The position numbers were made by a program, and so were the translations under genes. Of a DNA stretch of 64,000 nt, positions 1 to 64,000 are shown in pieces. Each line of letters starts with the position of its first letter. Within the stretch, counting starts at the first letter, position 1. This DNA is from Orbicella franksi. Lineage: Eukaryota. Location: positions 32,860,001-32,924,000 of the forward strand of contig OZ116702.1 in assembly GCA_964199315.1 (NCBI GenBank), in the 5' to 3' direction. The notes under the pieces were generated by a model. It did not search any database and was not told the origin of the DNA. It was given only the letters and a program-made list of their open reading frames with translations.

Positions 1-2682
1 TTACCAGAAGTCTCCAACGACCCATCAGAGGGGGAACTGCGACTGCAGAACGTCTTTGAGGAGCACAGAAAATTGTTTATTTCAGGTAATCAGATTTCCT
101 TTGTAAGCCTCTATGACAATCATGATGCTAAGAGGAAGATTGAAAGAGACATTCAGATCCACGTTCAGCGTCTTCTTGATCAAGGTCTTAATCGCTCTGT
201 GATCGTTGAAATTAGGCACTCGCCTGGTACTGGTGGTACTACAATTGCTCGCCGAGTTATGTGGGATATCCATCAAGCATACCCGTGTGCTTTCATAGAA
301 GTAAGCCCGCATCTCTACTTTGATGAGGACAACAGCTACGTAAGCAAACTAGCTGATCGGATTGCAGCACTTGAAGAGATATGTCACACCTCCCCTGTTG
401 TCTTGATTGACGGAAAGCAATCAGGAGCAATTGAAAGCCTCTCGAACAAACTTGTACGAATGCTTGGCAAAAAAGGAAAACGAGCCCTTTTATTACGATG
501 CCAACACGGATCAAAGACCTCGTCAAGAGAAACTCTGGAGTCATCTCATGTCCACCACGTATTCTACGTAGATGTCAAGCTCGAGGATTCAATAGCTGAT
601 TTGCATGAGTTCGAGTCCAAGTACAGAGAATTCATTGAGAAGTCTTTAGGTGAGGCACCAGTGTCAGACCCATGTCGTGTATTTCACTTCCCACTTCTTG
701 CAATGATGCGAGAGTTTCGTCCCAGGCTTGAGAAGATAATCGATGATACCTGGAATGAGATGGAGAGCCTTCAGCAAGAAATCGCTGTTTTGGTGGCCTT
801 CCTGCAGAAGTATGCAAATCAGAAAACGCCAGCCCTCCTGTTGTACGATGCCTTCAAAGACTACATTCGTCTGGTGGGTGGAAAAAGCGTGGCATACGAG
901 GACATCAAGCAGTTGTTCACAGCACACTTGTTAAACCTAATGGTGCCTTCAAACCGTTTGCGCCGCCGAGGAAGAATGTATTCTTATGACGCCAAAGAAA
1001 CCTCACCTGACAGTTACACGTTGCAGCACCCATTAGTCGCTGAGATGTTACTGAAGAAAGTTTTTCGAGAACAAGATTGTGACCTATTCCGGGTAGTAGG
1101 CCAGTTCCTCCAGTTTCCAATTTACCAACGGGAATGCTTCTTGCCCCTTTTTGAGGAGCTGTTCGTCTACAACAAGGAGGGTCAGAAGAAGCGAAAGTTC
1201 TCGGTACTTTTTGAAGAGCTTAAAGCTATTAACCCAGAGCGTGCTGCCGACGTGTTTTGCACAGCAGCTGAGAAGACCTGTGATCCTCTCATCTTTTCCA
1301 ATGCTGCGAGATTTTTGGCCAAGAAAGAACCTCCCTCATTTTCAAAGGCAAAGGAGCTCATTGAACTGGCCTTTCAAGTTAACACCGACTTGAAAGTGAG
1401 GGGTAGACGCCTTCTCCATACAAAGGGGGTTATTTTGTACATTGAGCTGAAGCACATGGCCAATACCGGCAAAGTTAAAAATTTGGCAAAGCTTGAAGAA
1501 CTGGCCAGCAAAGTACTCAAGGAATACAAAGAGGCTCGCACCTTTCCTCCAACATACCCCAATCCTCTCATTGGTGAGGTCGAAGTTTGGCTCGCATGCA
1601 TCGAATGGATCATGAAGAACATATGCGATCGTGATTCCGAAGAGACAGTGAAGTTCCTAATAAATCAGTCTCCGCCCTTCTTTCGCACATGTATCAGTGA
1701 TTCCTTTACTCTTCTTGACGTTGTTGACAGAATTGTGCATAGTGTGTCAAGCCTGCCAGATCCTGAAGACACACAAAGAAGGTGTAACAATGCCAGATTG
1801 GCTCTGATGAAGACCTGTAGAAGGGCGTCGTCGTCAACCGGACGTAGACGCGAAGGAGAGGATGTTGTTCAAGCGTGCAGGGCACTTTGTGTTGCCACAA
1901 ACTTCCCGCAGTCGTCAGTGTTGGAGCTGAAAAGGCTTCAGGCTCAGTTTATTTTGAGTTCCGGTGATCCAATCGACTTCTTAAAACAAGAACATCTCGA
2001 ATTCTTGCTTAAATTACTGGAAGAACTTGTGCTCATGGAGAAACAGCACAGTCTAGCTTACCATTTAATGAAAGTCTGTGTTTTGGTGACTGGACCACGG
2101 TGTTACAGTCTTGAGCAAGGACTCCTTGTGAGTGAAAAGTGGTTAGAAGTCTCGCCTCATGATTGCCTTCCATATTTTTACCAGATGGCCATTTGTTTTT
2201 TGAAGATCCTTGATGGAAACGCTCTGGAGTTCACCCCAAAGTATCTGAAAGCGTTGAAGATGTGCCGAGAGAAGTCACAGAACCACTGCCGAAGCACACA
2301 GTCTACACTGTTTCTGAGTAATAGAGGGAAAGGGATGTCTCGCCTTGTTACTCGCAACACCTTGTTTCGTGGTGAAAGTGCCTACTCCACCGACGTGCCC
2401 GAAACGGTGACCAGGTTTTGGCTGAAGGATAGTAGAAAAAAGTTGTTAGAGTGTAAGGGAAGAATTCAAGTGCCGCCTTCTTCAGATCGAGGGAAAACAT
2501 ATCCCTACATCGAATCAGTGGAAGGAAATTTGGAGCTCTACGTGGGAAAGAATGCAGACATTGGCAAAGTGGAAAGAGATTTCACTAAGGGACAATTAGT
2601 CTACTTTGTGGTTAGTTTCAACCTTCAGGGGCCTGTTGCAAACGGAATAACCTTTGTACCCCAGAATGGATCAGGTCAGTAG
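1..2682 (+). CDS. SAMD9-like: SAMD9-family STAND-like protein, paralog A (5'-partial; 893 aa visible: end of SIR2-like region, P-loop, TPR, OB fold)
   Basis: Frame 1 is open from base 1 (LPEVSNDPSEGELRLQNVFEEHRKLFISGNQ), so the ORF-track start at 73 is an artefact. SAMD9-like motifs: HSPGTGGTTIARRVMWDIH (human SAMD9 HHPGCGGTTLAMHxLWEL, recalled), PVVLIDG Walker-B strand, NAARFLAKKE / HTKGV / GEVEVWL TPR region, C-terminal VYFVVSFNLQGPVANGI OB-fold end. Colinear with the 13355-16977 exon. Confidence 0.85.
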   Translation, partial: LPEVSNDPSEGELRLQNVFEEHRKLFISGNQISFVSLYDNHDAKRKIERDIQIHVQRLLDQGLNRSVIVEIRHSPGTGGTTIARRVMWDIHQAYPCAFIEVSPHLYFDEDNSYVSKLADRIAALEEICHTSPVVLIDGKQSGAIESLSNKLVRMLGKKGKRALLLRCQHGSKTSSRETLESSHVHHVFYVDVKLEDSIADLHEFESKYREFIEKSLGEAPVSDPCRVFHFPLLAMMREFRPRLEKIIDDTWNEMESLQQEIAVLVAFLQKYANQKTPALLLYDAFKDYIRLVGGKSVAYEDIKQLFTAHLLNLMVPSNRLRRRGRMYSYDAKETSPDSYTLQHPLVAEMLLKKVFREQDCDLFRVVGQFLQFPIYQRECFLPLFEELFVYNKEGQKKRKFSVLFEELKAINPERAADVFCTAAEKTCDPLIFSNAARFLAKKEPPSFSKAKELIELAFQVNTDLKVRGRRLLHTKGVILYIELKHMANTGKVKNLAKLEELASKVLKEYKEARTFPPTYPNPLIGEVEVWLACIEWIMKNICDRDSEETVKFLINQSPPFFRTCISDSFTLLDVVDRIVHSVSSLPDPEDTQRRCNNARLALMKTCRRASSSTGRRREGEDVVQACRALCVATNFPQSSVLELKRLQAQFILSSGDPIDFLKQEHLEFLLKLLEELVLMEKQHSLAYHLMKVCVLVTGPRCYSLEQGLLVSEKWLEVSPHDCLPYFYQMAICFLKILDGNALEFTPKYLKALKMCREKSQNHCRSTQSTLFLSNRGKGMSRLVTRNTLFRGESAYSTDVPETVTRFWLKDSRKKLLECKGRIQVPPSSDRGKTYPYIESVEGNLELYVGKNADIGKVERDFTKGQLVYFVVSFNLQGPVANGITFVPQNGSGQ

Positions 2683-3454
2683 AAGGAACATGCACAAACT
2701 ATTGATTACATAGAACTACTCTTCTAAAGAACATTTACCTAAAGTTAGGAGACCATGATCAATATTGGAGGAAATTCGTAACTTGCGATGGCGAGAAGTG
2801 AAACGAAACTCCTGAAATTGTCTCGCCAGCTGTCAACGTCAGGAAAAATGATGTTGCTGTCAGGTTACTTTTGAAGTAGAACGCTGATTTGTCAAAAAAT
2901 AGTTCTGTTCATTGCAAGCGATGTATGTTATCACGTCTATGATGTAATCTTAACACTGCATTGAACTGTTAGGACTTCGCTAAAATATAGAACCAACTGG
3001 TGTGAGGTCTAGTTTTGAGATGACTTTGTTTCTAGTGAAACTGAAACCACTGTCTGAACTACGGGCAACGTGCAGAATAGTGATTCGATCGCAGAAACCA
3101 GGTAGTCGTTCTGTTTAAAATTAACTTTGGTCGGCAAAGTTTGTCTTGAAACATACCACCCTGTTAATCTTCATAATTATCGCTGTAAACTAATTTGCGG
3201 AGAGTTGAGCACTTCCTCGCTTTCTTTTCATGTGGCAGCTGCGCGGTTAAGGGTTCGCCGTCGTTTGAGTTTATATTTTCGCCGCTGTCTTAAAAATGAA
3301 GCTATTCTTCCCTTGGTATATGAAAACGTTTAATATACGCAAGATCAAAATGTTTTCTTCTTGTTTCTTTGCTTTTTTTGTTGTTCTTGTTTGGTTGGTT
3401 GTTTGTTTGCTTTTCGTTTTCAACGAGGGAGTGAGGGCGATAGAAGTTGAGCCA

Positions 3455-4515
3455 GACGTAACAAATCGATGATCAATGCGTAATCAATAAGTAATAAATG
3501 ACAAAGAGCATTTTAGATTATCGATTACTCATCGATTACATTAATTAATGCTACATGTTAGGTGAGGATATGCCTGTTCGGGATTACCCGCTATAAACCG
3601 CAAGAAAACGTTGTCATGAATAGGCACACATGCATTCCAGGTGGCGTTACACCAGTCGAAGAGAATCATGGATAATAAATTATGCAGAATAACCTGCTAT
3701 CAAATATTTCGACCAAATAAACGGAAAATTCCTCTCCGGTGAATAACCTTCCCTTCCAACCCCTCCTGTCCTAATAGTTAAGTCCCTCTATGAGACGAGC
3801 CTGGAGGGACTCATGGTAGTTGCATTCATCATTTGTTTTCAAGAATACGGATGTAAACAGCGTGAAAATTAATGCCGATAACCCCTCCCTCATCGGGGAA
3901 TACTAGTATTATGTCAAGAATCCGGCAATTTCCAAGGGGTAGGGATAAATCCATAAGTCGATTAAATACTTTGGCCATGAACCTGACAAAGAGGGCAAAT
4001 GCCACATATTCGGGCCCATTCAGAAAACCGACACTACTCAAGATTTAATTAATCACGAGAATACACCTGATTCCAAAATGGCCGCCATTTTAGTATTGTT
4101 TTGTTTACTTGTAAATTAGCTCTTGTTGCCTCGTTCTTAAACTCGAAATTCAAAAGAACATTTTCCCTTAAACGGGGCAACAAGGGCTAATTTGCAAGTA
4201 AACAAAAGAATACTAAAATTGCGGCCATTTTGGAATGAGGTATATGTGCCACTTGTCAGTTTTGAATGCCTGTTTCAGGACATTTCTCCGTTGTGTCTTT
4301 GCTCTAACAATTTCGCTTATCATAGTGTATTAAAAAACAATTCAAGACATTGTTATTTGTTCTCTTCGTTCACTCAATTCATTTACGCCAAGCGTAGTCA
4401 ATCGATAAACCGATAATCGATAACAATCGATATCAATCTTCGATTGTGAGTTATCGATTGCCGATAAAAATCGACAACGTTTGATTCATCGATTGGTATC
4501 GATTATTGTCGGAGA
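3455..4515. mobile_element. Putative non-autonomous DNA transposon remnant with ATCGAT-rich subterminal arrays
   Basis: Clusters of ATCGAT/CGATA motifs at about 3464-3540 and 4398-4510 flank unique sequence. Termini and TSD not resolved. Confidence 0.5.
4062..4244. mobile_element. Palindromic MITE nested in the previous element
   Basis: About 70-bp imperfect terminal inverted repeats (TACACCTGATTCCAAAATGGCCGCCATTTTAGTATT... / ...AATACTAAAATTGCGGCCATTTTGGAATGAGGTATA) with TA at both ends. Confidence 0.85.
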
Positions 4516-5059
4516 TTATTTTTGTCCTTTTGCAATTTACACTGATAAAATGTTTGACAAAATTTGTCCACAATGGTTTTATTTAGTCAATTTATCATAG
4601 CCTGCGTATCTTTTACAATCATTGACGAAATAATCTTTATTTGCTAGTTTACGACACCGGAAGAAGCTCAGCCCGAAGTAGCGTAAAACCTTCCAGTCTC
4701 ATTGTAGCGTCGGCATTAAGGTGAAACAAAATAAACAACAGAGTCAGTGTTCTAGTGATTTCAATTGTTCACATTTGGAAACAAACGTAAGAATAGATCT
4801 CGGAATAGGCCAAAAGGAAAATAGATGAAGATGAATGTCTCGTGTTGCCAGGTATTATTTTACACAATACAAGAGGCCCAGAGGCCATAACGCGCGTAAT
4901 CTTTTTGAGTTTGCAATGATCATCATTGGTTTCTGTGCGAAGAGTGAGGCCCGGTAACGAAATTAAGTGAAAATGGTGAATGTTTTTTTCTAAATAAAAG
5001 AGAAAATCTTAGTTGTTATTATCCCCCCCCTCCCTTCCCTCCCCCACCCCGTCTAAGGA

Positions 5060-5682
5060 GATGGGCTTATCAATCATGGACTACCTGCACAGCCTCGGGC
5101 CACTGAATTTTTTTGGCAAAACGTCTGGACCTTTTTTCTATGCGAAGATTTTTTGGAGAAAATTTCCAAGCCCCCCATAAACAAAGATTTAGCTTTTGTG
5201 ACAGTTCCCTTTTGCCTTATGCTACGATGACATTTACGACGACACTTCTCCGACACCTTGCACGTGCTCAGAAGCGAAAAACAAACTTGCGGTCACACGC
5301 TTACGATCTTAAAATTTCGGGAAAAAAGACATAAATACAAGAGTTTATTTCTTTCTCAAGCATCTGAGCGGGCCGGAATCCTAAATCCTCGAATTTGATT
5401 GGCTAATCATACGCACGTGACCGGTCCAGCTTTTTACGATACGGCCCACGGGCCGGATTTTTTCCCCGCTGCCTAAATTTCGATCCTAAAAGTTAGCGGT
5501 AATCGTCATTCTTATATGGCTAGCTCCGTGAGCGGGCAAGATGAATCAAATCCTGCGCTGTGATTGGCTACCCGTGCGGGCAAGATGGAGCTATCTTGCC
5601 CGCTCGGGAGTACCCGCCGTGTCCCGCAAGAAAAATTTCCCCGAAAGCCATATAATAAATCCTTTATTGACCAAGCTTGTTT

Positions 5683-5713
<31 letters not shown>

Positions 5714-5821
5714 TTTTTTGCGAGTTTATGGACCTCGACTCCGTCTCGGTCCATAAACATGCAAAGAAAGAACTTGACCAATATGCTGCCATCTTGACCT
5801 CACACTTGGTCAATAGTCCAC
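5060..5821. mobile_element. Two adjacent interspersed repeats (about 5060-5510 and 5511-5821)
   Basis: The second unit has an internal inverted pair (GGTCAAGATGGCTGGATATTGGCC / GACCAATATGCTGCCATCTTGACC) and duplicated GCGGGCAAGATG motifs. Both resemble high-copy coral repeats as recalled; not searched. Confidence 0.6.
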
Positions 5822-6260
5822 ATTTTTTTTGCCTTTTTTACACTTCCATCGACGACTAGTCAACGCAATTTTATCTCTGTTCACTTTAAAATGGCAAGGA
5901 AAGTCATTGTAAGTAAATTCAACTGAGTGTTTTGAAGTTGTGAGAGTTTGCTTGGTTGTTTGTAGCTTGGTGCGGTAATGGCGTGTAATCCTGTGTTTCT
6001 CTCGCCGTAAAATTTGAGTCAATTTCAGTCGAGTTTACCTCTCTGATCGTTAATTGCTGTATTGAGGAGAATTTCTGTGGAATACACTTAACGAATTTCC
6101 TCGCTTTCTGCTATTCAGTTTACGGTTGAAAAGTCTGATTTCAAGTGATATTAAAAGCAACGACTGACAAATTGTTTTCGTAGTAAAACTTCAAACTTCG
6201 CACGAAATTTCACTCCGCAAAAACAATTTTGGAGAACTTAACTGGTGAAATAAATGCAGC

Positions 6261-6949
6261 TAAAGCGGCCTTCACACGGCAACCTTAAGGTGGCAAACCC
6301 GTGTTGGCAAGCTTCAAAAAGTTGGCAAACTCGTTCCTTCACACGTCAAACTCGCGTCAAATCATAACACACGGTAATTTGCGACATGGCCGACTTTATT
6401 TATTTATTTGATTTATTTATTAAGCTTCGGCCTACTATTACACATAAAGAAAAAGAAAAAGAAGAGGAAGCAAAAAAAAAAAAAAAAAAAAAACCAGACA
6501 GCAAAACAAAACAAAATGGCCAGGGGAGCCGCTACAGCTTAGCCAATTACAGCGGCCCCCTTAGATATAATTAAGAGACAAAATTATCCAGTGCAGTGGC
6601 ACTCATGTAGAAAAATGGAGCAGAAGAAGAGAAGAAACAGAAAGCGAGAAAGGTTTGGACGAAGCTCAGTTTGTCTGCTAGCTCCTCCATTTTCTTTTGT
6701 TTGTTTTTAGTATCTTTGTAGACTACAGATGAAACGTCCTACACAGCCGGACAGTTGTGAACCTCTTCGATAACCTCGCGTTCATCTTGACTTGCGTCCG
6801 CCATTTTATGGAGTGTCACGCAAATGAATCACGTGACTAGAGGGTGTGTTTTGATTGGTTGCCAGTTACCAACACATGTTTGCCAATCGTTCACACGTCA
6901 GATACGAGCTTACCAACACGAAAAAGTCGGTGACAAAGTTGGCGAGAAT
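6261..6949. mobile_element. PIF/Harbinger-type non-autonomous element remnant, interrupted by later insertions
   Basis: Starts TAAAGCGGCCTTCACACGG and carries repeated TTCACACG and TTGGCAA/TTGCCAA motifs. The right terminus is not seen. Confidence 0.5.
6391..6565 (-). mobile_element. 3' end of a LINE-like retroelement (stem-loop, T-rich tract, (TAAA)n tail)
   Basis: The minus strand reads GGGGGCCGCTGTAATTGGCTAAGCTGTAGCGGCTCCCC (hairpin), then a long T-rich tract, then GGCCGAAGCTTAATAAATAAATCAAATAAATAAATAAA. Confidence 0.6.
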
Positions 6950-7295
6950 GGCCGTTTTCACACTAGAGACGGATAATCCGTCTAAGACGGGTTATCCGTC
7001 CAGCACGGATAATCCGTCTTAGTGTGAAAACGGAACGGTGTTCATTTTAGATGGATAATCCGCCTTTTTTTATCCGTCCGATTATCCGTCTAAATCGGAC
7101 GGATAAAAATAGACGGATTATCAGTGCTTGACTGATAACCCGTCTTAGACGGATTATCCGTCTACGACGGGTTATCCGTCTGTTACGGATAATTCGTCTT
7201 AGTGTGAAAACGGAACGGTGTTCATTTTAGACGGATAATCCGTCTATTTTTATCCGTCCGATTATCCGTCTATATAGACGGATAATCGGACGGAT
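6950..7295. mobile_element. Harbinger-like MITE built from ACGGATAATCCGT palindromes, with an internal duplication at 180-bp spacing
   Basis: Perfect 14-bp inverted pair CCGTTTTCACACTA / TAGTGTGAAAACGG. Blocks about 7004-7104 and 7184-7295 are near-identical direct repeats. Confidence 0.75.
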
Positions 7296-7319
7296 ATAAT
7301 AAAAACTCTGTTCTTTAAT

Positions 7320-8062
7320 GGGTGTCTGGAAAACCCGAATAGCGAGTAGCGAATAGTCGCGAATAGCGAACAGCGAATAGTCCCGAATAGCGAATAGCGA
7401 ATAGTACGAATAGTCCCGAATGGTGCGAATAGTGGCAAATAGCCCTTTTCACAGTTGGTTTCTCTCATTTGCATTATAATGTAATCCACGTGGATGCGAG
7501 GCAATTTCGGGCTAAAACTACAAAATAGCCCGAAATTGCCTGACATACATGCTAGATTATATTGTAACGCAAATGAGAAAGGTTAACCGTGAAAAGGGCT
7601 ATTAGTGGCAAATCGTAGCAAATAGGGTACCCAGTATCTCGCAGTCAACCTCGCAGCAACGTAGGACGTGATTTTCCCTCTAAAAAGCACAGACGCTTAT
7701 CAGGACAAAAGGTGTTTCTAAACGTAATTTCTTCTGTTTTAACCGCTCCAAAAGCGTAAATACGTCTTTATTAGGTTATCCTTGTGTTTTCTGTTTTCTT
7801 AATGTCGGCCGATGGACGGCCCGAGCCTGAGTCCGGAGAAGAAAAGGTAATAAATTTACTGAAATTCTGTTGCTTATTTGGATAATTAATTAACGCAGGA
7901 TATTAGACCTAAAGCGGTGACTATTGACGACTATTCGTCACTATTCGCCACTTTTCGCGACTGTTCGCCACTATTCGCACTATTCGAGACTATTCGCACT
8001 TTTCGGGACTATTCGCTATTCGCGTCTATTCACTATTCGCTATTCGGGTTTTCCAGACACCC
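7320..8062. mobile_element. TIR DNA element (743 bp) with CGAATAG subterminal arrays, immediately upstream of SAMD9-like paralog B
   Basis: GGGTGTCTGGAAAACCCGAATAGCG at 7320 and its reverse complement CGCTATTCGGGTTTTCCAGACACCC ending at 8062. (CGAATAG)n left array and (CTATTCG)n right array. No clear TSD. Confidence 0.9.
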
Positions 8063-8597
8063 GCAACTTCCTGTTTTCAAAAATTCCCACTTGACAACGA
8101 GTAGCTTACACTGAATCGAGGTCAAACCCAGTCTCCACTCTTGAACGCACTGGCCGTGACAGCTAAACCCCCCATTCAGTGTAAACACGGAGGTATCGTT
8201 ATCTGAATTCCTTTCTTTTGGACAGTTGTAAAAACTTAAACGAACTTCTCGGAAAACTCAGTTAAGCGTGACGTGAAAGAGTTCTGATGTAAACTGGCTT
8301 GTTGAGTTTGTCGCGGTCCGCGATGATTCAAACCAAGAGCTAAGACAAATGAAAGCGAAAGTGAACGAAGGAAAATTACAGGGTATCAAGTTGTTTGTTT
8401 TGTTTTGGTTTGTTTTTGTCTCTTCTTATCAGGTGTTTGCTTTGTAAATGGTGTTTCTTAAATTTGCTGGACTTTACAGGACTCAACACTGAACGGCTGT
8501 ATGCTTATAGGCTTATGTTATATTTATACATTCAGATTTCGTGAATATCTATTGCTGAGCGTGATGTCGTTCACGGCAGAAAGTTAGAAAATTTGCG

Positions 8598-11500
8598 ATG
8601 GAAGCCTCAAAGAACCAAACCTCGAACAGAACGGAATTTCAATCGGCAGATGATGGTATTGACACTCAGTTATCACCTGTTACACACCAATCAGAAATAA
8701 CACCAGCTGAAATTGGTCGGGAAAGTGATTCATGTCCTGAATTGACGAGTACGGTTACTTCTTCAGCTGTAAACGTAGCCGAATTTGAGTGTGAAATCAA
8801 CGATGACCCCAAGCAGAATGATCCCAGCGGCAAAAAGAAGAAGAAAAAGAAGAGGAAGAAGAAAACGAACCCAGGATCCTCTGATACTACATCTGACACG
8901 ATCAGTGAAAATGTTCAAGGTGATCATCCTGCAACATCGACGTTGTTGATACAGAAGGCGGAAGTTGACAGAGAAGGTTCTTTCCAAGAATCGACCGGTA
9001 CCGTATCATCACCTTTCCAAGAAGGTGAACGCGAGGACATCCAGGAAGGCACCCTTCCCGGCAAGAAGAAAAAGAAAAAGAAAAAGAAGAAGAAAGCTTC
9101 AGAAACAGGTGATTTTGATGTTATATCCAACTCTCCTTCAAACGACAGGGTTCCCTCACAAGTGCTTTCGTCTGACACTACAGTTCCGGAAGCGGGTGAA
9201 ATCAAAAGTGATGCAACCAAAGATCCTAGGAATCAGGAGTTCACGACTACTGATGAGACCCTCTCAGAGCTGACTTCAGATCAACAAGAGCTGTTGTTGA
9301 CAATCTCAACTACAAGTGGTCAAAATGAAATCGGTTGCCATGACTCAAGCATCACACCAGAGTGTAATGTACAAGGCGATTCCTCTAGGAAGCCCAAGAA
9401 GAAAAAGAAAAGAAAGAAAAATCAAGAGGTAGAGTATAATATTCTGTCAGACGGTGAAAGCGGTGTTGTCCTAGCGACAGGGATAACTGAAATAGAGCGA
9501 GTCAATTTGCTGCAAGTGATGCCTGAAAGAAGTTGTGCAGCAGGAGTTGTGCAACAACAGTCTCAAAACACAAAGGATGCAGAAGCTATAACAGCCCGAG
9601 CGGAAACCCAGATGTTATGTGTCCATGATGTTTCAGCCACTGCAGGCGACATAGTGGAGCTAATTAAACCTGATGAGAAGGATTCATCTACTGGCCAGTC
9701 ACTTCGTGAAGAGTAAGTTTCTTGTCAGTTTTGTTAGGCGTGAAATGGGGGAGGGCATGAGGGTGGGTATTCTGATATCTTGTGAACAGCCATACCGTTC
9801 TTTACTTTGTCTTTAATCCTATACAATGTAGGAAGTTAAATGGTCTAATATAATGGCTGTAAATTATATGAATAATAATACACATGAAAAAATTACTCAA
9901 TTCTGATTGGCTAAGAGCAGTGCACTTCAAGTGTAACACCAGTGCAAAAAGTATAACATCAGTGCAAAAAGTGTAACACCAGTGCAAATTACACATTGAA
10001 ATTCTGGGTTATGATTGACTGAAAGAAAATAGGAAATTTTCTAAGGAAATGATATCACGTAAAATGATGACGAAAATTTTGTGCTGAAACTTCAAAAAAA
10101 GTTTTCTCAAATGAGAAAAAATGACTTCAAGAAAGATCTTCCAGCACTTCCTCCGCGCGAATTTTTTCATGTTCATATTATTAATAAGTAATCATATGGT
10201 TTTTCTCATTCAATTTGGAATTAATTTGCACTTGTGAGTTTTTCAAAAAGCTAAAATTATACTTGCCAAAGCGGTTCGTGCAATTTCAGCTTTTTGAAAA
10301 ACTCACTCATGCAAGTTAATTCCAAATTGAACTCGAAACCGTATGATTACCTATACTAATATGTTTCATACTGACATTTTCTTTGCAATTATTTTACTGC
10401 ATAAAATGTCATTACCCTTCAAATAAGAAGGTTATACCCATGTGGAAGGAGGGAACATTCTTATTCACATGATATTTCATAGATTGTGTAGTTCCAGAAA
10501 ATATCCAGACCTCCCCCACGGAAGAGAATTTTTTCTAACACCCCCCCCCCCCACCCCTCTGGAAATTCCGGTTAAGCTTCATACATTTCTTTAAATTTTT
10601 TGGTCTTCCAGAACCCCCCACCCCCCAGGAACTTTCAATCCCCTCTGTGAGGGGGGTATGGATATTATCTGGAACTGCACATTCACTTACTTGTCAGAGC
10701 TGCTAACAATTTTTCTTGTTATTTGACATCTAATGTTTTCTTGCAATCAGTATCCTATTTTATGACTGTCTGGCAGTAACAATTCAATCAACTGAAATGA
10801 CTTTATTCTTTGTTCTTGCTCTTTCTCTGCTGTCAGTGCTTGAAGATTAACAATATGAAAATCTGTAGAGGATTACCCCACCCTGGGCTCTTTTCATTCA
10901 GAGATGAATCAATCACCCTCTAAGCCATATGATCAACAGAGCAATTGTCCAAACTGATCTGCATACATTACTTGTATATCATATGGACTGTAATGTCATT
11001 TATTAAGGAGGCTGAAATTAAAAACAGTGTTGTTTTTTATTATTATTTGGGGGGAGGGGTGTATAATTTGTTGAGGGAGAAATTGCAAGTCACTAGGCCT
11101 AAAATGATGGAAGGCCTTTTTTAGGAGGGGGGGGGGGGTAATTTGTTTTGATGTGGTAGAAGGGGGAGTGAAATTGGGAGAAAAGAGAACAATGAGGATA
11201 TGGGAGTAGGGGAGATTACCTGCCCCTCTCCCCTCTGTAACTTCAAGAATAATGAAACTTAGGAGGTATACATAGCATGCAAAATTGCTTCCTGCTTTAA
11301 ATGTAACAAATATATGAGATGATGATGTCATATCACTGATAGTTCCTACATTATAATATGCAACAGCTGCCATCTTGGATTTCTTGATTTTCCTCAAAGA
11401 TGATCAAAATAAATAAAATCATGCTGAAAATTATCTTGATGTAGAAATAACAGATGGTAATTTAATTTTGTTAATGAAAACAAAATTTCACATTTGGAAA

Positions 11501-14500
11501 ATCATGCCTCTTTAAAAAATTCTATGGTTGGTATGGAAACATCAAGTTCCGAGCGTAATGGCACGACGTTGTAGCAAATTGTTCCCAGATAAATTTTAGA
11601 TTTAGTGGCAAAGTTTGGCAACTTTTACTCGAATGTTGAAAAAGTTATACTCTTGAAGTCAGAACAGGCAGATCGTTTCTACCCTCCTCAATAGTCTAAC
11701 CAGGGTAAAAGCAATTTTTATGTGTACGCATTGTTTTGGTTTTCTAGGAGAAATATCTTGTGCATTTTCAAGCTTGTTTATGGAGTTGGTCTAAGATCAC
11801 TCCGGAAACTGTTCATTAAAATCAATCCATCATGGTCCAATCAACCCTCTGATGCAGCAGCATTCGACAAATGGAAGATGAAGGTCAGCAAAGATGAAGA
11901 AATTAGTTTCAACAAAGGAGACATTGAGGAATGGGACTTGTCATTGATGACAACGGCACTTCTCTATTCTAAGAGTTGTGCATTGGAAATGAACAAAAGA
12001 CCGGATTTAGCACGTGCCCTGAAGGAATTGAAGATCGACCGTAACAAGCTGCTGGGACACCCTTCTACAGAGAGGATGTCTGATGCTGAGTTTGACACCT
12101 TTTGGCCTCAATTGTCAAAGAACTTTGAAATTCTTGGTGCTGAGCCAGATGACATTGCAGAGATAATGCTCCAGCCAGGTACCCACTGTAAATAAGGTTA
12201 GATAAAGCACTGCGCGCCCATGGGGAAGTTGAAATTCAAGTTCCTCCCCTCGATTGGAAGTATTTTTCTTTTGACTCAACTATGAAGGATCTGGTAAAAA
12301 TCGCCCCTGTTATCCATCTTACTGAGTACGAGCTTTGGACGTTTGACTCGGACTGTAAAACAGGTGATATCGCGCTTTTAGAATTGACTGAGCCTGCACA
12401 GGAACCCATCACTGGGAGCGTGCAACTACCCCATGCATATTCCTGTCACGGCGCTTTCGCAGACCGATCTATTTTTGGTTTAAATTTGCCGCGAATTCAG
12501 ATCTCCGTAGGATCCTCAGTGACCAATCACAAGCACGGACTTAATTTTTCATCATTTCACGTCATCATTTCACTGGAAGATTAAAAAGAAAAACCGCCAT
12601 TTTTTCCCTTACCGATGCGCGTTCATGTATACCGGAACTGACCTATTTCGCGGGTAAAGAAGCCTAAAAATAGACCGGTCGATCTGTAAAAGTGCTGTGA
12701 CGTAGGCTTAGTATGGGGGTTGCACGCTACTAGTGATGGGCTCCTGGCCTGCAGGTTTCCGTCATCGAAGTTGCTGGTTTTAACTTTAAAAGCAGCACTA
12801 CAGTACGTTTGCATATTATGTCAATAATTCTGTCAACTGCTGACGACTTTTTGATTGGACAAAATAAGAATCGGAATACTTTAAGCGTTCCGAAGGAAAT
12901 TTTCGCCCAGAACGGCACTTGTTCCCCTGAATGGGGAATAAAAGTCGGACTGATGTGCTTGTGGGCCGTATAGATTATAACGAAGTCCAATGTAGAAATA
13001 ATCTACTTTGTGTTTTCAAAATCAGATACAGATGATAACTCGAATTTTGGGTGCGTTCCTTTGGGGTGATCTGGATCAGGATCAGTGATCCAAGATCACT
13101 CGGATCATGTTACATCAAAGAAGCCAATGAATCCGTGACAAGAGTGGATTCATCAGTTCCTTTGATACACCATGATCCGAGTGATCTTGGATCACTGACC
13201 CTGATCAGGATCACCCCAAAGGAACGCACCCTTAGAGGGTTACGGTAAATATATGAGTAGAAGACAACAATATCCCTCCCATGCCCCAGGGCTTGAAATC
13301 ATTTCCGAGCTTTTTCTGTACCATATTTTTTAATTGTGGATGTGCTCTCTTTAGATGAAGTGCTCTATTCTGGACATTATTACAAGCAGCTGTTCTTGTC
13401 AGAACGAGAACACGTTTGCGGCAGTGGTGAAAGGAAGCTGGAAGAAATGGATAGCAAATTGGATATCATAATTGCAAATCAGTTACCTGCCACTGTTGTC
13501 AAGGCTCCTATTAGCCCCAGAGACCTCAGTGGTCCCAACTGGGATGAATGGCTGAAATTCTGTGACATGGTCGGGGATTTTGAATCACACCAGAATCAGT
13601 ACATCCTTGTTACAGACTCCCTCCCCCCTGAAGAGCTTGAGTGCTTTTCTATTTTAAGAGGTGTGTCATGGAAGATGATCTTGGACTTCGATCCGATGTC
13701 AGAAGAGGAAGGGTTCTATCGCGAATTCACATCGAAGGAAGGTCAAAGTAACTTGGTCAGCATGATAACACCAGCAGAGTTGCGTAAAAGTTCCATGGGA
13801 AGTCTTCTGCGTCAGATCGATCCACAAAAAACGCAGTGGCTTTTTGTCAACGGAAGGTACAGTGACACGGAGGGAAGTGCACAGTCACTTCCGGATTGGG
13901 AGGCTACCTCAGTCAAGCACATCAGCAGGTTGTTTGGATGTTGTTCTGACCCTGACAAATTTGACAAGCAGAAACCAGTTGTGTGTGTCATCCTTCCATT
14001 TCGCCAGAAGAGCCTGCCGTACTTGGAAGTGACTTTAAGTCGTCTCATCGAGAACTTTGATGAGTTTAAGCTGCGTTTCGTTTCCTTTAAACACAAGCAT
14101 TCCCATCTTATTTCAAGAAAGTTTGAGGTGCGACACTTTGATTTAAGCCCGAAACTTGTCAGTCTAGGGCTGTCAGAAATGCTTACTGCGTCAGCAACGC
14201 CAGAATATCGCATGCCCTCTTCACACGCTAGCGTCCCTGCAAAGCTAAGTCAGAATGACTTTCTTTATCTCAAGGAACACCTTCAAATCCTTTATGACGG
14301 ATGTGAAGATCTCCCAGAATACTCAAATGATCCAGCCGAGTTAGCAAATTTCTTTGAAGAACACAGGAAGTCCTTCATTTCAGGGAATCAAATTTCCCTC
14401 GTAAGCCTATACGACAACCATGATGCAAAAAGAGAAATCGAGGGAGATATTCGAAGCCATGTTCACCGTCTTCTCGATCAAGGATTGACGCGGTCTGTGA

Positions 14501-16977
14501 TTGTCGAGATCAGGCACTCACCGGGAACAGGTGGCTCCACCATCGCGCGCCGTGTCATGTGGGATCTTCACAAGACCTATCCTTGTGCACTTCTGAACAT
14601 ATCTAGTTCTCGCCACTACTTTGATGACGACAATACCCTTTCCAACAAATTTGCCAACCGCATAACAGCATTGGAAGAAATATGCCACACGTCTCCAGTG
14701 ATCCTAATTGACGGAAAGCATTCAAGCTTGATTGAGGGTCTTTCAAACAAGCTTGTAAGGTTGCTAGGCAACAAAGGCAAACGAGCCCTTCTATTGCGCT
14801 GTCAACATGGATCAAAGACCACCAAACGAGTCAATCAGGACTCCTCTTCTCACGTTCATCACGTATTTGATGTCAACGTGAAGCTAGAGGACTCGATTGC
14901 AGATCTCAACGAGTTCCAGTCCAAGTACAAGGAATACATCGCTCAGTCGCTGGGTGAAAATCAAACACCAAACCTCTGCCGTGTTTTTCACTTTCCGCTG
15001 CTTGCCATGATGGAAGAGTTTCGACCCAAGCTCACGAAGATAATCGAGGACACTCTGGATGAAATGGGAGGCATCCAGCAAGAGATGGCGATGGTAGTCG
15101 CGTTCTTGCAGAAATACGCGAATCACCCCACACCTGCTTTCCTTCTGTATGAAGCCTTTAAGGGGTACATCCGCATTTCAGGTGATAAACCCACTACCTA
15201 TGAAGACATCAAGCTGCTGTTCACAGAGCACTTGCTTAACCTGATGGTGCCCACAGACCCGCTTAGACGCAGGGGGAGATCAGGTGCGTTTAAGGACACA
15301 CCACCCGAAAGCTACACTCTTCAGCATCCCTTGGTTGCAGATTTGGTGTTGAAAAAGGTTTTCCAAATTCAGGAATGTAATCTTTTTGGGGTGGTGACCA
15401 AGTTCCTTCAGTTTCCTATCTACCAACATGAATGCTTCTTGCCCCTTTTTGAAGAACTGTTCCTTCACAACAAGTATGGACAGAAAATCAAATTTTCCAT
15501 ACTGTTTGAAGACCTTAAACGCCTTGATCCAGAGCACGCAGCAAGGATTTTCTCTGAGGCAGCTGTGAAGACCAATGATGCCGCTGTATTTGCCAACGCA
15601 GCAAGATTTCTTGCAAAGAAGGAGCCTCCATCGTTTTCAGAGGCAAAAGATCTTATTCAGCGAGCATTCCAAGCCAAAACTTCAAAGGTGAGATGGCGGA
15701 GCCTGTATCACACCAAAGGCGTCGTTCTGTTCCATGAAATGAAGAGCGAGATCCATTCTGGAAAGGTGAAAGATCTGCAAAGGCTTGAAGAGCTGGCCAG
15801 CGAGGTTCTTAAGGCGCACCATGAAGCACGCAATTTTCCTCCAACTTACCCCCATCCTTTGATTGGCGAGGTTGACGTTTGGCTGGCTTGTATTGACTGG
15901 ATCATGAAGAATCGTTGCAATCGTGATTCCGACAAGACCTTGAAGTTTCTTACCAATCGTTCCCCACCTTTCTTTCGCACCTGTGTCAGTGATTCATTCA
16001 ATCTACTTGACATTGTAGATGGAATCTGCCAGAGTGTGCCTAACCTTACAGATCCCGATGAAACCCAGAGGCTTAGCAACACTGCCCGATTGTCTCTGCT
16101 GAAGACCTTTAAACAAGGGCTTTCAGTAACTGGACGAAGACGTGATGCAGATGATTTACTTCAAGCCTGTAAGGCAATTTGCAGTGCTCCAAACTTTCCA
16201 AGATCTTCGCAAGTGGAGCTCAAGAAACTCCAGGCTCACTTCATCCTGAGTGCAAGTGATCCAATCGACATATTAAACCATGAAAACCTTGAGTATTTAC
16301 TGAAGCTCCTGGAAGAACTGGTGTTGGGTGAGAATGAATACAGGCTGGCGTACCATCTGATGAAGGTGTGCGTGCTGGTGACTGGCCCAAGATGCTACAG
16401 TCTCGAGCAAGGTCTTACTGTGAGTGAGAAGTGGCGTGATGTTTCTTCTAACGACTGCCTCCCTTATTTCTACCAGATGACCATCTACTTCTTGAAGATC
16501 CTTGACGGAAACTCGCTCGAATTCGCGTCGAAGTACACCAAAGCATTGAGAATGTGTCAAGAAAAATCTCAGAATCATTTTCGCAGTACGCAATCAACGT
16601 TGTTTGTGGGCAAAGGTGGACAAGGGATGTCCCGTCTCATTACCCGCAACACCCTGTTCCGAGGGGAAACTGACTACGCCACAGATGATTCCGATAAAGT
16701 GTCAAAGTTCTGGCGAGTTGACAGTCGTAAAAAGTTGCTGGAATGCAAGGGACGGATACGAGTGTCCGAGCAGTCTTTCTCGCGTAGGAAGATCCATCCC
16801 TACATTGAACTTGTGCAAGGAAATCTGCAGCTCTATGTTGGGAAAAATGCAAACATTGGCAAAGTAGAAAGGGACTTTCCCGCTGGAGCTTTGGTATATT
16901 TCGTCGTGAGTTTCAACCTCCATGGCCCTGTTGCCAATGGAATAACCTTCTCGCCTCAAGAACTAACTCATGGCTAA
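8598..16977 (+). CDS. SAMD9-like: SAMD9-family protein, paralog B, 1722 aa: poly-Lys IDR - HEPN (DZIP3-type) - SIR2-like - STAND-like P-loop - TPR - OB fold
   Basis: Exons 8598-9712, 11748-12178, 13355-16977. Junctions GA|gtaagt...tttctag|G (phase 2) and G|gtaccc...ctctttag|AT (phase 1) join in frame; total 5169 nt = 1723 codons. SAMD9 hallmarks: QYILVTD, WKMILDFDP, WLFVNGR (recalled human YILVTN, WFAVLEFDP, WIFCNGR), HSPGTGGST, PVILIDG, VYFVVSFNLHGPVANGI. An acceptor at 8534-8535 with an in-frame stop before the ATG indicates a non-coding upstream exon. Confidence 0.85.
9872..10340. mobile_element. Interspersed repeat in intron 1 of paralog B with short tandem repeats and a long terminal hairpin
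   Basis: Three GTGTAACACCAGTGCAAA-like units at about 9930-9990. About 70-bp imperfect inverted arms across about 10185-10335. Confidence 0.7.
10483..10683. mobile_element. MITE (family also present at 55449-55631)
   Basis: TIRs ATTGTGTAGTTCCAGAAAATATCCAGACC / GGTATGGATATTATCTGGAACTGCACATT. The internal TTCATACATTTCTTTAAA core is shared with the HPRT intron 2 copy. Confidence 0.85.
11748..12178 (+). other. Exon 2 of paralog B encoding a complete DZIP3-type HEPN domain
   Basis: Translation contains WDLSLMTTALL, then ALKELKIDRNKLLGH (R at 12040-12042, H at 12058-12060), then MSDAEFDTFWPQLSKNFEILG. This matches the DxxLL / RNx4H / SDxEFxxxW...LG pattern of HEPN_DZIP3 as recognised by eye. Confidence 0.75.
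13049..13231. mobile_element. Palindromic Harbinger-type MITE in intron 2 of paralog B
   Basis: About 60-bp near-perfect inverted arms GGGTGCGTTCCTTTGGGGTGATC...CGGATCATG / CATGATCCG...GATCACCCCAAAGGAACGCACCC. Flanked by TTT and TTA (TWA-like target). Confidence 0.9.
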
Positions 16978-17933
16978 CAGAGAGTCTTAAATTGAAAAAA
17001 CTTGAACTCTTGCATGAACAAGCTTACGTCTGATCCCCTGTTAACAGGAAATTAGAAATGCTTAAGTACCTGTAATTTGAGTTCAATTTCGAAGACTGAT
17101 TTTCGTTTATTTTACCAATAGTTTAATGAAACTGCGTTTTTTAAAAGCAGTTTCACTATGTGTCATGTAAGCTCATATAGTTTGATAAAAGAAGCAATTG
17201 AAGAGTATTTTATTAGGCTTTGACGCACTGATTTTAGTTTTCTAATTTAAAGAGTAGCAGATGCTTTTCCTTTAAAAGAGAGGGAGAGAGAGAAAAAAAA
17301 CAAGCAAAATAAAACGAAAACAAATTGAAATGTACAAAAATATATATATAGAGAGAGAGAATGGCATTTTGTACAGCTCTGGAGATTTGCGTAGCAATCA
17401 AGTATTATGATTTTTGTTTTCGCTATTTTTTTTTTTTTTTTTCTTTTCATTGTTTTCCAGTTGTAGTGAGGATTTTACTTACTTACTTACTTTTCCTGTC
17501 CGGGCTCATGAGGACTCTTGAGGCCAGAATGAGGATTTTAGGCAAACATTAATGAACGGGCACATGAGACTTTTAATATTGTGTGTAATTTAATCATTCT
17601 GAGGTGAGAAGACGGCAAAATGATCATGATACATAACGCAGCACTGTGGGTAATAAAATCGGTGTAAACAGGTGAAAGACTATGTGAGTAATTTACAATC
17701 CCGGCCAGCTGAAGCCACCTCTCCAATGACCAGGTTCCAGTTATAACTCTCAACGGATCGTTTCACGGTTCGGCGCATGTCCAAGCCTTGGCGTGAGCGT
17801 AGAGTACCTTTTCTGACTGACCCAGGGGCCGCCCCGGACTGACCACATGTAGTGCAGGCAGTCAAAAAGAATTGGACCTTCTTGGCCCATACGCGCCCGC
17901 GTACAAGTCAGTGGTGTTACGCAAGAGAGCAAA

Positions 17934-20900
17934 ATGGCGGTCAAGTCTTGCTGCGCTTGTAAGATTGGACCTTCTATTTTAAATGCCGATCTTTCGTGCT
18001 TGGCAGATGAATGCCACAAGCTGCTAGAATGTGGCGCCGACTACTTGCATCTGGACGTAATGGACGGGTAAGTACCTAAAATATCGCATGGACAAAGCGA
18101 ATAAGTCGAGAAGATTAGGTTTGTTCGTGATCACGTGCAAAACAAACTTTACGATATGTACCATCTTGGTTTATGTTTCATCAGTTTTCAAATAAATGAC
18201 ATTAAAGCTGAAATCTTATTGCTTATAAATTTATGCACAATAGTCCTGGTGGACATTATTTCTTCAGAGCCAAGTTATATATATGCGAAACGTTTCAAAA
18301 TTATTAAAGCTTAAATTAAATTTTTTGAACTTCCACAAGCATGTACAGTTGCATAGTAATCACACAATTTTATACTTGAGCTTATAGCTGTAGTTTACGA
18401 GTTCTGTGCGAGAAAACTGTACTCGTTTTGGGATAAGGAATGAGTTGAGCACTGGCCTCCAACTGACCGTAGTTAATAAGACTTTTCATTGTTGGTAAGT
18501 AAATATAATTTTTATTTTGTGTAGCCATTTTGTGCCAAATTTGACATTTGGGGCTCCCTTGGTGAAGTGCTTGCGGAAAAAGGTCCCTAATGCTTTTTTT
18601 GGTGAGTTAAAAACATTGTTGACAAAGTTTCATTTGATGAAATTTCACTTTGCCACAAGCGTAATTTTATAGTATCCCTGTAATTTATGCGACATATGTG
18701 ATGCATGTGAATGTGTGTTTTGTGTGATTAATATGCTTCATATTACTTTCCTTGAGATAATTAGTAGCACACCATATTGTTTCTTATTGCATGAAAATGG
18801 TTGAATTTTCAGATATGCACATGATGGTTGCAAATCCAGAGAAGGTAAGGAAGCATGTTGAAAATATTTTATTTTGGTTTTGTTCAGTGATTTCTGTGCC
18901 CTCTTTTTAGGCTCAAAAAGACACACCTCTATAAATTCCTAGCACCACTGCATCCATTTGTTTTTTGAAACTTGGAAAAAAATACGAAAAAGGAAATAAG
19001 TGTAAAATTAAAGTACTTTTTTTGCTTTAACCAGCAATGTAGTTATTCAGACGTTTTTGTTGTGTTCAGTGGGTAGATGATATGGCTGATGCCGGGGCAG
19101 ACCAGTACACTTTTCACTTGGAAGCAACAGGTAAGAGCAAGTCAGAATAGATGTTGACCTCAGAGTGCCATATGGCACTCTTGGGGCTTTATAAAGGGAT
19201 AATTTTGATGCCTACAGGTGCAAACATTCAGCTGACTTGTGCAAAACAGAGTGAAGAATCCCAACAGCAGTATTACTACAAGACAGTAGGGAGATGGCTG
19301 CATGTGACAGCCAACTGCAAGCTATTTTCACCAGCTGATATTTCACCAGCAAACAAAGACCTGGTGCAGCTGGAGAAGTCTCGAAGGTGCACAGGCCAGT
19401 AAAGTTGGCTGGGCTTGTTTATGAGTCTGTTTAGGTTTTTCCTAGATACTTCTCCAAGATGCAAGACTCACGACTGTCATATGCAAACAGTTTCTCTGTA
19501 ACTGGTAATCTTGACTTTGTTATTAGTATTAGCTGAACAAAATGATGATATCCGATGCTTTTTCTTTTAGATAAGCCAGTAGACTTGATAAACCAAATCA
19601 AGAAAGCAGGAATGAAGGTAAACAACTTACTTATCGACTTGTTACAGAACTGTTAAATTTTTACACTTAATAAACCTTAGTTTGTTTTCCCACCCTACCT
19701 GTTACAAAGGTTACATGGGCATTGATGGCTGTATTTTACTGCCTTCAAGGTTGGTATAGGTATCAAACCCAACACACCAGTGGAGTCTGTTTTACCATTC
19801 GTGGAGCTAGTGGATATGGTTCTTATAATGACTGTCGAGCCAGGATTTGGTGGTCAAAAATTCATGGCAGACATGATGCCAAAGGTATATTACCACTGAC
19901 AATATTTAGACCCTTTGAATCATAAATGGCTGCCAAATAGGAATTCTTTTGTAAGTATTGAAATTAGCCTTTTACTTTAGAACTTCATTTTTAAGTTGAT
20001 AATTCAAAAGAATATTCACTCTCAAACAAGGTTAGGGAAGCTAATTTAAATGCATACAAAAGAAGTTTAAGATGGCAGCTATTATGAAAAGGGTCTATAG
20101 GTTGTTGAAAGCAATTGGGACTGTTTGTTTTTCCATACACTTCTTTGTCAGCATACCATTTCCTATTTTCATTACTGAGTGAAGACTAAATTCAATTCAT
20201 TTTACATTCACTAAGGTTAAATATCTACGTACCAAGTACAAAGTTTTGGATATTGAAGTAGACGGAGGAGTGGGAATCCCAACTATTGAAGCAGCTGCTC
20301 AGGTACCTTTGTGATACAACTCTGTGGTAACGCAGTGGCCTTACAGTTAGCATGCTGGACTCTGTATCAACTGATCTGTGTTGGCCTGGGTCATTACGTT
20401 GTGTTCTTGGGCAAGACACTTTACTCTCACAGATCCTCTCTCCATCCAGGTGTATAAATGGGTACTGGCAAATTTAATGCTGTGGGTAACCCTGTGATGG
20501 ACTAGCATCCCATCCAGGGGGGAGTAGAAATACTCCTAGTCACTTTATGCCACAAAAACCAGGATAAGCTCTAGCTGTGTGGATCACTTGGCCTGATACA
20601 GACTTTGTCCTACCATACCTTCTGTTGACATTATAGAATATCAAACAGGCAAATCTAAGTCAGGGCCAAGTTGTTCAAAAGCAGGTTAACTTGTATAAAA
20701 ACGTTTTTTACCTCTTATGTTTTGTGTTGCCTGAGATTATTCAAACTCAAAACTGAAGGACAAACGATTTACAAAAAACCTCACCAAAGAGTTGCATAAC
20801 TGAAATTCAAAATTCTTGCTAATCCTGGGTTAGCTTAATCAAGCTTTGAACAACCTGGCCCAGGGTGTTAAGGTTTATAGCCACTTCACCTGTTAACCTG

Positions 20901-21161
20901 CCACCTGTAACATTGCTATTTATGAAATATCATTCATTTTTTCTCTTTTCCACCTCTTTTTTTTTGTTTTTAACTATGGACGCATTTGAGGTCTGCCTTT
21001 TAAACATCAGATTTATTTTTCAGGCTGGCGCCAATATGATTGTCTCTGGTAGTGCTGTTGTCAAGAGTGATAAACCAAAGGAGGTAATCGATTCCTTAAG
21101 AGCGACAACAGAACAGTGGATTAAGATAAATTTTGAAGCAAGTCAATGGCCGTTTTCGTAG
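17934..21161 (+). CDS. RPE: Ribulose-phosphate 3-epimerase, 236 aa, 8 exons
   Basis: Exons 17934-18067, 18525-18601, 18813-18844, 19070-19130, 19571-19617, 19750-19884, 20216-20302, 21024-21161. All GT-AG and in frame (711 nt). Motifs [57 protein letters not shown]. Confidence 0.97.
20324..20606 (+). mobile_element. tRNA-derived SINE in RPE intron 7 (degraded minus-strand fragment at about 35360-35470)
   Basis: Decayed tRNA-like head (GCAGTGGCCTTACAGTTAGCATGCTGGACTC), central TTCTTGGGCAAGACACTTTACTCTCAC block, and GGACTAGCATCCCATCCAGGGGGGAGTAGAAAT block, whose reverse complement recurs in ESYT intron 2. Confidence 0.8.
20661..20863. mobile_element. MITE (related truncated copy at about 30957-31165)
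   Basis: TIRs GGGCCAAGTTGTTCAAAAGC / GCTTTGAACAACCTGGCCC. Confidence 0.8.
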
Positions 21162-21176
21162 TAAAAATGCATGATC

Positions 21177-21419
21177 CATCTGGACGAACTTGGACAAACT
21201 TTTGTAGTTCGTCTGGTTATGCGTCTTTAGTATAAAGACAGGCACAAAACGTATTTTGTGCCTAGACAAACTCTCTCTCGTAGTGCGACCTTCAAGATGC
21301 ATTTTGAGGGATAGTTCGTCTACACGTATAATGCGTCTTGTGTCCGTCTATATACTAAAGACGCATAACCAGACGAAGTTTGACGAAGACGAAGTTTGCC
21401 CAAGTTTGTTCAGACGGAG
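21177..21419. repeat. Long inverted repeat (probable MITE remnant) just after the RPE stop codon
   Basis: Perfect 27-bp inverted pair 21208-21234 / 21351-21377, plus imperfect outer arms. Confidence 0.8.
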
Positions 21420-23167
21420 AACATGTCTTTAGTATAAAAACGGTGAGGACGCATTATCCTTCTAGACGTCTGCGTCCTCTAGTTTAAAAACAGCCAATGG
21501 ACACGGAATCAACTTTACTAGGGTTATCTTTATCCAATGTCAAATTTAGCTGACAGTCATCACAGTTGTATATAATACATACAGTTAGTACTAATTTCTA
21601 ACGATGAAATTAAATGGAAGATTCTGGAACATCCAGGTTTGAAGTGACTTGAACATTTCAACTTGTTTTTTCAAAAAACTAAAAGTGCTTTGATCTTGGT
21701 GCTACATGAATACAAGAGCCAAGAAAAAATTGTTTTGTTTTGTTTTCTTTTTTGTGTGAAAAATAAACCAATTTAAAAAGTGGTTTGATACTGCATAAGT
21801 TATGTATGGTCTGCAAATTCACAGCTTCCTAAAGGTAGAGCTGACTTTGCAACTGTTGATGAAGCAATTTGTTTCGCAAAGAATTTAACCCTTTAGGACT
21901 TCCTGTTATGCAGTGCACTGATTTGTAAAAGTTATCCCGCAAATATTACTCAACTGTTAGTTACACTTAAATACTGCACAGTGTAATAGCAGCTTAATTT
22001 TAGTCTCGCAGTTCTGGACCTAGCAGTAAATGAGCTTTGGATAGAATTTTGTTTAAGGAATTATTTTGACTTTTAATTTCACAAAAAGGGAACCTACACC
22101 AAATGCCACAAAACAACCAAGTTTTAAAATAATTGCTTCTTCAAATAACTACAGCTTGAACAAACATCAAACAACAAGTTGTTTATATTACTTTATATTG
22201 TTTATTATTTACTCCAGCAGTTCACATATAACTACCTCTAAAAAATGTGCACAAAATTATTTAATACCCAAACAATGCTACATGTATTTTTTTATTGTGA
22301 CTGGAAAATTTGCGGCCACTTGTCTCTTCCAGAGCATGAGCAGATATAATAGTTCCAAATTCTGCATTCATTTAAAATATATTAAAATGCCATTGTTTAC
22401 AATAACTAGCAGTTAGTGTGCAATTATTTTTTTGTTGTACAAGACAGGTAAGCCGTTAGAATTCCTTCCTTCCATTTTAGCAAATTTAATTAATACATGT
22501 AAAGCACTAGTGGAGATTTTGTTGAATATTTTTACACTTCCACACAACCTCTGATTACTTTTAAATACTTAGCATTTAACACCAATACATGTCTTAACAG
22601 GTGAAAAATACCTACTCGCTGTATAAATTAGTAATAAAAACGTTTTGCTTGAAGGCTGGTCATTTCTTGTTTAACGTAGAACTCCTAACAGTTTATAATT
22701 TACGAACAAAAAATGCTTTTTTCTTTTATATACAGTAGTTATGGCACGTGTACTAAAGAATGAAAATAGAGGAATGACTGCATTGGATTACATTAAATCA
22801 AACTTAACATCAGAGCTGAATAAAGGTCAGCTTTTGAAAACAAGTTTGGCAAGATGAAGGAAGTGAATGAAAATAAATTTAAAGGAAAACATAATGTGGA
22901 ACAAAAGAGTTATGTCTGATGTCCAACTTAACAATTAGTTTAAAATTACCTTTAAGGGAGGCAAGAGTTACAGAACTATGACGCTCTTGCTCAAATCTGA
23001 TAATTTAATCACTGGTCTGGACTGCATATTGTTTTCTCTCAAATCTTCACCACAGATTTATATTTTTCAGATTATTTATTTTTCCCACTATATGTGCTAC
23101 TGTAAACTGTTGCTTCCTCACTAATCCACTGCTCTGGTCTTTTAACTCCACAAATGGGTTCACTTTT

Positions 23168-26100
23168 TCAGTCATCATCTTCCTTTTTCTCATCACGCAA
23201 CATGTACCTAAAAATTGTTACAAAAATGACCACACTTCAGAAGTTGATGCTGACAATTTTTTTTTTTGCCACTAGATACAAACAGTTCATTTTTAATTGA
23301 TCTAAATATTAAATGGTTTGTCACTAATAGATGCTCTTCCCGCCAATCCATTTCAAAATGACCTTTTGTATGGCAGTAAGTTTTAAATACTGTCCCAAAG
23401 GATTATGTTTTAAATCAATGATTGTCTTAAGCCTTTGCTTGAAATTTTTAGACCCTGGACAGTTACTCATCAGACAAAAATTGTCCCCAGTCTACAGGTA
23501 AATTCTGCCAATAACAAGCCTGGGTAAAGAGCCCAGAACCAGTTAAGATTTTGGAGATCACTTCCATTAAATGCATTCTCCACTACAACTCCTTTTAATT
23601 TTACCTGTAGTTCATTTGCTCATTACAAAAATGAATAATTCTTACCAGTCAGTAATGGCCTTTGACATATCCAGCTTACCAAGGTCAAGCAGAACCTAAC
23701 AAACAATAACACTGTTAACATGGTAGTCAACACATGTACAAATCCTTTTCTTGCCAATATGTTTCTCTTATCATTAACTTTCACAAGTTGACTCTTCACT
23801 TTTAGATTTTGTAGCCTTTCATTGGCGTTTGAGGCATAAGAATACCCTCTCCTCCGGATGCTCCCTCGCCAAAAAACAATAGCTTTGTTGTGTCCAGGTC
23901 AACAACAATAAGTACTAAGGATTGGAAAATTTTCCTCCCCTTACCTTCCTCATTAGGCACCCTTTCTAATTTGCCACCTTTCTCATGTCCTGAAAATGAC
24001 CCTCTTGGGGAGTGGAAGAAATGCAATCTTAATTTTAAATCTTGCCTTACTTTGTATTACTCTAAGGAGGAAGGGGGGGGGGGGGGAGTGGTAGTCACAC
24101 CAGGAGCCTGTTCATCAACAGCCTTTGGAACACTGGTCAGGGTATGAAGCAATTCATCAGTCCCGTAAATGTCTTTTAAAAGCCACAAGATATAGATTCT
24201 CTTGCTTTGAGTGAAGATTTTGAGCATTTAGCAGTTTATCTACCAAACTGGAAATTCGTACTGTACATGATACACCATTACTGCCAATACCTGGCCCATA
24301 GAAGTCTTGCTCTTTGAAAAGAATGAAACATCATTCTTAACAGTGATATCTAGCGTACGCTCTTTCAGCTGGTCCTCTGGAACAAACCAGTCAAACCTAA
24401 AGCATGGATGCCAAATAAAATGTAGGTCAAAATTGAGCTACTGAAAAACAGCTAAAAGGAATGACATGCTCACTAAAAAGTGGCATGCCGTAGGCCTCTG
24501 CACCTCTGGTATGAAAGTCTCAGCCACGAAAATGAATAGCTCAATCTTACGTGTCATCCCAAACAGGCTCCAGAGTGTTTTTCTTGACATCAGTTCGTCT
24601 GCGGCCACTACGGGACTTGTCAGGGAGTAGATAAGCTCGCACATATGGATCAGAAAGACCATCTGAATCACAAGCCAGCAAGTTCCTGTACATCATCATA
24701 AAAAAAAAACCCATTAAATTCTGAAACTTTTACTTCATGGAATATTATGCAAATAATGACAAATTTTAAGTGACTTGCTCTGTAAGTAGCAACCCTCTAA
24801 AAGGTAACACCAGAAATTTCTCATGTTTTTTTGGTACAACATGTTTTTTCTCTTCACTAACCTTGCTTGGTGAACAATGACCTCCAGCTTACTCCCCTGG
24901 TTGTTGTATCGTGTGGTAAGGCGAATGTCGCCAGACACTGTCCTGTTTAGATAACAAAAATGACAAAGTTCTGATAGAGAAAATTAATTTCAAGGAGACC
25001 AAACACCTTCACTTCTCATCACTAATACAGTGCAGCTTAATTTCCACAAGCACCAAGACTAACCTTTGAACTTTTTGGGCTGGTTTTCTTCGTCTGACAG
25101 TGCTATCCTCGCTAGGAGCCAAACAAAAGCAGAAAAAAATGCAGTGTTTTAGGGGACCGTTATCTGATGCAAGGCTGTGAGGGTTGAGGCATGCAGAGGA
25201 AGGGAAGTAGTTAAATGAAAGGTTAGTGAAAGTAGTCAGCGTGAAGTCCGTTACACTCTATCAAGAGAAAATTAGTGTAGTTAGTAGAGTTTAAGCTTAT
25301 TACTTCTGTTAGCTTAAATGTGTTAAGTTCACAATTATTAAACAAATAAACATTAAGTTTAAGTTTAAGTTTAAGCCAGAAAGTGAAAGTGAAAGTGAGA
25401 AGCAGTCCTTTAGTTAATAAAGCCTTTCCATTATATGATTACTTTACACGATTGCTTTTGCCTTATTTACCAGTGCATCAGTTTATTAATTATTAAATTA
25501 TTACATTAGTGTCTATTTATTCATTCAATTATCTCAGTTTATTTACTCGTTTATTCACATTCTAGACAACTGCAAAGCTCTGCATGAAAGTACTGAGGAG
25601 GCTGGAGAAAAGGAAATCTGTAATAATGCATGATCAGTAACAATATTGGTTTTTATTAGTTACAATACCCGTGTTTAGAGAATATTAGTAACAGGTTCAC
25701 ACAGTAGTGCTCAAATAAGTATTTTAAATTTTTATCAAGGCCTTTAAAACATACAGGGAATTACATTGTAACATTAAAAATATTGGTAAAAGCCCTGGTT
25801 TAGGCAGATCTGCCTTGAATTAGTCAGGAACTTGAAATATTGTTCAAAGACAATTCTCAGACAGCTTATTAATCAATTTGTTAACTATTTGGCCCAGAGT
25901 GTATTGAATTTTGCTGTGTGCAATCATGATTTGAAGGTAAGCACTTAAGTGATGAGTTACCTTTGCTTACTTCCTGGGATTTCACTCACACCACCACCCT
26001 GCAACTCATCAGCACCAATTATGTCAGGTGCTTCTGCTTCATCCTCCTCTTCCTCATCTGAGGTGTCATCATCCCTTGTAAACAAGGCCTGTAAAATACA

Positions 26101-29100
26101 AATGAGGGAATTAAGGACATCAAACAGGAAAAAAAATATGGTGTTGGACGTTACTGGTACACAACTTCAGTTTAATTCAAACTGTAATTCCTTGAATGGA
26201 GGGGGACAATAGAAGAGTAATAAGTCTTGCCTAAGACCAAACAACAGTTCATATACTGTAATTGTCTGGGTGTGCCGAATCTTTTGAAGTTACCTTGAGA
26301 GCCAAGTTAAATGGTTTGTGTCAGTATAGAAAATAGAAATAGAACAGCAAATGTACAAATGTCACCAACCACAGGAATCAAGGAGTAGGAGACAAACTTA
26401 ACAATGGCGTGCACTGCATGTCACTTATAAAGGATACTGACAGATGTGGGTCATAACTTCGTAGATTGACCAATAGAATTACTTCGTCACCAGAGTCCCA
26501 GGCTTCAGAAATGCTGTATAAAATCACTGCAGTCTCTCTTTTCACCCATCTTCTGATGCCCCCGCTACTTGTGGTTTGTAGCTTCATATTTCAAACTCAC
26601 ACGTTCATGACTGTACACTTCTGTTCCGTTCTTCTTTGCGTTCTTCCAAGCGGATTTGTGAGAAAAGGGAGACTGCTTGCAGTCTATGTCAAGACTGGTC
26701 TGTTGAAACTAATTGCTCAAATTTAAATGCCAATAATAGCCAAAGCTCAGACATAAGTCCTTTGGAAGGATTTGGGATACAGGTTCTCTAGAAAATTTAC
26801 CTTAAGCATAAACTTGCAAGTCAAAGTGCTGTTATGGCCAGATTCCTTCAGAGGGAAGGGTTGTTCAATTGTCATATTCTCACTCTTGAGAAGCTGAGTC
26901 AGTGGGAATTCCAGTTTGCCAATATTTTTCTCCTTCCCTCCATCAATAATCTGTCAAAGAGAAGAGGAGAAACAGGTAAATATACTGCAGTAATAATCTG
27001 AGTTTTCACTCATCAGGAGACAACATTTTGACTTCCTGCCCATCAATTTAGTTCACTGACTAACATTGCTACAACTTAATAAATAAACTAAAATGCGACT
27101 GTATTATTTAACTGCCTTCTAACATTTCTTAAGATGGCTGTTGATTTCCTTTCTTGATATCTCTTCAGAGATGTGTGTACCTAATTGTTCTGGGGCCAGA
27201 TTCATGAAGCCCTAGTATATTAAGATGACTTATAAATATGTGCAAGTATTGTTCGAAATATACAAAAGCCTAAGTATAATTATTGAGAAACAATGCTTAG
27301 GATGCATCTTAACTTGGGAGAGCTTCGTAAATTGAGCCCCTGGACTGAATATCCAGTGGAAGCTACACTGTTCTGATTTATTAGCAAATACAACAGTATG
27401 CAATTTAAATTATCACAGTACACAAATTATGAAATTGTCAAGAGAGGGCACTATAACTGTTTAACTCCAAATTATGTACAATTTGGTAACAAATCTTACT
27501 GGTATTGCCTAAAAAATAATGTTTTTAGAACACATACATGTACATATTGACAACAACTTCTCCTTTCAAAAGTGCTCACTTTTTTTTTTATTTACTTTTT
27601 CATTGGGAATCTAGAGAGAGAATTACAAAGTGTACATACCTCAATATCCAGCTCCTGATATTTTGGATCATGGATCATGAAGCGGAATGGTTCTTCCCAC
27701 ACAGGGCTATTAGAATCCTGAATGGTCTAAAACAACAAAAACAGTTACTATCAAACGCTATGACCATATATCTGCATTACACCACAACACATTTGATAGA
27801 AAATACTCTGAGAGCACATGCATGCACCAAAAGCTGTTCTCTCTCTCATAACTATTGCATGAGCTGTTTCCATACGGATTCAATTTGATGACATTTTTCA
27901 AAAGAATGGAAAACACATTTTCATGTCCCCATCAAGTTATGAAAATACTTGCATCTTTTCTGATTCTCCTAAACTTCAGATCAGGTACCAAAAGCTCAAC
28001 AGAAACACAGGGAATGGTCTCTGTTGTCCAAAACAGTATCCCTTAGCTCAAAACCACAGTTTATTGTAATTTATACAGACAGAGTAACAAGTAAAGAATA
28101 TTAAGCGATACCTTGCTCTGGAGAGTAATATTTCCAACAGTAAGTTTGCAGAATGGACTTGTTGTTCCGCGTGCAGGATTTGTGATCTGAAAATCAAAAG
28201 AGAGGAATATATCTTGAAGATCAAGAACTAACTTGCACATGGAAAATGCCGTCAAAAATTTTGATTGCACCTGTTTTCTAAGGTCAGTTATTAGAAACAT
28301 GCTTGCACACTTACAGGAAGATTCTTGGCAGAATCCAGCTTCACAAACAAGACTGCTGTAGCTAACATCTCCTCTCCCAGTACGGCTTGCTCAGGCTGTG
28401 TAACAAACAAACAAACAAACAAACAGGAAATTAAGCTGAAGCTCTTCTTGCAACTATTCTCATATTTTATCAGCTCCCCTGGATATGGTTATCTATCCTA
28501 GCTGCCCCTAAACTAAGCTGTTGAAATACCACATAAAATTCTGCATTAAAAGTTCCCAAAGTAACCACTCCCATAAGCAACTTTAATCATCTTTGGGACC
28601 CTTGAGACACTGATTGCAATCAGACAACACAACAACAACAAATAAGCACTGACAAGCCCACTGTTACAACTGACTTTCTCTCAAAATTTGGCAAGCCACC
28701 AGCTTTACTTTTGACCAGTTTTCCCACATCGGTTTCTTCAACTGTTCTAACATGAATTTATGCCCACTTACTGGTGACAGGTCCTCAGGTTTGGGAGTCA
28801 ATGTGAACCAAGTACATCGCAGGTTGATCTGACCACTTTCAACATTCTCGAGTGGAAGCCACTGTATTGTAAATTAACAAAGTTTTAGTTCCTTGTTTCA
28901 ATACAGATAAATTCAAACAGCATATAAATGATCACTGGTTCAAAAACAACAGAGTCCTATCAAATGATTCCAAACTGACCAGGTCAACATTGCCTTGTTG
29001 GACTATAGTAGCAATGTCAGCTTCAACACTACAAAATAATAAAAACGAATTAATCAACAAGAAAACACGAAATAATTATGTACAGCTGTAGTCAGTTACT

Positions 29101-32100
29101 TTATGCTGATAGTATTCACCATCACTGACTTTTCTAATGATGTGGCCATGGAATTCATTTTCTAATTACATGCCATGAACTTCTGTTTTACAGCCTAATA
29201 TTTTTCCTATACCCGAAGGTGGCACCTCCCAGGTGACAGTACCAGGATACACAAGAGTCAGTACCAGGGATCCAGATAAGTTTTCAAGGCAGGGTATCAA
29301 CAAGGAATTCCAACAAGTCAATTCCCACTGCTCCCACCAAATCATTATAATTTTGTTTATTAATTGGTCAGGTCATGTACATGTAGCTGATCTTGCAGGG
29401 TTTTTGACCTGAGACCCGTCACTTCTCTGGAACACTGCAGTACAATTACACAACGTTCTTTTCCTTCTGTCTGCTCTCCTATGAGAGTCCTCAACTTTTC
29501 TGACAAATATCCACGATCTCCATTGTGCCAAGATTCATTAACTTTATAATCCAATGTCAATTAAGACAGTTTTGTATGAAAGAACATGACACCAAGATAC
29601 TGCCAGTATTAGAATGTAATTCTTGATCCAGAGAGCAACAACTTTGGAAAACCACTCCAAATAGAATAAAACTAAAACAATGGTACAAGTATAGAACGTG
29701 ATAACTTACGTTCCAAGGGACTCATCATCAGATGCCTTGTCTTCATCAAAGACACTAATCTTTATTTTCTGGCCATGAGAGTTATCAACAAAAGCCTGTG
29801 CAAATTAAGAATAATACAACGGTATTCATAAATCAACATCAGGCATTTGCACAAAACGTGGTGCAATAACTTTCAGTAATCAGCTGTCTGGGTAAACATT
29901 AACAGTTACAATACCTCAAATACTTCATTCCAGACTGGGTTCAGTGTGCTGTCCTTTGTCTGTGTGCGGAAATTCTTGGCTCCCACTAAAAAAAAAGAAA
30001 ATAATGAATGATAAAATAAAATTCAACTGATATCTAAATGGTTGCTGCTTAAGATGATAATGCTATTAAATATTTTATGGAAAGAAGAATGTCAACATCT
30101 ACAAATAAAGGAAGGTGGTAATGAGAGAGAGCAGTCAGACATACCTCGGAGTATGGCATATGGATCAGAAGAGCCTTTCTTAAAAACGCCAATATCCTTC
30201 TTGACCAGATCTTTAGCCTCCAAAACTTCAATTCGAAGAACTCCCTAACAAATGGAAATAAAGTCCACAGCAAAATAAAGAACAATGGATTTAACCTTTC
30301 TTCATGTTCTCCTGAATTCATTTCTCTTTTCCTTTTTCTGCACATAACCATAACTTTTCTCCAGGAAAGTTGATTGATTTTCAAAGATGGGAGAAACGAA
30401 TCTTAAAGAGTGTTGCTAAACATCCAAATGGAGCAGAACTTGTAAGTTTGACATAAGACACTAGACACAACAGAACTTACGTCAGGCAAGGGGTATTTGA
30501 GTTCATAAGGATCAACATTGGTCAGAGGAACCGTGATCCTGTTAGGAAGAACCACAAATCCAGCAACGACATCATCGATTACTCCACGGATAATGTCACT
30601 GAAAAAAAACAACAAAACAAAACGATAATTAATATTATTCATTTTGACCCATATATTCCGGAGAAGTACGTCTATGGCCCAGCCACAGCTACATACATGT
30701 ACAGTAGGCTCTCACTAACTACCACTATACAGCCCATCACTAGAAGAATTGACAGTTTCCGTGCTCTGAGTGTTGTTTTCTCCTAATCTCTCAAATGAGA
30801 TACAAGTCCATCACAGGTTCAACTGTATGCCAAAACAGTTCAAGCTGGCACTGTGAAACATCATTATTAACCAAACATTGCATTTCAATTACACAGATTT
30901 TATTCTTATTGTCCCAAGGACGGACAAGTAATAGTAATCAACTTTTCTTAATCTTCTGGCCCGGGTTGTTCAAAGCTGCGTTAAGATAACCCAGGGTTAC
31001 TGCGAAATTCAAATTCAGATATGAAAGCTTTAAAAGCAAATTCGTTTTAACTCTTTTTGTCTACAATTTGATGGTTGGATGCTCTAAAAAGAACAGAGAA
31101 AATTATCAGAGAAAATGCTCTTGAACAAAACAAAATGAGGCCCAGTTTGAAATTTAACCCCCGGTTAGAGGAAGTCAACCTTCGACTAACTGAACCTGAA
31201 GTGTACAGTAGCTCCAAACCAGTCAGCATCAGGTTTTATATTTTTAATTTTAATGATTGAAATAATAAAAACAATTTCAAGTGCCAAGTTTTGTTTGTTC
31301 ATTTTGAAACTAGAAAGACATATGCTAGGGATTGGCTTCATGCCCCCTGACAGATTAAATCAAACATACCTTAGACCTGGGATATCAAGAATATTTGCCA
31401 AATTGGTTAAATCGAAGTCTATGTCCTGGTGAAAAAACATTAAAATCAACATATTGCAATAAACAATACTACTTGTGTAGATAATCAGTACTTTCCATTC
31501 TCCTCTTGCTCCTGTTATGAGCTCTCTCTCGGCCATCCCAAAATCACAACTTTCCCAACCAGTTTTGGATTACCAGGACATTCTAGGTTTTGAGATCAGG
31601 TGTGGTATTTTTAGCTCAAAACTTGCAACAGTCAAGTAGGCTGTTTGCTTATAAACTCTGCTAGTTTGGATCGTCATCATAAACGTTTGTCCCTAGACAA
31701 TGTTACACAAGCTTTTAAAAGCCTGATCAAAAATACATGTATGCCATTTTCACAGTTTCATTTCCTCTTCAGTTTCAGGAAAGAGTAACAGGAATCCCTG
31801 ATTTGAATTTGTTGAACTCTTACAGTGTACGAACAACTTACCGGTCTGTTGAGGAAGAAAACAGAGACTCCACCTACGAGAGGAGCTGCTGGAATAAGGG
31901 GGCGCAGGATCACACGCAGGCTTCCACGAATCTGCACAAGACAAAAAGAAGATGCAATCAGTTTCCAAAAGTCTCCAATGTTTTCCGACTTTCCCTGACC
32001 AATAACTGCTTAATGTCAGATATAGTGGTTGCCTCCAGCCTCCTCTTACAGTAATCTCTTCACCACATCCCTTCGTTTTCCATTGTTTAGATCACAGTGA

Positions 32101-35100
32101 CCTGAAATGATTCTTCCACCCTTCGGTGGTATTAAACCAATGGTGTTATAACTTCACTCTTCCCAGTCTTTCCTTCAAAAAGTCAGTTTTTCCTGACTCA
32201 AAATACAATTCCCTAACTTTTCCTGACCTTGAAGAATCCCCCCTGCCCAGTTCTTGACATGTAGCAACCATGTGAACAAGATGTGAAATGCATGGCACTC
32301 AGCTACTGTCTTACCTGGAGATCCTCAATGCCTACAGCAATCCCTTTGACAGCCAGCTTAAAGTCTGCATCACCAGCGTAACTATGGTGAACAAAACACA
32401 CAAAGACTAGTGAGACAATCTCAGATAGTGCAGAGCGCAATTGATAGCTCTGGTACAGTAGTCCCATAAGTACTCACCTCTACTCGGTTCACTTCCGGTT
32501 TGTGTCTACCTTGGTAGTCTGCTACGGCTTTTCCCCTTTGCAGTGTGTATGTTTCAAGGTTGTATTTTCATTCAAGGTCCAAACATTACACACAAATTAA
32601 TTACTACTGGTGCTTTAAGTTGATTTTCGTTCATTTTAAATTCAACAATACGCTGAAGCAGCAAACGTGACAATTTAGCTCTTCACGCCAACTTTGTAAC
32701 TTGATACTTTTGTTTTCCTCGCAAAGCCATGTAATATGAAACCCCTGTTTTCTCCAAAACATACGGAAGATGTCCTTGTTTTTTGGAGATAAATGAAAGA
32801 AAGTTAAATATCTGATGTAGTGATGAAGAAACGGAACAGAGACGATGTTTTACTAAAAATGCAAATTTTTACCGATGAACAAGAACTAATTTAATTATCA
32901 GATAGTCACGAAATACCACTTTCTTTTTCTGTTGCCACCTTTGTTGTTAACAATAAAACAATTCAAAATTAACACACAACGATATTGATGGCTGAGAAGC
33001 TTTTCAACGAAAAGTATTGAAGATAAACAGCGCTACTTGGCCGATATGAATGAGTCTCCTCAAAGACTGATTAAATTAATTTGAACTTTCATTAGGTGCC
33101 ACGGCGTCTGCAGCAATATTTGAGCATTTTCCTGGTTTCTTTTGTTACAAATTTACAATTTGCGGAGTATTAAAGCCACTAATTTGAGAACTTTTTGGTC
33201 TCTCTTACAGACACAATTAAGGCAAGAAATAAACAAGTCGCTAAGGAGAAGCAATATATTTGAACCCTGACAAGCACACTATTGTAGATTGAAAACAGCA
33301 GATGATATTTGTTGAACCGACCTGTTTGTAATTCTAAAAGCTACGCAGCCACAGTAACGTTTCACTTTTGCAATAAAAAGGGACAATTGGCACTACCTGA
33401 AAAATAACTGCCGTCCTTGGTCACATGACACGATATATAAAATACTGCGTGTAAAGATAGTGTATAACACTAACAATGCTAGAACGCATGCGTCTTACAT
33501 GTTGAGCTCTACCATAAGGAAAACCACTCAACATTTGTGCGTGATTCCGTATGCAATGTATCCTTCACCTAATATAGAAGCCACGAACCCTAACTAATCT
33601 ACGCATGCATTTAGGGCAAATTAGTTTTGTTCTAAGGAGAATGGTACCACAAGGAGAGCAAGGGGTTACCTGAAACAAATATATAGCTTTGCGATGTTCA
33701 AAGTTAAGCGACGGCGATGGAATGTGTTTTACGTAGAGTACACATGTACCTTTCCCACCCTACTCCCACTACTTCCTTGCCTCTAGACTAATTAATTAAT
33801 TGAAATTAATTAATTAAACAAACATTAAAGTTTACACCTTAGCGCCATAGGGCCATAGCGCCATAGCGCCATAGCGCCTTAGTTCCTTAGCGGCAGGCAA
33901 CCCCCATAACCATCCCAATAGCACACTCTGCACTAAAAATGATCACTTCTGAAATTTTCAGCATTTGATATTCATCATCATGAGAGATGAAACTATCACC
34001 ATCTTTAGGAAAAAAACAGCTGGGGTGTTAATAATTTCTAAACCTTAGCAGTCAGATGAGCCATACTCACATCAAATCAATGTCCATGATGATCTCATTA
34101 CGGTCGACATTATGGGTGTACGTCTTGATTCCACCTATACGAGGAGGCTGCAGAAGAAAAGAACATGTTGTATATATAATAGGTTAATGCAACCTTCATG
34201 GAGTGGTCAACAGAGGAGTTGTCATGTTTTGTGTTTGTTCTCTCTGCTCTCTGGCAATTTCAAACTCCACTTAACTCACTGTTTGCATTATGGTAGGGCT
34301 AGTTGAAACAAAAAGCATCAGAGAGTTGTCTAATAGTTGCAAAAATTCTGCATCTTTACCGTTCCCCTATAAACATATTGACTATAGAAGTAGCATTTTG
34401 AATAACCCTCAGAGTTTTGGGCTTAAGAATGTACAGAGTGGGTGTTTGACTTACCACTTCACCAAGAGAGATTTCTTCAAAGTGGATGGAGCTGAGGAAG
34501 CCTGGCACATTCTTTTGAATCTCTGGTTCAACTTGTTCTTTTAAAATCTTCACAACCATGTCATTGATGTATGGCCATAGTTGAACCAGCATCTGAGGTG
34601 GGAAGAGACATTGGTACAGTAAGTAAAGTGAACATAACTGGCTCATAGCTCTCAGCTCTTGACTCTAGTTTCTGTCACAAGCAGCAGTTGAATATTTCTT
34701 CCTGGGAGAGGTACTCTTACAAAAATTGGGTGGGTGTGTGTGGCCAGCTTTCCAAAACCCTTACCCCATTAAAGACCAAAATCTGTGATTTTCCCTACCC
34801 TATTAATGACCAGACAATTATTAACTCCATGAAAACCAGATCCTTAAATCAATACCCTGTTTCAGACCTGTCTTATAATCAGACCTTCTGACAGGGTGTG
34901 TTAAAAAAAACAACAACAGAAATTACACAAAATTTTGAGGCTTTTTCAAAAGCACATCATCTTGAAACAATGTGTGGATCACATGGACTTTTTCCAGATA
35001 AAGTGTTAACTAATGGTATATTTTGTTAAAATTGTCCGGTTTTTTGTGAATTATGTGATTTTTCATGAATTGTGTGATCTGATGCGATCTGAGGCTGATT

Positions 35101-48100: not shown

Positions 48101-51100
48101 TGCTTCTTAGCTGTAGCATCAAAGGTGTGTGCAAAGGGATAATTGTCTCTGATGTCATCATTGGCTTCCAGGTATTTTTCCAGCAGCTTGTCGTTTTCAT
48201 CTTTAAAGAACCCTACAACAACTAATTCATCTCTTTCTTTCATGAAGTCTGTAATGGCTTTAAGTGAAGACATTTCCTTGGAGCTTGGGCCAATCTGACC
48301 ACGCATGTAGCTGGTAATACCTGGAGATTAAAAGAACCAGATAACCTCATATACTTGCATTCTCCTTTCAACTTGTTTTTAAGAAGCTCAAATGGGAGAG
48401 GGGTGATGTTTCAATGTAATAACAGAAGTTTGAGTACATAACCCATTTACAAATAACAGAAACCAGTAATGGTTTATTAGTTACAGAAATGACAATAACA
48501 TTTTACTGGAAAATGGAAAATTAACTAAGTGTTGTTGTTTTAATGTAATCCTCTTGATGGAATATAAATTTTAGGTCACATTTTCCTGATCTAGGTCGGA
48601 ATGTTTGCCTTGATGTTACCTTTTATGACTTTTTTAAAGAAGGGCAAAGGGCAATTTTATAGGAATCATTCAATACTGGGGATGTCACTCTGAGGAGCGT
48701 TGTAGCTAACTTCACTCAGAAGGCCTGCAAAAACATCCTGAATCTGTAACCTACCCCACTGGTTTCTTTCACCCTTGTACTCAGTTGCCTTGCCCTTGCG
48801 GAACACTTTAAGAGTGGGGTATCCTGTCACTTCATATCTTTGTGCCAGTTCAGAGTCAACTGTAGCATCAACTTTAGCCAGAGTGATGGGTGGGTCATTT
48901 TCCTTCAGTTCTTTGGCTGCTTTCTCATATTCTGGGGCAAGTCTTTTACAGTGGCCACACCTGTTTTAAAAGGCAAAAAATTAAGAAATGAAGATGTGTT
49001 TGGAAAGCCAAACTGAACCTGGGAAATACATTGGAAATCTGTTACCAAACCTGATGTCTGGTTGGCACCTAACTCCTGATTCGATCTTTTGCATATTAAA
49101 TAACCAGGAGTTTTGCTTTGACACCTTTTTGCTCAGATTCTATGGCAGCAGAGGTTATCCCCCAGCCATTAACGTCAGGCTGGCTAGCTACCTCAATAAT
49201 CCAATAACTATTAAATATATCTGGGTGGACAAAGGTCCTGTATGAGCACAGTGTCTTGCCATGAAGAACATAATAATCAGGCAGTGCAAAAGAAGAACTT
49301 GAAGTGGGGGGTTTTGCTCTGGAATGCATTGAGATGATGTGTTTGTTGGAAGTAGTAGTATGGTCAGCTCAAGTGGTTTTCCATTGTGTCAAAAAGAGGT
49401 TGAAGTTTTGATTTTCATACCAAGGAGCATAAAACTCAACCAGCATAAGAGATTCGCTGTTGATGGTGTCAGTGAAGTTGTCCTTAGTGAGTGTAACAAC
49501 AGCTTCTGGAGGTGGCTTCCAGTTGGGGTCTCCTTGTTGTTTCATGTAATTGACAATACCTACCAAGATAACAAACAACAATAGTACAATCAAACTCTGT
49601 TAGTTACAGACATCACAGTGACCACAGAAGCAAGTCGGTATTAATTAATGAGGTGTCCATATCATGCATCTAAATTTAAGAGAAATGAAAATGAATGAGC
49701 TTGAGATCAGAACCACTGTCTGTGATATCAATGAACAACACACAAGAGTTCAAAAAAGGCACTACTGATATGTAAGGAATAAATAGACCTTCTTGTTGCA
49801 AAATGATGAATGGATAATAAAATAATATCCTTCTATTATTTAATGAACAGATACATTACAAATATAAAAACATTTCCTTTTGTCTTTTCCCACTTCTTTT
49901 TCGGTACAAGTAAATGTTGTTGTAAAGATGTCTTTTAAAAATTGAAGATTGAGTCTAATTGAAGAGTTTTTAACTGTACTAGGAACTGTCTGAAGTCTGT
50001 AAGAAATCTCACCATATTGAAATATCAAGAGCTAAATGCATTTGACTTCAAAAGTGTTCAAAAAATATTTCATGGGATACATTTATGAAACAAGAGAACT
50101 GTTACCGAAGGTAAATTATAGTTTGGAAACCAAATTAATTTTGTGTCAAATTGGATTCCTACATCAAAATTATAACTTTGTTTTACTTGATGTTTGCCCC
50201 TTTTAAGAACAATATGAAAGTGTTAGAACACCTTGCAAGGTGAACAAACTAACACAATTAAAAACATTGTATTGAAAGTATGAAAACAACAGTTTTTAAA
50301 GCTTAAGTCTCTCTCTGTCAATCAAATGAGATTAAACTTTTGAATAGCACTACTTTAAAAATCAAACAAGCGTAAAACTTCGTGTCAGAACATGACAGAT
50401 GACAAAATTTTTTTTTACTCCCTAACAGTACAGTTGGCACCTAACATCATAACTTGGTGGATATCTAGGAGAGATTTCTATGAACTTTTGCCACAAAAAT
50501 GACTTGTAAAGATCTGCTCATTGAAGTAAAAATTTGTGACCCCCTCCTATCTAAGCCATAGTTGACCACCCAAACAATTTTCCAATAATTTTTCTTTTGA
50601 GATACACATGGAATGCAAAGACTAAATGGACTATAATTTAGGGGTATACCTATGATATGTGAGAGTTGATATGTGTTAGGATTTTTTCAGTTTCAAAATG
50701 ACTACCTCCTTCATAGCTGCTGAATAAATGTCAATTCTTAAATAACCTGATCAGTGGCTTTTGAATGGCATATAATATTGTACACAGGTAGAGAGTCTTT
50801 ATTTATTTATTTATTTATCATTTTTTTAATACTGATTTGGGAAAAACTGCCATTCGCCATAGGAGTTAAAGGGTTCAAACATATTTTTTCATTATGCTTG
50901 TCTTCTGTACCTTCTTCATCCCGGGGCCCATCATAATCATGTGCTTCTCCCTTGCGAAAGACCTTCAGAGTAGGGTAGCCGCTGACTTCATACCGTGACC
51001 CAAGATCTTTTTCTTCGGTGGCATCAACTTTAGCAAATGGTACAGGAGGATCATTCCCTTTCATTCTTTTGGCAGCTTTGGCATATTGCGGGGCTAGCTG

Positions 51101-52257
51101 TTTGCAGTGGCCACACCTAAAAACAGATGGAATATAGAATTCAAACCATTAGGAATGCTGAGCATCCAAGTAATAGGAGTCCCTGACCATGAATGCATCA
51201 AACATTTATGCCGATCTCTTAAGACGAGGCTCAAAACTTAAGGCCATTTGAAATGGTGAAGTATACATGTACGTGACAAGAGGAGAGGGGAGCGTGATGT
51301 GATAGGTTCTTGAAAAACATTGTCATGCAGTCAGACTGAACTGGCTTCAAAACTTAAAATTCAACCTAGTAAGTCTTTTCTGGGCTCAAAATGTAAATAA
51401 ATGCGTTTTTGGACTGAAAAAGGATAGATCTCTTTTATCTATGCGTGTTTTTATGAATAATAAAAGTAGGCTCACGACAGTCTTGATTAACAATCCCAGT
51501 TTTAAACAAAGCACTAAATTAAGCTTCATAAATGCATTGTATTGTCATTAAAATATGCGGAATATCGCTAATAATAGCTTGCCCAAGACAGAACAAATTA
51601 ATTGATTTTCAGTTATAATGAAACTTCAATACTCCATTCATTTAACCATTAAGAAACTACACGTGCGAAATATTATTTGTCTGGCTTTTTCCCTGCAAGT
51701 ACTATTGAATTCATTGCCCGCATTAAAAGCCAACCAAGAGGATCAACAAATATATTTTTTCCAGCGGATCAACGCGCGTTATACAGGTTTAAATTTCAGT
51801 GCTAAATGCAATCAAGAGTTAACTTATATTTCTAAGCAAATTCAATGAAAATAGAGACAAATTTAATCGCTTCGAAGCATGTTGCATTGCTTCCAAAGAT
51901 TCAAGAATCAGAAGTTTTGTCAAGTGATCAAGAAACTCAGAGGAGAGAATTTGTGTCCGAAACATAAATATCTACAAACCATGGTGCGTAGAACTCGACT
52001 AGTATGATATCTTTATCGTTCACCACAGAGTCGAATGTTTTGGTTGTTAGAACCAAAACATCGTCTTCCTCTTTCACTTCGTCGTCACTGGCTTCGTCGT
52101 TCTCAGCTTCGTCTTTTTCAGCTTCGTCTGCTTCCTCCGTTCCTTCTGCGGCCGCTTCTGTCGCTGCATCATCTTCTACACTCTCTTCTGAAAGCGTTAA
52201 GGTTGCAGACAGTGCAATTAAAAGGACTAAAAGGAGAGAGAATTTCTTCAATTCCAT
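45128..52257 (-). CDS. PDIA4: Protein disulfide-isomerase A4 (ERp72), 648 aa, 8 exons
   Basis: Exons 52257-51980, 51116-50911, 49559-49421, 48960-48755, 48320-48016, 47046-46887, 46251-46015, 45543-45128; 1947 nt in frame. Signal peptide, acidic N-terminal tract, three APWCGHCK active sites, C-terminal KEEL. Confidence 0.97.
46377..46680. mobile_element. MITE-like repeat in PDIA4 intron 6
   Basis: Ends CCCCGGGGGAACTCCCATAT / ATATGGGAGTCCACCC form an imperfect inverted pair. Internal CCTAAGAAGTACCAA is duplicated. Confidence 0.65.
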
Positions 52258-52328
52258 GATCTCTTTGGCCCAGCTTTGAAGTATGCAGTGTTGTGGAGAT
52301 TCCCAGTTTTTTCAAAGACTACAACTAG

Positions 52329-52381
52329 CCAATCAGAGCACGACAGGTTGGAAGGCCAGTAACCAATCAAATCGCGCTACG
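52329..52381. promoter_or_regulatory. PDIA4 proximal promoter: two CCAAT boxes, one within an ERSE-like element
   Basis: CCAAT at 52329-52333 and 52363-52367. The second reads CCAAT-caaatcgcg-CTACG, one mismatch from the ERSE consensus CCAAT-N9-CCACG. Confidence 0.45.
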
Positions 52382-53707
52382 CGTCTTCCCGGGACAATTC
52401 AGTTTACCCGCGAAAAGGTTTTCTCAGCCGTACGATTTTGCCCGTCACGAGTGTGGTTTCTCTTTTCAACGTCATGATACTTAAAAATCATGGCTGGTAA
52501 AATATCAGAATTACAAGTGTTCCACGTTGATTTTCAAGAACTCTTCATTCCTTTGTTTTTCCGGGTATATTAGTATTTTGATTTTTAACCCACCCTCTCT
52601 TATTCCTGTCAATTTCTTTTGATTCGGTTTTGGTCAGCAACCGTTTATCTTATTTGCGACACGAAAAGATATTAACTGACAAGTCTGCGTTAAGACAAAT
52701 TTCCTTCCCTTTCCTGTTTCTGGGGTAAGAGGGAAGTTATTAATTAACGACACTCAAGTTATATTGTTTCTCATGCGGGGAAACGTTAATTAAGTACGAA
52801 GACTCTTTTTCTTTGCCCATCGTAGCAAATCACCGCTGTTTGCCTGTTATCTCTAGCTAATTACAGATAGTTTTGGGACGCAATTCAGAGAAGGAAGAGC
52901 TGCCCTTCGAGAGAAAGCTTTTAGCAGAAATGTTGTTGTTTACTTGCCTAAAAAGTAAAAAAAGTATTCTACTGCTGTAACAGGGCTACGGGTATCGCAG
53001 TAATTTTTTTCTCCAGGAGCAAAAAATTTAGTAAACCCCTTCTTAGTACTAATGCTCCCGGAATGCTCCCTCTAATATAATAATTTACTATCCATAGCTT
53101 TGATATGACAGGCCTTTAAAACAAAACTTACTGATCTCATGCTTGTGTTAAAATATAAATATGTCTGAGTCACTCACCTTGTTATTGGTTTTGTATATAC
53201 GGACACGGAAAGGCTCTGCCCGAAAAGATTAGGATTTTCAGGCTAGACATATATAAAAGAGAAGGGAGTTCAAGATTGAAGTATAACAGAGGTAACAAAA
53301 TTGCCATTTAGATATTCAAAAGATCATGCAAAATAACTCGATCAGATGAACGCCTGCTTTACGTCCTTTGTCAATTGTCGGTATGTGAATGGGGCATCAT
53401 TTTGCATGAAAGATAGATAAAACAACTTCCTTTTCCTTCAAAAATGATATATAAGATAAGTGGGAGAGGGTTTGGACGGGCGGGGAGTCTCCCCTTATAT
53501 AAAACCCTTGGCTACCCCTCACCCCCTAGTTTTTGCTGTTTGCCACGAGAGGAAAGAAAAATGAAAAAATGTTCTTCTCTTTTACATCGTTTGTTTGTTT
53601 ACCTCGAGCTTCGAAGTAATTCCGGGGGCGCGGCCATTTTTTTAACGCGGTTTTCTTTCGCGTCACGCTCGACGAACTGCGCGAAAAAGCTACCTCGTCT
53701 GCGCGAG

Positions 53708-53836
53708 TAGAACCTCTTCCAGGCGTTCAGTTAGTTGGGGTGCAGCACGAAAAACAGCGCGCGAAAAAATAAAAAAAAGCGCGCCGTTTTTCGCGCTGCG
53801 CCCCAACTAACTGAACCCCTGGCCTGGAAAAGGCTA
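53708..53836. mobile_element. Palindromic MITE about 90 bp upstream of the HPRT start codon
   Basis: Arms TTCAGTTAGTTGGGGTGCAGCACGAAAA / TTTTCGCGCTGCGCCCCAACTAACTGAA, with outer CCTCTTCCAGG / CCTGGAAAAGG. Confidence 0.8.
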
Positions 53837-53924
53837 GCGCGAGTGACGCGCGTTGCGTGACGATCTCGAATGTCCTTTTTTAGGAGTGGTTACCAAGGCC
53901 ACAGCGTTTCCCGCGCATGTAAGA

Positions 53925-56900
53925 ATGGCCGCTGAAGATTGCATAAAGGTAAGATTACGAAATAACTTGATAGTTTTAGTTTATTTTTGTACCATAGGCT
54001 TATGCAATGTCGAGAGGGTAATTAGGAACCAAATGAACAGATTATATTGAACTTGCTTGACAAGTTTGAGCCCTTTTGCGTGCACGATTTACATATTACC
54101 GACAGCACAAAACGTGCGGTTTGAACTTTTATTTTCTATGACATTAATAATAATAATAATGTCGAAAAGAGCTCAACTGCGGCTTACATTGTCATTATAA
54201 CAATGAAAAGGCCTGATTTAATTTGTTCTATTATGGAAGCGCTGGTCAGATGTGTCATCTGGAAGTTTAAGTTTCTGCCTCGATAAAAAGATCAATAAAT
54301 ATATGCAAATTAGCTTATCTTATCTAAGCTTACTTTCTAGTTTTAAAGGATGAAAAATTCCGAGGTTTTTGTCTTATAAAGTTACGATTAATTTCGCTTA
54401 GAAAGTTGAATTTCTTATTGTGAGATCTGATTTGTGTCAAGTGGTCAACAGGTCTTGTGGTTCGTGCAAATCACAACTTGTTGACATTCTGAAGTGCAAC
54501 TGTGACCAACTGTGCGAGGAACACGTAAGAAAAATGTCCTTTGTTTTGCATCAAAACAATGAGCCTTTTGTAAAGCCAAAGTTGCTATTTTAACATATAG
54601 ATAACACTGTTTTATCTTGTTGGATCAATCAAGCCTTTGATTTGATAATTTCTTTGCTATACTATCAGTTATAACCAAATTAATTACTTATGGAAAGTAA
54701 AAGGATTGATTTTCTCCGGAGAAACACTTCATAAAGTTCTTAAAATCAAAAAGTTTACCTCAACTGCTCAAAACCTAATTTAACTTTAATTTTTCCAAAA
54801 AAAGGAATTTACTTACTTAGGTTAACTTCAAGTGCTTTCTAGTATGGTCTGGCTCACTCTTTTCATGTAAAACAAATATACTGAAGTAATTCATAGAATA
54901 TCAGCTCTTCAATGCAAACATTGATGGGGTGAGATGACTTGCCTGAGACATAACTTATCAGTGATGATAATCTCAGGCAAGTAATTATACTTTTCGGAGT
55001 GGATCATGATGCATAAATAGCTCTAAGAAAACACAAATGAATAAACAAACAAAGGAAGAAGTAAAGGATCAAAGAAACACATGCATGAGTAAGCTAATGA
55101 AGAAGATTGGAACTTCAGGTTGTTAGTAAAGGCAAATGACTTGTGCTGTGAATCTTACTTAATCCTGAAGAGTTTCACTTTTGTTTTTAGATTCCTGATA
55201 ACTATAAAGGTTATTCTTTGGAGATGTTTTGCTTACCAAGGCATTATGAGAGTGATGTCGAGTCAATTTTGATACCAAAGGGACTTATAAATGATCGGTA
55301 AGCAGACATTATAAAAGTGAAACATAATGGGAAAGTGTGTAAGATGTTGCCACCATATGCAATGATGCTGGTAGACACCGGAGTTGTCATGGATTTCCCT
55401 CTGTTTGAACATGGCAGTATTATTGTTGTGCATTGTGTTCAAAATGTGATTGTGTGGTTCCCGAAAATATCCATACGTCGCCCATAGAAGGAAGACCCCC
55501 ACCCCTTTGAAAATTCCAATAAAGTTTCATACATTTCTTTAAAGTATTTGGTCTTAGAGCACACCCCACACCTCCCCCCCAGGACATTCCAATCTCTTTT
55601 GTGAAGGAAATATAGATATTTTCTGGAAGTGTGGGTAATTCGAAATGAGGGATGCTTCAGAAACTAATGCATTTTTTGTTGTAAAGTCCTCTAAGAAAAG
55701 AACTGACTGTGTAATAGTTGTAAGGCAAATTTTTGATCTTATGTTCTTGCTTTTGAATGTTTTAGAACTGAAAGATTGGCTAGGAATATTTGCCGTGATG
55801 TTGGTAGCGGTCCACTCATTGGATTGTGTGTGTTAAAAGGAGGTTATCAATTTTTTGGCGACCTTATGGATTATATAAGGACAATCAATGCTAATGGAGG
55901 TCAGTGAACAAAATCCTGATCAGAAGAATTGTAGCCAGGACAAAACATATTAAAAATTTATAAAAAGCGTTCAATGGCTATATACATGAAAAGTTAAAAC
56001 GTTTGAGCTTTCGGCTGTCCAGACTACAGGCTTTGATGAATAAACGTGGCAAAAATGGCAACTACAAAATATACGCAAAAACAGGTGGGACTATAAAAAC
56101 ATTATATTAAAATGGAAAAAATTTAAGTATCAATAAACTTAATTGTTCTTTTTTAAAAGAATAGAGAATTGATTGGGCAGCAGCCTTGAATTGTTATCTG
56201 CATGATTCATCGAAGCGGTGTGCCATAATTCTCGCGTGAACGGTTTTTTTTAATAAATTTTTTAAATTCTGATCATTGTCATGTACAAACATGTTTCTTT
56301 TAAAATGAGGGAAACCTTGAAACAAAGGGTTTTTACTTAATAATTAAAAAAAAAATACTAAAAATGCTGTTTCTCTTCATGAATCAACAGAACAATCTAT
56401 GCAGATGTCAGTTGACTTTATTAGATTGAAGAGTTATGAGGTAAAGTGAGAAATAGGAAATTTAGGGATGGACCATTATTTTTTTGAGAGGGGGTGAGGG
56501 GGGTTGGGAAGTTGGGCATTTTTCTGGGGCATGAATTTTTTTCTCACCTTTAGGTTGTGCATGATTTTTTGGTGGGCAGTAGTCATACTTGGTTAGTATG
56601 CGGTGCTTGGTCAACAACTTTTTTCCTCATGGCTCCCCTTGCATGACTTTTTCTCAGCAGTTTATGCTGTGCAGGTTTTTTTTTTTAAATTACCTAACAC
56701 CCTCCCCCCAATCAAAAAATAATGATTCGTCCCTTAATTCTTAATTAATTTTATTGGAATCTGCTGTAAGTGACATTGCTACTTTTGAAATAATCGTGTA
56801 CTTTGCTGAACAGTGTACTATTGTTCATGACTTTGCCAGGACGACCACTCATCTGGTGAAGTAAAGGTGATAGGAAGTGATGACTTGTCCTCACTAAGTG

Positions 56901-58832
56901 GAAAGGTAGGTAACAGGAGCTTGTTCCTCAAGCCACTCATTGCTAGTAGCTATGGGGCTTGTTCTAAGAAATCTGCAAGTTTAGTTGAGTGTTACTTTCT
57001 TTTAAGAACAGATGCTGATTACTGTTGTTTTTCCTTGCAGCATGTTTTAGTTGTGGAGGTAAGTAATCACAAACTGGGTTGATGTAGATTGTTGTGTACA
57101 ATTCAGCCTATGTTAAACATTTCATAAGTCTGCTCTAGAATAGCGATTAGCACTTATGGTGCATCTTTATTATCTTGTTCCTTAATCAATGTTGTTATCC
57201 TTGCTTTTATCAGGACATCATAGACACGGGAGCAACTATGCAGAAATTATTAAACACCCTTAACAAGTTCAAACCAGCATCGATTAAAGTAGCAAGGTAC
57301 AGAAATTTCCAAAATTATTGTGATGGTGTCAATGCTTAAAGCGGGTTTTCCATGGATAACGAAGTGGGAAGGTGTACACAATGCAATTATACAATAATAT
57401 TATACTGACTCTTATACTGCTATTATATTTTTTTTGCCTGAGATGAAGGAGGGGGACAAGTGAAGTAGAAACAAATGGTATTTTGTTAAGCTGAGTTGGA
57501 ACTCTAAAGGATCTTGACCTGAAAGTGATTTTCAATGATTATACTTAGATACACACTTTGTGACTTAGAAGCTCAAAACCAGTGTCCTTCACATTGTGCT
57601 GCACATTGTGCTTTCCTTGGATCTTGGATACTGATTTTGGTTGTTTCCATTATTATTAGTTTGTTGGTGAAGAGAACACCGAAGAGTAATGGATACCGCC
57701 CAGATTGTAAGTCTGTATTTATAATACCCTCAGTTCAGACCACGTAATATTGCAAGCATGACCTGTTTTAATAATTAAAACAGATGTTAATGTATACTGG
57801 CAGTCAGTGGCACCCAGTCATGTGTTTGATCACTGTGAATTGCTTACTGAAAATATGTCGGAAAGTATTCACTGCACTAAGACATGTTTTTATTCATTTC
57901 AGATATTGGTTTTGAGATTCCTGATAAGTTTGTTGTAGGCTATGCACTGGTGAGTGTAACACATGGTATTATCAATCAAACAGGCTATACCAAATTATGA
58001 TAGTGAGAATGTCCAAAAAATAGAGCAAAATGCAAAGCAATCAATGGCTTCTAAGTCAGACAGGCTCAGAACTATGAAGGCATCTGTCTTGGTGTTCACC
58101 TTAGAGTTGTCTGTCTTAAGACAGTGTCCACTTAGGTAGGTGTCTGTCTTAGGAAGGTGTCCACCTTAGTGAGGTGTCTGGTTTAGGAAGGTGTCAAATT
58201 TAAAGGGTTATCTGTCTTAGAGAGATGTCCATCTTAGGAAGTTGTCTGCCTTTATAGAGAGGTGTCCATCATAGGGAGGCGTCTGCCTTAGAGAGATGTC
58301 CATCTTAGGAAGATGTCTGCCCTAGAGAGGTGTCCACCTTAGGGAGGTGTCTGCCTTAGAGAGGTGTCCATCTTAGGAAGGTGTCTGCCTTATAGAAGTG
58401 TCCATCTTACAGAGGTGTCTGTCTTAGAGGGGTGTCCATCTTAATGAGGTGTCTGTCTTAGGGAGATGCCCACTGTGAGGGCAAGTTACCTACTTTTTTG
58501 CATGAGTATTTTGTACTTGCATTGTAATACCTATTTCTCATGAATGGATGATTTGTCTTTTCTCCAGGATTATAATGAATATTTCAGGGATCTGAATGTA
58601 AGTGTTCAACTTTTGTTCTTGGATAATTTGGGTTGGGAATTTTTAAGGGGCAAATGAAATGAACCTGAAGATGATACACTCCATAAATGTATGTGTCTTT
58701 CCATAATTTTATTTTTAAATTTTATAGTTAACTTATACAGTCAGTGATGGTAACATGTATCTTTGTTCTTGTCAATAGCATATATGCGTCATCAATGAGA
58801 ATGGAAAAAAGAAATATTCCATCCCACAGTAA
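53925..58832 (+). CDS. HPRT1: Hypoxanthine-guanine phosphoribosyltransferase, 219 aa, 11 exons
   Basis: Exons 53925-53948, 55191-55297, 55766-55899, 56391-56440, 56840-56905, 57041-57058, 57214-57296, 57660-57706, 57903-57949, 58568-58597, 58779-58832; 660 nt in frame. Motifs LCVLKGGYQFFGDL, DFIRLKSY, VLVVEDIIDTG, FVVGYALDYNEYFRDLNHI. Confidence 0.97.
55449..55631. mobile_element. Degraded copy of the 10483-10683 MITE family in HPRT intron 2
   Basis: Starts ATTGTGTGGTTCCCGAAAATATCCATAC, shares the internal core, ends GATATTTTCTGGAA. Confidence 0.75.
58078..58465. repeat. Degenerate minisatellite, 17-18-bp units alternating as an approximately 35-bp dimer, in HPRT intron 9
   Basis: GAGGTGTCCATCTTAGG-type and GAGGTGTCTGCCTTAGA-type units alternate for about 390 bp. 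Confidence 0.9.
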
Positions 58833-60021
58833 AGACAAAAAAACACAGCTGATATCCAGACAGTTAACGCTTGCTATCTGACCTGGAATTGCTACTTAAC
58901 TGACCTTTCGATTTCTGGTTCTAACCAATGTAGATCTCCTTACCTCAGTGTATCACATGATTAGTCAGGTAATAAGGATTGAGTACCTGATCATCTCAGG
59001 CATACATCTTGACCAAACACCAAATCCTCCAAAGCAGGATTATAGAAAATGTATGAAAAGAGTAGGGAGAATATTGGTGCTGGCAATGTTTTGTGCAGAC
59101 TAGATTTAGAGATTACTTAGGGGACTGAATTAACTTCTTTATTTTACTCATACATGTACAAATGAGAAAGTATGTGGTAATAAAACAGATGAAGTTGAGG
59201 TAATTGAGTTGGTTGTGGAGTTGCTGTGTTTGGTCCAATATAGGCCTTGTCAGGTTTGCAGGCCATGTCCACACAACCATCCCCCTCTCCCCTCCCTCCA
59301 ACCTGCAACCTGCAACCTGCAAGTGCAGTAGCTCTGTAGGATCAATCAATAATAAAGCATCCATTTGCTTCTACTAAACATGAAAAATCATGTTTTCCAT
59401 TTATTACTTCTTTCTTTACATTGTCACTTTGTGCAACATGTAACATTTTGTCATAACTTTTTTCTGTATGATATAACTTTGTGCTGTTTCAAACAAAAAA
59501 AAGTATTCAACATATTTTACTAAGCAATATCCTTAAGATGCATATTTACAATCATTTCGTAAATGAGATGAAGGCTTCGAAAATATTTACAAGATATGTA
59601 CAACGCAGTTACAGAATTTGTACAAATATCTACAACGTTGTGGAACTTGTAAGCATCTTACTTGAACAGAAAAACCTGAAAAGGGTAAAGTAAATGGATA
59701 TGAATCTCTTTACAATACAGAAACTCTAAAGAGGCTGAGCAAAATGATGTCGACAAAACAAGAAACGAATAAAAAAAAATGAAAAAACTCTGAACAAAGA
59801 AAGACACGAAAACAATTCTTCGCTTCTTGATTGGCTGAGAAATTGGGAAAAACAGTGAAACATCTTAAAATTTGCAGGGTTGCGGTTGTTGGTAGAAGTT
59901 CAAATGTGCTACAAAAGTGTCAAGTGGTTACCTCTTTATTTCCTGAAGTGTGTGAATTGAATGTAAAATGTGAAAGCTGTCGATTATTATTTCATGGAAA
60001 TACAAAAAAGCAAACTACTTA

Positions 60022-63000
60022 CTAGAACCCAAACCATTTTCCAAATGTTCTGCTCAAGAATCCTCGCTCTTCTGTAAAATAATAACAAAACTTGAAACAT
60101 TCGAGGTGCATAGTACGGAAATTTGAGGAACAGTAATACTGTACATCAACAAACACCAAAACGACACTTGGAAGTGATTTGACTAACGCGCACGTCGTCG
60201 CACACACTCCGCGCGTATGCCACGCGAAACAAGAACAGCACAAACCTCGCGAGATCGTTTTTCCGTGGTTATCAAAGTTTGGAAAACATAACTAAACTCT
60301 AAACTGACTAGCTTTCATGAAAATGGAGGACGAATCAGCATTTGCACATAGAACTATTGAATTTACGCCACATAAAACTGCGGCACTGATTTTCTTGTTT
60401 GGTCACGTGTAGATTATCGCTAACATACCGACTTCGAAGACGAGGTTGCCTTTGGCTCGGTTCTGAGGCAACCAATCGTCATCTTTCTTAGTTTGAGCTA
60501 TCTGTGCCACAGTTGGAAATAACGGTGATGGACGAGGCTGGAACGGGGTACTACCGTCTAAACAACACAAAAGAAAAACAGACTTGGTTATTGTAACTCG
60601 TCTATTACGGTGATGAGCAAAGATCAGCAAAGGTTAGGTTATTTTAAAAAGTTGGATGCTACGGGGACTGCGTAAAAGAATACATCTCAATCTAAATTTA
60701 CTTTCAATCCACATTAGCAGGTTCCATAAAAGCAAGAGACATTACATAGATAATCTTCCAGAGAAGATATCTTTCAGGAGTTGTTTTTCAACACGTACTT
60801 CCGTGTAAGAACATGCATTTCGGTAAAGACATGTTTCACTACACTTACCTCTAGCAGACATAGAGAACGGATTAACTGTTATGCCAATGCTACTAAATCC
60901 TTCAGCTCTGTCAGTTTCATGTCGTTTTCTCAGAACGGGAAGGCCATGCGCGACTTGCGCTGCAGCAACGTTGGTCACAGAGACGAACGGCTTTGGGCTA
61001 CCCTGGCCTAAAAACCAAATTACAAAAACTACAGTTGTCACAGTATAATGGGCTTTCGCCTAACAGTCATATCGCTATAACAGACAGATGACTGAGCTGA
61101 TAGGGGCGTCGTCAAACAACCATCAAAATATGTGAGCATCTTTAACATCGGGTTTGTAGTTCTTTTGGATAGCGACGCCCCTTATTTTATGGGACAATTT
61201 CTTAGCGCAAAGTTCACCAGTACATTGTTTTACTATATCCATACCTCTCAGAGCAGCTGTGGAGAACGGTTTGACTGACTTAAAGGAGAATCCACCAGCT
61301 TTCAGTTTCTTAGTTTCGCCCACAGTTTCTCTCGGGACTGGAATGTCCTGCTCAGCATAAGATTCTTTGGTCACGGCAGCGACGCACGGTGGCAGCTGGT
61401 TATTTAAATAACCACCGCCTGAAAATACCGTCAAAACAGATTTCAATGTTAGCGCGCGGGTAAACATTGGAGGGTTCTTCCAGCACAATAGGAAAAATAT
61501 TAACCTGCTATACGTTTTTTACAGAAGAACAAACGCACACTCGTCTGTTGGATCAGTCATGTTCCCTTGGCAGTAACGTATCATACCTTTGTTGTCGTCG
61601 AACTCGTTTCCCAGGCCATCAGATTTTTCTCCAACTTCGTTCTTTGCCGAGAAGTGGTCGAATGGAGACGACGTTGCTTCAAAGTAATCATCAGCTAATT
61701 AAGAAACAGAAAGGACGAGAATCAGACTTCGGAAGTCTTCCACAAGAACACACTGCACAGTAGAGCAGAGCCACTTTTTCACAATGCCTGACATACTTTT
61801 GTTGGTTTTCTAAATCCTTAAAATTTTTAGCCGTGACCAAAACAACAAAAACTGCACGTGCATCCTTTTGTTGGTTTTCCAAGCTTCTCCTCCAATCAGA
61901 GACCGCCGTGAGCAGAACTTTTCCACATCCGGGTGCGCATTTTTCGGCGAGTAATAAGCGAAACAATTTGTCATGCGCGCCGAGAGAAGATGCGTGCATG
62001 TCATTAACGAATCATAGACCGGCTATGCATGTATGAATTACACTTATAAATCACTCATACCGTTAAACGTTTTCACGACATCTGTGGGAAGTTCTGAAAC
62101 ATCTGCAGTTTCCACACTTGTTGTCTTGTTCAAAGAGCTGCATGCATGTTCGAGCTTCTCTTTTTCCTCTGTCAATAAACAAATAAAGATGATGGTAAGT
62201 TCACCAACTTACTTACCAAGAAATTTAGGACACTATAACAAGATAGTATTATTACAATGCCTTTAACTGACATTGAACATAATCTATACCTTTAGAATTC
62301 TCCAGAAGCACCTCCTTTTTCTTTTCTTCAGCGTCCACGTTCTGCAACGTAGCATTACTGTAACTCATTTGGTCTTGCAAATCAACAATCTGCTGAGATA
62401 TGTTTGCCTCCTCCAGAGCGACCCGCCCTCTTTTCTGCGGGTAGATTTTGGTTGTATCGTCCAGCCTCTCTTGAAATTCTTCAAGTTGATGTTTCAGTGA
62501 GGAGTCAGTGATCCTTACCAGGTTTTTCTTTTGTTCTGAAATATTTCCACAAGAGCTTATTATAAGTTCAATGACAAAACTGGGTTGTCTTTTCTCGTTG
62601 TCAATTTTTCGATTTTCAATTCTGCAGTTATTATAGTCTAAACAAATTTCGTGTTGTTTCGTAATGTGAATTATGATTTGCCTGTTTTATTTTGTTTTAA
62701 GCGTCAGATAAAAGGTTCGTGTTACTTTTGAACATGCGATTGCCATTTAAAAACACCAGTTACAATTACATGGCCTTTTCTTTGCGATCAAGAGGTCCAA
62801 ATTTCCTCAGAAGAAAATCTTACCCTTAGTGGTATCAAGCGCTGTGGTTAAACTCTCTTTCTCTTTGACTTCCCTCTCCAACTCAACATTCCTGGCATTA
62901 AGATGGCAACTCAGTTCAACAATTTGCTGTGATTTTTCAGTGGTAAGCAGCTTGTCGATGGCTGCCCTCTCCGCTGTTTGAGTGTTGGCTGTATCGTCCA

Positions 63001-63507
63001 GCTTCTCTTGTAGTTCTTTCAATTGATCTTTCAAGGAGTTTATCTTGTCGAATTCTTTCTTTCGCTCTGAAATGGTCACACGAGCTATAAGTTTAGTGTA
63101 AAAAGATTGTCCATTAGCGTTCCGTTTTCCATAATTTTTCACAATATTGTAGATTAAAATCTACACAACTTTTCTGCCGTTTCGTACTGTCGACAGTGAG
63201 TTTTTTTGAAAGCCTATTTGCAATTTGTTTTATACCTGCAAATTTACAAAACTGCATGATCAAAAACGTTATGCACCTTCACAGTTCTCACGCCCTGTAC
63301 TTTTCTCCTCTTTCTTTTTGACTTCCTTCTCCAACTTCGTATTCCTGGCAGTCAATTCAACAATTTGCTGTAATTTTTCCCCAAGCACCTTCTCAATCTT
63401 CGCTAACTCCACTGTTCGTGTGCTGGCCATGTTTTCCAGCTTCTCCTGTAGCTCTTTATGTTGCTGCTTTAGCGTGGCGTTCGTCACTTCCAAGCTGATT
63501 TCACGTT
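60022..63507 (-). CDS. Uncharacterised coiled-coil protein (5' part unresolved, probably extending beyond the window); three repeated coiled-coil exons, low-complexity region, C-terminal amphipathic motif
   Basis: Exons 63507-63277, 63084-62824, 62535-62290, 62168-62061, 61694-61587, 61418-61245, 61007-60849, 60557-60429, 60071-60022. All have pyrimidine-rich AG acceptors and G|GT donors, join in frame in phase 1, and end EERGFLSRTFGKWFGF*. The donor at 63277 has an alternative at 63301. Confidence 0.75.
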
Positions 63508-63530
63508 CTAAAATGAATCCAAGAATTGCG

Positions 63531-63619
63531 TGGATGAAACATCGCCGGATGAAACATCGCCGGATGAAACATCGCCGAATGAAACATCGCCGGATGAAAC
63601 ATCGCCGATGTTTCATCCA
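63531..63619. repeat. Five tandem 15-bp units GGATGAAACATCGCC followed by one inverted arm
   Basis: Units at 63532-63606 (one variant GAATG...). GATGTTTCATCCA at 63607-63619 is the reverse complement of TGGATGAAACATC. Confidence 0.95.
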
Positions 63620-64000
63620 CACAATTTTAAGAAGGAAAATATTTTAAGCCGCTATGTACATTTTCCTTCTTATCTATCCTGTTCAAACAACTTTCTCTTA
63701 CGCACTGTGAATTTCCTTCTCCGGGTAAAGATTGCGGTAAGTGGCCTTCTTTGTCTTTAAGCTTAAAACTGGGTCAGTGAAATAAAATCAGCTTTTCCTG
63801 AACATAACTTAATATGAATATCCAACAGTGCATTCAACGTAAAATTACATTCGCAGAAATTTTTGACAGACCACTAAAAAGCAAAACTTCACAACATACA
63901 GTGTTCCGACGCTGCTGTAGGTCCTGACATACCTTACCAAATGAAATTATATGGTCCAATTCTGAGTTTTAGCCTCAAAGAAAAATTGTCAATGCGAGCT

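Follow-up and report, generated by a model that had tools for sequence, protein, structure and literature searches.

Gene model and splicing

The window, by which we mean the whole 64,000-nucleotide stretch of stony-coral DNA that was analysed, contains an intact gene with three coding exons that encodes a protein of 1722 aa (Table 1). An earlier note on this DNA had proposed that three ORFs on the + strand (8598-9716, 372 aa; 11722-12195, 157 aa; 13336-16977, 1213 aa) are joined in frame at GT-AG sites, and the splice arithmetic bears this out: 8598-9712, 11748-12178 and 13355-16977 together form a coding sequence of 5169 nt with a single terminal stop. The donors are GA/gtaagt and AG/gtaccc and the acceptors ttttctag/ and ctctctttag/, with a polypyrimidine tract before each acceptor. 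The reading frame is open in each of the three exons, with dN/dS <0.3.

Two RefSeq proteins of 1717 aa each, XP_068740739.1 from Montipora capricornis and XP_068693710.1 from M. foliosa, are 90% identical to the model over residues 1-1722 (exon 1, 80%; exon 2, 92%; exon 3, 95%), and both exon junctions lie inside a single ungapped alignment block. In 16 of 16 long homologues (tblastn), the stretch that matches exon 2 comes immediately before the stretch that matches exon 3. Intronless contigs of ~5.8 kb from three sequencing runs (L001-L003) encode a 64%-identical homologue of 1580 aa (P0032), and their alignment to the window breaks at 11747/8 and 12178, which are the predicted borders of exon 2. 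The contigs closest to the window in the database (L004-L007, 88-94% nucleotide identity) were considered as transcripts and rejected; they are genomic and therefore provide no transcript support. We are virtually certain of the overall architecture of the 1722-aa protein, namely a disordered N-terminus, a HEPN domain and a SAMD9 body.

Table 1. Features of the HEPN-SAMD9 gene and of its tandem neighbour (positions in the window)
Feature	Position	Strand	Remarks
Tandem paralogue, 3' part of another SAMD9-like gene	1..2682	+	NTPase to C-terminus; cut by window edge
Coding exon 1	8598..9712	+	residues 1-371 and 2 bases of codon 372
Three poly-Lys tracts	8832-8864, 9063-9095, 9396-9419	+	in exon 1
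Intron 1	9713..11747	+	internal ORFs without Pfam match
Coding exon 2, DZIP3-type HEPN domain	11748..12178	+	residues 373-515 of 1722-aa protein
Predicted HEPN catalytic motif RNKLLGH	12040..12060	+	R-N-x4-H, R-x5-H; R470 ... H476 of full protein
Intron 2	12179..13354	+	internal ORFs without Pfam match
Coding exon 3, including stop	13355..16977	+	linker, then entire SAMD9-like body
SIR2-like alpha/beta domain, probably inactive sirtuin-like	13543..14376	+	exon-3 residues ~63-340
STAND-type P-loop NTPase	14377..14991	+	PF25199, Walker A, structural matches
Walker A HSPGTGGST	14515-14541	+	aligns to SAMD9 HHPGCGGTT
Walker-B-like VILIDGK	14698-14718	+	within P-loop NTPase
Long helical TPR-like region	14992..16581	+	AF2 model helical
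C-terminal beta-rich domain at SAMD9 OB-fold position	16582..16956	+	beta strands, model residues 1022-1137

A DZIP3-type HEPN domain on a SAMD9-family body

Exon 1 specifies a disordered N-terminus of ~370 aa that is acidic and rich in Ser, Thr, Glu and Lys, with a hydrophobic fraction of 0.18 (0.34 in the folded parts of the protein) and no Pfam domain. The N-termini of homologues are alike in character and end in ...(R/K)EE right before the HEPN domain; BLAST finds no similarity between exon 1 and the N-termini of the more distant homologues, to which composition and poly-K character alone are common.

Exon 2 has the all-alpha HEPN fold and is, by profile and structure model, a HEPN domain of the DZIP3 type whose R-x5-H motif is intact and which is predicted to be an RNase, in agreement with the reading in the earlier note. 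The PF18738 profile matches 15 of 15 family segments tested at E<=0.01 (best 1.4e-8). The copy in the window aligns to profile positions 80-131 only, with E=3e-5 and 24.2 bits, under the gathering score of 27 bits; the claim of membership in PF18738 rests on the clade, in which one homologue (P0103) passes the cut-off with 31.1 bits. The structure model of the domain has a pLDDT of 94, its best four structural neighbours are all HEPN domains and its best neighbour in Swiss-Prot is DZIP3. When searched against PDB sequences, a profile of the HEPN clade gave no match at E<=10, and the weakest matches of the exon-2 search were TPR/Sel1 or NACHT-like proteins. In an alignment of 51 sequences the motif retains His in all and Asn in 48, and its first position is always basic (R in 36, K in 15), Lys replacing the catalytic Arg in sea-anemone and jellyfish members. 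RNKLLGH fits the R-x4-6-H pattern of HEPN domains, which most often takes the form R-N-x3-4-H. The literature on DZIP3-type HEPN domains that we found cites no RNase activity; Anantharaman et al. (PMC3710099) give "mostly conserved" for the catalytic residues of the DZIP3 family.

The body encoded by exon 3 is a genuine member of the SAMD9 family, from its SIR2-like domain to its OB fold, as its motifs had suggested in the earlier note: the family core of SIR2-like, STAND P-loop, TPR and C-terminal OB regions is present, collinear with and homologous to SAMD9. A Walker A motif with Gly for the canonical Lys (GGT/S) and a conserved upstream His is a hallmark of the SAMD9 family (PMC5445408), and exon 3 has both; H387, P389, G390, G392, G393 and T395 (H-x-P-G-x-G-G-x-T) are invariant in 21 sequences. 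The NTPase region matches nSTAND_NTPase5 (PF25199) at E=8e-4, under the cut-off, and has structural matches that include Avs5, CED-4 and Apaf-1. Further on, a second HMM stretch corresponds to the TPR part of SAMD9 (profile 664-834), and model residues 615-1013 resemble in structure the TPR proteins LGN, Ski3, OGT and SPY. The structural alignment reaches the last residue of SAMD9, 1589, and an HMM stretch at the OB position (1062-1201) is collinear, being non-significant on its own. We also considered the SIR2-like domain as a real effector (an NADase) and rejected this; the domain has no conserved His and no Pfam match to SIR2 or iSirtuin, and for this reason is probably inactive, as in SAMD9, conservation being the sole basis of that call.

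According to the structural alignment, the HEPN domain stands exactly in the position of AlbA_2 in SAMD9, as the start of the model aligns to SAMD9 residue 389, immediately past AlbA_2. The earlier note had recognised neither SAM nor AlbA_2, and had named an AlbA_2 exon upstream or in the introns as a finding that would speak against its proposal. Pfam gave no match to AlbA_2 or SAM at E<=1 in any of the three exons or at E<=0.01 in five long homologues, N-termini included, and no Pfam domain at E<=1 in ten ORFs that lie in the introns or in the upstream 2.7-8.6 kb. An AlbA_2 domain N-terminal to the SIR2-like domain belongs to the inferred ancestral SAMD9 core and has been lost in some members, and the N-terminal SAM domain, eponymous for the family, is yet missing from many of them (Mekhedov et al. 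2017).

Distribution, selection and possible function

Stony corals, sea anemones and a scyphozoan, Sanderia malayensis, have the HEPN-SAMD9 architecture as a fixed trait. In the survey of cnidarians that the earlier note had called for, HEPN adjoins the body in every homologue whose N-terminus is visible (31 of 31). All parts of the gene are under purifying selection; dN/dS is 0.20-0.22 in HEPN and 0.085 in the body, at a dS of about 0.5. Across 866 aa, the tandem paralogue shares 70% identity with residues 347-1208 of exon 3 (BLASTP; NTPase 73%, TPR-like region 69%, OB 73%), and synonymous sites between the two paralogues are saturated, so that dN/dS is not computable for this pair. The paralogue and the more than 120 family clusters in anthozoans fit the pattern of immune gene families that expand within a lineage.

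HEPN RNases work as dimers, and among PDB entries are dimers of SAMD9 and filaments of Avs5. In SAMD9L, dimerisation runs via the Sir2-like and OB domains and does not depend on SAM or AlbA (bioRxiv 10.64898/2026.02.01.703102), and the AlbA_2 domain of SAMD9 is a tRNA-Phe anticodon nuclease (PMC10246899). By analogy with SAMD9/9L and bacterial Avs, the coral protein may have RNase activity, be activated through oligomerisation and serve in immunity. Its body would keep the protein closed and nucleotide-bound until a trigger, probably a viral nucleic acid or protein, is sensed; once it opens and di- or oligomerises, two HEPN domains would meet and complete a composite metal-independent RNase site, and translation in the infected cell would be shut off as RNA of the cell and/or the virus (tRNA, rRNA or mRNA) is cleaved. 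We think that this RNase-effector mechanism could equally well prove right or wrong. A SAMD9-like sensor with a HEPN RNase effector that is activated by oligomerisation is nevertheless the explanation that we find best overall, and we lean slightly towards it.

The HEPN domain might, alternatively, not be a nuclease; it could be an RNA-binding or sensing module, or a homotypic adaptor to other HEPN_DZIP3 proteins such as the anthozoan HEPN-NACHT NLRs, in parallel to the Death, CARD and Pyrin domains that other SAMD9 members, from invertebrates and fish, have N-terminally. Human DZIP3 is an RNA-binding E3 ligase. Such N-terminal Death-fold adaptors (PMC5445408), the place of HEPN_DZIP3 as the commonest NACHT partner in anthozoans (PMC8260672), its designation as "RNA-binding" (PMC10236652) and the Lys for Arg in 15 of 51 sequences would all fit this. 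We nonetheless consider it unlikely, because the invariant His, near-invariant Asn and always basic first position form a catalytic-site pattern beyond the needs of a scaffold, because catalytic residues are mostly conserved in the DZIP3 family at large and because the domain takes the same position as a proven nuclease. That the fusion is instead an artefact of the gene model, with the HEPN and/or the K-rich exon on a separate transcript, or that the locus is a pseudogene, is extremely improbable given the end-to-end Montipora matches, the spliced transcripts of a homologue, the fusion in all 31 informative homologues and the open, constrained frames, even if those transcripts do not come from this exact genome and many database ORFs cover exon 3 only (~1200-1230 aa), though these were called on contigs of genomic DNA.

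Under a role in housekeeping or RNA processing, such as nucleolar or ribosome-associated RNA surveillance, and not in pathogen sensing, the poly-Lys N-terminus would serve for targeting to the nucleus or nucleolus or for RNA tethering. Tandem duplication and the large lineage-specific expansion of the family argue against such a role, as does the fact that every characterised relative of the body (SAMD9/9L, Avs5, Avs9) is a defence protein, and we regard it as quite improbable in spite of the poly-Lys tracts kept as a feature in all homologous N-termini, the strong purifying selection on the body and the precedent of eukaryotic HEPN proteins that are RNA-processing factors (Las1, Swt1; PMC3710099).

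In humans, SAMD9 and SAMD9L restrict both poxviruses and lentiviruses, and their overactivity leads to severe disease; that their output is tRNA cleavage by AlbA_2 has been established only recently. A cnidarian clade that keeps the full sensor body with another predicted RNase in the same slot is a natural experiment on the relation of chassis and effector, that is, on autoinhibition followed by activation through proximity. The clade supports the view of the SAMD9 chassis as a modular STAND receptor like bacterial Avs, and forms a link between receptors of the SAMD9 type and the large, uncharacterised set of HEPN_DZIP3 receptors in corals, animals in which immune biology is relevant to reef disease. 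A wider reading, which we judge slightly less likely than not, is that cnidarian SAMD9-like proteins are pathogen-activated HEPN RNases; that the chassis gained two unrelated RNases in one and the same position, AlbA_2 in bilaterians and DZIP3-type HEPN in cnidarians, with RNA cleavage and translation shut-off as the selected output since before the cnidarian-bilaterian split; and that DZIP3-type HEPN is a plug-in RNase common to coral SAMD9-like and NACHT/NB-ARC receptors.

Our literature searches, with subscription journals outside their coverage, found no paper describing a SAMD9-HEPN fusion. RefSeq and UniProt already list proteins of the family, in part under the automatic name "DZIP3-like HEPN domain-containing protein", and two sea-anemone members were included in the 2017 study of SAMD9 architectures, where the HEPN went unnoticed. 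N-terminal module swapping in the SAMD9/Avs family has been published, and so has the N-terminal placement of HEPN_DZIP3 on NLRs of anthozoans (PMC8260672). Public annotation already shows the architecture, and the swapping of modular effectors in this superfamily is accepted in principle; the advance is a specific, well-supported example and not a new concept.

Comparison with known systems

Relative to bilaterian SAMD9/SAMD9L (structures 9zjr, 9zjs, 9zjv and 37id), the coral body is ~15% identical, and the coral protein has an all-alpha DZIP3-type HEPN (R-x5-H) instead of the AlbA_2/Schlafen-like tRNase and a ~370-aa disordered poly-Lys N-terminus, without SAM. The bacterial Avs5/AVAST5 (SIR2-STAND), Avs6 (PNP) and Avs9 (AlbA_2) are SAMD9-like antiphage STAND proteins whose effectors are SIR2, PNP or AlbA_2 and not HEPN, and we found no description of a HEPN-bearing member of these clades; they are prokaryotic and much more distant from the coral protein than SAMD9 is. 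The coral protein falls outside the definition of an Avs, a STAND protein of prokaryotic defence islands that has its effector at the N-terminus and senses phage proteins with its C-terminus. To the HEPN RNases activated by di- or oligomerisation, namely RNase L, Ire1 KEN, Csm6/Csx1 and PrrC/RloC, the coral protein is related in sequence at the level of the superfamily only. With DZIP3/hRUL138 and the anthozoan HEPN_DZIP3-NACHT NLR-like receptors it has, on the evidence of its clade, the HEPN subfamily PF18738 in common, and in the latter, a family expanded in anthozoans (PMC8260672, PMC10236652, PMC3710099), HEPN is likewise N-terminal on a STAND NTPase with repeats. The coral NTPase is, however, of the SAMD9 type (nSTAND5/7, Walker A without Lys) and not NACHT or NB-ARC, the coral protein adds SIR2-like and OB domains, and the motif is R-x5-H in its clade, whereas canonical DZIP3-like members have R-x4-H.

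Gene model and N-terminal region

An earlier note on this stretch had proposed that three forward-strand open reading frames splice in frame into one protein, and this reading stands: all three are present, and the joined exons form a 5169-nt frame whose one stop is terminal, encoding 1722 aa. Both introns have a GT donor and an AG acceptor, a polypyrimidine tract precedes each acceptor, and the window contains no runs of N. The closest database relative, P0001, shares 96% identity with exon 3, and its 90%-identity cluster includes two RefSeq models of 1717 aa each, XP_068740739.1 from Montipora capricornis and XP_068693710.1 from M. foliosa. These two match the spliced model at 90% identity over residues 1-1722, with both junctions inside one ungapped block; by exon, the identity is 80% (exon 1), 92% (exon 2) and 95% (exon 3). 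Residues matching exon 2 lie immediately N-terminal to those matching exon 3 in 16 long homologues. The homologue P0032 (1580 aa, 64% identity) is encoded without interruption on contigs of ~5.8 kb from three sequencing runs, and these contigs align to the window in pieces whose breaks, at 11747/8 and 12178, coincide with the exon-2 borders of the model. Contigs nearer to the window than those of P0032 (L004-L007) are genomic and have introns at the same places. On three independent lines of sequence evidence, we consider the gene model to be real.

We also note that ~280 bp of intron 2 align at 71% identity with positions 63-329 of L004, within the corresponding intron of a relative that is 94% identical; the flanks are unalignable. 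Either a conserved intronic element or a repeat present in both may explain this stretch.

Coordinates of the gene and associated features
Feature	Position	Strand	Remarks
Tandem SAMD9-like paralogue	1-2682	+	NTPase to C-terminus; cut by left window edge; 70% protein identity
Exon 1	8598-9712	+	ORF 8598-9716
Poly-Lys tracts (three)	8832-8864, 9063-9095, 9396-9419	+	8-11 residues; AAG/AAA runs in exon 1
Exon 2 (HEPN)	11748-12178	+	ORF 11722-12195; protein residues 373-515
RNKLLGH	12040-12060	+	R-x5-H version of HEPN signature; R470 to H476
Intron-2 stretch	12746-13022
Exon 3 (SAMD9-like body)	13355-16977	+	ORF 13336-16977
Walker A, HSPGTGGST	14515-14541	+	Family pattern H-x-P-G-x-G-G-x-T invariant

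Exon 1 is low in hydrophobicity, and no domain was found in it. The N-termini of homologues are too diverged to align, yet they have the same character: poly-Lys tracts recur in every long coral and sea-anemone homologue, and ...(R/K)EE precedes HEPN. This poly-Lys N-terminus may target the protein to the nucleus or nucleolus or tether RNA, and the tracts may also act as A-rich runs that slow the ribosome.

A SAMD9-like body with HEPN at the AlbA_2 position

Sequence, profile and structure searches with exon 3 all lead to SAMD9, as the earlier note had supposed. A single-sequence search of PDB sequences returned SAMD9 chains only (E=2e-12, exon-3 residues 76-414), and with a 21-member family profile the match improved to E=4.9e-31 over three collinear stretches: one spans the SIR2-like/P-loop region, one matches the TPR part, and the third, which is weak, is C-terminal. 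The AlphaFold2 model of exon-3 residues 61-1206 (mean pLDDT 81.7) runs from two alpha/beta segments through a long helical one to a C-terminal beta segment, and Foldseek places human SAMD9 cryo-EM structures on top (9zjr, E=9e-36), next Avs5/AVAST5 SIR2-STAND proteins (E ~1e-9 to 1e-7) and then Avs3/4 and CED-4/Apaf-1. A Walker A motif of the GGT/S type that lacks Lys and has an upstream His is a SAMD9-family hallmark according to Mekhedov et al. (PMC5445408). The SIR2-like domain has no conserved His, which suggests that it is probably catalytically inactive, as is assumed for SAMD9.

The identification of exon 2 as a DZIP3-type HEPN domain also stands at the level of its clade. PF18738 (HEPN_DZIP3) matches 15 of 15 clade segments (best E 1.4e-8); the window copy scores 24.2 bits (E=3e-5), just below the 27-bit cut-off, which the Exaiptasia member P0103 exceeds. 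An AF2 model built on a 51-sequence alignment is all-helical (pLDDT 94.4). Foldseek of this model against the PDB was uninformative, and in Swiss-Prot its top structural neighbours are mouse and human DZIP3, at their HEPN regions (TM 0.48, weak E-value). An exhaustive exon-2 search over 1.84 billion representatives returned only 60 clusters, so the HEPN clade is a narrow subfamily; the lowest-scoring of its members are canonical DZIP3-like HEPNs attached to TPR/Sel1/MYND or NACHT-like chassis.

In 28 of 31 informative homologues, the gap between the end of HEPN and the start of the body profile is 0-6 residues. The structural alignment of the body begins at SAMD9 residue 389, and the AlbA_2 domain of SAMD9 lies before this point, at residues 195-352 by HHpred (PMC5445408 supplementary table 1). 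HEPN thus stands at the position of AlbA_2. Neither AlbA_2 nor SAM could be detected in the exons, the long homologues, or the intronic and upstream ORFs, where a hidden exon might have lain. Members bearing AlbA_2 are known from oyster, Lingula, Saccoglossus and vertebrates (PMC5445408); in this clade, each of the 31 informative cnidarian members carries HEPN, and together they cover Scleractinia, Actiniaria and the scyphozoan Sanderia malayensis. We infer that HEPN replaced AlbA_2 in evolution.

All parts of the protein are under constraint: against two ~88%-identical genomic relatives (dS about 0.5), dN/dS is 0.20-0.22 for HEPN, 0.27-0.29 for the linker and 0.085 for the body. Anthozoan clusters at 90% identity number more than 120. 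In the tandem paralogue the TPR-like region (69%) is marginally more divergent than the NTPase and OB regions (both 73%); any HEPN exon that it has lies outside the window.

Motif variation and a working model

Domain content and an intact HEPN motif are established for this protein. Across the 51-sequence alignment the motif His is invariant (51/51) and the Asn nearly so (48/51); at the first position 36 sequences have Arg and 15 have Lys. Every sea-anemone and jellyfish SAMD9-like member has Lys at this position and stony-coral members have Arg (HEPN alignments A1 and A3; the Lys-motif sequences listed with them are P0103, P0108, P0102, P0113, P0148, P0149 and P0152). These Arg-to-Lys members leave room for the main rival to a nuclease, in which a non-catalytic HEPN binds RNA or acts as a homotypic adaptor, as does the point that DZIP3-type HEPNs are not known to show RNase activity.

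The composite active site of HEPN RNases requires two protomers, and in SAMD9 the AlbA_2 domain has been shown to be autoinhibited by the body. Solved structures among the Foldseek matches include SAMD9 dimers and Avs5 filaments; SAMD9L dimerises through its Sir2-like and OB domains, SAM/AlbA being dispensable (bioRxiv 10.64898/2026.02.01.703102), and the AlbA_2 domain of SAMD9 is described as a tRNA-Phe anticodon nuclease (PMC10246899). Because of these precedents, an autoinhibited STAND sensor with a HEPN RNase output appears the most likely working model for the coral protein: activation of the sensor would bring two HEPN domains together, and the paired domains would cleave RNA and so stop translation.

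Relation to known architectures

We found no paper in the searchable literature that combines SAMD9 and HEPN in this sense. A 2017 dataset (PMC5445408) already included two clade members, KXJ11435.1 and KXJ09690.1, whose N-termini are identical to those of P0108 and P0103; the domains then recorded for KXJ11435.1 were AAA, TPR and OB only (PMC5445408). HEPN is also auto-annotated in public databases, for example under the UniRef name 'DZIP3-like HEPN domain-containing protein'. One Acropora digitifera protein of that dataset has a repeat region and a glycosyltransferase followed by SIR2-like, STAND and TPR, and the N-termini of several other cnidarian members look, by eye, like Death-effector domains (PMC5445408 supplementary files 1 and 3). 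Given these differing N-termini, cnidarians have at least two SAMD9-family architectures.

Variable N-termini are published for the SAMD9 family (SAM, Death/CARD/Pyrin/FIIND or kinase, with AlbA_2 or Sir2 lost; PMC5445408), as are Avs5, Avs6 and Avs9 with SIR2, PNP and AlbA_2 effectors (PMC12680541), and HEPN_DZIP3 fusions with domains that include NACHT, TPR and Death, together with their expansion in Nematostella and corals (PMC3710099, PMC8260672, PMC10236652). The HEPN-SAMD9 finding is solid and testable, and it agrees with what is known of the modular make-up of this receptor superfamily.
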